Source: an uncultured Bacillales bacterium
Lineage (GTDB): Bacteria > Bacillota_I > Bacilli_A > RFN20 > CAG-826
NCBI GenBank assembly: GCA_946630435.1
Contig: CAMOYS010000001.1
Location: 7,433 to 71,432, forward strand
Direction of reading: 5' to 3'
Length of the DNA stretch: 64,000 nucleotides
The translations under genes and the position numbers were made by a program. This document shows positions 1-64,000 of this stretch, piece after piece. Below the pieces are notes generated by a model. That model was not told the DNA's origin. It saw only the letters and a list, made by a program, of their open reading frames with translations, and did no database searches. Within the stretch, counting starts at the first letter, position 1. Each line of letters starts with the position of its first letter.

Positions 1-533
1 CTTCTAACTATAAAGAAGCTCCAGACTTTGGTGCCTTAGGTGGTGGTGGACATTACGCTCACTTACTTAAAGAACTCGGTGGTCCTGATTTAGAAGGTGC
101 TGGTTTCTCTTTTGGTCTTGAAAGAGTGGCAAGCCTTTGTCAAATCATCTTTAAAGAAGAAATTGAAAAATATCAAGAATCACTCGACTTCTATGTTGTT
201 GGTTTGAATGATGAAAATATTCAAAACAACTTTAAACTCATCACTTCTTTAAGATTAGAAGGCTTTATCAGTGACATGAATTACGAAGTAAAATCAATGA
301 AATCAATCTTTAAATACGCTTCTAAGATTGGTTCTAAATTCGTTATTATCGCTGGTGATGATGAAATGAATAAAGGTATTGTAAGAGTGAAAAATATGCT
401 CACTGAAGAACAATATGATGTTCCTTATGATGATCAATTATTCGCTAAATTACATGACTTAATGAAAGAATATTACGAAAAACGCTTCAATGATAATAGT
501 GAAGTTGAAGAAGAAAGTGGAGATATAAATTAA
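1..533 (+). CDS. hisS: histidyl-tRNA synthetase, 3' partial (motif 3 plus anticodon-binding domain)
   Basis: The frame is open from base 3. The translation SNYKEAPDFGALGGGGHYAHLLKELGGPDLEGAGFSFGLERV matches the class II HisRS GGGRYD...G.ERL region, followed by an anticodon-binding domain. hisS-aspS adjacency is conserved in Firmicutes. Confidence 0.8.
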   Translation, partial: SNYKEAPDFGALGGGGHYAHLLKELGGPDLEGAGFSFGLERVASLCQIIFKEEIEKYQESLDFYVVGLNDENIQNNFKLITSLRLEGFISDMNYEVKSMKSIFKYASKIGSKFVIIAGDDEMNKGIVRVKNMLTEEQYDVPYDDQLFAKLHDLMKEYYEKRFNDNSEVEEESGDIN

Positions 534-534
534 T

Positions 535-2256
535 ATGGAAAGAACATGTTATAATGCCGAACTTTCTAAAGAAAACGTTGGTCAAAACGTCTCTTTAGTG
601 GGTTGGGTAAGTAAGAAAAGAGATTTAGGGGCTTTTAAATTTATTGACCTCCGTGATAGAAGTGGCATCGTCCAACTTTTTATCCCAGAAGGTTTAGAAA
701 TTCCTGATGTCCGTAACGAATACGTTATCGGTGTTAAAGGAACTGTTAGAGCTAAAGAAGTCGCTAACAAGAATTTAAAGACTGGCGAAATCGAAGTGGT
801 GGTCTCTTCTTTAGAAGTTTTCTCTAAAGCTAAAACCACACCTTTAATCATCGCTGATGATACTGACGCTCTTGAAGACGTTAGACTCAAATATCGTTAT
901 CTAGATTTAAGACGTCCAATCATGCAATCTTATCTTAAAAAGAGAGCTAAAATCGTTAAAGCCGCTCATGAATACTTCGATGAAAACGGCTTTATTGAAG
1001 TGGAAACTCCTTGCTTAATCCTTTCCACGCCTGAAGGTGCACGTGACTATATCGTTCCTTCTCGTGTCAATAAAGGTAGCTTCTACGCCTTGCCTCAATC
1101 TCCTCAACTCTTTAAGCAACTCTTAATGATCGGTGGTATGGAAAGATACTATCAAATCGCTCGTTGCTTTAGAGATGAAGACTTAAGACAAGATAGACAA
1201 CCAGAATTCACTCAAATCGACTTAGAAATGTCTTTCCTTGATCAAGATCAAATCTTAACCATCATGGAAGGATATCTTAAAAAGATATTTAAAGAAGTAG
1301 TGAATGAAGATATCATCACTCCACTTCGTCGTTTAGATTATAGTATCGCTGTCGATAAATATGGTTCCGATAAGCCAGATACAAGATTTGAGCTCTATCT
1401 TAACGAAGTTACTTCTATCTTAAATAAAGCTAACTTTGAAGCGTATAAATCCGCTAACACGATTAAAGCTTTAGTTATCCCAGGTAAAGCTAGCGACACT
1501 TCTCGTAAAGTTATCGATAGCTTAACTATGGAAGCTAAGAAATATGGTTTAGGTGGTTTAGGTGTTCTTAAATACTTAAACGGCACCTTAGAAGGTAGCA
1601 TTGCTAAATTCTTAAATGAAGATATTGTTAAGGAATTAGTTAACGCTTTATCCTTAAAGGATAATGACCTTGTTTTAATTGGCGCAGGCATGCATGATAA
1701 AGTTTGTTTTGCCTTAGGTGCGTTACGTAATAGATACGCGAATGAACTCGGCTTAATTAAACCAAATACCTATGATTTACTCTGGGTTGTTAACTTCCCA
1801 CTTTTCGAAAAGAAAGATGATGGCAGTTACGCGGCTTTACATCACCCATTCACTCGTCCAACTCCAGAAACTCAAGAATATTTATTCACTGACCCAAGCA
1901 AAGTCTTAAGCGCAGCTTATGATATTGTTATTAACGGTTATGAAGCTGGTGGTGGTTCTCTTCGTATCTATAACGAAGATCAACAAAAACAAGTCTTTAA
2001 TATCCTCGGATTCACTGAAGAAGATATTAAAAATAAATTCGGTTACTTTGTAAACGCTCTTGATTATGGTACCCCTCCACATGGTGGTATCGCCTTTGGC
2101 CTTGAAAGACTCTCTATGATTCTTTGTGGCACTGATAATATCCGTGATGTTATCGCCTTCCCAAAGAACTTAAGAGCGGTCTGTCCAATGTCAAATGCCC
2201 CTCAAAGAGTCGACAAAGCCCAACTTGATGATCTTGGCATCATGCTTAAAGAATAA
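535..2256 (+). CDS. aspS: aspartyl-tRNA synthetase
   Basis: 573 aa with an N-terminal OB fold and class II motifs (FRDEDLRQDRQPEFTQID, GGGSLRIY, GLERL). Confidence 0.95.
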   Translation: MERTCYNAELSKENVGQNVSLVGWVSKKRDLGAFKFIDLRDRSGIVQLFIPEGLEIPDVRNEYVIGVKGTVRAKEVANKNLKTGEIEVVVSSLEVFSKAKTTPLIIADDTDALEDVRLKYRYLDLRRPIMQSYLKKRAKIVKAAHEYFDENGFIEVETPCLILSTPEGARDYIVPSRVNKGSFYALPQSPQLFKQLLMIGGMERYYQIARCFRDEDLRQDRQPEFTQIDLEMSFLDQDQILTIMEGYLKKIFKEVVNEDIITPLRRLDYSIAVDKYGSDKPDTRFELYLNEVTSILNKANFEAYKSANTIKALVIPGKASDTSRKVIDSLTMEAKKYGLGGLGVLKYLNGTLEGSIAKFLNEDIVKELVNALSLKDNDLVLIGAGMHDKVCFALGALRNRYANELGLIKPNTYDLLWVVNFPLFEKKDDGSYAALHHPFTRPTPETQEYLFTDPSKVLSAAYDIVINGYEAGGGSLRIYNEDQQKQVFNILGFTEEDIKNKFGYFVNALDYGTPPHGGIAFGLERLSMILCGTDNIRDVIAFPKNLRAVCPMSNAPQRVDKAQLDDLGIMLKE

Positions 2257-2264
2257 GGAGAAAA

Positions 2265-4232
2265 ATGATGGAAAAACACGAACTTGATTTACTAAGTGTT
2301 GCAACGATTAGAAGCTTATGTATTGATATAATCAATAAAGCTAAATCAGGACACCCAGGAATGGCTTTAGGTAGCGCGCCTATAATGTATACGCTTTATA
2401 CCCGCCACTTAAATGCTTCACCAAAGAATCCTGAATATTTTAACCGTGATAGATTAATCTATTCTAGTGGCCACGCTTCCGCCTTAATTTACACTATGCT
2501 TCATTTAGGTGGATATGAATTAAGCATGGATGATTTAAAATCATTTAGACAACTTAATTCTTTAACTCCAGGTCACCCAGAATATCATCATACTAAAGGT
2601 ATCGATGCCACTAGTGGTCCTTTAGGCCAAGGTATTGCTCAAGCGGTTGGTGTTGCTTTAGCCGAAGAAGCCGTTAGAGCTCAATACGTAGAAGGTGAAA
2701 GACTCTGTTCCCATTACACATATTGCTTATGTGGGGATGGCTGCTTAGAAGAAGGTATCTCTCAAGAAGCGATTTCTTTTGCCGGACATCAAAAACTCAA
2801 TAAATTAATTTTAATTTACGATTCTAATAATGTTACCCTTGATGGTGGGCTTCCATTATCTAATAGTGAAGACACTAAACTTCGTTTTAAAGCTGCTCAC
2901 TGGAACGTCCTTGAAGTTAAAGATGGTAACGATGTAGACGCTATTGATAAAGCAATTAAGAAAGCTAAAAAGTCTTTAGATATGCCAACCTTAATTATCG
3001 TTAACACTGTTATCGGTTATGGTAGTGCAAATGAAGGAACATCCAAAGTCCATGGCTCTCCATTAGGGGAAGAAGATGGCGCTAACGCTAAAAAGCGTTA
3101 TGGATTTAATTATCCTCCTTTCACTGTTCCAGAAGAAGTTAGAGAACATTTTGAAAAGACCTTTATTAAACGCGGACTTAAGGAAGAAAGAAGATATAAC
3201 CGTGAACTTAGACGTTATAAAGTCGATCATCCAGAAGAATTCGCTAAATTTATGCATGCGTTACGTAATGATTACAAAGTAAATCTCAATGTTGATTTCT
3301 CCACTCATGATAATGAAGCGAGCCGTAATTCATCTGGTAAAGCCTTAAATGAACTCTATCATCTTGTTCCAAACTTAATGGGTGGTAGTGCTGACGTTGC
3401 TGGTTCAGTTATGACCAAAATTAAAGATGCGACAAACTTCGAACCAGGTAATAGAAGTGGCCGTAACATTAACTTTGGTATCCGTGAATTCTTAATGGCT
3501 AGCATCCAAAACGGTATGTTACTCCATGGCGGTGTTCAGTCGTATATTGGTAGTTTTTTAGTATTTTCAGACTATATGAAGTCTGCGATTAGAATGTCTG
3601 CCTTATCTAACTTAGGCGCGATATATTTATTCTCGCACGATTCCATCGCATTAGGAGAAGATGGCCCAACCCATCAACCAATTGAACATTTAGCAATGCT
3701 TCGTTCTATTCCAAATCACGTTGTTATTAGACCATGTGATGCTCGCGAAACATATGCAGCGTGGGAAATTGCTCTTAAAGAACATAACCGTCCAGTTAGT
3801 TTAATTCTTTCTCGTCAGAATCTTCCATTACTCTCTTCTAACTATGACTTAGTGAAGAAGGGTGCTTATGTTATTTCCGAAGCTAAAGGTACAATAGATG
3901 CAATTATTATTGCAACCGGTAGTGAAGTTAAACTTGCTTTAGACGCCGCGAATGAACTCGCCTTTATTGGCAAAAATATCCGCGTTGTCTCGATGCCATC
4001 AATGGAATTATTTGATGAACAAGATGAAACCTATAAAGAGAAAGTTTTAGGCAAAGATAAATCGAAAGTCTTTGCTGTGGAAATGCTTTCAACCTTTGGT
4101 TGGTATAAATACGCTGATACAGTTATGGGTATAGACCGTTTCGGTTTAAGTGCTCCAGCTAAAGATGCTATTAATGAATTAAATTTCACATCTTCAGCGC
4201 TTGTTAAATTAATTAGATCAAAAATCGGATAG
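2265..4232 (+). CDS. tkt: transketolase
   Basis: 655 aa with the thiamine-diphosphate motifs GHPG and GDGCLEEG and the transketolase pyrimidine-binding and C-terminal domains. An AAGGAG SD sequence lies upstream. Confidence 0.95.
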   Translation: MMEKHELDLLSVATIRSLCIDIINKAKSGHPGMALGSAPIMYTLYTRHLNASPKNPEYFNRDRLIYSSGHASALIYTMLHLGGYELSMDDLKSFRQLNSLTPGHPEYHHTKGIDATSGPLGQGIAQAVGVALAEEAVRAQYVEGERLCSHYTYCLCGDGCLEEGISQEAISFAGHQKLNKLILIYDSNNVTLDGGLPLSNSEDTKLRFKAAHWNVLEVKDGNDVDAIDKAIKKAKKSLDMPTLIIVNTVIGYGSANEGTSKVHGSPLGEEDGANAKKRYGFNYPPFTVPEEVREHFEKTFIKRGLKEERRYNRELRRYKVDHPEEFAKFMHALRNDYKVNLNVDFSTHDNEASRNSSGKALNELYHLVPNLMGGSADVAGSVMTKIKDATNFEPGNRSGRNINFGIREFLMASIQNGMLLHGGVQSYIGSFLVFSDYMKSAIRMSALSNLGAIYLFSHDSIALGEDGPTHQPIEHLAMLRSIPNHVVIRPCDARETYAAWEIALKEHNRPVSLILSRQNLPLLSSNYDLVKKGAYVISEAKGTIDAIIIATGSEVKLALDAANELAFIGKNIRVVSMPSMELFDEQDETYKEKVLGKDKSKVFAVEMLSTFGWYKYADTVMGIDRFGLSAPAKDAINELNFTSSALVKLIRSKIG

Positions 4233-4243
4233 GGGGAGAAATT

Positions 4244-4600
4244 ATGGCAGATTACATCCAAGTCCAAAACTATTCAAAATCTGGAGACCTTTACATTTCT
4301 CGTAAAATCTTTGAAAAGATAGCTACTGACGCGATTAAAAATGTGCCAGGGGTTTTACTTAAACCAAGAGGTAAGGCTCCAAAAAATAGAGTGTCCGCGC
4401 ACTTATCTCGTCCAATCCGTATTTCTTTTAGAAAAAATGGTCGAGTGGATGTTGATATCGATATTTCTTTAATCAAAGGTGCCAAAGCGGAACAAGTTTG
4501 CCTTCTTATTCAAGAAGAAGTATCAAACTCCTTACTCGCTTACACTGAAAGTGTACCATTCAATATTAATGTTAAAGTCGTGGAATTAGAAGATAAATAA
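4244..4600 (+). CDS. Asp23/Gls24 family alkaline-shock-like protein
   Basis: 118 aa with Asp23 family architecture. It sits just upstream of nusB, as yqhY does in Bacillus. Confidence 0.75.
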   Translation: MADYIQVQNYSKSGDLYISRKIFEKIATDAIKNVPGVLLKPRGKAPKNRVSAHLSRPIRISFRKNGRVDVDIDISLIKGAKAEQVCLLIQEEVSNSLLAYTESVPFNINVKVVELEDK

Positions 4601-5205
4601 TGAAACCAAGAAGGGAAATTAGCTATATCGACGCTCATAATAAGGCGGTCAAACATTATCAAAAAGCCTCGCTCTTTCTTCTTTATGCTGGAGTGCTAGG
4701 CCTTTTCGCCGCTATTATTGGGGTGGTGCAGATGGCTACGACTCAAGTTGAAGTCTTACCGGGTGAATTTAATTGGCCGAGCAGTGGATTTGCTCTTAGC
4801 TTATCGCTTCAAATCTACTTAAATAGCCTCTTATTAGCCCATCTAGACCAAGTTTTAGCCTCTTTCCTTATAATTATCCTCTCACTTGTTTTCGGCTCCT
4901 TATTTGGCTTTTTAGGCTATTTCGCTACAAGAGGGAGAAGGATATATCTAATTATCGGTCTAGCTTTATATTTCCTCGACTTCATATTCATGTTCTTTTT
5001 CTATCATTTAAACTTAGGAGGCGTTGGATTTGTTTGGACTAATTACGCTTTCTCGCTCGCCTTACATATAATTGTAATCGGCTTTGCTATTGCGGGTTTG
5101 GTATTTTATTACCAAGTATTTGATATTGAAAAGAAATTCAAAGGGGATAAAAGAGTAAACTTCAGAGAAGAAGAGAAAAGGGAGACGATCGCCAATGGAA
5201 AATAA
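4600..5205 (+). CDS. hypothetical polytopic membrane protein (part of the asp23 operon)
   Basis: 201 aa with 4-5 predicted transmembrane helices. Its start overlaps the asp23 stop (ATGA). Confidence 0.6.
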   Translation: MKPRREISYIDAHNKAVKHYQKASLFLLYAGVLGLFAAIIGVVQMATTQVEVLPGEFNWPSSGFALSLSLQIYLNSLLLAHLDQVLASFLIIILSLVFGSLFGFLGYFATRGRRIYLIIGLALYFLDFIFMFFFYHLNLGGVGFVWTNYAFSLALHIIVIGFAIAGLVFYYQVFDIEKKFKGDKRVNFREEEKRETIANGK

Positions 5206-5611
5206 TGAAATTAGTCGTAACCAAGAGCACGAACTTATTATGGTGGCTATGTATGACGCCTTAGTTTATATTGCCTTAAACGAGGAGTTTTCTTTAGAAA
5301 ATATCTTAGAAGGAATCTATAATTTGCCTTATGAAGAGATTCCAAGTTACACCAAAGAAGTGCTCATTAAATCTTTAGCCCATATTAATGAAATTATCCC
5401 CGAATTTGAAAAGAATATGATTAACTGGAGATTCTCCCGTTTAAATAACATCATCCAGGCTATTCTTATAACTAGTTATACTAAGTTTAAATATTTAGAT
5501 AACCCAACTGATAAAAAAGTTGTCATCGATTTAGCGGTTCGTTTAACGAAGAAATTTGCCGAACCTCATGACTATAAATTTGTTAACGCAATTTTAGATA
5601 ATACTTTATGA
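5195..5611 (+). CDS. nusB: transcription antitermination factor NusB
   Basis: 138 aa with a C-terminal FVNAILDN motif. It lies upstream of xseA in the Bacillus-like nusB-xseA-xseB-dxs order. Confidence 0.75.
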   Translation: MENNEISRNQEHELIMVAMYDALVYIALNEEFSLENILEGIYNLPYEEIPSYTKEVLIKSLAHINEIIPEFEKNMINWRFSRLNNIIQAILITSYTKFKYLDNPTDKKVVIDLAVRLTKKFAEPHDYKFVNAILDNTL

Positions 5612-6807
5612 ATAATTCCTTCACAGTCAGCAGTTTGAATCAATATATCAAATCAAAATTTGATAGTGATTTTACGCTTAAAGGAATTAGGCTAGAAGGG
5701 GAAATTTCAAATTATAAAGCTTATCCTTCTGGCCATATCTATTTCTCCCTTAAGGATGATAAATCTATCATTAAAGCGGTGATGTTTAGCGATTTTACTC
5801 GTTATATTTCAAGCCCCATCAAAGATGGAGATAAAGTTATCGCTTTAGGTTATGTAAGTGTCTATCCTCAAAGAGGAGAATATCAATTTTACGCTCAAGC
5901 GATTGACTTATTCGGTAAAGGAGATATCCTTCTTGAGCTTGAAAGACTTAAAAAGAAACTCCAAGCCGAAGGCTTATTTGATGAATCTCATAAAAGAGAG
6001 ATAAATCTCTTTCCAAAGGCTATAGGGATTATTTGCGCTCCTAATAGTGCAGCCTTAAGTGATATCAAAACAAACTTACTCCGCCGTTATCCTTTAGTGG
6101 AACTCAAAGAGTTCTTAGCCCAAGTTCAAGGAGAGGGTGCGATTAAAGACCTTATAAGAGCGGTAAATGAAGCTTCTAAAGAAGATATCGACACCCTAAT
6201 TATTGGCCGAGGTGGTGGCGCTAGTGAGGATTTAAGTGCCTTTAATGATGAAACCTTAGTTCGTCTTATTTATAACTTTAAAGTTCCAGTCATCTCCGCA
6301 GTAGGTCACGAAGTGGACTTCACTCTTATCGATTATGTTAGCGATAAAAGAGCGTCCACCCCAACAGGAGCGGCAGAGCTCGCTACAATTGATAAAAGAG
6401 AGATCTATCAAGCGATTGATATGACTGAATCATCTTTAGATGATAGAATTAATAACTTACTTAGTAATTTAACGAATAAGGTTGATAACTTCGCTAATAG
6501 AAAGATTTATGTGAGCGCAAAAGAGATTTACGAAACAAAGTTAGAGAAACTTGAAAATATCGAACACAACCTCGATTCTTCTATGAAGAATATCTTGGAT
6601 AGAAGTAGAGATAAAATAAGTTATATCGATAAATATCTTGATTCGATTTCTCCAGATAATGTATTCTCTAGAGGTTACTCGTTAGCCTTAGATGAGAAGG
6701 GAAAAGTAATCAAAAGCGTTAAAGATATTTCACTTAATCAAATGATTAATGTTAAGCTTAGCGGTGGCACACTCTCCGCAAAAGTAATGGATAAGAAAGA
6801 AGGGTAA
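5608..6807 (+). CDS. xseA: exodeoxyribonuclease VII large subunit
   Basis: 399 aa with an N-terminal OB fold, the catalytic domain (RGGGASEDLSAFNDE) and a C-terminal coiled coil. Confidence 0.9.
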   Translation: MNNSFTVSSLNQYIKSKFDSDFTLKGIRLEGEISNYKAYPSGHIYFSLKDDKSIIKAVMFSDFTRYISSPIKDGDKVIALGYVSVYPQRGEYQFYAQAIDLFGKGDILLELERLKKKLQAEGLFDESHKREINLFPKAIGIICAPNSAALSDIKTNLLRRYPLVELKEFLAQVQGEGAIKDLIRAVNEASKEDIDTLIIGRGGGASEDLSAFNDETLVRLIYNFKVPVISAVGHEVDFTLIDYVSDKRASTPTGAAELATIDKREIYQAIDMTESSLDDRINNLLSNLTNKVDNFANRKIYVSAKEIYETKLEKLENIEHNLDSSMKNILDRSRDKISYIDKYLDSISPDNVFSRGYSLALDEKGKVIKSVKDISLNQMINVKLSGGTLSAKVMDKKEG

Positions 6808-6812
6808 AGATC

Positions 6813-6998
6813 ATGGAAAAAGAAATGACTTTCGAAGAAAAACTTAAAAGACTTGAAGAAGTAACTAGGAAGATTGAAAATGAAACCCTTCCTCTTGATG
6901 AAACCATCAAATTATATGAAGAAGGTAAGGCTTTAATTAAGGATTTAAGAGCAGTTCTTAAGGAAGCTGAAGAGAAAGTTGAAAAATTACAAAAATAA
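6813..6998 (+). CDS. xseB: exodeoxyribonuclease VII small subunit
   Basis: 61-aa helical protein immediately downstream of xseA. Confidence 0.85.
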   Translation: MEKEMTFEEKLKRLEEVTRKIENETLPLDETIKLYEEGKALIKDLRAVLKEAEEKVEKLQK

Positions 6999-7052
6999 TT
7001 ACATAGTAATTAGTATAAATTTAATAGTTGATAATTAGTAGTTTTATAGTAT

Positions 7053-8915
7053 ATGTCTAGTAGAAAAGTTAACAAAGTTAATATCCCAAGCATCCAGGAA
7101 ATTAAAAGCCCGGAATTTTTGAAAGATCTTAACTATAAAGAACTCGATTTATTAAGCAAAGAAATTAGGGAAGAAATCCTAAGATGCACTGCGAAAAATG
7201 GTGGACACCTTTCTTCAAACCTCGGCGCAGTTGAATCTACAATTGCTTTACATAGAGTGTTTGACTTTAAAAAAGATAAGCTCATCTTAGATGTTGGTCA
7301 TCAATGTTACACCCATAAGATTCTTACTGGTAGAAGTTTAGAGAATCTCCGTAAGAAAGAGGGCACAAGCGGATTCCAAAAAGTCACTGAAAGTGAATAT
7401 GACCCATTCGATGCTGGACATAGTTCAACCTCAATTAGCGTTGCAGATGGCTTTGCCATTGCTCGTGATTTAGCAAAAGAAAACTATGAAGTAGTGGCCT
7501 TTATTGGTGATGGTTCCATTGCTTCTGGCCTAGCTTTTGAAGGTTTAAACAATGTTTCTCACTCTAATCACAAGGTCATTATTGTCTTAAATGACAATGA
7601 TATGTCTATTTCTCGCCCAGTAGGAGGCTTAGGTAAATCCTTTGCGAAGATTTCTCTTGGCTCAGGTTATAACAAAGTTAAACGCGGTTTATCTAAACTT
7701 CTTAGTAAAAACAAAGTTACAAGAGCAATCCTTAATTTCTTTAGAAAGATTAAAAACTGGATCAAATTTAAACTTGTCCCTCCAACTTTCTTTGATTCAT
7801 TAGGCTATACCTTTATTGGTCCAATTGATGGTCACAACATTAAAGCTATGGAGAAAGCCTTTAAGAAAGCTAAAAATGTTGATAAGAGTGTCATCATTGA
7901 TATTGTCACTACCAAAGGTAAAGGCTATAAATTTGCGGAAAATGACACAAGTGGAAGTTGGCATGGTGTCACCCCATTCAATCTTGAAACTGGTGAGCCA
8001 TTAAGCAAATGCGATACAACTTCTTGGTCCAATGCTTTAGCAAATATCACTTTAAAGAATATGGAGAAGAACGATAAACTCATTCTTATTTCTCCTGCTA
8101 CCTTAAAAGGTAGTGACCTTGAAGAAATCTTTAATAGATACCCAGATAGAGCGTTAGATGTAGGCATTGCTGAAGAGCATGCGATGACTCTTGCGGGTGG
8201 TTTATCTAAGAATGGCTATCATCCAATAGTCGATATCTATTCCACCTTCATGCAGCGCGCTTACGATGAAATTGCACACGATATTGCTCGTATGAATGTG
8301 GGTGCTACAATTATTGTTGATCGTTCTGGTGTCCCGGGAAATGATGGTGAAACTCATCAAGGCACTTTCGACGCGGGTATATTTAGCGCGACACCTAATT
8401 GTGTTATAACAATGCCTTCATCAGTGGAAGAAGCTGATCAATTATTCACTTTATCACTTAGTTATAACGGGCCATTCTTTATAAGAATTCCTCGTGGCTG
8501 TGTTAAACCATATTACGGAAATAGTGGGGAAGTTAGCTTTGCTAAATGGTATAAGAAAATTGAAGGTTCTTCAAAGAAAGTGGCAGTTGTTTCAACTGGT
8601 TCACTCATTAACGAACTCGCTAAAGAGATTGATGAATCTGGTAAAGACGTTACATTATTTAATGCCTTATTTATCGCACCAATCGATTTAGAGGCTGCTA
8701 AAGAACTCCTTTCTTATGAAAGAGTGGTTATTTACGATCCATATTCCACCCAATATGGCTTAGCCACTAACTTAACTATGGAACTTGTTAAATTAGGTTA
8801 TAAAGGAAAGATTGAAACAAGAACTCTTCCAAATGCTTTTATCAAACAAGCATCTGTTGATGAACAACTCGACGAATTAGGCTTAAAACCTAGTGATATT
8901 GTAAAAATTCTATAA
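7053..8915 (+). CDS. dxs: 1-deoxy-D-xylulose-5-phosphate synthase
   Basis: 620 aa with GGHLSSNLGAVE and the GDG thiamine-diphosphate motif; transketolase-like fold. Confidence 0.9.
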   Translation: MSSRKVNKVNIPSIQEIKSPEFLKDLNYKELDLLSKEIREEILRCTAKNGGHLSSNLGAVESTIALHRVFDFKKDKLILDVGHQCYTHKILTGRSLENLRKKEGTSGFQKVTESEYDPFDAGHSSTSISVADGFAIARDLAKENYEVVAFIGDGSIASGLAFEGLNNVSHSNHKVIIVLNDNDMSISRPVGGLGKSFAKISLGSGYNKVKRGLSKLLSKNKVTRAILNFFRKIKNWIKFKLVPPTFFDSLGYTFIGPIDGHNIKAMEKAFKKAKNVDKSVIIDIVTTKGKGYKFAENDTSGSWHGVTPFNLETGEPLSKCDTTSWSNALANITLKNMEKNDKLILISPATLKGSDLEEIFNRYPDRALDVGIAEEHAMTLAGGLSKNGYHPIVDIYSTFMQRAYDEIAHDIARMNVGATIIVDRSGVPGNDGETHQGTFDAGIFSATPNCVITMPSSVEEADQLFTLSLSYNGPFFIRIPRGCVKPYYGNSGEVSFAKWYKKIEGSSKKVAVVSTGSLINELAKEIDESGKDVTLFNALFIAPIDLEAAKELLSYERVVIYDPYSTQYGLATNLTMELVKLGYKGKIETRTLPNAFIKQASVDEQLDELGLKPSDIVKIL

Positions 8916-8926
8916 GAAATCGCCTG

Positions 8927-8947
8927 TTTGGGACAATTTTTCCCAAA
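8927..8947. repeat. palindromic motif copy 1 (TTTGGGACAATTTTTCCCAAA)
   Basis: Perfect 7-bp inverted half-sites TTTGGGA and TCCCAAA. It lies between the dxs stop and its terminator, upstream of dinB. Confidence 0.7.
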
Positions 8948-8957
8948 TACATGACTT

Positions 8958-8989
8958 GTGAGCCGTTAACGGTTCACTTTTTATTTTAT
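8958..8989 (+). terminator. rho-independent terminator after dxs
   Basis: GTGAGCCGTTAACGGTTCAC hairpin followed by TTTTTATTTTATT. Confidence 0.75.
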
Positions 8990-9042
8990 TGTTTGGTTAA
9001 CATAATATTGAGATTAAAGTTACGATTCTATAAAATAGAAAC

Positions 9043-10260
9043 ATGAGTAAAGCCAAGATAATTCTTCATATCGATTTAAATGCCTTCTTCGTTAAATGCG
9101 AAGAAATTAAAAATCCTGCTCTTATCGGAAAGCCAACCATCATTGGTCATGAAGGAAGAGGAGGAATTGTTTCAACCTGCTCATATGAAGCTAGAAAATA
9201 TGGTGTTCACTCTGGAATGCCGACTTTCCAAGCTAAGAAACTATGTCCTAACTTAATTGTTATTCCTGGTCATTATGATTTATACGAAGAGATGTCAGAC
9301 AAGTTTTTTAATTTTGTAAGACGATATTTCTCTTTATATGAGAAAGCCTCAATCGATGAATGCTTTATTGATGCTACTAAAGAACTAAGCAAAGTAGGGG
9401 ATGTTGTCTCTTATCTAAGAGAATTCCAAGAAACCCTCACAAAAGAGACTGGTTTAACCGTTTCTATCGGTGTCTCTCCAACTCGATTTTTATCTAAGAT
9501 GGCTAGTGATATGGAAAAGCCAAATGGCTTAGTCATCCTAAGAAGAAGAGATTTTAAAGAGAAAATCTATCCTCTTCCAATTGAATCATTCTTTGGAATA
9601 GGCCGTAAAACTTCTCCAGAACTTCGTAAGATGGGGATAAACACCATCGGAGACCTTGCTAACTTTATTAATAATAAAGAAGATGAATCTAGCCGCTTCT
9701 TTGGCAAATTCTATTATGTTCTAAAAGAATGGGTTAATGGCTACGGAAACGATGAAATCGATGTTAAACCTTGGGATCCTAAATCAATTGGAAACTCGAG
9801 AACACTTAGAAAAGACACTGCTTCTTTTGAAGAAATCGTTCCTATGCTTAAAAAACTCGCTAAAGAAGTGAGTGACCGCGCTATCGAAGCGGATAAAATC
9901 GGTAACTCCGTCCAATTAACCCTTAAGGACGCAGAATATGTCTCTGGTTTTAAATCTATAACTAGAAGTAAGCACCTTGATAAATACACTAACGACTACA
10001 ACACTATTTATAATACCGCCTACACTTTGCTTGAAAATAACCTAGGCGAAAACCCAATTAGACTCGTAGGAGTGTCTTTAAATAACCTCATCGATAAAGG
10101 GGAAGAACTTGTCCAATTATCAATTTTTGATAACTTCGAACAAATAGAAGAAGAAAACTCCACCAAACTTTTAGTGCACGAATTAAACCGTAAAATGAAA
10201 AAGGATGTCTTTAAGACTCTACGCGAAAAGAAAAGAGATGATAAGTATGGAAATAAATGA
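9043..10260 (+). CDS. dinB: DNA polymerase IV (Y-family)
   Basis: 405 aa; the N-terminal HIDLNAFF...SIDECFID region is the UmuC/DinB signature. Confidence 0.9.
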   Translation: MSKAKIILHIDLNAFFVKCEEIKNPALIGKPTIIGHEGRGGIVSTCSYEARKYGVHSGMPTFQAKKLCPNLIVIPGHYDLYEEMSDKFFNFVRRYFSLYEKASIDECFIDATKELSKVGDVVSYLREFQETLTKETGLTVSIGVSPTRFLSKMASDMEKPNGLVILRRRDFKEKIYPLPIESFFGIGRKTSPELRKMGINTIGDLANFINNKEDESSRFFGKFYYVLKEWVNGYGNDEIDVKPWDPKSIGNSRTLRKDTASFEEIVPMLKKLAKEVSDRAIEADKIGNSVQLTLKDAEYVSGFKSITRSKHLDKYTNDYNTIYNTAYTLLENNLGENPIRLVGVSLNNLIDKGEELVQLSIFDNFEQIEEENSTKLLVHELNRKMKKDVFKTLREKKRDDKYGNK

Positions 10261-11125
10261 AGCAATCGCTCTTTTCATTAAGTATATGCGTGTCGAGAAA
10301 GGCGCTAGTAACGAAACTATCGCCTCTTATCAAAGCGATCTTGAACTATTCGCTAAAGCTTTAAAACTCAAAAACGTTGAAGATTTAAGCCCGTATTCCA
10401 TCCAAGATTATGTCCGTATTCAGTCGAGAAATCTTTTAGTGGTCTCTACAATCTTGAGAAGATTATCCGTTACTCGAAATTTCTATCGCTTCTTAGAAGC
10501 GGAAGGCTATGTTAACGATGAACTTAAACGCTTTGAAGTCCCACGTAGCCCATCTCATCTCCCTGTAGTTTTAACCGTAGAGGAAGTTGAAGAACTATTA
10601 AACGCGCCTGATATCAATACGAAAGATGGCGCTAGGGATAAAGCAATGCTAGAAGTCATGTATTCTAGTGGTCTTCGGGTTAGCGAACTCCTCTCTTTAA
10701 AATTTAAAGACATCAACTTCGAATCTGGAATCATAAGCGTTAGAGGTAAAGGGAACAAAGAAAGAAAAGTTCCAATTGGTGAATACGCTTTAGAATATTT
10801 AAACCTCTATGTCCAAACCTGGCGAAAGAAAAATGTTAATCGAACGAGTCCGTTCATATTCTTAAATAAATATGGAGAACCATTATCCCGTCAATTCTTC
10901 TTTAGAAGAGTAAGAGAATACGCTCTTAAAGCGGGCATAAGTAAAACAATTAGCCCACACACCTTAAGGCACTGTTTCGCTACTCACATGCTTGAAAATG
11001 GCGCCGATCTTCGCGCTGTCCAAGAAATGCTCGGTCATGAAAACATTGCCACAACCGAAATTTACACCAATATCTCGGTTAATCGCGTTATGAGTGCATA
11101 TAACTTGTTTAACAAGCGCAAATAG
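10247..11125 (+). CDS. xerD: tyrosine recombinase XerD/XerC family
   Basis: The catalytic C-terminus is RHCFATHMLENGADLRAVQEMLGHENIATTEIYT. The track ORF starts at 10205, but the conserved XerD N-terminus aligns with the Met at 10247 (MEINEAIALFIKYM). The xerD-deoB context matches B. subtilis ripX-drm. Confidence 0.8.
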   Translation: MEINEAIALFIKYMRVEKGASNETIASYQSDLELFAKALKLKNVEDLSPYSIQDYVRIQSRNLLVVSTILRRLSVTRNFYRFLEAEGYVNDELKRFEVPRSPSHLPVVLTVEEVEELLNAPDINTKDGARDKAMLEVMYSSGLRVSELLSLKFKDINFESGIISVRGKGNKERKVPIGEYALEYLNLYVQTWRKKNVNRTSPFIFLNKYGEPLSRQFFFRRVREYALKAGISKTISPHTLRHCFATHMLENGADLRAVQEMLGHENIATTEIYTNISVNRVMSAYNLFNKRK

Positions 11126-11157
11126 AATAAATTTATTGTTGGTAAAGGAGAAAAAAC

Positions 11158-12351
11158 ATGAAATTTAAAAGAATATTCGTAATCGTCGCTGACTCAGCAG
11201 GTATCGGCTACATGCCAGATGCTGAACGTTTCGGAGATAAAGGCTCAAATACATTTGTTCACATCAGTGAAAAGTGTGGTGGTCTTAATATTCCTGTTAT
11301 GAATAGCTTTGGAATTGGCGACCTTGCTCCTATAAAAGGCACTACTAAAGTAGAACACCATCAAGCTTACTCGATGAGACTTCGTGAAACCTCAAATGGT
11401 AAAGACACCATGACTGGTCACTGGGAAATGATGGGTATTAATACCACTAAACCTTTCCAAACTTTCACTGATACTGGTTTTCCTGAATCTCTTATTAAAG
11501 AGCTTGAAGAAAAAACTGGCCATAAAGTTATCGGCAATAAAGCGGCTTCTGGAACTGAAATCTTAAAAGAACTCGGTGAAGAACAAATGAGAGATAACTC
11601 TTTAATCGTTTACACTTCTAGTGATTCTGTTTTACAAATCGCTGCTCACGAAGAAGTAACTGGATTAGAAGAATTATATCGCTGCTGCGAGATTGCTCGT
11701 GAATTATGCATGAGACCTGAATACTTCGTCGGAAGAATTATCGCTCGTCCATATGTTGGCACAAATAAAGATAACTTTAAGCGCACTCCTAATAGACATG
11801 ATTTAACCATCTCTCCAAGTGATATCACCGCGATGGATATCTTAAAAGAACATGGTTACGATGTTGATTGCATCGGCAAAATCAATGATATCTTCAACGG
11901 TGTTGGTGTAACCAAAACCCAAAAAACTGTCTCAAATATCGATGGGATGAATAAAACAATCGAAGAAGCGAAGAATAATGACTTCACTGGTCTTTGCTTT
12001 GTTAACCTCGTTGAATTCGATAGTGAATATGGACACCGTAGAAACCCACTTGGCTATGCGAAATGCTTAGAAGAATTTGACGAAAAGTTAGCGGAACTTA
12101 TCAAATATCTTAAGGAAGATGACTTACTTATGGTTACCGCTGACCACGGAAATGATCCAACTTGGACTGGAACTGATCACACTAGAGAAAAAGTCCCACT
12201 TCTTTGCTACTCCAAATCCTTTAGACACGGTCGTTATTTAGATGAAAGATCAACTTTCGCTGACATTGGAATGACTATTCTTAAAAACTTTGCCCTTGAA
12301 CCTAAAGGCATTAAACTAGGTTCTAGTATCGAGGAATTATTAAATGACTAA
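11158..12351 (+). CDS. deoB: phosphopentomutase
   Basis: 397-aa alkaline-phosphatase-superfamily phosphopentomutase (IVADSAGIG...DHGNDPT). Confidence 0.9.
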   Translation: MKFKRIFVIVADSAGIGYMPDAERFGDKGSNTFVHISEKCGGLNIPVMNSFGIGDLAPIKGTTKVEHHQAYSMRLRETSNGKDTMTGHWEMMGINTTKPFQTFTDTGFPESLIKELEEKTGHKVIGNKAASGTEILKELGEEQMRDNSLIVYTSSDSVLQIAAHEEVTGLEELYRCCEIARELCMRPEYFVGRIIARPYVGTNKDNFKRTPNRHDLTISPSDITAMDILKEHGYDVDCIGKINDIFNGVGVTKTQKTVSNIDGMNKTIEEAKNNDFTGLCFVNLVEFDSEYGHRRNPLGYAKCLEEFDEKLAELIKYLKEDDLLMVTADHGNDPTWTGTDHTREKVPLLCYSKSFRHGRYLDERSTFADIGMTILKNFALEPKGIKLGSSIEELLND

Positions 12352-13312
12352 GAGAATTCTTATCTCTCTTCTTTCAATCGCTTTCCTCGCCTCATGTGGA
12401 GGTGGTAATTCAAACCAAACTGAAGAAAGCGACATCACCTTTATTTCCCCAACAGGCGCTCCAGCCTTAGCCTTCTATGACCAAGGAAATAACAAGAACT
12501 ATGAAACTAATAGCACACCTTCTTTAGTTTTAGCAGAGCTACAAGCTAACTATTATGATGTAGTTGTCGCTCCTGTTTTCGGTGGACTTAAATCAATTAA
12601 AGCCAATAGCGCTGACTTTGCTTTAGCAGAAGTTGTTACAGGTGGTAACTTCTTCCTTGTTGGAGTTAATAAGGAAGCTAATGAAGTCCCAACTAGTTCA
12701 TCTTATATCGTCGCTTTTGCCGAACAAGATGTAACTGGTATGGTTTTTAAAAAGCTCGCTCAAGAAAAATGGAATATCGGAATGGAAAACGTTCACTTTG
12801 TTAGTGGCGCAGCTGATACTCTCCCAATCTTAAAAACTGGTAAACACGCGAGTAATCAAGTTGACTTTGTTTTAACTGCTGAACCTGTCTTTACTAACGC
12901 TAAACAAAGTAAAGATGAAGGCGTCACTTTAGTGGAAACCTATAACATTCAAAACGAATGGAAAACCTTAACTAAACAAGAAAGCCTTGTTCAAGCCGGT
13001 GTCTTTGTTCGTAAATCTTCATTAAACTCTAAACCAAATAAGATGAAACAATTCTTCGTTGACTTAAGAGCAAGAATCAAAACTGCCTTAACAAATCAAG
13101 ACGCAGTTAAAACAGCTTTACATGAATATAACGAAGACGTTAAAGAACAAGCTAAAAGATTTGGCTTCAATGAAAATCTTGCCTTTAATTTATTAAAAAA
13201 CGGTAATCGCTTCGGACTTGTCTCCCCAGAAACTAAGTTAGATGTCAATGCTTTCTTAGTCTCCTTAGGACAAACCGCTTATAGTAACGACTACTTTGTC
13301 ACAATCGAATAA
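12344..13312 (+). CDS. ABC transporter substrate-binding lipoprotein (NitT/TauT-like)
   Basis: 322 aa with a lipobox (LASCGGG). It overlaps the downstream permease gene. Confidence 0.6.
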   Translation: MTKRILISLLSIAFLASCGGGNSNQTEESDITFISPTGAPALAFYDQGNNKNYETNSTPSLVLAELQANYYDVVVAPVFGGLKSIKANSADFALAEVVTGGNFFLVGVNKEANEVPTSSSYIVAFAEQDVTGMVFKKLAQEKWNIGMENVHFVSGAADTLPILKTGKHASNQVDFVLTAEPVFTNAKQSKDEGVTLVETYNIQNEWKTLTKQESLVQAGVFVRKSSLNSKPNKMKQFFVDLRARIKTALTNQDAVKTALHEYNEDVKEQAKRFGFNENLAFNLLKNGNRFGLVSPETKLDVNAFLVSLGQTAYSNDYFVTIE

Positions 13313-14079
13313 TGAAACTGAAAGACTTCCTTAAAAACCATCGAATGACTATTTATACCACTCTCGGGGTTTTGGGAGTCTTTTTAGTTTGGTATCTCAT
13401 CTCACTAATTCTTAATACAACTTTATTCCCATCTCCAATCGTTGTTATTCCTGAGTTCGCTCGTTTGTTCACGCTAGCTGACACATACGCTCAAATTGGA
13501 GGAACGCTTTTAAGGCTTGTAATTTCTTTAGCCATAAGTTTACTCGTTGGAACCGCTTTCGGGGTTCTAGGCGGCGTTTTTGAGCGTTTTAGGGCGTTTT
13601 TTAAACCTTTCGTCACTGTCTTCAAAACTATTCCAACCGCCGCAGTGGTCTTTATCCTCATTGTTTTGATTAAACCACTCTTCACTCCAGTCGTCGTAAC
13701 CTTTCTCATCACCTTCCCAATTATTTACGAATCAGTCGTCACTGGTTTTACAAGCGTTGATGAGAATGTTGTGGATGCGATGAAGGTTGATGGAGCGAAT
13801 AAGTTCAAATCGATTTTTAGAGTCTATCTCCCGTTATCCAAAAACTACATCCTTCTCGCCTTAATTCAAATCATTGGTTTAGGAATGAAGGTCTCAATCA
13901 TGGCTGAGATTTTAGCGGGCTCAGATTCAGTCAGCGGACTTGGTCGAGAAATCTATTATGGATCTTTGACTGGAGACGTAAAAATGATCCTTGCTTACTC
14001 ACTAATTGCCATCTTAATTATAGGCTTAAGTGATGTTGGATTATACTTCGCTAAAAAGAAGTTAAAAGTTAGCAAATAA
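13312..14079 (+). CDS. ABC transporter permease (NitT/TauT family)
   Basis: 255 aa with 6 transmembrane helices and an EAA-like loop. No ATPase gene is adjacent. Confidence 0.7.
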   Translation: MKLKDFLKNHRMTIYTTLGVLGVFLVWYLISLILNTTLFPSPIVVIPEFARLFTLADTYAQIGGTLLRLVISLAISLLVGTAFGVLGGVFERFRAFFKPFVTVFKTIPTAAVVFILIVLIKPLFTPVVVTFLITFPIIYESVVTGFTSVDENVVDAMKVDGANKFKSIFRVYLPLSKNYILLALIQIIGLGMKVSIMAEILAGSDSVSGLGREIYYGSLTGDVKMILAYSLIAILIIGLSDVGLYFAKKKLKVSK

Positions 14080-14106
14080 ATATAAATATTTAAATTCAAT
14101 TAAATT

Positions 14107-14132
14107 GCGCGAAAAATTCGCGCATTTTTATT
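14107..14132 (+). terminator. rho-independent terminator after the ABC permease
   Basis: GCGCGAAAAATTCGCGC hairpin followed by ATTTTTATT. Confidence 0.75.
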
Positions 14133-14162
14133 AGTCAAAATTTAAGCTGCAGAAGTCCGCTC

Positions 14163-14201
14163 TTTGGGAATAATTTTCCCAAACGTTTGAGTTCCTATAA
14201 T
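14163..14201. repeat. palindromic motif copy 2 (TTTGGGAATAATTTTCCCAAA, then N7-TTCCTATAAT)
   Basis: Inverted half-sites, followed by the conserved downstream TTCCTAT element. Confidence 0.7.
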
Positions 14202-14209
14202 TTATCTAA

Positions 14210-14570
14210 ATATTTCTTTTTGTGCGTGTAAAATTATTAAAATCTAGATATGCATACATAAATTAAAAATACGTATCGCGTGGGCAATAAAATTTAGTTA
14301 AATTCATAGGCACGAAATAATAAAAAATTAAATTTAGAAATAGAAATATAAGGATGAATACGCTTGCGAAAAAAATAATAATTTGGCGCGCATTAAATTA
14401 ATAAATCAAGTAGGGGTGAGCGTGTCAAAAAATAAAAAATTACGCACACGCTATAAGTATCATAAACGAGTGCACGCTCATAAATAATCTATATCCAAGT
14501 GCACGAGTAAAGTATAAGAGCATAACCCATGTGCATATAAATAAAATCTACCCACGTGATGCGGATAGAT
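14210..14570. repeat. degenerate roughly 27-bp periodic, iteron-like array in a convergent intergenic region
   Basis: About 12 units. Each is a GC-rich 8-14-mer containing a CGTG, CACG or GTGCAC core (for example CGAGTGCACGCTC, CAAGTGCACGAG, CCCACGTGATGCGG) followed by an AT-rich spacer (ATAAATAAAATC-like). Confidence 0.55.
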
Positions 14571-14573
14571 TAA

Positions 14574-15098
14574 TTAAGAATATTTATCAAAGTCGTCTGG
14601 AGGGACCGGCTGGTTAAGGTCGACTTTTGGTCTTGTTTCTTTATAACCTTTAAAGTCCACAATGAAGGAAGAGACAGTAAATACGCACGCTGCGATAAGC
14701 ATGTAATAGTTAAGTGTGAGGGCAGCGCCTAAGATTAAAACTGTACCCGCAAGAATAGTAAATGGAGCAGGGATTTTAATGAAGGCAAAAAGGTAACGAG
14801 GGTCATATCCGTGAGAGATGAAGACGACGTAAAGAATGAAATAAGCTCCACCAAAAACGATGCAGAAAAATGTGTAAGTGAAGAACCATCCGTTATAGCT
14901 AAATCCATGTGAATAGAGTAGGGCAAGAACGGTTGCGGCAATCCCAGAAAGAATCTCTAAAATGAAGAAGAGAAAAGTAGGGAACTTGAATAGACTCACT
15001 AAGATCTTTCCTTTGCCAGACGCAATGAAGTGAATCACCTTAGGCATGAAGAGGAAAAATGTAAATAGAGCAACGTATATTGAAGTCGGCGAGATCAT
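14574..15098 (-). CDS. hypothetical integral membrane protein
   Basis: 174 aa with about 5 transmembrane helices and no recognisable motif. It is flanked by long non-coding regions. Confidence 0.5.
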   Translation of the reverse strand: MISPTSIYVALFTFFLFMPKVIHFIASGKGKILVSLFKFPTFLFFILEILSGIAATVLALLYSHGFSYNGWFFTYTFFCIVFGGAYFILYVVFISHGYDPRYLFAFIKIPAPFTILAGTVLILGAALTLNYYMLIAACVFTVSSFIVDFKGYKETRPKVDLNQPVPPDDFDKYS

Positions 15099-15371
15099 GA
15101 TTTTGATTATAGGTAAAGGCGTCTAATTGTAAAGAAAAATCGGTTGTAGGGAAGGGAAATTAGTAGAAAATTAGTAGTTTTTGAAATCCACTCAGAGTGT
15201 GGAAAACCCCATTTTGTGGGTTATTAACTATATTTTGACAAACTAAGAAATCTGCTACAAAACACGATTAAATCGTGCTTTTATATTCTCTGGTTAACAT
15301 AATAGAGATTATGCGAAGTAATATATTGATAGCGGATTAGCCTTCTTCTATTACTCTTCTCCACTTTAAGA

Positions 15372-15408
15372 TAAAAAAAGAAACACACGTACGTATATAC
15401 GCGTGTAT
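15372..15408 (-). terminator. terminator of the yqeG-rsfS operon
   Basis: Minus strand: ACACGCGTATATACGTACGTGTGT hairpin then TTCTTTTTTTAT. Confidence 0.65.
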
Positions 15409-15432
15409 CCTTTTAATAATATATATTGTTTA

Positions 15433-15807
15433 TTAGGCTTTACGATTGTCTCTACTAAGGAACTCTTCGAGGTCAATTCTTTCTCTTTCTTCCTTAGTAA
15501 AGATATTAATTATGACATGATTCGCATCGATTAAGATCCAACCTGAGGCGACTTTTCCTTCAACATTTTTGATGTTTAATTTGTTCTTTTCTAAGGCCTC
15601 GACAACGGCTTCTTTTAAGGCATTAAGTTGTCTCACATTTCCCGCTGTGGCTAAGACATAATAATCAGCAAACGGAGTTCTTTCTTTAACGTCCATTGTC
15701 ACAATATCTTGAGCTTTATGTTCGTCTAAAACTTTCTCAACAACGGATAAGGTTTTGTCTTTTCTTGGCATAGTTAATTCTCCTATTTTAAATACATATT
15801 GAAGCAA
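15433..15807 (-). CDS. rsfS: ribosomal silencing factor RsfS (Iojap)
   Basis: 124 aa, DUF143/Iojap family. It is the last gene of the yqeG-rsfS operon. Confidence 0.85.
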   Translation of the reverse strand: MLQYVFKIGELTMPRKDKTLSVVEKVLDEHKAQDIVTMDVKERTPFADYYVLATAGNVRQLNALKEAVVEALEKNKLNIKNVEGKVASGWILIDANHVIINIFTKEERERIDLEEFLSRDNRKA

Positions 15808-16880
15808 GCATCAGTTAGCTTGTTGGTAATGTCTTTATTATGTTTTAAAAGATATTTCTTATTATCAGTTAAGGTATCAATGAAACCTTGATGATAGTCT
15901 TTTAAGGCTGAGGCAATTAGCCAACTAGAATCGAATCCTCTAGTCGGTTCAATCTTGTCTGATAGATAAACAATCTGGGCAATCTCATCCATATTCGCAT
16001 TCCCAGTACAATGGAATTTAATTGCATTTAAAATTGATTCATCTTTAATATCAAATTCAGTTCGGGCAATGTATTCTCCAATGAATTGATGGAAGCTAAA
16101 AGGTGGAAGAGTTAAATAACTTGGGTAATGTTTCTTCATGAATTCAATACCCTTAACTCCTATATAATCTTTACTCTTTCCAACATCATGAAGGATGCCA
16201 GCGATATAGGCTCTTTCTGGATTATCTATTTGATTCTTTTTGGCGATTAAATACGCTAAATGGGCCACCTCAATGGAGTGACGTAATCTCGCTTCATCAA
16301 TATGCATTGCAATCTTATTTACAAAGTAAAGACGATGTTTTTCAATGTAAGTTAAAACTTCATTAGGAACATCGAGTGATTTAAGTTCTCTAACATCTGT
16401 GGAACTAACTTCTCCAGAATTATAGAATTCCATCGAAGTCATCTTATAAGTCTCCACTACTTTTTTATCTACTTTGTAGCCAGGACGATCAATATAGATA
16501 ATACTAGTTAAAGAAGCTAATTCTTCCGCGTTTTTCCATTCTGAGAAACGATTTACTTGATCCACCCCTATTAAAAGGTAAAGTTTATCGTTTTTATATT
16601 TTTTCTTTAAATATCTAACAGTATCAATCGTATAGTTAATATCCGCTTTTGATTTGAGTTCAAAATCAGAAATAATTGTGCCGCTTGGGGCGTTTTTAAG
16701 TGCTAATTTAACCATTTTAAGACGGTGTTCACTACTAGTTAATGGTGCTTTCCATCTTGGCGATTTAGCGGGCACTAAAACAACATCCGCGTTTAATTTT
16801 AACGATGCATACATCATTAAGCGGAGATGTCCATTATGAATTGGGTCAAATGTCCCACCAAAAATGATTAAATTACCCAC
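15783..16880 (-). CDS. nadD: nicotinate-nucleotide adenylyltransferase fused to a YqeK-type HD phosphohydrolase
   Basis: The N-terminus carries GGTFDPIHNGH (NadD). The C-terminus carries an HD domain (HSIEVAHLAYLIA...ILHDVGK), which is a separate gene, yqeK, in Bacillus. Confidence 0.85.
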   Translation of the reverse strand: MGNLIIFGGTFDPIHNGHLRLMMYASLKLNADVVLVPAKSPRWKAPLTSSEHRLKMVKLALKNAPSGTIISDFELKSKADINYTIDTVRYLKKKYKNDKLYLLIGVDQVNRFSEWKNAEELASLTSIIYIDRPGYKVDKKVVETYKMTSMEFYNSGEVSSTDVRELKSLDVPNEVLTYIEKHRLYFVNKIAMHIDEARLRHSIEVAHLAYLIAKKNQIDNPERAYIAGILHDVGKSKDYIGVKGIEFMKKHYPSYLTLPPFSFHQFIGEYIARTEFDIKDESILNAIKFHCTGNANMDEIAQIVYLSDKIEPTRGFDSSWLIASALKDYHQGFIDTLTDNKKYLLKHNKDITNKLTDACFNMYLK

Positions 16881-16882
16881 TT

Positions 16883-18034
16883 TTATTTCTTGTCTTTCAA
16901 TAATACTTTCGAACTTGTTGTGTATAAGCTAACTCCATGAGGGAGGAAGATTCTAAACGTTTGATTATCCGCGTTAAAGGTTAACCAACCTAAGCCCTGG
17001 ATACCGATATCTCTTAAGCCATTTTCATTGATATCTACTTCGTAGACATCTAAATCACGGATTGTTTTTATTCTAGATAAGGTTGGATGAACTGATTTAT
17101 GTTCCACCGCTTTCATGAATTTAACATCGCTATTAACTTTAGAGACTCTCACTAAATCGATATTAGCAGAAACATAGCAATCAAAAGTAATCTTTAAATC
17201 ATTAAGAACTTCAATAAAAGCAATACCGCCGATAAATAAGCAATGTTTGCTACTTAAAGTAATTCTTCTAGGCTTAACTTGTTTTGTTAAATAAACCTTC
17301 TTGAATGTTAAGCGATCAAGTTCATGAAGGATGGAGTTATTATCATCAATTGAAGGAACATCATAGATGGATGATTTCTTAGAAAGAGGAATTCTCATCA
17401 CTCTTAATTCTGTTCCTGGATATTTTTTAGTCATAATTGATTCACGTGAAGTGTTGCTATAGAACTTAAGCATGGAATCAATGAGGGTCTTTTTACCTGA
17501 GAGCTTCGCTCCTAAAAGGTAAACATCCCTACCGTTCATTCTTTCATAGATATTTTCTAACATGTCTTTCGTGGTCTTTTCATCGAATAAAGAAGAGAAA
17601 ACAATGTTATCTTGTTTAATTCTTAAACCATTGAGTAAGAAAATATGAACGATATATTTTTTAAACTTGTTTAAATCGATATTCTTTGGAAGAAGGTCAA
17701 CTTTATTAGCGACCACTAAGATGTCTCCACCTTTAATGACGTTATTAACAATTGGAGAAAATGAAGATTCAAAGGAGAAAACGTTTATTACATAAACGAA
17801 GAGAGCATTCTTCTCTTTAGCGTCTTTTAAGATTGTGGCTGTGCCCTTTTCAATAACAGGTTCAGTCGTTGGCTTATGATGTCTTTCTTTTTCAAAACAT
17901 TCATCGCAAAAGAAGAAAGATTGTCTTTCACTTTCTAAAACTTCTTTTTTGATATAGCCAACTTCTTCGGGGTTATCACTTTGAAGAATTGCGCCGCAGT
18001 TGTAACAGCGAATGATTTCTTTAATTTCCGCCAT
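16883..18034 (-). CDS. yqeH: ribosome biogenesis GTPase YqeH
   Basis: An N-terminal Cys4 zinc ribbon (CYNCG...CDEC) and a circularly permuted GTPase (VANKVDLLPK). Confidence 0.85.
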   Translation of the reverse strand: MAEIKEIIRCYNCGAILQSDNPEEVGYIKKEVLESERQSFFFCDECFEKERHHKPTTEPVIEKGTATILKDAKEKNALFVYVINVFSFESSFSPIVNNVIKGGDILVVANKVDLLPKNIDLNKFKKYIVHIFLLNGLRIKQDNIVFSSLFDEKTTKDMLENIYERMNGRDVYLLGAKLSGKKTLIDSMLKFYSNTSRESIMTKKYPGTELRVMRIPLSKKSSIYDVPSIDDNNSILHELDRLTFKKVYLTKQVKPRRITLSSKHCLFIGGIAFIEVLNDLKITFDCYVSANIDLVRVSKVNSDVKFMKAVEHKSVHPTLSRIKTIRDLDVYEVDINENGLRDIGIQGLGWLTFNADNQTFRIFLPHGVSLYTTSSKVLLKDKK

Positions 18035-18587
18035 ATGAATTTATCTCCTTTAATAAATTTTTACGTCTAAGGCTTCTTCTAATTGGTCGATCGAATAACC
18101 GATTAAAATGTGTAGTAGGTTGATCCTCTTTAACGATTTTGTCTGTAAGGATCGATGTTAAGCCGCTACGGTTAGCAGCTTGGATATCGGTAACCGTTTG
18201 GTCACCAATCATAATAATTTTATTTTTATCTAAAGATAAACGTTCAATGTTTGCTAAGATTTTCTTTTTGAATGGTTTACCGATAGATGGAATATATTCC
18301 ACTCCTAGAGCGCTAGCGTATTGCTTCACTCTATTACCAGTGTTATTAGAAACGATGATGATACGATATCCTGCTAATTCAAGTTTACGGACAAGCTCCA
18401 CTGCTTTTACCGATGGAGTTTTTGTCTTATAGGAGTCTAATGTGTTATCAAGATCAAGAAAGAGAGTGTCAGCGTTTAGTAAGGCTAACTTATCTAAATC
18501 GATGTCGTAGACACTTTTAGCATGAAATGTAGGAATAAATAGTTTGTTCATCTCTTTTAGATTAATAGACTGATATAAAATTATCAA
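18021..18587 (-). CDS. yqeG: HAD-family phosphatase YqeG
   Basis: 188 aa with HAD motifs (DLDNTL, GDQ..TD). Confidence 0.8.
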   Translation of the reverse strand: MIILYQSINLKEMNKLFIPTFHAKSVYDIDLDKLALLNADTLFLDLDNTLDSYKTKTPSVKAVELVRKLELAGYRIIIVSNNTGNRVKQYASALGVEYIPSIGKPFKKKILANIERLSLDKNKIIMIGDQTVTDIQAANRSGLTSILTDKIVKEDQPTTHFNRLFDRPIRRSLRRKNLLKEINSYGGN

Positions 18588-18596
18588 TCTATTAGG

Positions 18597-21437
18597 CTAA
18601 TCAAAATCAGTATCATCGAAAATGGATACTTGTTTATAGCCTTTTTCTTCCTCCTCTTTCATCTTTTCTAATTTCTCGTTCAAGTTCTTTTCTTCTAAAG
18701 CTTTTTCTTCTTCGAGACGTCTTCTCTCTTCGATTTCTTTCACTTTAGCATCAAATAAACTTTCTTCGTTAACATCTTCGGTGTTTGGGACATTTTGTCC
18801 TAAAGAGTCGACTTCTGCATGATTATTTTCAGAATTTTCTTCCGCTTCTTTTTCTTCAACAGCTGTTTCTTCGAATAATGAAGGAGTGTTTGTGTCACTA
18901 TCTTCTTCATTTTCTTCCTCAAATTCATCTTTAATCATATTGGAAACGATGTCGTTAGAGATGTAATCATCACCATTAACAAAGACAAATTCAATTGAGT
19001 CACCTTTCGAAAGTTTCACTGATCCTGCTTTTGCATATTTATCCATTGGAGTTAAATGATAATCATTTACTTCGATAGATTTTGTCTCTTTAAGCGCGGT
19101 ATTGAAGAATAAAGTTGTAGGTTCTTCTTTATTTAAAACTTTACCTGCATAAATTAAGGTATGTTTTTCGCTCTTGAAGCACTTAAATACTTCAGTTAAG
19201 CGACCAAGTCTTCTAGTAAGCGCTGTGTTACTTGCTTCATAAATTCTAAGGCAACCTTTATCAGTTAAGATTATAATCTTACCTTTAGTTTCATTAACAT
19301 CATAAGCAAGTCCAGTAGCGATAAACGCTCCATTAAGTTTTCCTATTGCTTTTACCCCACCAGATTTAAGTCCTTGTTGAGGAATTTCATTCTCATTAAA
19401 TAAGGAAGAGAAGCCATTTGTGAGGAATAAAAGGATATTAGAGTTACCTCTTGAGAACATAACTTCTTTCACTTCATCATCCCCTAGTAATTTCATGCAC
19501 ATTACTGACTTAGAATGTCTCACGATTGGGAATAATGAGAGAGGTAGACGCTTAATTTGTCCAAATTTAGAGACAAGAATAAAGAATAAGTCATCTCTAA
19601 ATGTTTCAACGACAAAGGCGCGTACGATTTTTTCATTATTATTTAAGGATGCAAGGTAATTGATATGTTTACCTTCATCTTTCCATTTATTTTCATTGAT
19701 TTCATGAACTGGAATATAAAGATAATTACCTTGGTTAGTAAAGCAGATTAAGAAATCGGTAGTCATAGCCTTACCACTATAGATTAAGGCATCGCCTTCT
19801 TTTAATCCTGGAAGTGGATTATCCCCACTCGAACGGTAAGATTTAACGCTACTACGTTTAATATAACCATCATTAGTGACCGCCACCATCGTTTCTTCTT
19901 TAACGATTAAGTCACGTTTATCAAAGTTGAAGGTATTTTCTTCTTTATCTACGATAACACTTCTTCTTTCTCTACCGTATTTTTGAGAAATCTTACGTAA
20001 ATCAGAGCAAAGTAAACGGTCGAGTTTCTTTCTATCCGATAAGATTCCTTCAAGGTCAGCAATGGTTTGAATTAATGTATTCTTCTCATTAATCAAAGTA
20101 GTCATATCGGTATTAGTGAGTTTATAAAGTTGAAGCATAACGATAGCTTCCGCTTGTGGTTCACTAAAACCAAATTTCTCGGATATATTTTTCTTCGCGT
20201 CTTGTTTATCTTTAGAAGCTCTAATTGTGTTTACAACTTCATCAAGGATGGAAACAGCTTTAATTAAACCATCCACTATTTCAAGACGACCTTTTGATTT
20301 CTTCAAATCAAATTCGCTTCTTCTAGTGATAACTTCAACTTGGTGAGCAATATAAGCGTCAATAAAATCAAGCAAGGTCATGGTTTTTGGTGAACCATTA
20401 ACAATTGCCACCATATTTGGAGAGAACGAACCTCTAAGGCCAGTCTTAGTGTTCAAGTAGTTATAAATAGCTTCCATATTCGCATCTTTTTTAAGATCGA
20501 TAACGATACGGAGACCTTTTTGGTCTGATTCATCTCTAACTTCTAAAATACCTGGAAGAACTTTATCATGACGAAGCATATCGAGTTCATGGACTAAATC
20601 AATCTTGATTGTGCCATAAGGAATCTCAGTGATAACGATGCGTTTTTCTTTATCGTTATCGATAACTTCGGTCTTAGAAGATATTTCAATTCTTCCTCTT
20701 CCTTTGGTGTATGAATCCACTAAAGAAGGCGTTTTATAAATAATTCCACCAGTTGGGAAATCTGGTCCAGGAATGAATTGCATTAGGTCTAAAGATGAGA
20801 CATTTACGTGATTTATCCTATATATAGTCGCCTCAATTACTTCTTTTAGGTTATGTGGAGGGATATCTGTGGCTAAGGCAACAGCAATACCTTCACTACC
20901 ATTTACAAGTAAATTAGGGAAACGAGCTGGAAGGACAACTGGTTCAAAATCATCATCATCAAAAGTAAGCGCCATATCGACGGTATCTTTTTCGATGTCA
21001 CGAATCATTTCTTCTGCGATTAAAGATAATCTCGCTTCAGTATAACGATAAGCAGCTGGTGGATCGCCATCGATTGAACCTTTATTTCCTTGGAAATCAA
21101 TAAGTGGAGCGTTCACTTTCCAGTCTTGGCTCATTCTAACTAAAGCTTCATAGATAGAAGTATCACCATGTGGATGGTATTTACCCATAACTCCACCGAC
21201 GGTGTGCGCTGATTTTCTAGTTGGACGGGTGAAAATATTCCCGTTTTTATACATATAGTAAATGATTCTTCTTTGGACTGGCTTTAAACCATCCCTAGCA
21301 TCTGGAATCGCTCTATCTTGGATAACGTATTTCGCGTAGGTAGCGTAACGAGAACCCATGATTTCTTCCATAGTTTCACTATGGATGTTTTCTTGGATCT
21401 CTTCTTCAATAATTAGGTTAGTGTTCTTCTTAGCCAT
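18597..21437 (-). CDS. parC: DNA topoisomerase IV subunit A (ParC) with a long acidic C-terminal tail
   Basis: 946 aa with the GyrA/ParC N-terminal domain (active-site Tyr region, AAYRYTEARL). No GyrA box QRRGGKG was seen. The plsY-parE-parC context is conserved, and the last roughly 130 aa are Glu-rich and low complexity. Confidence 0.8.
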   Translation of the reverse strand: MAKKNTNLIIEEEIQENIHSETMEEIMGSRYATYAKYVIQDRAIPDARDGLKPVQRRIIYYMYKNGNIFTRPTRKSAHTVGGVMGKYHPHGDTSIYEALVRMSQDWKVNAPLIDFQGNKGSIDGDPPAAYRYTEARLSLIAEEMIRDIEKDTVDMALTFDDDDFEPVVLPARFPNLLVNGSEGIAVALATDIPPHNLKEVIEATIYRINHVNVSSLDLMQFIPGPDFPTGGIIYKTPSLVDSYTKGRGRIEISSKTEVIDNDKEKRIVITEIPYGTIKIDLVHELDMLRHDKVLPGILEVRDESDQKGLRIVIDLKKDANMEAIYNYLNTKTGLRGSFSPNMVAIVNGSPKTMTLLDFIDAYIAHQVEVITRRSEFDLKKSKGRLEIVDGLIKAVSILDEVVNTIRASKDKQDAKKNISEKFGFSEPQAEAIVMLQLYKLTNTDMTTLINEKNTLIQTIADLEGILSDRKKLDRLLCSDLRKISQKYGRERRSVIVDKEENTFNFDKRDLIVKEETMVAVTNDGYIKRSSVKSYRSSGDNPLPGLKEGDALIYSGKAMTTDFLICFTNQGNYLYIPVHEINENKWKDEGKHINYLASLNNNEKIVRAFVVETFRDDLFFILVSKFGQIKRLPLSLFPIVRHSKSVMCMKLLGDDEVKEVMFSRGNSNILLFLTNGFSSLFNENEIPQQGLKSGGVKAIGKLNGAFIATGLAYDVNETKGKIIILTDKGCLRIYEASNTALTRRLGRLTEVFKCFKSEKHTLIYAGKVLNKEEPTTLFFNTALKETKSIEVNDYHLTPMDKYAKAGSVKLSKGDSIEFVFVNGDDYISNDIVSNMIKDEFEEENEEDSDTNTPSLFEETAVEEKEAEENSENNHAEVDSLGQNVPNTEDVNEESLFDAKVKEIEERRRLEEEKALEEKNLNEKLEKMKEEEEKGYKQVSIFDDTDFD

Positions 21438-21439
21438 AA

Positions 21440-23413
21440 TTATTTAACCTCATCAATAAAGGAGTCAACTTCGTTGAAGTTAACGTTTTCCTCTACCCAT
21501 TGTCTTCTGATTTGGGTGTCATTACCCATTAAAACATTTACTCTTTGTTCTGCGAGTAATGGATCTTCAATTGTAACTTTTAATAATTGTCTAGTTTTAG
21601 GAGACATGGTGGATTCCCAAAGTTGTTCAGCGTTCATTTCTCCTAAACCTTTATAACGGTTAATACGATAGCCTGCTCCTATTTCTTTTTTAGCGACTTC
21701 TAAATCGTTATCATCCCAAGCGTAACGATAGACTAGCTTATGATTAACTTCTTTAGAAACGCGATATAAAGGAGGCATCGCGACAAAAAGCATACCTTTA
21801 GTAATAAGTGGTCTCATATAGTGATAGAAGAAAGTTAAAAGTAAGGTTTGGATATGAGCTCCATCGGTATCAGCATCGGTCATAATGATAACTTTGCCAT
21901 AGTGAGAATTCTCTGGCTTAAAGTCATCAGCGATACCTGCGCCAATGGTGTTTGTAATTGTGGCAAATTCCTCATTTTTAAGCATTCTATCTTTAGTGAC
22001 TACTTGGGTATTAAGTGGTTTTCCACGAAGTGGAAGAATGGCTTGATGGAGTCGATCACGTCCACTACGAGCGGTTCCACCAGCGGATTCACCTTCAACG
22101 ATAAATAATTCGTTTTTGTCATAATCTTTTGATTGGCAAGGAGTTAATTTATCGCTAAGAATGTATTCAGTTTTAACTTTTTTAGAGTTTCTTGCTTCAT
22201 CTTTTGCTTTTCTTGCAGCAATACGAGCGGTTTGAGCGTCTGTGCATTTTTTAATTAAAGAAATAGCGAATTCCTTATTTTCATTTAAATAATAAGTAAA
22301 TTGATTATAAATAAAGTTCGAAACCATATTATACGCGGCAGGTGTGCCGAGTTTTTGCTTAGTTTGACCTTCGTATTCAAGCAATTGTTCTGGGATCTTT
22401 AAAGAGATAATCGCGGTTAAACCTTCACGAATATCACTTCCTTCAAGTTTAGCTTTATTTCTTAATAAGTTATTTTCTTCGGCGTAGTCATTGACCGCTT
22501 TTGTTAAAGCGGTTTTGAACCCAGATTCATGGGTACCACCATCTCTAGTACGAACATTATTCGCGTAAGAATAGATTGTTTCAGTGTAATCTTTAGAACA
22601 ATATTGCATAGCAATCTCAATCTTGATTTCATCATCAGTATCTTCAAAAGACATGATTTCTCCTATAGGAGTTTTATTCGCGTTCATGGTAGCGATATAT
22701 TGTTTGATACCTTCTTCATAACAATATTCTGCTTTTTGGTTTGTTCTTTCATCTATAACGACAAACTTAACGCCTTTAAGTAAAAATGCACTCTCTTGGA
22801 CGTGATTTGTAATCGTATCAAATTTAAAATCAGTCGAAGCAAAAATCTTAGGATCTGGCTTAAATCTTACCAAAGTCCCGTGTTTTCTAGTTGGTCCAAG
22901 CTCTTCTAATGGAATAGCGAGCTTACCACCATTTTCAAAACGAAGATGGGATATTTTGCCGTTTCTAAAGACAGTAACATCACAGTAAACGCTTAAAGCG
23001 TTTGTAACGGAAGCACCGACACCATGAAGACCTGCACTAGAAGTATAAGCTTTATTAGAGAACTTACCACCAGAATGAAGCGTGGAGAAAATAAGTTGAA
23101 CCGCAGGCATTCCAGTTCCTTTATGAATATCGACTGGAATTCCTCTTCCTTCATCAAGGACGGATAAAGAACCATCCTTATGGATGGTAATAAGAATAAT
23201 GTTACCGAAACCACTTAAAGCTTCATCAACAGCGTTATCAACAACTTCCCATACTAAATGATGGAGACCGGTTTGGTTCGTAGAACCAATATACATACCA
23301 GGTCTTTTTCTAACGCCTGCTAAACCTTCAAGAAGTTCGATGTCGTTAGCGGTATAATTTTCTTCCGCTTTCTTCTCTTTTGCTTCTTGATTCTTATTTT
23401 CTAATTCGTTCAT
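21440..23413 (-). CDS. parE: DNA topoisomerase IV subunit B (ParE)
   Basis: 657 aa with GHKL ATPase and Toprim domains (EGDSAGG, PLRGK). Confidence 0.85.
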   Translation of the reverse strand: MNELENKNQEAKEKKAEENYTANDIELLEGLAGVRKRPGMYIGSTNQTGLHHLVWEVVDNAVDEALSGFGNIILITIHKDGSLSVLDEGRGIPVDIHKGTGMPAVQLIFSTLHSGGKFSNKAYTSSAGLHGVGASVTNALSVYCDVTVFRNGKISHLRFENGGKLAIPLEELGPTRKHGTLVRFKPDPKIFASTDFKFDTITNHVQESAFLLKGVKFVVIDERTNQKAEYCYEEGIKQYIATMNANKTPIGEIMSFEDTDDEIKIEIAMQYCSKDYTETIYSYANNVRTRDGGTHESGFKTALTKAVNDYAEENNLLRNKAKLEGSDIREGLTAIISLKIPEQLLEYEGQTKQKLGTPAAYNMVSNFIYNQFTYYLNENKEFAISLIKKCTDAQTARIAARKAKDEARNSKKVKTEYILSDKLTPCQSKDYDKNELFIVEGESAGGTARSGRDRLHQAILPLRGKPLNTQVVTKDRMLKNEEFATITNTIGAGIADDFKPENSHYGKVIIMTDADTDGAHIQTLLLTFFYHYMRPLITKGMLFVAMPPLYRVSKEVNHKLVYRYAWDDNDLEVAKKEIGAGYRINRYKGLGEMNAEQLWESTMSPKTRQLLKVTIEDPLLAEQRVNVLMGNDTQIRRQWVEENVNFNEVDSFIDEVK

Positions 23414-23500
23414 TCAAAATGGATTCTCCAAATACAATTAAGAATTGTAACAAAAATATTATTGAATTGTAATATCTATTTTGTATAATAGATACTCGTT

Positions 23501-24265
23501 TTGGAGGAAAAACGTATGGATATTATTATATATAATATAGTCATTGCTCTAGGAATGCTAATCATGGGATATTTAATCGGATCTATTCCTTTCTCTATTA
23601 TTCTTTCTAAGACTTTGTATCATAAAGACATCAGAGAATATGGTTCTAAAAACGCTGGTGGAACTAATATGGGTCGTGTCTTTGGTAAGAAAATCGGTGT
23701 TATCACTATCTTACTTGATATGGCGAAAACAATTTTAGCTCTTGTAGGCGCATATCTTTTAGTTAATTTAGTTTTTAATCCTTTATTCCAAGAACATTTT
23801 GGACAATTACTTTGGGATAATGGCATTCTTTATTACTATTTAGCCGCGCTTGGTGCTTCATTTGGACACTGCTGGCCAATCTATGCTGGCTTTAAAGGCG
23901 GTAAGACAGTTTCAGTCTTCACTGGCTTTGGAGTGGGCTGCTCCTGGTTTGAATTCTTAATCGGTTTAATCTGTTTCTTTGGACTCAAAATCAAAACCAA
24001 ATATGTCTCAGTTGCAAGTATCGGAACAGCGATCGGAATCACTATCACATCATGGGTTATGGCCCTCCTTGTTTTAGTGCTTAAAGATCAACCTGTTTAT
24101 CTTCAACATTTAGGCATGTGGGGTTGGGGTTATTATCTCCTCGCTGGATGGGAACATGCAAGTGTCATTACGATCATCGCAATTATCCTCGTTGTTCGTC
24201 ATATCCCAAATATTAAGCGACTCATTAAGGGTGAGGAAAATAAGGTCGGAAACGCTGCAAAATAG
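23501..24265 (+). CDS. plsY: glycerol-3-phosphate acyltransferase PlsY
   Basis: 254-aa membrane protein carrying the PlsY signature GSKNAGGTN. Confidence 0.9.
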   Translation: MEEKRMDIIIYNIVIALGMLIMGYLIGSIPFSIILSKTLYHKDIREYGSKNAGGTNMGRVFGKKIGVITILLDMAKTILALVGAYLLVNLVFNPLFQEHFGQLLWDNGILYYYLAALGASFGHCWPIYAGFKGGKTVSVFTGFGVGCSWFEFLIGLICFFGLKIKTKYVSVASIGTAIGITITSWVMALLVLVLKDQPVYLQHLGMWGWGYYLLAGWEHASVITIIAIILVVRHIPNIKRLIKGEENKVGNAAK

Positions 24266-24601
24266 TAGCAAATTAGTAGTTTTTTAGTCGAAATAATGAG
24301 TGTGAATAAATAAATCACACCTGGAAAACGTCGGTCAAAAAGTTCGATAAATTCGAATGTTTAGATTGACGTTTTTATTTTTATCCACACTGCCTCCCCT
24401 ACAACCACTACTCGGAATTTTATCACTATTAAAAAGAAGCCCGTTAAGGCCCCTATTTCTCCTCTACCCTAAAACTATTAAGCCCTATGTTGTTGTTCTT
24501 CTTTATGCTCCTATTTTGGCGATTTTCGTATTTTAACTTTTCACTAATTTTGAGTATTGTTTTTGTTTCTTTTTTGTACTCTATTTTCCCCTACTCCACT
24601 A

Positions 24602-24629
24602 ACAAAAAAGCACCCCATTTTTGGAGTGC
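24602..24629 (-). terminator. terminator after the yneF-like gene
   Basis: Minus strand: GCACTCCAAAAATGGGGTGC hairpin then TTTTTTGTT. Confidence 0.7.
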
Positions 24630-24648
24630 AATTTGATGAGAAATTTTG

Positions 24649-24876
24649 TTATTGATTTCTTTTCATTTGGTTCATGATTTGTCTGATTTGAGCTTCGGAT
24701 GGGTTACGGCCCATTTGACGATACATGGCTCTAATCATGTTCTCATTAATTGGTGGGTTTTTTTGTAATTCTCTTTTGAAATACCATCTAGCTAAGAAGA
24801 AGCCAGCGATTGCGCCACCTAAGATGCAAAGAATGATAGTTACGACAAATCCCCAAATTGGTAATGTGTCCATCAT
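24649..24876 (-). CDS. UPF0154 (YneF-like) small membrane protein
   Basis: 75 aa with one N-terminal transmembrane helix and a basic C-terminus (NENMIRAMYRQMGRNPSEAQIRQIM), typical of the YneF family. Confidence 0.7.
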   Translation of the reverse strand: MMDTLPIWGFVVTIILCILGGAIAGFFLARWYFKRELQKNPPINENMIRAMYRQMGRNPSEAQIRQIMNQMKRNQ

Positions 24877-24881
24877 AATGA

Positions 24882-25436
24882 TTAGGCCCTTCCATCGTAT
24901 TCACCTGTATCGGTTCTTACGGAAATGGTTTCACCATTATCGATGAAGAGTGGGACTCTTAAACGATAGCCAGTCTCTAAAGTTGCATTCTTCATAGCTT
25001 TATTGACTGTGTCACCTCTAACAGCTGGTTCACAATCAACGATCTTTAAGGCAACTGAGCTTGGTAAGGTAATACCTAAGATTTCATCTTCATAGAAGAG
25101 AATATCGATTTCGAGGTTTTCGGTTAAGAAATTTAATTCCCATTCGAGTTTCTTCTTTTCGATTTCGATTTGTTCGTAGGTGTTATTGTCCATGAAGACT
25201 AAGAAATCACCGGAATCATATAAGTAAGCCATTTTCTTCTTTTCAAGCATAGCTTTTTCAACATCGTAACCAGAGTTACGAGCGAGTTCGGTAATTGCGC
25301 CAGTTCTCATGTTTTTAGCTTTGACTTTAGCGACCATTTTTCTCATCGCTGTTTTGTTTAAAAGGATATCTAAGACTTGATAAAGGTTACCTTCATCAAT
25401 GAAATAGTTTCCAGGTCTTAATTCTGTAACGTTCAT
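24882..25436 (-). CDS. efp: elongation factor P
   Basis: 184 aa with EF-P KOW and OB domains; it has the conserved lysine loop region. Confidence 0.9.
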   Translation of the reverse strand: MNVTELRPGNYFIDEGNLYQVLDILLNKTAMRKMVAKVKAKNMRTGAITELARNSGYDVEKAMLEKKKMAYLYDSGDFLVFMDNNTYEQIEIEKKKLEWELNFLTENLEIDILFYEDEILGITLPSSVALKIVDCEPAVRGDTVNKAMKNATLETGYRLRVPLFIDNGETISVRTDTGEYDGRA

Positions 25437-25477
25437 TTTTATTCCTCCATAAAAACGTAAATATTATAACTAAAAGT

Positions 25478-26116
25478 CTATAGAATACGCAAATACATAT
25501 TGTATTTAAGTTCTCTTTCGAGGTTTGTTTTTATTCCATGTCCTGGATAAATAACGTAATTCGCGTTTAATTCTTTTATTTTTAATAAACTATCATTAAC
25601 TTTTCTTGGTTCACTAGTAATTAAGTCAGTTCGTCCAATGGTGTTAAAAAATAATGTATCTCCACTAAAGATTATTTCTTCATTAATAAAGATATATATA
25701 ACGCTTCCTTTTGTGTGGAATGGGGTGTGCATTACTTTGATACTAAATCCTAAGAGGTTTAAGTTATCATTATCACTTAATGTGATAAGATGTTTTACTT
25801 TCACCACCACATTCATTCCATTATTGAATTCATCACTAAGATTATATTTAGGAGAAGATAAACAAATCTTATCTTCTTCATGAATATAAGTAATCGCGTT
25901 AGGATAAACTTTTAAAACATCATTAAGCGCGCCGATATGATCATAATGACCATGAGTGATTAAGATATATTTAATATCGACATTTAGTTTCTTTAAGTGT
26001 TCTATTAAGCAGTTATTCGCATTATATCCAGGGTCAATTAAAATACCTTCATTATTATCATTAATAACGGTGTAGATATTACAAGCTTGCCTAGTGATAT
26101 AAGTGTCTAACTTCAT
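25478..26116 (-). CDS. MBL-fold metallo-hydrolase
   Basis: 212 aa with the HxHxDH motif (ITHGHYDHIG). Confidence 0.8.
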   Translation of the reverse strand: MKLDTYITRQACNIYTVINDNNEGILIDPGYNANNCLIEHLKKLNVDIKYILITHGHYDHIGALNDVLKVYPNAITYIHEEDKICLSSPKYNLSDEFNNGMNVVVKVKHLITLSDNDNLNLLGFSIKVMHTPFHTKGSVIYIFINEEIIFSGDTLFFNTIGRTDLITSEPRKVNDSLLKIKELNANYVIYPGHGIKTNLERELKYNMYLRIL

Positions 26117-26148
26117 AAAAATAAAAAAGGTTTGGTATTACCAAGCCT
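26113..26148 (-). terminator. terminator after rpmG
   Basis: Minus strand: AGGCTTGGTAATACCAAACCT hairpin then TTTTTTATTTTTATG. Confidence 0.65.
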
Positions 26149-26314
26149 ATTTTTTCTCCTTATGGACTGTAGATTTTTTGCAACGTGGGCAATATTTCTT
26201 TAATTCGAGTCTATCAGGATGTTCCTTACGGTTCTTTTCGGTTAAATAATTTTCTTCACCGCAGACAGTGCATTTCATTAAGATGCTGTGTCTTGCTTCT
26301 TTTGATTTTGCCAT
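26147..26314 (-). CDS. rpmG: 50S ribosomal protein L33
   Basis: Absent from the ORF track because it is under 60 aa. The minus-strand translation is MAKSKEARHSILMKCTVCGEENYLTEKNRKEHPDRLELKKYCPRCKKSTVHKEKK, with the Cys4 zinc ribbon and ERLELKKYCP signature of L33. Confidence 0.85.
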   Translation of the reverse strand: MAKSKEARHSILMKCTVCGEENYLTEKNRKEHPDRLELKKYCPRCKKSTVHKEKK

Positions 26315-26398
26315 AATTTAGTCACCTCAATTTTTGTAACGCGATTATCATAACATATTTAAAAACATATCTACAAGATATTTTTTCTAGTTTATAAT

Positions 26399-27457
26399 AT
26401 GGATAATATGAAAAGAAATGAAACCAAAAAGATAAAAGTCGGAAATATTACGATTGGGGGAAGCCCTAATGTTCTCATTCAATCAATGTGTAATATTAAA
26501 ACTTCTCGAGTCGAAGAAGTTGCTAAACAAATCAATGATTGTGCCTTTTTAGGCGCGGATTTAATGAGAGTCTCTGTCTTAGATGAAGAAGACGCTTATG
26601 CAATTAAAGAACTCAAGAAAAAAATAAATATCCCATTAATCGCTGATATCCATTTTGACTATAAGCTCGCTTTAATTTCTATGGAATCAGGCGTAGATGC
26701 GATTAGAATTAACCCAGGAAATATTGGAAGTGATGATAAAGTAAAAGCCGTTATCGATATGGCTAAAGAGAAACATATCCCAATTAGAATCGGAGTAAAT
26801 TCTGGTTCTATTGATAAAAATATCAATAACAATACCTCTAAACTAAAAGCTGAAGAATTAGTTAAATCCGCTGCTAAAATGGTCAAAACACTGGAGAACC
26901 TAGGCTTTTTTGATATTGTAATCTCTTTAAAAGGTAGTCACGTTTTAGAAACAATTGAAGCGTATAGACTCGCGAGTGAAACGTTTAATTACCCTCTTCA
27001 TTTAGGAATAACTGAAGCCGGTCCAAAAGATATTGGTTTAATTCGAAGCACCGCTGGTTTAGCCCCAATTCTATTAGATGGAATCGGTGATACAATTCGT
27101 ATTTCTTTATCGGATGATCCTATTGAAGAAGTTAAAGCAGCCCGTCGATTACTTAAAGATTTAGAAATTAGAAACGATTACCCTACTTTAATTTCTTGCC
27201 CAACTTGTGGAAGAACCCAAGTTGATTTAGTTCCTCTTGCCAAAAAGATTCTCGCCTTTTTAGAAGAGAATCATATTAATAAAACAGTCGCGATTATGGG
27301 TTGTATTGTTAATGGACCTGGCGAAGCTAAACGCGCTGATCTAGGCTGTGCAGGTGGAAAAGGCGTCTTTGCTATCTTTAAAAAAGATAAAGTATTAAGA
27401 ACTGTTAAAGAAGAAGATATATTCGAAGAGATGAAAAAAGAAATCTTAAAATTATAA
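26399..27457 (+). CDS. ispG: 4-hydroxy-3-methylbut-2-enyl diphosphate synthase (IspG/GcpE)
   Basis: 352 aa with the GcpE TIM barrel and the C-terminal CPTCGRT...GCIVNGPGE [4Fe-4S] motif. Confidence 0.9.
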   Translation: MDNMKRNETKKIKVGNITIGGSPNVLIQSMCNIKTSRVEEVAKQINDCAFLGADLMRVSVLDEEDAYAIKELKKKINIPLIADIHFDYKLALISMESGVDAIRINPGNIGSDDKVKAVIDMAKEKHIPIRIGVNSGSIDKNINNNTSKLKAEELVKSAAKMVKTLENLGFFDIVISLKGSHVLETIEAYRLASETFNYPLHLGITEAGPKDIGLIRSTAGLAPILLDGIGDTIRISLSDDPIEEVKAARRLLKDLEIRNDYPTLISCPTCGRTQVDLVPLAKKILAFLEENHINKTVAIMGCIVNGPGEAKRADLGCAGGKGVFAIFKKDKVLRTVKEEDIFEEMKKEILKL

Positions 27458-28351
27458 TTTCTTTAAGAATTCTTCTCTCCAACCTTCTATAAACTTATTA
27501 TTCATTAGCATTGAAATTTCCTCTTTATATGGAGGATTTTTCTCTATATAAGGTGTTTCAAGAATCTTTGGAATATCAGTGAGCTTTGGATGATGAACAA
27601 CATAATTTAAGGCATCAAAACCAATATAGCCATAACCTAAATTTTCATGTCTATCTTTATGCGCGCCTACTGGGTTTTTAGAATCATTTATATGTAAAAC
27701 TAGTAAGCGATCAAGACCGATAATCTTATCAAAAGAAGCGAGGATTTCATCAAAATTTTCTATAGGAAGTCCACTATCTGAGACATGGCAGGTATCTAAA
27801 CAGACCCCTAGCCTATCTTTGTGCTTGGAGTTATTTATAATATAAGCGAGTTGTTCAAAGGTGGTTCCAAGTTCACTTCCCTTACCCGCCATAGTTTCTA
27901 AAGCAATCTTAACATCGGAGTTATCTTTATCTAAAACTTCATCAATTCCATCAATAATAGCGTTTAGCCCGACTTGTTCTCCGTTTCCAACGTGACTTCC
28001 TGGATGAAGCACTAAAAGTTTAGCGTGAAAAGCGTGCGTTCTTTGCACTTCACTAAGTAATGCTTTTTTAGCGATATCATAAACGGAAGGATTTCCGATA
28101 TTGGCTAAATTAATAATATAAGGCGCGTGTACGACAATCTTATCTTCATTAAAGCCGTGTTCAAGTAAAAGCTTTCGACCTTCTTCGATTTTGCATCTAT
28201 CTAATGGAGAACGAAAGGTGTTTTGTGGAGCGCCTGTATAAAACATAAAGGTCGTAGAACCATAGGAAATGGCCTCTTTGACACTTCCAAGATAAAAATC
28301 TGGTCCACTCATAGAGACATGAGAGCCTAAATATAATTTTTCGTTATTCAT
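27452..28351 (-). CDS. nfo: endonuclease IV
   Basis: 299-aa Xyl-isomerase-like TIM barrel with the AP endonuclease family 2 motifs (HAPYIINL, HLND). Confidence 0.85.
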   Translation of the reverse strand: MNNEKLYLGSHVSMSGPDFYLGSVKEAISYGSTTFMFYTGAPQNTFRSPLDRCKIEEGRKLLLEHGFNEDKIVVHAPYIINLANIGNPSVYDIAKKALLSEVQRTHAFHAKLLVLHPGSHVGNGEQVGLNAIIDGIDEVLDKDNSDVKIALETMAGKGSELGTTFEQLAYIINNSKHKDRLGVCLDTCHVSDSGLPIENFDEILASFDKIIGLDRLLVLHINDSKNPVGAHKDRHENLGYGYIGFDALNYVVHHPKLTDIPKILETPYIEKNPPYKEEISMLMNNKFIEGWREEFLKKL

Positions 28352-29711
28352 CTCCTCTAGCCTCCCTTTTATATCTTTCTACTCTTTGTTTACGGATTTC
28401 TTTTTTAATTAGTTCGCGACGGTGTTTACGCTTAATATCTTTAACTTCTTCCCTGATTTTCTTTTTATAACCAGGTTTAACTTTCTTATTTTTACCTTTA
28501 AGCATTGAAGTTGTTCTTTTGATTTTATTATCAAGTTCTTCATCCTTTTTCTTTTTGGTTGGATGAGTTTTTTCAATTCCTTTACCTTCAAGGAGTTTAT
28601 TATCTTTTAAGACTAAATATTTAAATGTTGTTCCATGAGAGATAAGTTCTAATGGCTTTTTCGTTGAATCACTATTATAGAAAACATAAGAATTACCTAG
28701 TTTATCAAATCTTCCGGTTCTACCCGCGCGGTGATAATAGAATTCGATATTGCTTGGAAGATCAACGCTTAAAACATCACTTACATCTTTAATATCTAGT
28801 CCCCTACTAGCCATATCGCTACAGACTAAAATATAGATTTGCTCATTAATGAGCATCTTCATGATGTTTTTTCTTTCTCTTGCGCTTAAATCCCCGGTTA
28901 ATAAACCAACTTTATATTTATTTTCTTTTAAATAAGCATATATTTCGTTCGCAGTTTCTTTTTTAGATGCAAACACCATCAAAAGGTATGGATTTTTAAT
29001 ATCGATAAATTGTCTAACTGCTTCTTTTTTATCGATGTATTTAATATCAATTAAGTAATGAGTGACATTATCGCTAGTTAAAATATCTTCATTAGTAATT
29101 TCAATATTTGTTCCCACATATTTAGATAAAACGCTTAGGCAGTTATTTTCTAAGGTAGCAGAGAACACTAAATATTGAACCTTATGGTCAATAACATCTA
29201 TTACTGGATCAATTAATTCGAAATAGCCTTCTTTAAGAAGCATATCCGCTTCATCAAAGACGACGGTTTTAACGCTTCTAAGTGATAAAATATCGTTTTT
29301 AACGATAACATCATGTAGTCTTCCTGGCGTAGCAATTAAAATTTGAGTGCCATCTTTAAGTCCCGAAATTGAATTAGCAAGTTCTTCCCCTGCTTTAATT
29401 AAGCGAACTTTTACTGGCTTTTCGTAATTTATTAATAATTCGTTAGCAAAGCTAAAGATTTGGCTAGCTAATTCTCTTGTAGGAGCGATTATTAAAGCCT
29501 GAACTTCTTTAAGACTTGGATCAATACTTTCTAGAATTGGGACTAAGTAACATAAGGTCTTTCCACTTCCAGTTGCAGATTGAACGAGTAAAGTCTCTCC
29601 TTTAAGAGCTTTAGGAATAACTCGAAGTTGAATTGGAGATGGGTTAAAATACTTCGCCTTATTAAGCGAATTAAGCATATCAGTAGATAAATTTAGACCT
29701 TTAAATGACAT
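28344..29711 (-). CDS. DEAD-box ATP-dependent RNA helicase (CshA/CshB-like)
   Basis: 455 aa with a Q motif, AxTGSGKT, DEAD, SAT and HRAGRTGR, plus a Lys/Arg-rich C-terminal tail. Confidence 0.85.
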   Translation of the reverse strand: MSFKGLNLSTDMLNSLNKAKYFNPSPIQLRVIPKALKGETLLVQSATGSGKTLCYLVPILESIDPSLKEVQALIIAPTRELASQIFSFANELLINYEKPVKVRLIKAGEELANSISGLKDGTQILIATPGRLHDVIVKNDILSLRSVKTVVFDEADMLLKEGYFELIDPVIDVIDHKVQYLVFSATLENNCLSVLSKYVGTNIEITNEDILTSDNVTHYLIDIKYIDKKEAVRQFIDIKNPYLLMVFASKKETANEIYAYLKENKYKVGLLTGDLSARERKNIMKMLINEQIYILVCSDMASRGLDIKDVSDVLSVDLPSNIEFYYHRAGRTGRFDKLGNSYVFYNSDSTKKPLELISHGTTFKYLVLKDNKLLEGKGIEKTHPTKKKKDEELDNKIKRTTSMLKGKNKKVKPGYKKKIREEVKDIKRKHRRELIKKEIRKQRVERYKREARGDE

Positions 29712-29765
29712 AACTTTGTTAATTATACACTAGAAATGAATAATGTGCTAATATGTAAGCATATT

Positions 29766-30635
29766 ATGGAAGTTAAAGTTATTAAGCCATTCGGTTATTG
29801 CGCTGGCGTTGAACACGCAATCTTAATGGCGATAAATATTAAACTTAAAAACCCAAATCGACATGTCGTTATTTTGGGGATGCTCGTTCATAATCATGAC
29901 ACGCTTAAAATGCTTAAAAAAGAAGGCGTAGATGTCATTTATGAAAAAGGAAAAACATATTTAGAATTAATAGATAAAGTTAAAGATGATGATATCGTTA
30001 TTTTAACTGCGCATGGTCACGCCCTTGAAGTAGAAACTATCTTAAAAGATAGACATATTGAATATGTTGATACCACTTGCCCATTTGTGAAAAAGAATCA
30101 TGAGCGTATTTTAAAAGCGTTAAACGAAGGCCATGAAGTTATCTATATTGGTAAAGAAAACCACCCAGAAGCTATCGCTGCGTTATCGCTTAATAAAGAT
30201 AAAGTACACTTATTAGATATAAATAAAAATAATAAGTTACATCTTAAAGATGAATCCCCATTCGTGGTGAATCAAACCACTCTTTCAGAGCTTGAAATTT
30301 CCCAAATAGTTGAGAACCTATATGAAATTTATCCAAAAGCGATAATTACTGATACGGTTTGTTATTCATCAAGTGAAAGACAAAAAGCCATCTTATCAAT
30401 AGATAAAGATATCGATATTATTTATGTTTTGGGTAGTACAATTTCCAATAACACTTTAACCTTAAAGAAGCTTGCGGAAGAGTCTCACCCTAATTCAAAA
30501 GTAATCATGATTGAAAATGCTTCCTTTATTAATAAAGAAGATTTAAAGGGAGTAAAGAAAGTCGCTATTACTTCTGGTGCATCCACTTCGAAAGAAACGG
30601 TTCTAGAAGTGAAAGAGTTCTTAGAAAATATTTAA
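29766..30635 (+). CDS. ispH: 4-hydroxy-3-methylbut-2-enyl diphosphate reductase (IspH/LytB)
   Basis: The track ORF starts at 29736, but the IspH consensus N-terminus (MxIxxAxPRGFCAGV) aligns with the Met at 29766 (MEVKVIKPFGYCAGV). Three conserved Cys residues are present. Confidence 0.85.
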   Translation: MEVKVIKPFGYCAGVEHAILMAINIKLKNPNRHVVILGMLVHNHDTLKMLKKEGVDVIYEKGKTYLELIDKVKDDDIVILTAHGHALEVETILKDRHIEYVDTTCPFVKKNHERILKALNEGHEVIYIGKENHPEAIAALSLNKDKVHLLDINKNNKLHLKDESPFVVNQTTLSELEISQIVENLYEIYPKAIITDTVCYSSSERQKAILSIDKDIDIIYVLGSTISNNTLTLKKLAEESHPNSKVIMIENASFINKEDLKGVKKVAITSGASTSKETVLEVKEFLENI

Positions 30636-30668
30636 AAAGCTGACATATGTCAGCTCTTCTTTTTATTT
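30634..30668. terminator. bidirectional terminator between the convergent ispH and nif3 genes
   Basis: Perfect palindrome AGCTGACATATGTCAGCT flanked by an A-run on the left and a T-run on the right. Confidence 0.75.
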
Positions 30669-31439
30669 GATTAGTTCAGGTAGTTTTTCGTGATCCACGA
30701 TATCAATTCTTAATGAAGGATCTATTTCAAGTAGAAGTTCTTTCATTGTTGGCATGAAGATTCTTTCAATTTCGTGTGACACTTCTAAATAGTTATAGTG
30801 ATTCGCAATTACTTCTCTACGTACATGATGAGGAGCGTCACCTGAAATAAATAAATCATAACCTTCTTTTTGTGCTTCTTTATAGCGGCGGGAACCACCA
30901 CCACCAACGATTGCCACTGTTTTAATTCTTTCTTTTCCAGCGTGAACGAGTAAAGAATAATCTAAACCCATAATTTTGTTAAAATACTTAACAAAGTCAT
31001 GGATTTCCATTTCTTCAGCTAGTTCTCCACCCCTCGCCATTGAACAGAATTCAAGTGGTTTAATGTTTTTTAAGCCCATCTTTTGAGCTAAAGCATCATT
31101 CATTCCGCGATAACCTGTATCGAAGTTAGTGTGCATTGAATAAACAGGAATATCTAGTTCATCTACTTTATTAACTAGTTCGCGCTTAATCTCATCATAT
31201 TTTAAGGTGCGGTATCTAGTTCCATAGATAAATGGATGGTGAGTGAGAATTAAATCTGGCTTATGATCAAGTTTTAAGATTTCATTTAAAGAAATCTCAT
31301 CTAAATCTAAACATAATACGATATGACTAGTTTCTTCTTTTAAATTACCAGTCATTAAACCCACAAAGTCTCCTCTTGATTTGATTCTTTTTGGGAAATA
31401 TTTCGCAAGTTGTCTTAAAAGTAGATTAGTTTTCATCAT
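30663..31439 (-). CDS. Nif3-family dinuclear metal center protein (YqfO-like)
   Basis: 258 aa with NIF3 family architecture. It sits in the yqfN-yqfO-sigA-dnaG neighbourhood. Confidence 0.75.
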   Translation of the reverse strand: MMKTNLLLRQLAKYFPKRIKSRGDFVGLMTGNLKEETSHIVLCLDLDEISLNEILKLDHKPDLILTHHPFIYGTRYRTLKYDEIKRELVNKVDELDIPVYSMHTNFDTGYRGMNDALAQKMGLKNIKPLEFCSMARGGELAEEMEIHDFVKYFNKIMGLDYSLLVHAGKERIKTVAIVGGGGSRRYKEAQKEGYDLFISGDAPHHVRREVIANHYNYLEVSHEIERIFMPTMKELLLEIDPSLRIDIVDHEKLPELIK

Positions 31440-32031
31440 CTTCTAACTCCTTTAATTTCTTTTCAATCAAACTGGATTTAACTCGTTTATTAATCACTTT
31501 AAGTTCATCTATATTGCTACTTTCTTCATTATAATGAAGTCCATAACGATAAACATCATTTGGATAGGTCGCTTTACCTTTGATGAATCGGGTAATTAAA
31601 TAGTTTTTTCCTGCCTCAGTTACTTTTATTTCTTCATCAATCTTATAATCTAAAATAACTAAGACACGACGGACTAATTCATAATCAGAATGAGGTTCGA
31701 GAATAATTTCTTTTACGTTTTGAAGCTTATCTTCGTTTTCTAAAAGGATTTCAACGATATTTATACCGCCCATCCCAGCGATAACAAGCGAGTTAACATC
31801 TTCCTTTAAATCTTTAATTCCATTCGATAATAAAGAGGTAACTTTAGTTAAACCGTCTACATTATGAGAAAGATTTAAAAAAGGCCCCTTCTTATTTTCC
31901 ACCGCATAGATTTTCTTGATATTATCGCTTTGCGATAAAATCTTCTCTAATTCCCCGTGATCTGCGCCGACATCAAAAACGGTGTCATAAGATACTAAGG
32001 ATGCGATTTTACTTAAACGAAGGGACCTCAT
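31426..32031 (-). CDS. trmK: tRNA (adenine22-N1)-methyltransferase TrmK
   Basis: 201 aa with LRLSKIASL, DVGADHG and IAGMGG motifs like B. subtilis YqfN. Confidence 0.75.
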   Translation of the reverse strand: MRSLRLSKIASLVSYDTVFDVGADHGELEKILSQSDNIKKIYAVENKKGPFLNLSHNVDGLTKVTSLLSNGIKDLKEDVNSLVIAGMGGINIVEILLENEDKLQNVKEIILEPHSDYELVRRVLVILDYKIDEEIKVTEAGKNYLITRFIKGKATYPNDVYRYGLHYNEESSNIDELKVINKRVKSSLIEKKLKELEDDEN

Positions 32032-32040
32032 AACTTATTT

Positions 32041-33330
32041 CTACTTAAGATATTTATAGTCACTTAAGCGTTTGGAACGGTTTTGATGAGAAAGTTTCTT
32101 TAAAGCTTTCGCTTCAATTTGTCTAATACGTTCACGAGTAACGCCAAATTCACGACCGACTTCTTCAAGAGTTCTTGGATGGTTATCATCTAAACCATAA
32201 CGGAGTCTAAGGACTCTTTCTTCTCTATCAGTTAAGTCTTTCATGACTTCATAAAGAGCGTCTCTTAAAAGAGATCTTGTTGTGTATTCATCTGGAGACA
32301 TTGTTTCTTTGTCTTCGACAAAGTCTCCTAAATGAGAATCTTCTTCTTCCCCAATTGGAGTTTCAAAAGAAACTGGTTCTTGGTTAAGTCTTTGGATTTC
32401 TCTAATTCTTTCTGGAGAAAGGAATCCATCAAGTTTCGCACTGATTTCTTCCGCGGTTGGTTCTCTATCAAGTTCTTGAACGAGTTGTCTTTGAGCGCGG
32501 GTAATCTTATTAATTGTTTCCACCATATGGACTGGAATACGAATGGTGCGAGCTTGGTCAGCGATTGAACGGTTGATAGCTTGACGAATCCACCAGGTGG
32601 CGTAAGTTGAAAACTTAAAGCCTTTAGTGTAGTCAAACTTTTCCACCGCTTTAATTAAGCCAGTATTACCTTCTTGGACTAAATCTAAGAATGGCATACC
32701 GCGTCCAGTATATCTTTTGGCAATAGCGATAACTAAACGTAGGTTAGCATTAATGAGTTGCTCTTTAGCTTCTTCATCACCTTCAGCGATTCTTTTAGCG
32801 ATGATTGGCTCTTCTTCAGGGGTGAGTAATGGGACTTTACCGATTTCTCTTAAATAGATTTTAACGGAATCGTTAACTTTAACATCACCACTGACAAATT
32901 TAGTTAAGTCAGAAAGGTCTTGTTCAGTTGGAACATCATCTTCATTCAATTCGATTTCATCTTCATCAAAGAAATCATCGGCGTCGGCATCGAGGAATAA
33001 ATCATCTTCGCTTTCATCGCCAGTGAAATCGATGTTATCGATTGAGAGTTCATCGTCATCAGAGACAACGTTGATACCATTTTTCTTAAAATAGTCCATC
33101 ATCTCTTCGATATCATCATCGGTAAGATCAAATTGAGTGAAGGCTTCATCAATTTCAGATTGTTCTAAAGTATTTCCTTCTTCTTTGGCCTTAGCCACTA
33201 AACGTTTTTTGATGGAATCAGCTGTTTCGATTTCATCTTCATCGTCATCTAATAAAAGCGCAGGTTTTTTAATCTTCGCTTCCTTAGCGGCGGCTGGTTT
33301 TTTCTTGGTGTCTTTCTCTTTTTTTGGCAT
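32041..33330 (-). CDS. rpoD: RNA polymerase primary sigma factor
   Basis: 429 aa with an acidic region 1.1 and conserved regions 2-4 ([10 protein letters not shown], the rpoD box). Confidence 0.95.
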
Positions 33331-33362
33331 ATATTAGTTTCCTTTCTAACTAAATTATGTTT

Positions 33363-35177
33363 CTATTTATTGGTTCTTTTGATGTAATCATCAAGAAGGC
33401 GAGCTTTCTCTTCATCGCTCTTCCCTTCAAAGGCTTGTTTAAGTAAATCCTTCTGATAAATCTTATCGCGCCTTAATTTAATCTCGTTTGCGTAATCAGT
33501 TAATACCGATTTGGTTTCAACTGGATTATCTTTCATCGTGATCGTTACTATTTCATCAATCAGCTCTTGTTTGTTCTCCATATCACTTAGTGATATCGTG
33601 GTAACTAAGTCCGCTGCATCGATCCCTTGATGAGATTTAGCGTAATCGAGAATGAAGTTAGCGATGTTTCGATAAAGCTCATCGGAGAAGTATTTAACAT
33701 TGCTCTCATAGAATTCAACGGCCTCTTTATTGATTAACATTTGACCTAGAAGTTGTTTTTCCGCATTCTTTAAGTACTTCATATCGCGGCTCATTTTTGT
33801 CTTTTGTTCCTTCGAGGTGTTTGTGAATTCACTATAAACAAAGCTTTCTTGTTTACTTTCCGCTTTTTGCTTTTCTTTTTTAGCTAAAGCTACGTGGTCT
33901 TTAATGGTGTTGACTTCAAAGCCAGTCACTCGCGCAAGCTTATAGATATAATCATTAAGTTCTAGACCGTTTTGAATACTTACAAGTAAAGGGGTAAAGT
34001 GATTAATTACTTTGTAACGGTCCGCTTGAGTGGCTAAAGGTGCTGTCTTTGTATAATAGGCTAAAGCGAAGTTAAATGGATTAACCAAAGTATTGATATA
34101 AGCGTTTAATCTTTCTGGTCCTTCTTTATGAAGGATTTCATCGGAGTCTTTACATATTTCGTTTGGATCGCTCACTAAACGATAATTGATTTTAGCTTCG
34201 TCAAACATAGAGATAATATTCATCATCGCAATTTGACCAGCTTTATCGTTATCTAGACAAAGTCTAATTTCAACATTTGCCCTTTTCAAAGTTTGAACAT
34301 TAGTTTTTGTCATCGCGGTTCCCATTAAACCAACGACTGAATGAACACCGATAGAATCAAGCGCGAATACATCCATGAAACCTTCTACAACATATAAATA
34401 GCCATCATGTTTCATGGTGTTTTTAGCTAAATCATAGTTATAGAGAATGTTTCCTTTGGAAAATATCTTCGTTTCAGCGGTATTAACATATTTAGGGTCG
34501 TCTTTATTAGCGTTATCGAGTTTACGGGCGCTAAAACCGACGAATTGGCCGTTATTATCTTTGATAGGGAAGATAACTCGACCGGCATTGCTATCCTTCA
34601 TCCCTGAGGTCTTTACAAGCGAAATACCAATATCTTCAATATTTTTATAGGAATACTCTTTTCTTTTTAAGTAATCGATAGATAAAGAGCCATCCTTAAA
34701 AGCATAACCTAAAGAGAATTTAGCGATTTGTTCATCACTTAAACCTCTTTCGGATAAATATTGATGAGCGACTCGGCCTTCTTCAGTACTAAGACCATAT
34801 TGATAGAAGGTAGCGAGGTCTGTTATGCATTTGTATAAAGTTGCTTTAGATTCATCCACTTTTACTTTGAATTCGTTTTGATGGAGTCTTGGATCATCAT
34901 AACCAATCATTTCAGCGACGCGCTTAATTGCTTCACTATAAGTGATATTCTCATAGCGAGATACAAAACTAAAGACATCGCCGCTAGTGCCACATACAAA
35001 GCACTTAAACATATTCTTATCTTTAGATATGGATAAGGATGGGTTATGGTCATCGTGAAAAGGACAAATGGCAAAATAGTTACGACCTTTTTTGATAACA
35101 TTAATGTAGCTTGAAATAATGTCGACAATATCGGCACGGGATTTGATTTCGGCTACAAGAGATGGATCAAAGGCCAT
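33363..35177 (-). CDS. dnaG: DNA primase
   Basis: 604 aa with an N-terminal zinc ribbon (CPFHDDHNPS...CFVCG) and Toprim and DnaB-binding domains. Confidence 0.9.
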   Translation of the reverse strand: MAFDPSLVAEIKSRADIVDIISSYINVIKKGRNYFAICPFHDDHNPSLSISKDKNMFKCFVCGTSGDVFSFVSRYENITYSEAIKRVAEMIGYDDPRLHQNEFKVKVDESKATLYKCITDLATFYQYGLSTEEGRVAHQYLSERGLSDEQIAKFSLGYAFKDGSLSIDYLKRKEYSYKNIEDIGISLVKTSGMKDSNAGRVIFPIKDNNGQFVGFSARKLDNANKDDPKYVNTAETKIFSKGNILYNYDLAKNTMKHDGYLYVVEGFMDVFALDSIGVHSVVGLMGTAMTKTNVQTLKRANVEIRLCLDNDKAGQIAMMNIISMFDEAKINYRLVSDPNEICKDSDEILHKEGPERLNAYINTLVNPFNFALAYYTKTAPLATQADRYKVINHFTPLLVSIQNGLELNDYIYKLARVTGFEVNTIKDHVALAKKEKQKAESKQESFVYSEFTNTSKEQKTKMSRDMKYLKNAEKQLLGQMLINKEAVEFYESNVKYFSDELYRNIANFILDYAKSHQGIDAADLVTTISLSDMENKQELIDEIVTITMKDNPVETKSVLTDYANEIKLRRDKIYQKDLLKQAFEGKSDEEKARLLDDYIKRTNK

Positions 35178-35220
35178 AATATTCCTCCTAACTTTATACT
35201 ATAAATCTACTAATAAACCA

Positions 35221-36588
35221 CTATTCTTCAATTTTATCTAAAAGATAGTTTCTAACTTCACTAATTGGAAGTCTGACTTGTTCCATAGTGTCACGGTTAC
35301 GGATTGTAACACTATTATCAGTGGCTGTATCGAAGTCAACAGTGATACAATATGGGGTTCCGATTGCGTCTTGTCGACGATATCTTTTACCGATAGAACC
35401 AGTCTCATCGTAAGTGATGGAGAAGTGTTTATTTAGTTTATTAACTAATTCTTTAGCTTGCTCTCCAAGTTGTTTGGATAATGGAAGAACTGCTGCTAAA
35501 TAAGGGGCTAAGATTGGTTTAAAGTGCATGACGATACGATCTTCCTTTTCAAGGTGTTCGACATCATACGCTTCGGTTGCGACCATTAAGAAGATTCTTT
35601 CAACACCCATTGATGGTTCGATACAATATGGGACGTATCTTTCATTAGTTTCTGGGTCTAAATAATCTAAAGATTGTTTACTATAAGAGATATGACGGTT
35701 TAAATCATAATCAGTACGGTCAGCAACGCCTAAGATTTCTCCCCAACCAAATGGGAATTTATATTCGACGTCGCAGGTTGCTTTACTATAGAAAGCAAGT
35801 TCAGCGGCTTCATGGTCTCTATAACGAAGGTTTTCTTCACTAATTCCTAATGATTCAAGGAACTTAAGTGAATAGTCTTTCCAATAGGAAAACCATTCTA
35901 AGTCAGTGCCAGGTTTACAGAAGAATTCCATTTCCATTTGTTCGAATTCTCTCACTCTAAAGATGAAGTTCCCTGGAGTGATTTCATTACGGAATGATTT
36001 ACCGATATTACAAATACCAAATGGGATTTTTCTTCTCGTTGTTCTTTGAACATTTTTAAAGTTAACGAACATTCCTTGAGCGGTTTCTGGTCTTAAATAG
36101 ACTTCAGTTGAGCTATCTTCAGTGACACCGATATGAGTTTTAAACATCATATTGAATTGGCGGATGTCAGTAAAGTTAGACTTACCACAGATAGGACATT
36201 TGACATGGTTATCTTTGATAAACTTAACCATATCTTCGTTTGTCATAGCGTGAACATCAACATCAGGATATTGTTCTTCAATTAAATTATCCGCACGATG
36301 ACGAGATTTGCATTCCTTACAGTCAATAAGGGGATCATTGAAAGTAGAAACGTGTCCGGTAGCTTCCCAAACTTTTGGGTTCATTAAGATTGCAGCGTCA
36401 AGTCCAACATTAGTTGGAGATTCATTAACGAACTTCCTCCACCACAATCTTTTAATGTTATTTTTGAGTTCAACTCCTAAAGGACCAAAGTCCCAGGAAT
36501 TAGAAAGTCCACCATAGATTTCGCTATCTTGATAGACAAATCCACTCGTAATTAAATGATTAACGATTTCATCGAATTTTTTATCCAT
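35221..36588 (-). CDS. glyQS: glycyl-tRNA synthetase (single-chain alpha2 type)
   Basis: 455-aa class II GlyRS with an anticodon-binding C-terminus. Confidence 0.9.
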   Translation of the reverse strand: MDKKFDEIVNHLITSGFVYQDSEIYGGLSNSWDFGPLGVELKNNIKRLWWRKFVNESPTNVGLDAAILMNPKVWEATGHVSTFNDPLIDCKECKSRHRADNLIEEQYPDVDVHAMTNEDMVKFIKDNHVKCPICGKSNFTDIRQFNMMFKTHIGVTEDSSTEVYLRPETAQGMFVNFKNVQRTTRRKIPFGICNIGKSFRNEITPGNFIFRVREFEQMEMEFFCKPGTDLEWFSYWKDYSLKFLESLGISEENLRYRDHEAAELAFYSKATCDVEYKFPFGWGEILGVADRTDYDLNRHISYSKQSLDYLDPETNERYVPYCIEPSMGVERIFLMVATEAYDVEHLEKEDRIVMHFKPILAPYLAAVLPLSKQLGEQAKELVNKLNKHFSITYDETGSIGKRYRRQDAIGTPYCITVDFDTATDNSVTIRNRDTMEQVRLPISEVRNYLLDKIEE

Positions 36589-36674
36589 TTTCTATACCTT
36601 CTTATATAAGCAATTGCGCAAAATTATAACTCGAAAAAGTTACTTGTCAACCATTTATAAGTGTATTTTTTAAA

Positions 36675-37400
36675 TTATTTGATTATTCTTCTTATGAAGG
36701 CGATGGATTTGAGGTTCAAGTCCACCGTATCAAGCGCGAATTGCTCTAATATATTTAAGACGTGTAATGATTCTTCTTTTGGAAGCACTGCTTTAGCGAA
36801 GTTATCGATATCTACTTTAAAGATGTAACGGAGGATCTTTAGTTCGTTTGCATTTAATTTAAGGTGAATAGAGGCGTCAAAACAGTTTTCACAAATAAAT
36901 CCTCCATCCATAGTAGAAAGGGCGGTAATTGCCTCTTTTTGGTGGCAAATTTGGCATGAATCAACATTGAGTCCATATCCAGTTGAGATTAAAACTTTCG
37001 CAAAATAGATTAAAGCAAGAGTTAAACCATCAAAGCCTTCATCAAGTAAAGAAAGAACCTTATCCAATATTGGATAAATGATCGAAGCTTCATCTTTAGA
37101 GATAATTTTATTAGTGATTTCTGATATAAAATCGAGGATCGCTAAGGAGGTTAAACCTTCCTTCGCATGCAGGTATGAATTTAATAAAGTGCCTGTTCGA
37201 AGGTTATAGCCTTCTTTTCCTTTAGATAGTTCAAGTCGAACTTTATTAAATTTAGTAACTAAAACTTTGTTTTTAGAATCAATCTTCATCACTCCTTTGG
37301 CTAAAAAGGAATGAATATTTTCGTTAGATAAAGCAGTCACCATCATATCATTATCTTTAAATGGTGACTCACGGAGGATGATTGCTTCAATTTCAAACAT
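36675..37400 (-). CDS. recO: DNA repair protein RecO
   Basis: 241 aa with an OB fold plus a C-terminal Cys4 zinc motif (CQICH...CENC). Confidence 0.8.
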   Translation of the reverse strand: MFEIEAIILRESPFKDNDMMVTALSNENIHSFLAKGVMKIDSKNKVLVTKFNKVRLELSKGKEGYNLRTGTLLNSYLHAKEGLTSLAILDFISEITNKIISKDEASIIYPILDKVLSLLDEGFDGLTLALIYFAKVLISTGYGLNVDSCQICHQKEAITALSTMDGGFICENCFDASIHLKLNANELKILRYIFKVDIDNFAKAVLPKEESLHVLNILEQFALDTVDLNLKSIAFIRRIIK

Positions 37401-37402
37401 AA

Positions 37403-38278
37403 TTAGTTTTTGTAGCCGAGTTCTTTTAATAAGCGAGGATTATTTAACCAGTCTTCTTTAACAGAAACGAATAATTCAAGATAGATTGGTTGATTATAAT
37501 ATTCTTCTAAATCTTTACGGGCTTTAATGCCGATAGCTTTAAGTCTCTTTCCTTCTTTACCGATGATTATTCCCTTATGGGAATTTTTATCAACGATAAT
37601 CGTTGCTTTAATATAAGTTGCCCCTTTAGAAGATTTAACAGAGTCCACTCTTACGGCGAGATAATGAGGGACTTCATCACGGAGAGTTAAAAGAAGCTTC
37701 TCTCTAATAACTTCCTTAATAAAGAAAGAAGAATCTTTATCACTCACTTGATCTTTTTCAAAATAACGTGGTCCTTCTTTCATGACCGCTTTAATTTCGT
37801 TAAGTAAAGTATCAACATTGAAGTTATCTAAAACAGACATCTCAATGATTTTAGCGTTTGGATACGCTAAAGCGTATTTGGCTTTGATATTCTCCGCTTC
37901 AGTGATACGGACTAAATCAATTTTATTTATAACAACGAAGAACGGACAATCTTTACGAAGAGTTTCCGCGATGTAACGATCTCCTTCATCAAATCTTCTT
38001 GAAGCATCGACAACAAGGACCACTGCATCCACTCCATTAACTGAAGTTAGAGCCTCTTTATTCATGTTTTCACCGAGTTTGGTGTTTGCTTTATGAATCC
38101 CAGGAGTGTCAACAAAAACGATCTGATATTCATCGTCATCATAGACTCCTCTAATAGAGTCTCTTGTTGTTTGAGCTTTATCAGTAACGATTGATAACTT
38201 AGTTTCGAGCAAAGCGTTAGTTAAAGTTGATTTACCAACATTAGGACGCCCCACAATTGCAACAAAACCAGTTTTCAT
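37403..38278 (-). CDS. era: GTPase Era
   Basis: 291 aa with G1 GRPNVGKST and a KH domain. Confidence 0.9.
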   Translation of the reverse strand: MKTGFVAIVGRPNVGKSTLTNALLETKLSIVTDKAQTTRDSIRGVYDDDEYQIVFVDTPGIHKANTKLGENMNKEALTSVNGVDAVVLVVDASRRFDEGDRYIAETLRKDCPFFVVINKIDLVRITEAENIKAKYALAYPNAKIIEMSVLDNFNVDTLLNEIKAVMKEGPRYFEKDQVSDKDSSFFIKEVIREKLLLTLRDEVPHYLAVRVDSVKSSKGATYIKATIIVDKNSHKGIIIGKEGKRLKAIGIKARKDLEEYYNQPIYLELFVSVKEDWLNNPRLLKELGYKN

Positions 38279-38679
38279 TATTCTAAATCCTCGCCTGAGA
38301 AAGCGAATGGAAGTAATTCACTAATAGTGGTTTCTTGGATGTTATCCTTAAGATTGCCCATATAAATTGGGGCATCTTTTGGGAATAATTCACTGATAAC
38401 TTGGCGGCACGCTCCACAAGGAGAACATGGTCCATCTGTATCAGCAGATAAAGCTAAGGCGACTAAGTCTTCCTTTTTACATCCATGCATATAAGCGTTA
38501 TATAAGGCGTTTCTTTCAGCGCACATACAAAGTGGATAAGAGGAATTTTCAATATTTGCCCCTAAAAATACTTCACCGCTTTTAGTTAAAACAGCAGCTC
38601 CAACAGCGAAATGGGAATATGGGGAATAAGAGAGCTTGCGGGCTTCTTTAGCTTTTTCATGTAAGGCAAATTTATCCAT
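38278..38679 (-). CDS. cdd: cytidine deaminase
   Basis: 133 aa with zinc ligands CAERNA and PCGACRQ. Confidence 0.9.
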   Translation of the reverse strand: MDKFALHEKAKEARKLSYSPYSHFAVGAAVLTKSGEVFLGANIENSSYPLCMCAERNALYNAYMHGCKKEDLVALALSADTDGPCSPCGACRQVISELFPKDAPIYMGNLKDNIQETTISELLPFAFSGEDLE

Positions 38680-39124
38680 CTTTTCTTTCTCCTAAAATCT
38701 TATCTTGAAGAGCAAACATCACTTCTTCATCCTCTTTCTTCATATGATCATATCCAAGTAAATGGAGTAAACCATGAACGAAGAGGAAGGACATTTCTCT
38801 ATTTAGAGAATGACCGTAGTCTTTAGCTTGTTCTTCCGCTTTTTGATACGAGATTATGATGCTTCCTAATGAGTTAGGCGCGTCTTCGTTAATTGTTTCT
38901 TCTTCATCATCATAAAAGGCGAAACTAATGACATCGGTTGGTCGATCGATACCTCGATAAGTCTTATTGATTTCGTGAATTCTATCATTATCCACGATTG
39001 AGACATCGATATAGTAATCGTCTTTAACCCCTACTTCCTTAAACACTTTATCCACTAAAGCAAGGAAAGTTGATTCATATTCATCAAATGATGAAGGTCC
39101 GTAATTAACAAAATCTAATTCCAT
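38672..39124 (-). CDS. ybeY: rRNA maturation endoribonuclease YbeY
   Basis: 150 aa with the HGLLHLLGYDH zinc motif. Confidence 0.9.
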   Translation of the reverse strand: MELDFVNYGPSSFDEYESTFLALVDKVFKEVGVKDDYYIDVSIVDNDRIHEINKTYRGIDRPTDVISFAFYDDEEETINEDAPNSLGSIIISYQKAEEQAKDYGHSLNREMSFLFVHGLLHLLGYDHMKKEDEEVMFALQDKILGERKDG

Positions 39125-39141
39125 ATTATCTCGTGGAGAAA

Positions 39142-40371
39142 TTATAACATATCATCTTCTTTTTTGTTAAGGTTAATTACATCCATGAATCTAGCCTTAG
39201 CTTTTTGGAAATCACTATAAGTGTTATCGTAATTTGATAAGGCGCTTAAATTCTCATAGAAATAGTTAAATAAGAAGAAATGGAAGATGACATAGTTCAC
39301 ACTGACGAGGTGATTCATGATCATGAGTAGGACCGCTAATGCCAGATTCACAAACATCATTAGGGTCCTACGCATGGAGATGTTGAAGCCAAATTTACGG
39401 GATTTTTGATTTAAGATAATTATTTCTGATATGAACTCTGGTTCTTCGAGTTCTTTGTCATTTAGAGTTTTTGTTTCGGCTTCACTTATCTCTTTAAATG
39501 ACTCTTTCTCTTTAGAGAATAATGTAAGAGCAAGAGTAATTACCATGATGATTATTAAAGGAAATGCGGAGTAGACATCGTTTAAAAGAAGTACAAAAAG
39601 AATTGATCCTAGGACTAAAAGGGATGCCTGAGAAGTACGTGGCAATTCGAATTGTAGACGTTTGGTTTTATGGTATAAGACGAAACGATCCTTTCTCTTA
39701 TTGCCGCAATTCTTAAAGAAATCACTCAGGTATTCACTATCAAACCATTCAATACACTTTAGGGTGTACCAATTGGTTAATAGTTCGGATAGGGAGAATA
39801 GTACGAGGAAAATAATCGGAAGAAAAATGAATTCATCAGCTTTTACAAAGTAAAGTCCGAAGGCAATTAGAGCAACCGAAAGGAAAGGCATAAGAGCAAG
39901 AAAGACAGACTTGCTAGTAGCTAGTAAATGCTGTTCTTTTGCTTCGACTTTACTGGCTTGACCGATGGAAACTATCTCCAAATATTCTCCATTAAATAAG
40001 GAATTAAAGGTAGAAAGTGACTCCTTTTTTATCCCCCTGGCTGGATCTAAGTATCTCACTTTATCTTTATTGATACTTAACACAACGACTGCGTGACGAG
40101 AGTACTTCTCGCCCCCATCATCAAGAAGCGCTATCAAAGGAAAATGATATTTCTCGTCCATGTGTGAATCTTTGTCACGAAAACCGTTCAGAATCAGCCC
40201 ATAACTGTGTGCGATATCGATAATTTCGTGAAATGAAAAATCCTCGTTGCGTTTGCCTGGCTTTTCAATGTATAAGTACCCCCTATTTTTATACACGTTC
40301 GCTAAAAGGATTTTTAAAGCAGCGAAACCGCAGTCGTGATCGTTGCCTTGGTAGATAAAGTATTTTTTCAT
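39142..40371 (-). CDS. peptidase C39-like domain fused to a polytopic membrane domain (no ABC ATPase)
   Basis: The N-terminal roughly 140 aa match the C39 bacteriocin-processing peptidase core (QGNDHDCGFAALKILL with the catalytic Cys, and HAVVVL...YLDPARG with the His). At least 5 transmembrane helices follow. The 409-aa protein ends with no nucleotide-binding domain. Confidence 0.6.
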   Translation of the reverse strand: MKKYFIYQGNDHDCGFAALKILLANVYKNRGYLYIEKPGKRNEDFSFHEIIDIAHSYGLILNGFRDKDSHMDEKYHFPLIALLDDGGEKYSRHAVVVLSINKDKVRYLDPARGIKKESLSTFNSLFNGEYLEIVSIGQASKVEAKEQHLLATSKSVFLALMPFLSVALIAFGLYFVKADEFIFLPIIFLVLFSLSELLTNWYTLKCIEWFDSEYLSDFFKNCGNKRKDRFVLYHKTKRLQFELPRTSQASLLVLGSILFVLLLNDVYSAFPLIIIMVITLALTLFSKEKESFKEISEAETKTLNDKELEEPEFISEIIILNQKSRKFGFNISMRRTLMMFVNLALAVLLMIMNHLVSVNYVIFHFFLFNYFYENLSALSNYDNTYSDFQKAKARFMDVINLNKKEDDML

Positions 40372-40542
40372 ACTAATTTCCCCCTACACCATTAAGTAGG
40401 GATTTTTTTGGAAAAAGTGCTCAAAAATTTTAGTATTAAAAAAGATGTATCTTTGATACATAATCACTAAATAAATTTTTCACATTTTTTCGAAAACTTA
40501 TTATTAAATGAAAAAAATTCCCGTTTTGGACAGGAACTTTTC

Positions 40543-41670
40543 TTATTTGTCTAAGCGTTTATCATCCATATAAACTTCATCGATTGTGCCACTAGCAATG
40601 AGCCTACCATCTTTAGAATAGAAGACTGCTTCTTGACCAGTTGTGACTGCTTTATATGGAGTGTAGGTACAGATTATTTTATCCCCTACTTTATCAATTG
40701 TAGCTGGGTGATCTTTTTGACGATATCTAAATTTAGCGCCTACTTCGATTGGGAATTCTTGGTTAGGGTCAATAACATTTATCTTGTTTACGATACATTT
40801 ATTAGACATTAAATAGGATTCGACTTCACCTCTTGTAACGTAAAGAATATTCTTTTTAGCGTCTTTTTTAACGATGAACCAACCGGTAGCTTTTTCACCG
40901 CTTATGCCACCTATTCCTAAGCCTTTATGTTGCCCGATAGTGTAATAATACACTCCGTTATGTTTTCCGATAACTTTATTAGTGTCAATATCAACAATAT
41001 CTCCTTTTTGAGCAGGGATATAATTCTTTAAGAATTCACGGAAATTTCTTTCCCCGATAAAACACACTCCAGTGGAATCTTTTTTATTTGCGACTGCTAA
41101 ATCTAGTTTACTAGCGATATCTCTTACTTCTTCTTTAGTGAGATCTGCTAATGGGAATAAACAAGATTTAATTTGCTCTTCATTTATTTGACTTAAGAAA
41201 TAAGTTTGGTCTTTATTATCATCCTTACATTTACATAAGAATTCGTGACCATTATATGTGGTTTTCTTCGCGTAATGCCCCATTGCAATCTTATCAAAGC
41301 CATTCTTCTTCGCGAACTCTAAAAAGGCATCAAACTTAATATATTTATTACATAAAATATCTGGGTTTGGGGTTCTTCCACATTCATATTCAGAGATAAA
41401 GAAAGAGAAGACATGGTCCCAATATTCTTTGATAAAGTCAACACGTAAAAGAGGAATATCAAGAGCCTTAGCCACTATTAAAGCGTCTTCATAATCCTTT
41501 TCTTGTGGGCATTGGTCATCTTTAATAGTAGGATTTCCTAAAATATCGTTATTAGTGAAAGCATCCCAGTTACGCATAAAACAGCCGGATACTTCATATC
41601 CTTCTTTCTTAAGAAGATAAGCCGCAACTGCGCTATCAACACCACCGGAAAGACCGACTAATACTTTCAT
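40543..41670 (-). CDS. mnmA: tRNA-specific 2-thiouridylase MnmA
   Basis: 375 aa with the PP-loop SGGVDS and a catalytic Cys pair. Confidence 0.9.
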   Translation of the reverse strand: MKVLVGLSGGVDSAVAAYLLKKEGYEVSGCFMRNWDAFTNNDILGNPTIKDDQCPQEKDYEDALIVAKALDIPLLRVDFIKEYWDHVFSFFISEYECGRTPNPDILCNKYIKFDAFLEFAKKNGFDKIAMGHYAKKTTYNGHEFLCKCKDDNKDQTYFLSQINEEQIKSCLFPLADLTKEEVRDIASKLDLAVANKKDSTGVCFIGERNFREFLKNYIPAQKGDIVDIDTNKVIGKHNGVYYYTIGQHKGLGIGGISGEKATGWFIVKKDAKKNILYVTRGEVESYLMSNKCIVNKINVIDPNQEFPIEVGAKFRYRQKDHPATIDKVGDKIICTYTPYKAVTTGQEAVFYSKDGRLIASGTIDEVYMDDKRLDK

Positions 41671-42119
41671 TTAATAATTTCCTTACTATCTAAAATCAAA
41701 GTGAATGGACCATCATTTGTAAAATCTAATTTCATATCGGCACCGAATATGCCTTCTACAATATGAAGATTTGATTCATGAAGCTTTGTATTGAAATAAA
41801 GATATAATTCTTTAGCTTCATCAGGTCTCATACAATCAGTGAAGGAAGGTCTTCTTCCCTCTTTCACGTTAGCATATAAAGTGAATTGGGAGATTGACAT
41901 TAGTTCACCATTAATATCGTTTAAGGATAGGTTTGTTTTCCCATTTTCATCCGGGAATATCCTTAAGGATAAAAGTTTATTTACCATCTTATCGACGGTT
42001 TCTTTATTATCACCACTAGTAAAAGACACTAAAAGGAGAAGACCTTTTTTGATCTCACCTTTAAGCTCATTATCAATTATAAGTTTCGCATCAATAGCGT
42101 TTTGAGTGATAATTCTCAT
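41667..42119 (-). CDS. dtd: D-aminoacyl-tRNA deacylase
   Basis: 150 aa with SQFTL, RPSF and NDGPFT motifs. Confidence 0.9.
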   Translation of the reverse strand: MRIITQNAIDAKLIIDNELKGEIKKGLLLLVSFTSGDNKETVDKMVNKLLSLRIFPDENGKTNLSLNDINGELMSISQFTLYANVKEGRRPSFTDCMRPDEAKELYLYFNTKLHESNLHIVEGIFGADMKLDFTNDGPFTLILDSKEIIK

Positions 42120-42121
42120 GT

Positions 42122-43423
42122 TTATTTAACGTAAGCGTGAACAGTTGGAGGAGCTTGGACGAATTCATCAACAATAACAAAGGCTGATTCAATATCTCTA
42201 ACAACTTCTTCGATATTGTCTTTGTTGGTGTAAATTGTGCATAAAGTATCATCAACGTTAACTTTATCGCCAACTTTCTTACCTAAAACAATACCCGCAG
42301 ACATATCGATAATATCGTCAAATGTTTCTCTACCTGCACCTAAGCGCATTGCGCTTTCGCCAATTTCAAGAGCGACGATTTGTTTAACATAGCCAGGTTT
42401 AGTGGCTTTAACTTCAATGATATTTTTACTAACTTCAAATTTCTCTGGATGATCGATATAAGAAACATCTCCACCTTGAGCGATGACAAGTTCACGAAGT
42501 TTTTGGAAGGCACTACCATCAGCGATAACTTTCTTAAGCATTTCAATACCTTCTTCTTCTGAACTAACAACTTTAGCTTGTTCAAGCATAATTGCACCAG
42601 AATGGAGGCAGATATCAACGAAGTCTTTTGGACCTCTACCCTTAAGGGTCTCAATCGCTTCTTTAACTTCTAAGGAGTTACCAACGGCAAGACCTAAAGG
42701 TTGACTCATATCGGTTAAAACCGCACGGGTATCTTTACCTAAAGATTTACCGATATCCACCATTGTGTGAGCAAGTTTTAAAGCGTCATCATATGTTTTC
42801 ATGAAAGCACCATTACCGAATTTAACATCGAGTAAGATACAATCACTACCACTAGCGAGCTTTTTAGACATAATTGAGGCAGCGATAAGAGGTAAGGATT
42901 CAACAGTACCTGTGACATCTCTTAAGGCGTACATCTTTTTATCAGCAGGAACTAATGTTCCAGTTTGACCGATAATCGCTAAACCGATATCGTTCATTTG
43001 TTTCTTAAATTGTTCGACTGTTTCAAAGACATTTAAGCCTGGAATGGATTCAAGTTTATCTAATGTACCTCCGGTATGACCTAAACCACGACCGGACATT
43101 TTTGCGACTTTAACACCGCAAGCGGCAACCATTGGACCGACTGCTAAGGAAGTTTTATCACCAACACCACCAGTGGAATGCTTATCAACTTTGATACCTT
43201 TAATATCACTTAAGTCAACGATATCTCCAGAAACTCTCATTGTTTCTGTAAGAGTAACGATTTCACGGTTTGTCATGCCTTGGAAGACAATCGCCATAAA
43301 TAAAGCTGAGATTTGATAATCAGGGATTGAGCCATTAACGTACCCGTTAACAAAAAACTTAATCTCTTTATCTGTTAATTCTTTACCTTCTCTTTTTTTG
43401 ACAATTATATCTACCATTCGCAT
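42122..43423 (-). CDS. pdp: pyrimidine-nucleoside phosphorylase
   Basis: 433 aa of the glycosyltransferase family 3 type, with KHSTGGVGDKTSL. Confidence 0.9.
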   Translation of the reverse strand: MRMVDIIVKKREGKELTDKEIKFFVNGYVNGSIPDYQISALFMAIVFQGMTNREIVTLTETMRVSGDIVDLSDIKGIKVDKHSTGGVGDKTSLAVGPMVAACGVKVAKMSGRGLGHTGGTLDKLESIPGLNVFETVEQFKKQMNDIGLAIIGQTGTLVPADKKMYALRDVTGTVESLPLIAASIMSKKLASGSDCILLDVKFGNGAFMKTYDDALKLAHTMVDIGKSLGKDTRAVLTDMSQPLGLAVGNSLEVKEAIETLKGRGPKDFVDICLHSGAIMLEQAKVVSSEEEGIEMLKKVIADGSAFQKLRELVIAQGGDVSYIDHPEKFEVSKNIIEVKATKPGYVKQIVALEIGESAMRLGAGRETFDDIIDMSAGIVLGKKVGDKVNVDDTLCTIYTNKDNIEEVVRDIESAFVIVDEFVQAPPTVHAYVK

Positions 43424-43510
43424 AAATAAACTTCCTCCTCATTAGATAGAATAGTAAATTATACCAACTTTTCTTATTTTATTAAATAAGTTTCGCTCTC
43501 ATTTTGCATA

Positions 43511-43549
43511 TTTGAGACAAATTTTCCCAAAGAGCCGACTTCCTATATG
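43511..43549. repeat. motif copy 3 (TTTGAGACAAATTTTCCCAAAGAGCCGACTTCCTATATG)
   Basis: It lies in the divergent pdp/rsmF-like promoter region and is flanked by TTTTGCATA and ATTTGCATA direct repeats. Confidence 0.7.
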
Positions 43550-43586
43550 AAATTTGCATAGAAGTGGATGAATAATTATTTTATAA

Positions 43587-44879
43587 TTGAACCGAAATTA
43601 TATGGAAAAATTTAAAGAACATCTTCAAAAATATCTTGATGAGAAGACTATTTCTAGCCTCATTGATTCTTTTAGTAAAAAAGAACAAAAAGGTTTGTTT
43701 TTGAATTATCTGAAAATCAATGATGAAGAATTTTTAAAAGAATTCCCTTTCGTTAAACTTCACCCATATGTCGAGCATGGCTATCTTTACGATAAAGATG
43801 ATTATAATTTTGGAACATCATTAATCCATGAGCTTGGTGGAGTTTATATTCAAGATCCATCCGCGATGATTGTTTCTTCCCTTCTACCTATTAATGAAAA
43901 CGATTTAATTCTTGATATGTGTTCCGCTCCTGGAGGAAAGCTTGTTCAAGCCTCTTTAGCGCTTCAAAATAAAGGCCAAATTTTAGCGAACGATCTCTCA
44001 TTTTCGCGTGCTTTAACCTTGTTAAGTAACGTTGAAAGAATGGGTTTAGATAATGTTACAGTTACTTCTTTAGACTTTAAGAGAATCTATAAGAATCTTC
44101 CTAATTATTTTTCTAAAATCATCCTTGATGCACCTTGCTCAGGAAGTGGAATGTTTAGAAAAGATGAAAAGATGATTAAAGACTGGACTTATGAGAAAGT
44201 TATTAAAAATAGCATCATTCAAAAAGAATTAATTGATATGGCTATTTATATGCTTAAAGATGGCGGAACCTTAATCTATTCAACCTGTTCTTATTCATAT
44301 GAAGAAGATGAAGAAATCGTAGAATATGCGTTAAATAATCACAAAGACATTCACCTTATTAATATAAATAATAATATAAAGGGATATCGAGACCCTTCTT
44401 ATAAAGAAACAATCCACCTTTTCCCTTCGATTAATGATGGCGAAGGCCAATATATCGCCATGTTTAGAAAAGATGGTGTTTTAGCCAATAAAAAATTAGA
44501 ACCTCAATTAATTACAAAAGAGAATAAATCCAAAGGCGGAAAACGCATTATCGAAACTTATAAAGTTAACCATCTATTTAAAGATGAAATAATGAAATAC
44601 GCTATCCGTCCTGGAACATTTGTGTCCACCACTTACGATGGCAAAAACGATTTAAAATATGAACATCATTACGCAAGAACTCAACTCTTTGGGAAAAATT
44701 GTCTCAATATTTCAAGAGAAGATACTCTTAAATTTATTAAAGGGGAGCCAATAAAAGTTGATTCAGACTTAGAACACATCTTCCCTACTTATAACGGCTT
44801 AACAATCGGCTATATGAGCAATAAAAAAGGGGTAAGTAAGAATTACTACCCCAAAGGTTTAAGAAAGATAATTAATTAA
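43587..44879 (+). CDS. RsmB/RsmF (NOL1/NOP2/Sun) family rRNA cytosine-C5 methyltransferase
   Basis: 430 aa with the SAM-binding DMCSAPGGK and catalytic DAPCSG...TCS motifs, and an RsmF-like C-terminal extension. Confidence 0.8.
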   Translation: MNRNYMEKFKEHLQKYLDEKTISSLIDSFSKKEQKGLFLNYLKINDEEFLKEFPFVKLHPYVEHGYLYDKDDYNFGTSLIHELGGVYIQDPSAMIVSSLLPINENDLILDMCSAPGGKLVQASLALQNKGQILANDLSFSRALTLLSNVERMGLDNVTVTSLDFKRIYKNLPNYFSKIILDAPCSGSGMFRKDEKMIKDWTYEKVIKNSIIQKELIDMAIYMLKDGGTLIYSTCSYSYEEDEEIVEYALNNHKDIHLININNNIKGYRDPSYKETIHLFPSINDGEGQYIAMFRKDGVLANKKLEPQLITKENKSKGGKRIIETYKVNHLFKDEIMKYAIRPGTFVSTTYDGKNDLKYEHHYARTQLFGKNCLNISREDTLKFIKGEPIKVDSDLEHIFPTYNGLTIGYMSNKKGVSKNYYPKGLRKIIN

Positions 44880-45289
44880 AGTGTAGATAGTTGAGAAGCG
44901 ATAACGGCGTTTTCCGTTCCAACATAACAGAATTGTTTGTGTTGTCCAGAAGCTGCTCCTTCAGGAACTGATACCGATTTAATTGCATCAGCGGATTTTG
45001 CATCCCACCACGCTTTAGCGTGCTCTTCGTTATCAAAGAACCAAGCAAATAATAATTCGGTTGAAGGTTCTCCTGAAACATCAATATAAATCTTCCCAGC
45101 TTCTAAATAATATTGGAAGCCTTCAGCACCTGTGGCAGGACCACCGTAATCTCTATCGGACTTATATTGAACGCTATAGCCTTCTTTAGTTAATCTTTTC
45201 TCGCATTCAAGAACATCGCTTGTTGATCCACAAGAAGCAAGAAGCATTGTAGATGCAAGTGCGAGCGAAAATGTTCTAATTAAGTTCAT
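44876..45289 (-). CDS. small lipoprotein, paralog 1 (unknown function)
   Basis: 137 aa with a lipobox (LLASCGS). An AGGGGG SD sequence lies upstream. It is paralogous to the next gene. Confidence 0.65.
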   Translation of the reverse strand: MNLIRTFSLALASTMLLASCGSTSDVLECEKRLTKEGYSVQYKSDRDYGGPATGAEGFQYYLEAGKIYIDVSGEPSTELLFAWFFDNEEHAKAWWDAKSADAIKSVSVPEGAASGQHKQFCYVGTENAVIASQLSTL

Positions 45290-45326
45290 TGGAATTCCCC
45301 CTTTTAAAATTGTTAATTATTTATAA

Positions 45327-45710
45327 TTAGAAAGCGCCAAAGCCAGCGTCTTTAACAGCTTGTTCATGGCCAACATAAACAACGTTGTTATGAACGCCAG
45401 TTTTTAATGTTTCACTGACTAATTTAGATGCAGCAGCATCCCACATTTTGTTAGCGGATTCAATATCAACAAAGAAATATGCGTTAAGCATAATGGCGCC
45501 ATCGCCATTTGAAACTTTTGTAGCGGTTAAATAATGTTCGAAGCCTTCTAATGGAAGATCTTTTGGTGCATCAGAAGCAGCGTAAAGAGAAACGCTATAC
45601 TTTAAATCTGTAAGTTTTGTTTTAACACCGTTTGGATCAACTTTGGCTTGGCAGCTACCTAAGACTAGTGTAGAAGCCATAAGTAAAGTTAAAGTTTTAA
45701 TTGATTTCAT
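45327..45710 (-). CDS. small lipoprotein, paralog 2 (unknown function)
   Basis: The lipoprotein signal is MKSIKTLTLLMASTLVLGSC. The start was moved to the Met at 45710, which has an AAGGAG SD 8 nt upstream; the track ORF extends to 45755. It shares YFF.D.E.A.K.WDA and YVG motifs with paralog 1. Confidence 0.65.
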   Translation of the reverse strand: MKSIKTLTLLMASTLVLGSCQAKVDPNGVKTKLTDLKYSVSLYAASDAPKDLPLEGFEHYLTATKVSNGDGAIMLNAYFFVDIESANKMWDAAASKLVSETLKTGVHNNVVYVGHEQAVKDAGFGAF

Positions 45711-45805
45711 ATACTTATATCTCCTTTTATATGATGTAATCATTATATTTTTCATTTATAGTGAATTCAATTTTTTATTAAAAAACTATCAGAAATCCCA
45801 TCAAT

Positions 45806-45838
45806 GGGAAAAATTTCCCAAAGAGCCGATTTCTTAAT
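45806..45838. repeat. motif copy 4 (GGGAAAAATTTCCCAAAGAGCCGATTTCTTAATG)
   Basis: It lies upstream of lipoprotein paralog 2 and is preceded by the palindrome TCCCATCAATGGGA. Confidence 0.65.
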
Positions 45839-45839
45839 G

Positions 45840-45867
45840 AAAAAAAGAAGCCCATTTCTGAGCTTCT
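45840..45867 (-). terminator. terminator of the nusA-infB-rbfA operon
   Basis: Minus strand: AGAAGCTCAGAAATGGGCTTCT hairpin then TTTTTTT. Confidence 0.75.
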
Positions 45868-45872
45868 AAGTT

Positions 45873-46205
45873 TTATAAACCTTTTTTAATTAATTCTTCA
45901 AGATGTTCAGCTTTTTCATATGAATCATCAAGAACAAATGTAATTTCAGGTGTTTTACGAATATCGAGTTTTTTCGCTAAGGAGGAACGAATAAACCCTT
46001 TGCATTTATTTAATGCTTGTAAGTTTTCTTGAGGATTTTTGCTTCCAAGGAAGGAAACATAGACTTTTGCGTAAGAGAAATCAGTGGATACTTTGACTTC
46101 TTGAATAGTTACAAATCCAATATGAGGATTTTTGACTTCAAATTGGATGATTTCAGTTATGTTTTTACCGATAACTGATTGAATTCTTTGGGTGCGATCC
46201 GCCAT
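45873..46205 (-). CDS. rbfA: ribosome-binding factor A
   Basis: 110-aa KH-fold RbfA, downstream of infB. Confidence 0.85.
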   Translation of the reverse strand: MADRTQRIQSVIGKNITEIIQFEVKNPHIGFVTIQEVKVSTDFSYAKVYVSFLGSKNPQENLQALNKCKGFIRSSLAKKLDIRKTPEITFVLDDSYEKAEHLEELIKKGL

Positions 46206-48037
46206 TAGGCTTTCTCCACCATTTCGTAACCTTCAATAATGTCCATTTCTTTAATATCGTTGAAGTTTTCGATGCTAATACCACATTCGAAACCTTCTCT
46301 AACTTCTTTCGCGTCGTCTTTAAATCTCTTTAAGGAAGCAATCTTACCAGTATAGGTAATTACCCCATTACGAAGTAATCTAATCATGGAATTCGCTTTA
46401 ATTGTGCCACTTGTAACATAGCAGCCAGCGATTGTTCCAACTTTAGAAATCTTAATCGTGGTTCTAACTTCAGCTTGTCCGGTAACTTGTTCGACTTTTT
46501 CTTTCTTAAGCATACCTTTCATCGCATCTTGCATCTCGTTTAATAAGTCATAGATGATTTGATAAAGTCTAATTTCAACTTTCTCTTGTTCAGCCTTTTG
46601 ACTAATCATGCTAGATGGTCTGACATTGAAACCATAAATAATAGCGTTACCAGCGCTAGCGAGCATAATATCACTTTCAGTGATAGCGCCTGCACTAGCA
46701 TGGATAACTTTAATGTGAACTTGGTCATTGGATAACTTCTCTAATGAAGCTTTAATTGCTTCAGCAGATCCGTTAGTGTCACATTTTAAGATAACATTGA
46801 TATCTTGAACTTCACCTTCATGAATACGGTTATATAAGTCATCAAGGGAACGAGCGCTTGTCGCGTTTTGAGTTTCCTCTTTCTTCGCTAAAGCACGTTT
46901 GAAGGCAATATCTCTAGCTTGTCTTTCAGTTGGGAAAGCCATAAATTTATCACCAGCATTAGGAACTTCACTTAAACCAATAACACTTACTGGAGTGGAT
47001 GGAGTTGCTACTTTTAAGGTCGCTCTATGTTCGTTAGACATACGTCTAATTTTACCATAAGCAGTACCCACGACAACGTAGTCTTGGAATGATAAAGTAC
47101 CATTTTGGACTAAAAGGGTAGCCTTTGGACCTTCACCTTTATCAAGGTTAGCTTCAATAACTGTACCAATCGCAAAACGATTTGGATTTGCTTTAAGTTC
47201 AAGGATTTCAGCGGTTACAAGAATTGCTTCGAGTAATTGCTTAATACCAATTTGTTTTTTGGCAGAGATATCGCAGAAGATAGTGTCACCACCATATTCT
47301 TCTGGGATGATATCATAGGCCATGAGTTCGTTACGAATCTTCTCAGTATTAGCCCCTTCTTTATCGATTTTATTAACAGCGACAATAATTGGGACATTAG
47401 CCGCTTTAGCGTGGTCAATAGCTTCAATTGTTTGAGGCATGACTCCGTCATCGGCAGCGACAACTAAGACGACAATATCGGTAACAGAAGCACCCCTAGA
47501 ACGCATCGCAGTGAATGCTTCGTGCCCTGGAGTGTCTAAGAAGGTAATCTTTTGACCATCGATTTCTTTTTGATAAGCACCGATAGCTTGGGAGATACCC
47601 CCTACTTCTTTAGCGACAAGGTTTGAATTACGGATTGCGTCAATTAATGTTGTTTTACCATGGTCAACGTGACCCATGATAGTGACAACTGGAGGACGTG
47701 GAAGTAAATCTTCTGGCTTATCGACAATGTCGAGTTCTTCGAAGTTTTCTTCACTAACAATCTTTTCTTTCTTAAAGTCGTAACCGAATTCAAGGCAGAT
47801 TTCCCCAATTGTATCATCATCTAGAGTTTGGTTAATGGTGACCATCTTCTTATTCATAAAGAGGAATTTGATGATGTTACTTGCGGGAATATTTAATTGT
47901 TTAGAGAGTTCACCTAAAGTCATTTCTTTGTTATAAACAAAGACACCATTAGATACTTTAGGGCCTTCTTTTTTGTTACTACTATTTGAGGAAGGAATAT
48001 TGCTTCTTCTATTATCGTTTTTATTAAATTTAGCCAT
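46205..48037 (-). CDS. infB: translation initiation factor IF-2 (short form)
   Basis: 610 aa with a G domain ([18 protein letters not shown]) and beta-barrel domains. Confidence 0.95.
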
Positions 48038-48042
48038 AATAG

Positions 48043-48306
48043 TTAAACTCCTTTCTTAATAATTTCTTCAATTTCAATATATAAGCTTTCGGGAACTTCA
48101 CACTCAAAGGCTCTTTCGAATACTTTTTTCTTTTTAGCAAGAGTTAAAGCATCCATTGATTTTGAGATATAAGCTCCTCTACCATTCGCTTTAGATGTTA
48201 AATCCACGAAGATATTCCCCTCTTTAGATTTAACAACACGAAGAAGATCTTCCTTAGGAAGCATCGTATTTGTGGCTAAGCATTTTCTAAGTATAATCTT
48301 CTTCAT
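48043..48306 (-). CDS. ylxR: YlxR-family (DUF448) RNA-binding protein
   Basis: 87 aa lying between nusA and infB, as in B. subtilis. Confidence 0.75.
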   Translation of the reverse strand: MKKIILRKCLATNTMLPKEDLLRVVKSKEGNIFVDLTSKANGRGAYISKSMDALTLAKKKKVFERAFECEVPESLYIEIEEIIKKGV

Positions 48307-48335
48307 ATATTATGTTCTTTCTTTGTTACGACAAA

Positions 48336-50018
48336 TTATTGTTCATCATCGTAATATGAATCATATTCGTCGTAATCGATATCTTCCTCTTCTTCATAAT
48401 CATCATAAAGTTCCTCATTTTCAATTTGTTCGAGTTCTTCTTTAGTATAGATATCCATTTGTGGAAGAGGTTGTTTGGTTTCTTCAATTTTATCTTCGTG
48501 CGCCACTTCTTCTTCAGTGATTGTCTTTGGACGTCTAGAAGTTTTCTTAGTAGCTTTGAAGGTTTCTTTCTTTTTAGTTTCTTCAAGAGATTTTTCTAAA
48601 GATTCAAGAGTGGTTGTAGTCTTAACAACTTTTGGTTCATCTTTGATGATAGGTTGTTCGACTGGTTTAACTTCTTCTTTAGTTTCTTCGCTAACTGGAG
48701 CTTCTTCTTTAACTGGTTCATCTTCTTTGATATCTTCATCGGTAATCTTCATTGGTTTACCTTTTTCAATACCACCAGTTTGTTCAGTAGCTTCAAGTTC
48801 TTTCGCACGAGCTTCTTTAAGTTGAGCAAGATAACGTTCGTATTTTTCAACTTGTTCACGTTTACTTTCTTCTTCTTTGACTTCGTCAACGCTTAAGAAC
48901 TTGATATCGAGATCGTCTTCGATTTCTTCTTTTTCGTGAGCTTCTTTAATGGTAATTTCATAACCTGTTAAGTGACAGGCTACACGGGCGTTAGCGCCTT
49001 TACGACCAATCGCTAAAGAGAGTTGACCATCTGGTACGATAACAATCGCGGATTTATCTTCTTTATCAAGATGAATCGCTTCAACGGTTGCAGGTTTTAA
49101 AGCATCGATAATATAGATAGCATCGTTTGTGCTATATCTAATGATATCGACTTTCTCTTTTTCACGGGCGTTACCTAAGTTAGAGAGAATGTTTTGGATT
49201 GTTTGACCAGAAACACCGATACAAGCAGAGCAAGGATCAACGTTTGGATCATTAGAATAGACTGCGACTTTGGAACGAGTACCAGCGTCACGAGCGATAT
49301 TTTTGATGATAACGGTACCATCATAGATATCTCTAACACTCTCTTCGAATAATTTCTTTAAATAACCAGCATCACTACGGGTGACTCTGATTTGTGGGCC
49401 TTTTTCGTTAGAGGAATTAACGTTAGCGACATACATTCTGATTGGATCGCCTGGGTTAAATGTTTCATCACCAATGAGTTCCTTTCTAGAAAGGAAGATG
49501 GTGGTTCTACCAATGTTAACCATTGCGCCATAATCATCGCATTTTTCGACTAAACCGGAAATCATTTCCCCTACTTTATCTTTATGAGCTTGGTATAAAG
49601 CGACTTTTTCAGCTTCAGCAAGTTTTTGTCTTAAAACTGATTTAACAGTCATAGCCATAAAGCGGGTTAATTGTTCCACTGGAACTTCTTCAATAAATAA
49701 AGTCTTTTCTTTATTAATGGAGAATGGTTTTACTTTGGCTTTGGATTTCTTTTGAGCAGCGATAACAGCTTCAGCATCTTCTAATGAAATTTCAATATAG
49801 TCATCAGTGACTTCGTCAACAATTTTTTTGAAGCGTTTAATATTGATGTATTCATCAGTGATTTCAACTTCTACTAAAGCGTCATCTCCACCTTGAAGAG
49901 ATTTGGTGTAGGCCTTACGTAAAGCTTCTTTTAAAGCGGCGATAATGTCTTCTTTAGCGATACCCTTTTGGTGTTCGAGTTCGTTTAAGGCCTCCATGAA
50001 TTGTGTTGCATCAAGCAT
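48336..50018 (-). CDS. nusA: transcription termination/antitermination factor NusA with a long acidic C-terminal extension
   Basis: The N-terminal domain, S1 and two KH domains occupy about 350 aa. About 200 aa of Glu/Lys/Asp-rich low-complexity tail follow, ending in YDDYEEEEDIDYDEYDSYYDDEQ. Confidence 0.9.
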   Translation of the reverse strand: MLDATQFMEALNELEHQKGIAKEDIIAALKEALRKAYTKSLQGGDDALVEVEITDEYINIKRFKKIVDEVTDDYIEISLEDAEAVIAAQKKSKAKVKPFSINKEKTLFIEEVPVEQLTRFMAMTVKSVLRQKLAEAEKVALYQAHKDKVGEMISGLVEKCDDYGAMVNIGRTTIFLSRKELIGDETFNPGDPIRMYVANVNSSNEKGPQIRVTRSDAGYLKKLFEESVRDIYDGTVIIKNIARDAGTRSKVAVYSNDPNVDPCSACIGVSGQTIQNILSNLGNAREKEKVDIIRYSTNDAIYIIDALKPATVEAIHLDKEDKSAIVIVPDGQLSLAIGRKGANARVACHLTGYEITIKEAHEKEEIEDDLDIKFLSVDEVKEEESKREQVEKYERYLAQLKEARAKELEATEQTGGIEKGKPMKITDEDIKEDEPVKEEAPVSEETKEEVKPVEQPIIKDEPKVVKTTTTLESLEKSLEETKKKETFKATKKTSRRPKTITEEEVAHEDKIEETKQPLPQMDIYTKEELEQIENEELYDDYEEEEDIDYDEYDSYYDDEQ

Positions 50019-50039
50019 ATTTTTACTCCTTATAAATAT

Positions 50040-50498
50040 TTAAAATTTGATGGCAAGGCGAGCTTTATCAATATCTTTTAAAGGTATTTCTAAGCTCTTT
50101 TTGTTAGCTTTAATTTGGATTTCTAGAAGGAGGATATTGTCGTTAACGTCCTTAATATAACCTTCTAAATAGTTTTCACCCTTGATTGGGTTAGTAACGT
50201 GAATGTTGACATACTTTCCAACATATTTACTAAGTTTAGAAACATCGATTGGTTTTTCCGCGCCTAAACTAGAAACATCGAGGAAGTAAGCAGATTTAAT
50301 CGGGTCATGTTCATCTAAGATGGATGAGACTAGGTCACTTACTTTCACAATATCATCGAGAGAGATATCATCATCTTTATCGACGACAATATGGAGAGTA
50401 TCGTTACCATTTTCTTTATTAAAAGAAACTTCCTTTAATTCGTAACCGATTTCCTCTAAAGGTTTTAAGATTAATTTACTAATTTCGTCTTTTACCAT
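50040..50498 (-). CDS. rimP: ribosome maturation factor RimP
   Basis: The track ORF extends to 50537. The RimP consensus aligns with the Met at 50498, which has an AAGGAGG SD 6 nt upstream. Confidence 0.8.
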   Translation of the reverse strand: MVKDEISKLILKPLEEIGYELKEVSFNKENGNDTLHIVVDKDDDISLDDIVKVSDLVSSILDEHDPIKSAYFLDVSSLGAEKPIDVSKLSKYVGKYVNIHVTNPIKGENYLEGYIKDVNDNILLLEIQIKANKKSLEIPLKDIDKARLAIKF

Positions 50499-50505
50499 AA
50501 GCCTC

Positions 50506-50539
50506 CTTAACAAATATAAAGAGTGGCCAGATGCCACTC
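50506..50539 (-). terminator. possible terminator or attenuator between hemW and rimP
   Basis: GAGTGGCCAGATGCCACTC hairpin (7-bp stem) then a T-rich TTTATATTTG on the minus strand. The rimP SD lies immediately downstream. Confidence 0.4.
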
Positions 50540-50619
50540 CTAATATTAGAAGTTATTGCCCTTTCGAGCGACATTATGATAGCAATTATTTAATTAAATA
50601 GTCAAGACATTTTATTACT

Positions 50620-51714
50620 TTATAGTAAAACGAATAGTTCACGAAGTAGGAAATCAAGGAGCTTTAAACCTTTTTCGGTTGGTTTTATTGATTCGTTAAT
50701 TTCAATTAAGCCTTCCTTTTCCTGTTTTTGAAGGACATCTTTAAACTTTTCTAATGGATCAAAATGGAATCTATTAATAAATGTAGAAACTTTAAAACCT
50801 TCTTTTAATCTAAGATTAAGCATTAAGAAGTCCTCTATTTCTTCGTTTAGAGTGAGCTTTTCTTCAAAGTCTTTATATTCACCTTTTAGATATTTAGTTA
50901 ATGATTTTGTGTTAGTGTAACGAACTCCATTTATATAGCCTGAGGCTCCTAAGCCACAGCCATAATATTCTTCATCTTTCCAATATGTTTTATTGTGTCT
51001 ACTTTCATAGCCGTCTTTTGCAAAGTTAGATACTTCGTAATGAATGTAACCCGCTTCAGTTAGTGTTTTTACGATTAAATCATACATATAAGCATCTTTT
51101 TCATCGCTTAGTGGTTTAATCCCTTCATTATAGAATTTTGAACCCTTAGAAACGCTTAAAGAGTAGATGGAAATATGAGGAGTATCTAAAGATAAGATGT
51201 TTCTTAAGTCTTCTTTTAAAGCTTCCTCATCTTGTCCTGGAAGCCCATATATTAAATCAACATTGATGTTAGTAAAACCATATTCTTTCGCTAACGCCAC
51301 CACTTTTTTAGCGTCTTCAAAAGTATGATGTCTATTAATAGTTTTTAATATTTCATCATGCGTGGTTTGTACTCCAATTGATAAACGATTCACCCCTGCT
51401 TTTCGAAGAACTTCAAGTTTTTCTTTAGTGAGGTTTTCAACGTTAGCCTCAATAGTGAATTCGCCATTTTTCTTAAGATAACTACCTAGGAAGTCCACTA
51501 TTTGGGAAAACTTTCCCAATTCTAATGCGCTTGGAGTACCTCCTCCTAGGTAGATTGTTTCCATTTTTGGAATGTTATATGACTTTATTTCCAAAATTAA
51601 AGCTTCTACATATTTCGAAGCAAATTCTTCGTTATATAGAAGCTTAGTAAAGTCACAGTAACCGCAGATATGTTCACAAAAAGGAATATGAACATAAAGC
51701 GATTTAGTATTCAT
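50620..51714 (-). CDS. hemW: radical SAM heme chaperone HemW (HemN-like)
   Basis: 364 aa with the CEHICGYCDF radical SAM motif and a HemN C-terminal domain. Confidence 0.85.
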   Translation of the reverse strand: MNTKSLYVHIPFCEHICGYCDFTKLLYNEEFASKYVEALILEIKSYNIPKMETIYLGGGTPSALELGKFSQIVDFLGSYLKKNGEFTIEANVENLTKEKLEVLRKAGVNRLSIGVQTTHDEILKTINRHHTFEDAKKVVALAKEYGFTNINVDLIYGLPGQDEEALKEDLRNILSLDTPHISIYSLSVSKGSKFYNEGIKPLSDEKDAYMYDLIVKTLTEAGYIHYEVSNFAKDGYESRHNKTYWKDEEYYGCGLGASGYINGVRYTNTKSLTKYLKGEYKDFEEKLTLNEEIEDFLMLNLRLKEGFKVSTFINRFHFDPLEKFKDVLQKQEKEGLIEINESIKPTEKGLKLLDFLLRELFVLL

Positions 51715-51720
51715 TAAAAG

Positions 51721-51960
51721 TTAGTCTTTCTTTTCTTCTTCTTTGCGGTTTTCTTCCATCGCTTTTAAAGTTTCTTCATCTTCGACAGGAACTAAAATAC
51801 GATCGAGTTCTTGTTTGGCCGCCTCTTCTTCAGTGATTGTATCGTCTTTTTTGATTTGAAGAGGAGAAAATTTCTTTTTAACTAAGATAATAACGATGAC
51901 TAAAACGCCAAAGAATCCTAAGACTCCTAATAATATCCAAAGTGCACTACCGTCTCCCAT
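51721..51960 (-). CDS. small single-pass membrane protein with a charged tail (unknown)
   Basis: 79 aa with an N-terminal transmembrane helix and an EEK-rich C-terminus. It lies 7 bp upstream of hemW. Confidence 0.5.
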   Translation of the reverse strand: MGDGSALWILLGVLGFFGVLVIVIILVKKKFSPLQIKKDDTITEEEAAKQELDRILVPVEDEETLKAMEENRKEEEKKD

Positions 51961-51978
51961 AGGGTTTAGTCTCCTTCC

Positions 51979-53457
51979 TTAATCTCTTTTAATTGGGGTA
52001 TAAACGAACTTATTCTTAACTTGTTCCCGTTTATAATACCCTCTTTTTGCCAAATTATCCATAGAAGTTCTCGCGGTTTCATAAACGCAGCCTTCAGCTT
52101 TCTTAAATTGCTGAATAGTGTAGAACTTACCTAAGGTACAATGTCTCACATAGAAATGCGCTTGCGCTGGGCGAAGAAGTGGATCAGATTCAAGTAAATC
52201 TTCTTCAAGTCTATTGAGAGATTTTTCATCGCTAGGTTTAGCGATATTAACATAGTTAATTTTAGGTGCTTCTTCATCCACTTTAAGTTCTTTAGCTTCA
52301 CGTGGTTTACTTTGAACTTTAACTGGTTCTTCCTTTGGAACGATTCTTTCGAACTTAATTTCGCGAACTGGTTCAGGCTTAATTTCCTTTTCCTCTTTTT
52401 CGTATGGCTTTTCTTCAAGCTTAATACCAAGTTCTTCTTCGATAGCTTCTTTTTCATCTACACCATAGAAAGCATCGCGAGCTTCATCAACTTGGGAACG
52501 CGCAATAGAATCTAAAACTAATTGGATTTCTTTAGAAACTAAGTCATTTGTTAAGTTATTGATATAAGTAATATCTCTAGTTTTTTGAACTTCTCTAAGC
52601 ATTACTTTTACTCTTTCATGTTCATCCACTAAAAGGAGTTCGACTGGAACGATTGAAGCAAGTCTATCGATATCAAACTTTGCAAGCGTAAGTTTAATAA
52701 GAAGAATCGCCATTAGTTCGTTATATTTTTCAAATGGTTTAATGTAATCCATCATATAAAATATGGCGGATAGTTTTACTGGGGAGGAAGCGTTGGAGTT
52801 ATTGATAAAATCAATCAAATCATCCATAAGCGATTCAATCGCGAATGATGGCACTCCACTATATTCTTTATTAATAACCGCTCTAGCAGCACTTCTTTCT
52901 TGGGAATTATATTCACCTTCTCTATAGAAAGAGAGAAGCTCATTTTCACCATTAAGAATTCCATAATAGGTGGCGATTGTATCTTCATTGATGTCATCCA
53001 TCGAATTCTTTTCTAAGTATTCTAAAGCATCATAATAATTAGATACAGGTGCGTACATTCTATCAACTGGACGATGATTGATAATATTATCAACTGCAAC
53101 ATCATTAATGATGATATTTAAGCTTTTCGCTACAGCGATAAGTTCGGCCTTCTTCATCTCATTACTGACAGTTATTCTTTCAATCTTGTTATTAATCCAA
53201 GCGGAAGTCTTTGATAGTAAGCGAGATAATTTAATCGCTAAATCATTGTTCTTTCTAACGATTAAAGAAGTGTTAACAATGTAGTATGCGTTTTTAGACA
53301 CATCATAAATATCGAGGTTTGAAACAAAGCTTGAACGATAGGTCACAATATTGTTCCAAATACCATCGACTAAGTTGGTTCTTAGTTCACGAGCCACCTC
53401 TGATCTTGAAGCGTATATTTCTTCGGAGAATCTGACGGCTAAATTGGAATTTGCCAT
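51979..53457 (-). CDS. Fic-fold-like protein with a degenerate active-site motif and a C-terminal winged-helix-like domain (putative pseudoenzyme)
   Basis: 492 aa. SAIFYMMDYIKPFEKYNELMAILLIKLTL aligns with the Fic core IHPFxDGNGRxxRLLxNLxL, with H to K, D to K, G to Y, G to E and R to L substitutions. A KE-rich linker and a C-terminal wHTH-like segment follow. Confidence 0.4.
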   Translation of the reverse strand: MANSNLAVRFSEEIYASRSEVARELRTNLVDGIWNNIVTYRSSFVSNLDIYDVSKNAYYIVNTSLIVRKNNDLAIKLSRLLSKTSAWINNKIERITVSNEMKKAELIAVAKSLNIIINDVAVDNIINHRPVDRMYAPVSNYYDALEYLEKNSMDDINEDTIATYYGILNGENELLSFYREGEYNSQERSAARAVINKEYSGVPSFAIESLMDDLIDFINNSNASSPVKLSAIFYMMDYIKPFEKYNELMAILLIKLTLAKFDIDRLASIVPVELLLVDEHERVKVMLREVQKTRDITYINNLTNDLVSKEIQLVLDSIARSQVDEARDAFYGVDEKEAIEEELGIKLEEKPYEKEEKEIKPEPVREIKFERIVPKEEPVKVQSKPREAKELKVDEEAPKINYVNIAKPSDEKSLNRLEEDLLESDPLLRPAQAHFYVRHCTLGKFYTIQQFKKAEGCVYETARTSMDNLAKRGYYKREQVKNKFVYTPIKRD

Positions 53458-53534
53458 ATAAAATCCCTCCCATTTAACTTTATTTTAAAAGAATGGCTTT
53501 TATATATCAATATAATAATTACTAATTTTTCACT

Positions 53535-53566
53535 AATAAAAAACTAGATACCGACCATGTACCTAG
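53535..53566 (-). terminator. terminator after lepA
   Basis: Minus strand: CTAGGTACATGGTCGGTATCTAG hairpin then TTTTTTATT. Confidence 0.7.
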
Positions 53567-53596
53567 TTATTATTTTTAATAATTATCGAAGAGGTT

Positions 53597-55408
53597 TTAC
53601 TCTTCTTCATCGATGGAAAGCACGCTCATAAAGGCTTCTTGTGGGACTTCAATTGAGCCGATTGCCTTCATACGTTTCTTACCTTCTTTTTGCTTTTCAA
53701 GTAGCTTACGTTTACGAGAAATATCACCACCATAACACTTCGCTAAAACGTCTTTTCGGACTGCTTTAATATCAGCTCTAGCAATGATTTTACCCCCTAC
53801 CGCAGCTTGGATTGGGACTTCAAATTGCTGTCTTGGGATAATCTCTTTTAATTTACGTACGACTACAGATGCACGTCCATAAGCGGTTGATCTATGAACG
53901 ATTGTGGATAAGGCATCGATTGTTTCTCCATTAAGGAGAATATCCATCTTTGCAAGGTTACCTGCCTTATAATCACTATATTCATAGTCTAAGGAAGCAT
54001 ATCCTTTTGTGTATGATTTAAGTTTATCAAAGAAATTATAAATAATTTCACTAAGTGGTAACTCGTAATGGATAATCATTCTAGTGTCATCGAAGTATTC
54101 TAAATCAATATAAATACCCCTTCTTTCTTGGCAGAGTTCCATAACTGGACCAACAAACTCTTTAGGAGTCATGATACTTGCTTTGACATATGGTTCTTGG
54201 ATTTCTTTAACCATTGTTAAATCGGGAAGCTTAGATGGGTTATCAAGTTCTAAGACTTCACCTTTGGTGAGAATGATACGATATATGACGCTTGGCGCGG
54301 TTAAAATGAGATCTAAACCATATTCTCTTTCAAGTCTTTCTTCCACTACTTCCATATGGAGTAAGCCTAAGAAGCCGCATCTAAAACCAAAGCCTAAGGC
54401 TTGGGACGTTTCAGGTTCAAAGGTTAAAGAAGCATCATTAAGGGATAATTTCTCTAAAGCATCTTTTAAATCAGCGTATTTCTTAGATTCAACTGGGTAA
54501 AGACCACAGTAAACCATTGGATTCATGTGTTTATAGCCCGCTAGAGGCTCTTTTGCTGGGTTAGTCGATAAAGTAATCGTTTCACCCGGAAAAACGTCTT
54601 TAATGTCCTTTATTTGGGCGGCTAGATAACCAACCTCACCAGCGCTTAAGGAATCTTTCTTAATTTCTTTAGGTGTTCTAATACCTACTTCTGTTACTAA
54701 ATATTCTTTATCAGTCGCCATTAAGCGAATAGTGTCTCCAACCTTAACAGAACCATTTTTAATTCTAATTAAGACGATAACTCCACGGTAAGAATCATAG
54801 AAAGAATCAAAGATTAAGGCTTGAAGAGGAGCGTTTATATCTCCAGAAGGGGCTGGAATATTATTCACAACCATTTCAAGAACTTTATCCACGCCTTGCC
54901 CTGTTTTAGCACTTACTTCACAAGCGTTTTCGCAGGATATACCGATTCGTTTTTCAATTTCTTCTTTAACTAGTTCAGGCATTGCGCTTGGTAAATCAAC
55001 TTTGTTGATAACTGGAAGAATTTCTAAGTCATTATCGATAGCAAGATAGACATTTGCTAAAGTTTGGGCTTCAACACCTTGAGTAGCATCCACTACTAAA
55101 AGGCAGCCTTCACAGGCAGCTAATGAACGAGATACTTCGTATGAGAAGTCGACATGCCCGGGAGTGTCGATTAAATTGAACAAATAATCTTCACCATTTA
55201 AAGAGTGATACTTAATTGTGACCGCGTTTAGCTTAATCGTAATTCCTCTTTCTCTTTCTAAATCCATAGAATCGAGGATTTGATCTTTCATTTCTCTTTT
55301 AGAGATTGTTTCAGTTAACTCTAAAATTCGATCCGCTAAAGTTGATTTACCGTGATCGATGTGAGCAATGATTGAGAAGTTACGAATATGCTTTTGGTCA
55401 AAATCCAT
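53597..55408 (-). CDS. lepA: elongation factor 4 (LepA)
   Basis: 603-aa translational GTPase with the LepA C-terminal domain. Confidence 0.95.
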
Positions 55409-55699
55409 GACAATATTATAAATAAAATATAAAAAGATACGATAATTTTATTAAAGAAATCTTGCTTTGAGTAAAGAAAAGAACAGCATAGGCTGAATAA
55501 AATGAATATTGGAGACCTATCTACCTATACTGTTCGATAATAATTATTATTATTTCCCTACTTTTGTAAAGTAAATTTTGATGTCATAAGCTCGTTTTTT
55601 GATGTCAAATTTTAATCATTGACCGAGCAGAAAAAATATGTAAGGTTTTTCATTGACTATTTTGTCATTATATAAAAATTTTTCATAAATATTCCACTA

Positions 55700-55758
55700 T
55701 TTGAGACAAATTTTCCCAAAGAGTTCAGTTCCTATTGATTTATATTTTTCCCAAACAG
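55700..55758. repeat. motif copy 5 (TTTGAGACAAATTTTCCCAAAGAGTTCAGTTCCTAT) plus the partial TTTTTCCCAAACAGG
   Basis: It lies in the lepA upstream and dnaJ downstream region, and CCACT(a/t)T direct repeats flank the roughly 70-bp unit. Confidence 0.7.
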
Positions 55759-55774
55759 GCCACTTTTTAGCGAT

Positions 55775-55803
55775 AAAAAAGGTTGCCCTTTAATTGGACA
55801 ACC
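55775..55803 (-). terminator. terminator after dnaJ
   Basis: Minus strand: GGTTGTCCAATTAAAGGGCAACC hairpin then TTTTTT. Confidence 0.65.
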
Positions 55804-55804
55804 A

Positions 55805-56962
55805 TTATTTAGCGAATTTCTTTTTGAATCTAGCGAATATTCCGTCATCATCTTTCTTCAATGTTTCACGGTATTTCTCTAATAATTCCTTCTGCTCTTT
55901 CGAGAGTTTTGTTGGAGTTTCGACTTTAATATGAATGTATTGATTTCCTGGAGTGCCTTTACGAAGATCCTTAATTCCTCTTCCTTTAAGAAGGAGAACC
56001 GCGGTAGGTTGAGTTCCTGCTGGGACATTGACTTCAACATCACCATAAACAGTTGGAACATCAATCTTAGTACCTAACGTAACATCGATAAAGTTAAGTG
56101 GGACATCAATATGGATATCATTGCCATCACGTTTGAAGTATTCATGTGGATTAATGATGATTTCTAAGTATAAGTCGCCATTTTCACCACCGTTATAGCC
56201 TCTAGAGCCCTTACCTTTAACGCGGATTTGTTGACCAGCGTTAATACCAGCAGGAATATTGACTTCAATATCCTTTTTAACGCGGTTATAACCTTTACCG
56301 TTACAGTCGTGGCACATATCGGTGATAACTTTGCCGCTTCCTTGACATTCAGGACAGACTGACTCATTTTCCATCATCCCGAACATAGTTCGTTGAGTGG
56401 TTCTAATGTAACCACTACCATTACATTTAGTACAAGTTTTTAAATGAGTTCCATCTTTTGCTCCCGTACCTTTACATGATTGACATTCTTCATCATAAGT
56501 TACTGGAATCTTAACTTTCTTCCCGAGGACAGCGTCCATGAAGTTAACTTTGACTCTCATAAGAGAGTCTTCGCCTCTTCTTGGTCCAGAGTGAGAGCCT
56601 CTTCCACTAGAGAAACCACCCATACCTCCGCCACCGAAGAATTGGTTAAAGATATCATTTAAGTTAACTCCACCAAAGCCAGCTCCTGAGAAACCTGAGC
56701 CACTGAATGGATTACCTTGACCACCGGTTGAGGCGCCTTGTTCAAACGCAGCCATACCGAACTGATCATACATTTCTCTTTTCTTATCATCATAAAGAAC
56801 ATCGTAAGCTTCTTGAACTTCTTTGAACTTCTCTTCTGCTCCTGGTTCTTTATTGATATCTGGGTGATACTTTTTGGCTAATTTACGGTAAGCAGATTTA
56901 ATTTCATCTTTAGATGCACCTTTAGTTAAACCTAAAACTTCGTAGAAATCTCTTTTAGCCAT
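55805..56962 (-). CDS. dnaJ: chaperone DnaJ
   Basis: J domain (HPD), G/F region and four CxxCxGxG zinc-finger repeats. Confidence 0.95.
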
Positions 56963-57035
56963 AGTTATCCTCCTTTCACGCTAAGAGGGATGAAATGAAT
57001 CCATCCCTTTGTAGCAAGTTGTTAATTATTTATAA

Positions 57036-58862
<1,827 letters not shown>

Positions 58863-58873
58863 TTATTTCCTCC

Positions 58874-59422
58874 TTATGCGTCTAAATCAGGGACGTCTTC
58901 TTTATTTTCTTCGTTATCATTACCCGCGACCACGACAATTGATGGACGGATAAGATGTTCGTGAAGTTTATAGCCTTTAGCTTTAACTTCGAGTATGGTG
59001 TTTTCTTTCGCGTCAGGATCATTTCTTTTCTCTAACGCTTGCATGGTGACGGGATCAAATGTATCCCCCACCTTTGGTGATAACTCAATTACTCCGTTAT
59101 TTTCTAAGACAGTAACTAAGTTTTGGTAGATGTATTTAAATCCGATTAAGAAGTTTTCCATCTCCTTACTTGAGGCTTCGTTTTGAAGAGCCATATGGAA
59201 GCCATCTAAGATTGGTAAGAGATCTCCGACAAAGCCTTCAGCGCGATATTTAATTGCTTCTTTATGATCTTTTTCAACGATCTTACGAAGGTTTTGCATA
59301 TCAGCGTAAGCGCGGTAGTATTCATTTTTCCAATGTTCACAATCGCTTTTGGCTTTTTCGAGTTCTTCGTTCTCTTTTTTATCCACTACTTCTTCGTTTA
59401 ATTCTTCTTTATTTTTCTTCAT
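58874..59422 (-). CDS. grpE: nucleotide exchange factor GrpE
   Basis: 182-aa GrpE fold, between hrcA and dnaK. Confidence 0.9.
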   Translation of the reverse strand: MKKNKEELNEEVVDKKENEELEKAKSDCEHWKNEYYRAYADMQNLRKIVEKDHKEAIKYRAEGFVGDLLPILDGFHMALQNEASSKEMENFLIGFKYIYQNLVTVLENNGVIELSPKVGDTFDPVTMQALEKRNDPDAKENTILEVKAKGYKLHEHLIRPSIVVVAGNDNEENKEDVPDLDA

Positions 59423-60440
59423 CCTTATCCTTTCTTACTTGCTTAGAAGCGAAGTATTTTTCTATTTCATTTATGAGATATTCCATGTTGGACATAACTT
59501 TGTTATAGTCCATTCTCTTTGGTCCGACGATTGCGATATTGGATTCGTTATTGTTAGGGAGAGTGATTTTAGCAGAGATGATTGATACATCTTCATCCGC
59601 TTCATCTTCCCCACCGATATGAATCGAGATATCTTTATCATCGTTACTTAAGGATTGGAATACTTTTGGTGATTCGAATAATTCGAGGAGTTTTTTAATC
59701 TTTTGAGCGTCTTCTGAGAACTCTGGTTGCTCGAATAATTCATCGGTACCATAAGTTTTAAGACGATCTTTAGTGAAACTTACGAACGCTTCCATCATCG
59801 CTTGATAAATCATGTCTTGGTCAATGATGTAATCACTAATTAATGGCTTAATCGCTTGCATCTTAGGAACGAGTTCACTAATGGATGTTCCGTTTAAGCG
59901 GTCATTAAGTAATTTGACTATCTTAGTGACATCTTCAAGGGAGATTTTATCGTCTAAGACAAATGTCTTATTTTCAACATAACCTTGGTCAGTTACAAAG
60001 ACACAAGTCGCAGAATTAGAAGATAATGGTACGAGTTGAACAGAGATTAATTTCTCTTCATTAGCTTTAGGTCCTAAGACGATAGAGGCTAAGGAAGTCA
60101 TTTCGGATAAGATCTCTAATGATTGAGAGATAACTTCTTCAACTGATTGAATCTTTTCGTTGAGGACGTTTTGAACTTTATAACGGAACTCTTCATCAAC
60201 GGATTTCTCTCTAAGATTATCAATATAGTATCGATATCCTTTACTAGAAGGAACGCGCCCGGATGAGGTATGAGGTTTTTCAAGATAACCTTCAAGTTCA
60301 AGAGCGTTCATTTCAGCGCGGATTGTCGCACTTGAGTAATCGAGATGATATTCTTCGATAAGAGTTTTGGAGCCAACTGGTGTCGCGTATTTAATAAAGT
60401 ATTCAACGATTAACTTTAAGACACGGTCACGTCTATTCAT
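59409..60440 (-). CDS. hrcA: heat-inducible transcription repressor HrcA
   Basis: 343 aa with an N-terminal wHTH. It is the first gene of the dnaK operon, and CIRCE elements lie upstream. Confidence 0.9.
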   Translation of the reverse strand: MNRRDRVLKLIVEYFIKYATPVGSKTLIEEYHLDYSSATIRAEMNALELEGYLEKPHTSSGRVPSSKGYRYYIDNLREKSVDEEFRYKVQNVLNEKIQSVEEVISQSLEILSEMTSLASIVLGPKANEEKLISVQLVPLSSNSATCVFVTDQGYVENKTFVLDDKISLEDVTKIVKLLNDRLNGTSISELVPKMQAIKPLISDYIIDQDMIYQAMMEAFVSFTKDRLKTYGTDELFEQPEFSEDAQKIKKLLELFESPKVFQSLSNDDKDISIHIGGEDEADEDVSIISAKITLPNNNESNIAIVGPKRMDYNKVMSNMEYLINEIEKYFASKQVRKDKDEEK

Positions 60441-60453
60441 AAGTCACTCCTTT

Positions 60454-60480
60454 CTGGCACTCCCACATTTCGAGTGCTAA
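60454..60480 (-). promoter_or_regulatory. CIRCE operator 1 (HrcA binding site)
   Basis: CTGGCACTC-N9-GAGTGCTAA against the consensus TTAGCACTC-N9-GAGTGCTAA, 14 bp upstream of the hrcA start. Confidence 0.8.
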
Positions 60481-60498
60481 CATTATTATAAAGTTAAT

Positions 60499-60526
60499 TT
60501 TGGCACTGTCAACACCTAAGTGCTAA
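60499..60526 (-). promoter_or_regulatory. CIRCE operator 2 (HrcA binding site)
   Basis: TTGGCACTG-N9-AAGTGCTAA, a second inverted repeat with 9-nt spacing, about 20 bp upstream of CIRCE 1. Confidence 0.65.
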
Positions 60527-60598
60527 AAAGATGAAAAATTTGTGCTTACTTAAGTAAAAAGAAAGAAATATGAGGTTAAGTCACTAAGAAGTCACCTC

Positions 60599-60638
60599 TT
60601 TGAGACAAATTTTCCCAAAAGTGGCATCCCCTATTTCC
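60599..60638. repeat. motif copy 6 (TTTGAGACAAATTTTCCCAAAAGTGGCATCCCCTATTTCC)
   Basis: It lies in the divergent hrcA/gmk-like region, upstream of the CIRCE elements. Confidence 0.7.
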
Positions 60639-60669
60639 TTTTTTCTTAAAGATAGTTTAAGATATTTGC

Positions 60670-61200
60670 ATGATAGTTATTACAGGTGCCTCTGCTACTG
60701 GTAAAAGTGTTGCGGCTAAAGGCTTAGAACAATACGGCTTTAAAAAAGCAATAACCACCACCACAAGACTTCCTCGTGAAGGTGAAGTTGATGGTGTGGA
60801 TTATTTCTTTGTTTCTAAAGAAGAGTTCGAAAAACGCATTAAAGAAAATAAGCTTGTTGAATACACTTTATATAATGAAAATTATTATGGCTGCGGAGTG
60901 GACCAAGTTAGCGATGATAAAGTAATTGTTACTGATCCAAATGGTTTACACGCCTTTAAAAGACTTAATAAAGGTAACCTAGTTACTTTCTTACTTTTAT
61001 GCGATGATGTAACAAGAAAAGAAAGAATGATTCATCGCGGTGATAAAGAAGATAAAATCATTGAAAGACTCACTAATGATAAAAAAGACTTCGACCGCAA
61101 TGTTATCGGCGAAGTTGATTTTGAGATTGATACTAGAAACTTATCTAAACAAGCTACTATCGATAGAATTTATAATCTATATTTAACTAAAGTTAAATAA
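60670..61200 (+). CDS. guanylate kinase family protein
   Basis: 176 aa with a P-loop (ITGASATGKSV) and the TTRxPRxGEVDGVDYFF motif. It is shorter than a typical Gmk, so it may be a Gmk-like paralog. Confidence 0.65.
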   Translation: MIVITGASATGKSVAAKGLEQYGFKKAITTTTRLPREGEVDGVDYFFVSKEEFEKRIKENKLVEYTLYNENYYGCGVDQVSDDKVIVTDPNGLHAFKRLNKGNLVTFLLLCDDVTRKERMIHRGDKEDKIIERLTNDKKDFDRNVIGEVDFEIDTRNLSKQATIDRIYNLYLTKVK

Positions 61201-62065
61201 GTTCTTCTAAACCTTCAAAATGAGTAACTCCTGAAAAGGGAGTTTTTATTTTCTTTGGATAACCACCTGTATGGAATAATCCTCGAGGAACGATATAGTC
61301 TAAGCTCACTCTATTTTCTAAGGTAGCATCTAAAATAATAAGCCCTGCTTTTTCGGGATTATTACCAATTATATTCATAACTTTTGTTCCAATTTTAGCG
61401 AAGAATTTACCGAACTTTGAATCATTATTCTTAAGGATATTTGTGCCACTTATTCCAGGCGCGACATTAATGATTCTTAAATCTTTATTATCTCTAGCAA
61501 GGATTATCGAATAGTCCATTAGATAATGCTTACTTTCTGAATAAATCTTATGGTTTTCCTTCTTATAATAGATTCGTTTATTAATTTGATGCATAAGTTT
61601 AACCTTACTTCTCGCGCATGAATTAACAAAGATTAAGGAAGTGTTATGTTCCCTAAAATAATCTAATAGACCCTCCGTAATTCTGACTGGACCAATAAAA
61701 TTGGTCGCAAGTGTGTAGTTATAGCCTTCTTTGGATTTTATATCGTTACGAGGAATATACACTCCAGCGTTAAAAACAAAGTAATCAAGATGGGTTTCTT
61801 TTACTTTATTAACAAATTCATTAATTGATTCTTTATCAACTTGATCAAGCTTTAATAAAGTGATTTCAGCGTCTTTAAATTCTTCTTTAAGCTTCTTTAT
61901 TGCGTTATTTCCTTTATCTAGGTTACGGACCGCCATAAAAAGATGAGCTTTTTTAGAAAGAACTAAACGCGCAAATTCAAAACCAAGCCCTGTGTTTGAG
62001 CCGGTAATTAAAATATTCTTTCCTTCTAATAAAGGAAATCTATCTATATATTTTTGATATCTCAT
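61193..62065 (-). CDS. short-chain dehydrogenase/reductase (SDR)
   Basis: 290 aa with the Rossmann TGSNTGLG motif and an SDR core. Confidence 0.75.
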   Translation of the reverse strand: MRYQKYIDRFPLLEGKNILITGSNTGLGFEFARLVLSKKAHLFMAVRNLDKGNNAIKKLKEEFKDAEITLLKLDQVDKESINEFVNKVKETHLDYFVFNAGVYIPRNDIKSKEGYNYTLATNFIGPVRITEGLLDYFREHNTSLIFVNSCARSKVKLMHQINKRIYYKKENHKIYSESKHYLMDYSIILARDNKDLRIINVAPGISGTNILKNNDSKFGKFFAKIGTKVMNIIGNNPEKAGLIILDATLENRVSLDYIVPRGLFHTGGYPKKIKTPFSGVTHFEGLEELI

Positions 62066-62232
62066 TTACCTAAATAATAAACTGCGATTAATACGCCTAA
62101 AATAGCGAATAAAACAAGAAGGAAACCTAAAGTGATAAAGAAAATAATGCGATCAGTCTTGTTTTTAAGCGAGAATTTCTTTTCATTCTCTGGTCTTTCT
62201 ACCATTTCTTTATTGTTATTAAAACCAAACAT
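62062..62232 (-). CDS. small membrane protein (56 aa) not in the ORF track
   Basis: Translation MFGFNNNKEMVERPENEKKFSLKNKTDRIIFFITLGFLLVLFAILGVLIAVYYLGK, with one transmembrane helix. Its ATG overlaps the upstream CorC stop (TAATG) and its TGA overlaps the SDR start (ATGA). Confidence 0.5.
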   Translation of the reverse strand: MFGFNNNKEMVERPENEKKFSLKNKTDRIIFFITLGFLLVLFAILGVLIAVYYLGK

Positions 62233-63533
62233 TATTCGTTTTCCTTCTTCTTAAATACTTTAACAAGGATTCTTTCAACTGTAAATTCACTTACTTCTAA
62301 AACTTCAAAACGGAGATTCTCATATTTAAGTTTATCCCCTACTTTAGCGAATCTTTCTAACTTATCTATGATAAAGCCACCGATCGTGGTAACATCTAGT
62401 TCTTCTGGCTTTTCAACGTCTACCAGCTCGAAGAAGTCATCGATATTCATTTCCCCACTAATCTCATAATGGTTTTTCTTAATCTTTTTATATGGTTCTT
62501 CTACTTCTTCCATTTCATCAAAGATTTCCCCAACAAGCTCTTCTAAGATGTCTTCCATAGTGAGTAAGCCCGCGGTGCTTCCATATTCATCTTTAACGAT
62601 AACAATATGGTTTTTACTCTTTTTCATTGATTCAAGGATTTCAGAAATACCCATCGAGAATGGAACGTAAACTGGTTCAATAAGCATATTTTCCAGTTGT
62701 TTTCGGCTTATTTTCTCTTTCGCAAGCATCATTCTTAATAGTTTCTTAGTTGGAAGAACACCGAGGATATTATCTAAAGAATCTTTATAAACTGGGATTC
62801 TTGTGTGGTTAAAGATTTCATCATCAAGGAAGACTTTAGTTAAATTATCCTCGATATCAATCGCAAAAACATCGATACGTGGAGTCATAATTTCATGAGC
62901 TTCGGTATCTTTAAAAGTAATCGCGGATTTAACGAGTTCTTCATCATCTTCATCGATTAAACCTTCTTCTTGAATTGTTTCCACCATTTCATGGAGTTCT
63001 TCATCACTATAGCTTTCTTCCTCTTCTTTTGGATCGTTTTTAGTGAATGGATAAGCGCATAAAACTCCAAATTTAGAAGTGACAAAGACCACTGGGAAGA
63101 AGATGTATTTTAATAGTAAAAGAGGATAAGCGAAGAACTTCGCTAAACGATAAGAATACGCTCTTCCGATAACTTTTGGGCATATTTCACCAAAGATTAA
63201 AACTAAAAGAAGTAAGATAATCGACATTAAAGTTGGTGAAAAGTCTTCTAAAGAAGTATTTCTAAAGAGTTCATAACCAAGTAAAGTACCAATCGTAGTC
63301 GCTAAAATGTTCACTAAGTTATTGGAGAAAAGAATCGTTGTGATTGTTTCATCATAAGTATTTGCAAACTTTAAGGCTAGTTTCGCTCTTTTTGATTTAT
63401 CTTTTTTAAGTCTAAGCTTATTAACGCAGCTATAAACCATATCAGAGGCACTAAAGACACCAGAAAGAATGATGGAGATGATGATGATTACGATATAGAT
63501 GATGACTAAGGTCATATTTAATTCAGGATTCAT
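62232..63533 (-). CDS. CNNM/CorC-HlyC family membrane protein (DUF21-CBS pair-CorC_HlyC)
   Basis: 433 aa with an N-terminal 4-transmembrane DUF21, two CBS domains and a C-terminal transporter-associated domain. Confidence 0.85.
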   Translation of the reverse strand: MNPELNMTLVIIYIVIIIISIILSGVFSASDMVYSCVNKLRLKKDKSKRAKLALKFANTYDETITTILFSNNLVNILATTIGTLLGYELFRNTSLEDFSPTLMSIILLLLVLIFGEICPKVIGRAYSYRLAKFFAYPLLLLKYIFFPVVFVTSKFGVLCAYPFTKNDPKEEEESYSDEELHEMVETIQEEGLIDEDDEELVKSAITFKDTEAHEIMTPRIDVFAIDIEDNLTKVFLDDEIFNHTRIPVYKDSLDNILGVLPTKKLLRMMLAKEKISRKQLENMLIEPVYVPFSMGISEILESMKKSKNHIVIVKDEYGSTAGLLTMEDILEELVGEIFDEMEEVEEPYKKIKKNHYEISGEMNIDDFFELVDVEKPEELDVTTIGGFIIDKLERFAKVGDKLKYENLRFEVLEVSEFTVERILVKVFKKKENE

Positions 63534-63534
63534 T

Positions 63535-64000
63535 TTACTTAGTCACCTTATTCTCTTCGCTTATCTTTCCGACAAGCTCTTCTAAAATATCTTCCATCGT
63601 TACCATCCCTATTGTTACATCTCCTTTTTTAACAATAGCGATATGGGTGTGATGTGATTTAAAGCCATCTAAAAGATCATCCACTTTTACTTTGGTTGTG
63701 ACAAAGTATGGCTTTTGAAGCGTGGATAATATCGAAACATTTGGGTTATTTAAGACCGCTTTAATGTAGGATTTAACGTGAAGAATACCAATTACTTTAT
63801 TAATTGAGCCATAAATAACTGGAATTCTTGAATAAGGTGTTCTAATAACGATATCATTGAGCTCTTTTTTAGTGAGCTTTTTAATATCGACGACAAACAT
63901 CTTATTTCTTTTAGTTAAGATTTCATAAACCTCTGTATCATTAAAATCTAATGAGGCGGTAATAATATCGGATTCATTTTCTTCAATGACATCGTCTTCT
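63535..64000 (-). CDS. CBS-domain protein, a paralog of the downstream CorC gene, 5'-truncated by the window edge
   Basis: The frame stays open to the window end. It has a CBS pair and ends at EDILEELVGKISEENKVTK with no CorC_HlyC domain. Confidence 0.6.
   Translation of the reverse strand, partial: EDDVIEENESDIITASLDFNDTEVYEILTKRNKMFVVDIKKLTKKELNDIVIRTPYSRIPVIYGSINKVIGILHVKSYIKAVLNNPNVSILSTLQKPYFVTTKVKVDDLLDGFKSHHTHIAIVKKGDVTIGMVTMEDILEELVGKISEENKVTK

Follow-up and report, generated by a model that had tools for sequence, protein, structure and literature searches.

A predicted Fic-fold pseudoenzyme fixed at the lepA-hemW junction in one clade of uncultured Bacilli from gut and rumen

Introduction

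Fic proteins have been studied as enzymes, specifically as AMPylases, toxins and effectors and, more recently, as phage-defence proteins. Why, then, would a bacterial chromosome keep a Fic-like protein whose catalytic motif appears to be degenerate, and why between two core genes? This question is raised by a 64,000-nucleotide stretch of DNA from an uncultured Bacillales bacterium (hereafter the window), in which a 492-aa protein that we call FicL and a 79-aa membrane protein that we call TM79 are encoded between lepA and hemW. An earlier, sequence-only reading of the window had proposed that the larger protein is a degenerate Fic module with a C-terminal winged helix, unlikely to carry out AMPylation and perhaps acting as a regulatory or antitoxin-like scaffold. 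Here we examine this proposal with profile searches, structure prediction and comparison of related loci.

Results and discussion

Gene order and transcription units

The minus-strand open reading frames confirm the two genes between lepA and hemW. All features described below lie on this strand, along which the order in the window is lepA (53597-55408), ficL (51979-53457), tm79 (51721-51960, identified from its reading frame and alignment) and hemW (50620-51714). The lepA gene, encoding EF4 with GTP_EFTU and LepA_C domains, is the conserved upstream neighbour of ficL. The product of hemW, the last gene of the putative unit, belongs to the radical-SAM heme chaperone family, carries Radical_SAM and HemN_C domains and scores 305 bits against TIGR00539, for which the cut-off is 205. 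The heat-shock operon hrcA-grpE-dnaK-dnaJ lies directly upstream of lepA, near the locus as had been noted. We rejected the idea that FicL replaces HrcA, since hrcA is present in the window and also in the contexts of the related loci L081 and L084. Scanning the whole window for Rfam families and tRNA genes gave no hits.

The ficL stop codon is separated from the tm79 start, which lies in the same reading frame, by 18 nt, and the tm79 stop from the hemW start by 6 nt. The tight packing seen in the sequence-only reading is therefore real, although its gaps of 19 and 7 bp were each off by one. We conclude that ficL, tm79 and hemW probably form one transcription unit, whose possible end is a terminator-like hairpin after hemW (50519-50541). 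This hairpin overlaps the over-extended GTG start of a listed rimP reading frame. The further claim that lepA belongs to the same operon is doubtful, because the 139-nt gap between lepA and ficL holds both a terminator-like hairpin followed by a T-run (53542-53568, seen in the window and in its close relative L001) and a promoter-like site. Since a conserved promoter precedes ficL itself, the gene is unlikely to be co-transcribed with lepA. At most other loci this gap is shorter, and the repeats described below start at or beside the lepA stop codon.

FicL is predicted to adopt a SoFic-type Fic fold

Window FicL matches the Pfam Fic model (PF02661) over aa 176-257 with an E-value of 0.002 and 19.3 bits, below the gathering cut-off of 24, and many of its homologues carry a precomputed match to the same model. 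The profile of the FicL family picks up 4rgl, a Fic protein of solved structure, with an E-value of 2.4e-11; CbFic2, a M. marinum Fic protein and FICD are matched too. The PADLOC SoFic model matches FicL with an E-value of 1.2e-8. When an AlphaFold model of FicL (pLDDT 81) is compared with the PDB by Foldseek, SoFic, 4rgl, 7cb8, 8cil and FICD are all retrieved with a probability of 1.00 and a best E-value of 7.7e-8, and full-length alignments between FicL and SoFic span about 445 columns. Judged from this model and these profiles, FicL almost certainly has a Fic fold, in keeping with the motif resemblance on which the original proposal was built.

By predicted structure and profile searches, the nearest relatives of FicL are class II Fic proteins of the SoFic type, which end in a winged helix. 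They include Shewanella oneidensis SoFic (3EQX/3ZCN), Coxiella burnetii Fic2 (CbFic2; 8CIL) and Desulfovibrio Dde_2494 (4RGL), with the COG3177 architecture. In common with them, FicL has an N-terminal region with a helix where the inhibitory helix would be, a flap-bearing Fic core and the winged helix. The N-terminal domain (aa 1-62; 53272-53457) forms three helices and a beta-hairpin in the secondary structure of the model and ranks second in conservation, with Y15, W34, Y40 and R41 each conserved in at least 95% of sequences. The Fic core with its flap region (aa 176-300; 52558-52932) is delimited by conservation and by alignments to 4rgl, 8cil and 7cb8, and flap residues Y199 and P203 are conserved in the family. 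Unlike its SoFic-type relatives, FicL joins this core to the winged helix by a disordered, E/K/P-rich linker of about 65 residues (aa 344-409; 52231-52428; pLDDT below 50). This linker varies in length and sequence and is the least conserved part of the protein, with a mean column conservation of 0.19.

Catalytic and inhibitory motifs are replaced throughout the family

A second difference from SoFic-type proteins is the loss of both functional motifs. Where these proteins carry HxFx(D/E)GNGRxxR, window FicL reads KPFEKYNELMAI, the degenerate motif K240-P-F-E-K-Y-N-E-L-M-A-I251 (52705-52740). The longer segment quoted in the sequence-only reading, IKPFEKYNELMAILLIKLTL, is indeed present as residues 239-258. 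Replacement of the catalytic residues, claimed originally for this one protein, extends to the whole sample: other residues stand in place of the catalytic His and of the two Gly and two Arg in FicL and in each of the 253 relatives examined, whose consensus at the motif is K-P-F-[E/D]-x-[Y/F/H]-N-[E/D]-E. Specifically, the His position is Lys (K240) in 216 of 253 sequences, and His is not among its six commonest residues. Neighbouring P241 and F242 are retained in 252 and 247 sequences, respectively. Tyr, Phe or His occupies the first Gly position, the Asn position (N246) is Asn in 220 and Ser in 29, and the second Gly position is acidic (Glu or Asp) in 154. The first Arg position, 248, is Glu in 193 and Leu in 31 members, and the second Arg position is hydrophobic. 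Similarly, the pattern H.F..GN[GK]R is found in none of 120 close and none of 136 distant family members.

The inhibitory-helix motif [S/T]xxxE[G/N], whose conservation the earlier reading had left to be checked, is absent from FicL by profile alignment and family columns, and from TM79 by its alignment and its 79-aa sequence. The SLAIEN of 4rgl aligns over FicL residues 112-117 (SLNIII), where in the family the Ser varies, the Glu position is N, D, I, K, S or Q, and the G/N position is V or I. With the catalytic motif replaced and the inhibitory-helix motif lost, canonical AMPylation by FicL would be very unlikely on the evidence of these alignments.

Might FicL instead be an enzyme with changed chemistry, in which the replacement motif forms a new active site or pocket that the winged helix targets or regulates? 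Precedents exist on the Fic scaffold: Doc works as a kinase, and AnkX transfers phosphocholine. The strong conservation in the family of K240, P241, F242, N246 and a Glu at position 248 is a sign of selection on the pocket. In addition, the flap keeps Y199 and P203, and the scaffold is documented to support several chemistries (PMC4454073). Against this stands the nature of the replacements: the His is absent, both Gly positions are bulky or acidic, and both Arg positions have become Glu or Leu and hydrophobic residues, so that phosphates should be repelled rather than bound. In every Fic/Doc chemistry known to us, the motif His is the catalytic base and G-N-G/K-R forms the anion hole for phosphates. 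The inhibitory Glu has been lost too, as expected once there is no activity to restrain. We consider a changed chemistry very improbable.

Fic/Doc clades that lack key catalytic residues, and may thus be inactive, but are still under selection have appeared in a survey of AMPylating enzymes (PMC4454073). The losses considered in that survey are of single residues, whereas the complete motif replacement, the synteny and the promoter of the FicL family are not described there.

Conservation in FicL peaks in the winged helix

The C-terminal winged helix (aa 410-492; 51982-52230) is the most conserved part of FicL, with a mean column conservation of 0.71 versus 0.45 for the Fic core. The alignment contains a run of invariant residues within this domain, which is near-invariant across the family. 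Its model (pLDDT 86.5) has an H-H-H-H-beta-beta topology. Foldseek searches with the isolated domain return, as best matches, TrmBL2, CadC/ArsR, TubR, MarR, MecI and the SoFic C-terminal domain (3zec), all of them weak (E at least 6.6e-3). Ribosomal eS25 and the Z-alpha domain are also among the winged-helix fold matches, and Pfam gives a weak match to Penicillinase_R (E 0.005). The proposal of a COG3177-like winged helix, based on a C-terminal sequence that is present in the ficL product, is thus upheld by the domain model and by the matches to DNA-binding winged helices and to the SoFic domain.

These matches are generic, and the invariance of the domain could also reflect a conserved protein or RNA partner. 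FicL may bind DNA through this domain and act as a regulator, a proposal whose chances we rate as about even.

The block is fixed across the family

The FicL family belongs to one clade of uncultured Bacilli from gut and rumen, and its breadth speaks to the distribution and tm79 linkage that the earlier reading had asked about. Relatives of FicL are found on the chromosomes in 429 species genomes. The homologues number more than 450 and fall into 297 clusters at 50% identity with E-values of 1e-30 or lower. The order lepA-FicL-hemW is broken in none of 80 related loci from species genomes, a few of which end before one flank or, like L080, are without lepA upstream. This arrangement is therefore not due to chance. 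An equivalent small transmembrane reading frame is present in all 77 loci with both flanks, and three re-examined contexts all read lepA-FicL-TM-hemW. The block is also retained in L081 and L084, where, unlike in the window, the heat-shock operon lies elsewhere. SoFic-type class II proteins, in contrast, occur in variable positions rather than at a fixed housekeeping locus.

This fixed position bears on the relationship between FicL and phage defence. SoFic is an active, toxic AMPylase whose catalytic-dead mutant H194A is non-toxic; in the defence system its C-terminal domain regulates activity, and its effect is opposed by AS1, encoded by a small gene lying downstream (PMC12249575). The FicL locus resembles this anti-phage system (PADLOC SoFic) in pairing a Fic protein of the same subfamily with a small downstream gene. 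It differs in that FicL lacks the catalytic His, is found off mobile elements and lies between lepA and hemW in the loci read. Compared by description only, TM79 is a membrane protein of 72-106 aa, whereas AS1 has 47 aa.

One could view ficL-tm79 as a decaying toxin/antitoxin or defence remnant of the SoFic-AS1 type that once inserted between lepA and hemW, with a functionless FicL kept for the sake of the hemW promoter. The SoFic-type relatives of FicL, the small downstream antitoxin gene of SoFic systems (PMC12249575) and the dead catalytic motif would all be in keeping with such decay. However, in the 76 loci with a complete ficL gene the match covers all or almost all of residues 1-492, and relatives persist in 429 species. 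While overall identity across the family is about 35-45%, the winged helix hardly varies and the replacement motif is conserved. To have stayed intact and constrained over such divergence is not what one would expect of a pseudogene-like remnant, and the evidence of purifying selection is already strong. Searches of phages and plasmids gave no matches to FicL, a result that also led us to reject a mobile-element origin. A remnant is, in our judgement, extremely unlikely. To call FicL an antitoxin-like scaffold, as was suggested at the outset, is speculation.

TM79 and its attachment to hemW

A single, strongly hydrophobic segment in TM79 (about L7-V27; mean Kyte-Doolittle value of 3.3 over 19 residues from residue 9) is followed by KKK and an acidic tail. 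TM79 has 728 homologues. Proteins of this kind are 72-106 aa long, and the tail (aa 50-63) carries the conserved motif (Q/E)ELDR(I/V)LxP(I/V)(E/D)DE. Some homologues have a faint precomputed match to Pfam PF27867 (Membra_charge). No PADLOC model matches TM79. It also differs from the small partners of class I FicTA modules in being a membrane protein that has the conserved motif EELDRxLxPxxDE and lacks [S/T]xxxE[G/N].

In five loci, pfkA lies between ficL and tm79 while tm79 remains directly before hemW. Because the insertion separates ficL from tm79 but preserves the adjacency of tm79 and hemW, TM79 may belong functionally to HemW and not to FicL. A direct interaction between FicL and TM79 is possible, but we lean against it.

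These observations also bear on a model in which FicL and TM79 together serve HemW, or LepA and the translation machinery, as a membrane-anchored adaptor with no role at DNA. The winged helix would bind protein or RNA, TM79 would tether the complex where HemW delivers its cargo, and the arrays described below would belong to another factor. Besides the constant position of tm79 directly upstream of hemW, often overlapping it in other genomes and even with pfkA inserted, this model draws on the survival of the three-gene block where the heat-shock operon has moved, and on the ability of winged helices to bind RNA or protein, as with the eS25 and Z-alpha matches. Linkage by itself, however, is no proof of interaction, and the dependence of hemW expression on the ficL promoter could alone freeze the gene order. 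Moreover, most of the proteins that come closest to the C-terminal domain in fold bind DNA, and autoregulation would account most simply for the conserved, helically phased array at the ficL promoter. We regard the adaptor as unlikely.

A conserved promoter and a phased TTAGTA array

New in this analysis are the promoter of FicL itself, TTAGTA repeats phased at 11 bp and the presence of such arrays at a few other conserved intergenic sites. The promoter-like sequence for ficL-tm79-hemW, TTGATA-17-TAAAAT (53482-53510), is of the sigma-70 type. Its spacer is 17 bp in 55 of 74 loci, and a perfect TATAAT -10 element is present in 36 of the 74. The -35 element is contained in an inverted repeat with 6-bp arms, TTATAT-TGAT-ATATAA (53515-53500). 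Of 74 loci, 39 have an inverted repeat of at least 5 bp overlapping the -35 region, as compared with 18% of shuffled controls.

Just upstream of the -35 element in the window lie three direct repeats, CTAGTT, TTAGTG and TTAGTA (53520-53547), which are phased at 11 bp and form a candidate protein-binding array. Across the clade, two to four TTAGTA repeats with this spacing are conserved upstream of the ficL promoter and are almost invariant, as is the winged helix. Pairs of TTAGT are separated by 11 bp in 62 cases and by 22 bp in 17, with at most 9 pairs at any other spacing. Of 74 loci, 49 have an array that stops 6-8 bp short of the -35 element; in another 11 the distance is 17-18 bp, larger by one helical turn. 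An array with at least 11 of 12 matches lies in the 200 bp preceding FicL at 70 of the 80 loci, as against four such sites in the remainder of about 780 kb.

The other array sites are the glyS|dnaG-rpoD and xseB|dxs junctions and the 3′ region of plsY. The glyS|dnaG array is present in four of seven distant genomes, at the orthologous site, as well as in the window, and the array just after plsY in five of five genomes and the window. When metagenomes were scanned with the three-repeat pattern, none of 80 loci among the matches listed carried a close relative of any window gene.

Several known elements were considered as explanations for the arrays. We rejected CIRCE: only the TTAGCA start is CIRCE-like, in some loci, and the inverted repeat of CIRCE is absent. 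A generic UP element is unlikely, as arrays with at least 10 of 12 matches are absent beside rpmF, rpsU and rpmG in seven 20-kb loci. An element of the lepA 3′ end does not fit, because the distance to ficL is fixed despite insertions (in L064, L070 and L073, and in the window). TAG repeats known as DnaA-trios are origin elements (PMC10316083), but the repeats here are set 11 bp apart and not contiguous, and most sites are without DnaA boxes. A DnaA-trio reading may apply to the plsY site and the site at 15160 only.

Is FicL the protein that binds these repeats? A single activator-site model does not fit all locations, because the arrays at glyS|dnaG and xseB|dxs abut or overlap the start codon and no gene in the same orientation follows the plsY array. 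Another factor could bind them. We treat the arrays as candidate FicL binding sites, an assignment that is tentative and on balance doubtful.

A working model for FicL

We favor the view that FicL is a non-enzymatic regulator or scaffold, derived from a class II, SoFic-type Fic protein, that has lost catalysis and become fixed in the chromosome of this clade, and we hold this view with slightly less than even confidence. FicL would bind DNA through its winged helix, with the phased TTAGTA array as its likeliest target. If so, ficL-tm79-hemW would be autoregulated, and the glyS|dnaG-rpoD, xseB|dxs and plsY 3′ sites would also be under its influence. The dead Fic domain would serve as a module for binding a partner or ligand. 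The likeliest partner would be the cytoplasmic acidic tail of TM79, which may hold FicL at the membrane and release it.

A Fic domain that acts by binding would have parallels among effectors. BepC from Bartonella, which has a non-canonical FIC motif, is reported to recruit GEF-H1 to the membrane (PMC7842960), and AvrB lacks the motif (PMC4454073). These proteins resemble FicL in keeping the Fic/Fido fold with an altered canonical motif and, on this model of FicL, in functioning through binding rather than AMPylation. They are, however, secreted proteins that target the host, whereas FicL is cytoplasmic, lineage-wide and set in a housekeeping context, with a winged helix and a candidate membrane partner.

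In its most far-reaching form, which we think improbable, the regulator would be a clade-specific global DNA-binding factor and membrane-coupled switch. Here a retired AMPylase would read the arrays with winged helices on flexible tethers, while its Fic domain is held by TM79. It would act at a small, conserved set of sites made up of the ficL promoter, the junction of dnaG and rpoD, dxs and the plsY-adjacent region rich in DnaA-box-like sequences.

Conclusions

FicL is a clear bacterial Fic pseudoenzyme, with a rewritten active site, under strong selection and within a block of core genes. Automated annotation as a "Fic family protein", or a defence call by the SoFic model, would mislabel ficL genes as active enzymes or defence systems. 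Several parts of the system lend themselves to direct tests, namely the short winged-helix domain, the 11-bp-phased repeat and the 13-residue tail motif. FicL represents a plausible domestication of a defence- or toxin-type module for housekeeping regulation. If the membrane-coupled switch were real, it would tie the expression of genes for replication and transcription to the state of the envelope or of heme in Bacilli with reduced genomes, some of which are wall-less.

FicL is a Fic-fold protein without the Fic catalytic motif

When the 492-aa FicL sequence is searched alone, its relationship to Fic proteins is faint. Residues 176-257 match the Pfam Fic model with an E-value of 0.002 and 19.3 bits, under the 24-bit cut-off, and the match to the solved Fic protein 4rgl is weak (E 0.0027). 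With a profile of 46 family members, the match to 4rgl reaches an E-value of 2.4e-11, and Coxiella Fic2, FICD, a Fic protein of Mycobacterium marinum and SoFic, a class II Fic protein of Shewanella oneidensis, are also retrieved. The PADLOC SoFic model likewise matches FicL (E 1.2e-8). An AlphaFold2 model (mean pLDDT 81, pTM 0.65) returns only Fic proteins as top Foldseek matches in the PDB, with a probability of 1.00 for SoFic (3zcn/3eqx), 4rgl, 7cb8, 8cil and FICD, and the SoFic alignments span ~445 columns and thus the whole architecture. The Fic fold proposed by the sequence-only reading is therefore upheld despite the low Pfam score.

The canonical motif H-x-F-x-(D/E)-G-N-G-R-x-x-R aligns unambiguously with FicL residues 240-251 (K-P-F-E-K-Y-N-E-L-M-A-I). 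Across a 253-sequence family alignment, the position of the His is occupied by Lys in 216 sequences, with His outside the six commonest residues. Similarly, the first Gly is replaced by Tyr, Phe or His, the second Gly by Glu or Asp (154/253), the first Arg by Glu (193/253) or Leu (31/253), and the second Arg by hydrophobic residues. The Phe (247/253) and the Asn (220/253, with Ser in 29/253) are retained, and the first x is Pro in 252 of the 253 sequences. Such replacements had been claimed for the single protein. The pattern H.F..GN[GK]R has no match in 120 close homologues and 136 more distant cluster representatives. The class II inhibitory motif [S/T]xxxE[G/N], also raised by the earlier reading, aligns to FicL residues 112-117 (SLNIII), where it is absent, and it is not conserved in the family.

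In active Fic enzymes the motif His serves as the catalytic base, and the motif forms a phosphate-binding anion hole. Because FicL has neither the base nor the anion hole nor the regulatory glutamate, and two phosphate-binding positions have become acidic, sequence and established mechanism together make canonical AMPylation by FicL very unlikely, in agreement with the earlier view. The replacement residues are themselves conserved, so the pocket is still under selection. Two rival explanations are that FicL is an enzyme with altered chemistry and that it is a functionless remnant. The data support FicL as a Fic-fold pseudoenzyme with a winged helix.

Domain boundaries were drawn from the structure model and the profile of mean column conservation. 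Three helices and a hairpin (aa 1-62, conservation 0.52) are followed by a helical stretch containing the former inhibitory helix (aa 63-175, 0.36), the Fic core (aa 176-300, 0.45), a long helix (aa 297-343, 0.30 over aa 301-343) and a disordered E/K/P-rich linker of variable length (aa 344-409, pLDDT below 50, 0.19). The C-terminal winged helix (aa 410-492, 0.71) carries the invariant runs YETART.M..L...GYY and K.KF.YTP. Modelled separately, this domain again forms a winged helix (pLDDT 86.5), as had been proposed, and its top structural matches are the DNA-binding winged-helix proteins TrmBL2, CadC/ArsR, TubR, MarR family members, MecI and AspA, together with the SoFic C-terminal domain. These matches are weak (E-values 6.6e-3 and above) and carry no information on specificity, and the model supports a DNA-binding-type fold.

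A four-gene block survives rearrangement of its surroundings

All genes of this region in the window lie on the minus strand, in the transcription order hrcA (59409-60440), grpE, dnaK, dnaJ (55805-56962), lepA (53597-55408), ficL (51979-53457), tm79 (51721-51960), which encodes the 79-aa membrane protein TM79, and hemW (50620-51714), followed by rimP, nusA, ylxR and infB. The identifications of lepA (LepA_C, GTP_EFTU and EFG_C domains) and hemW (TIGR00539, 305 bits versus a cut-off of 205) are secure. The order from lepA to hemW is as the sequence-only reading gave it, and so is the tight packing, although the gaps of 19 and 7 bp reported there are each off by one: 18 nt separate ficL from tm79, and 6 nt separate tm79 from hemW. 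The claim of a shared operon with lepA is doubtful, given that the 139-nt gap between lepA and ficL holds a terminator-like hairpin (53568-53542) and a promoter-like site.

The hrcA-grpE-dnaK-dnaJ genes (55805-60440) are upstream of lepA in the window. In other members of the clade (comparison loci L081 and L084-L086) they are downstream of hemW, in the Bacillus-type order helicase-lepA-FicL-TM-hemW-hrcA-grpE-dnaK-dnaJ. Because lepA-ficL-tm79-hemW is kept in both arrangements, this block survives rearrangement of its surroundings. Among 80 related loci, a few of which end before one flank, the order lepA-FicL-hemW is broken in none.

TM79 has a single hydrophobic segment (~L7-V27) followed by KKK and an acidic tail, which by the positive-inside rule is probably cytoplasmic. 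A small one-TM ORF (72-106 aa) precedes hemW in 77/77 loci with both flanks, and the tail motif (E/Q)EL(D/N)R(I/V)Lx(P)(I/V)(E/D)DE is conserved. A pfkA-like gene (~320 aa, RIAVLTSGGDAPGMNAA...) lies between ficL and tm79 in five loci (L028, L034, L045, L071 and L075). Even there tm79 remains directly upstream of hemW, which it often overlaps, indicating that tm79 is linked more tightly to hemW than to ficL. This gene order bears on a rival explanation in which FicL and TM79 form a membrane adaptor for HemW or LepA with no DNA role, to be weighed against the winged helix and the promoter repeats described below. Separately, the TM79 homologues P0156, P0172, P0209 and P0236 have a faint precomputed match to Pfam PF27867 (Membra_charge), which raises the possibility that a family of recent curation already covers the small protein.

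The sequence-only reading had also raised the question of phylogenetic distribution. The FicL family is large and discrete, with at least 454 clusters at 90% identity and 297 at 50% identity (E<=1e-30), the best 150 of these 297 being mostly full-length. In the genome collection, 429 species-level genomes contain a relative. All records listed are uncultured MAGs sampled from rumen, gut and digesters, and their labels are Bacilli, Erysipelotrichaceae or Bacillales apart from a few obviously mis-binned names; phage and plasmid collections yielded no FicL matches. One record is Coprobacillus sp. CAG:826, which by its name would correspond to the GTDB family CAG-826 (order RFN20); this lineage is predicted to be without peptidoglycan (PMC10868615).

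Phased repeats mark the ficL promoter

Upstream of ficL on the minus strand are three TAGT-containing repeats spaced by 11 bp (53547-53520), a promoter-like TTGATA-17-TAAAAT (53510-53482) and a GGGAGG ribosome-binding site. The hairpin 3' of lepA is missing in most related loci, and the remaining elements are kept in all. Arrays comprise two to four repeats (three in 50/74 loci), the -35/-10 spacer is 17 bp in 55/74, the -10 is a perfect TATAAT in 36/74, and the ATG lies 18-24 nt beyond the -10 in these 74 loci. The TTAGTA core is almost invariant (for example, G in 77/77 and 76/77 aligned units), and TTAGT pairs are spaced by 11 bp 62 times and by 22 bp 17 times, with any other spacing up to 40 bp occurring at most nine times. 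Of 80 loci, 70 have an array with at least 11/12 core bases in the 200 bp upstream of FicL, and only four such arrays exist in the remaining ~780 kb.

We considered whether the array might be a 3' element of lepA. This is ruled out by the window and loci L064, L070 and L073, where extra DNA separates lepA from FicL and the array stays with FicL, which identifies it as an element of the ficL promoter. The array ends 6-8 bp from the -35-like hexamer (most often TTGTAA) in 49/74 loci and 17-18 bp, exactly one helical turn more, in 11/74. Such helical phasing argues for a double-stranded, protein-bound element that would communicate with RNA polymerase. An inverted repeat, TTATAT-TGAT-ATATAA, overlaps the ficL -35 in the window (53515-53500, minus strand), and inverted repeats with arms of 5-8 bp overlap the -35 in 39/74 loci versus 18% of shuffled controls. 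Their sequence differs by subclade, many relatives having (T)CTTAT-TGTA-ATAAG(A); such repeats occur at the corresponding positions of L002-L035 and further loci, and they could represent a second operator.

Locus L080 has no lepA upstream of FicL. Its perfect TTAGTA-N5-TTAGTA array (~3792, minus strand), 83 bp upstream of FicL, lies in reversed orientation, and the locus is possibly a rearrangement breakpoint.

Arrays at other sites

Four further clear arrays exist in the window. Five units between xseB and dxs (~7004-7063, plus strand) reach into the dxs start codon, and another array occupies a non-coding stretch near rsfS (15160-15182, plus). The first unit of the array at 24262-24290 (plus) supplies the TAG stop of plsY, and in the glyS/dnaG array (35224-35198, minus) the first unit likewise contains the glyS TAG stop, with the last unit directly against the ribosome-binding site of dnaG. 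Conservation was examined in seven 20-kb loci whose source genomes encode a DnaG only 50-59% identical to that of the window. The glyS/dnaG array is found in four (L207, L209, L210 and L212) and absent from three, in which glyS and dnaG nearly adjoin. Five of the loci extend as far as plsY (L208, L210, L211, L212 and L213), and each of them has the plsY array. No array of at least 10/12 core bases adjoins ribosomal-protein genes in these seven loci, and the arrays are thus unlikely to be generic UP elements. The sites share no one simple geometry.

A conserved DnaA-box-like TGTGAATAA lies 3' of the plsY array, to which the window adds a perfect TTATCCACA (~24383-24391). The conserved non-coding DNA here (24290-24640 in the window; also L208 and L210-L213) contains a conserved AAAGTT(T)CGATGAA, enclosed in a hairpin that has a T-run, and TTGACG beyond it. 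Rfam returned nothing for this region, which may represent a cluster of DnaA boxes, a small RNA or an element related to the origin.

A TTAGTAGAnAATTGGTA match recurs at ~5387-5440 in L207, L209, L210 and L212 inside a Peptidase_C39-domain gene, where a conserved ELVENWY-like peptide, rather than a functional array, is its most likely source. Elsewhere in the window, genes run on the plus strand over 1-14 kb and on the minus strand over 14.5-64 kb, with the switch at ~14080-15430, where cumulative GC skew peaks and ~500 bp of AT-rich non-coding DNA occur (14080-14570). This region looks like a replication terminus. Near 15405 is AATAATATATATTGTTTATT, which we take to resemble dif.

A model for FicL function

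FicL shares its scaffold with the SoFic-type class II Fic proteins, from which it clearly descends. It differs from active Fic enzymes in lacking their catalytic motif, from class II proteins in lacking their inhibitory motif, and from the SoFic defence system in its predicted lack of activity and in lacking the mobile or variable context. In addition, the antitoxin motif of FicTA modules is missing from the FicL system. FicL is therefore best classified as a novel, non-catalytic version of the Fic/winged-helix architecture.

Its function is probably regulatory or scaffolding, with a candidate DNA site and a candidate partner. In the most parsimonious model, FicL would be a non-enzymatic Fic-fold protein that acts through its tethered winged helix, and ficL-tm79-hemW would be autoregulated through the phased TTAGTA array, with a few other array-bearing loci also under FicL control. 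The dead Fic domain would serve as the input module; its partner would be either a small ligand or, at the membrane, TM79 through its conserved acidic tail. We infer each of these contacts, namely of FicL with DNA, with the arrays and with TM79. This model is favored because the winged helix and the repeats are both near-invariant while the rest of the protein shows 35-45% identity, because the array is invariably present at FicL's own promoter, and because there is a precedent in SoFic-type proteins, over which both the product of a small downstream gene and their own C-terminal domain exert control (PMC12249575).

Some database entries for this family read 'Fic family protein', others 'hypothetical protein', and we found no published account of these proteins, of their dead motif and synteny or of the ficL promoter. 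The conserved promoter with phased repeats is new. FicL is relevant both to specialists in Fic proteins and pseudoenzymes and to the biology of uncultured, reduced-genome Bacilli.
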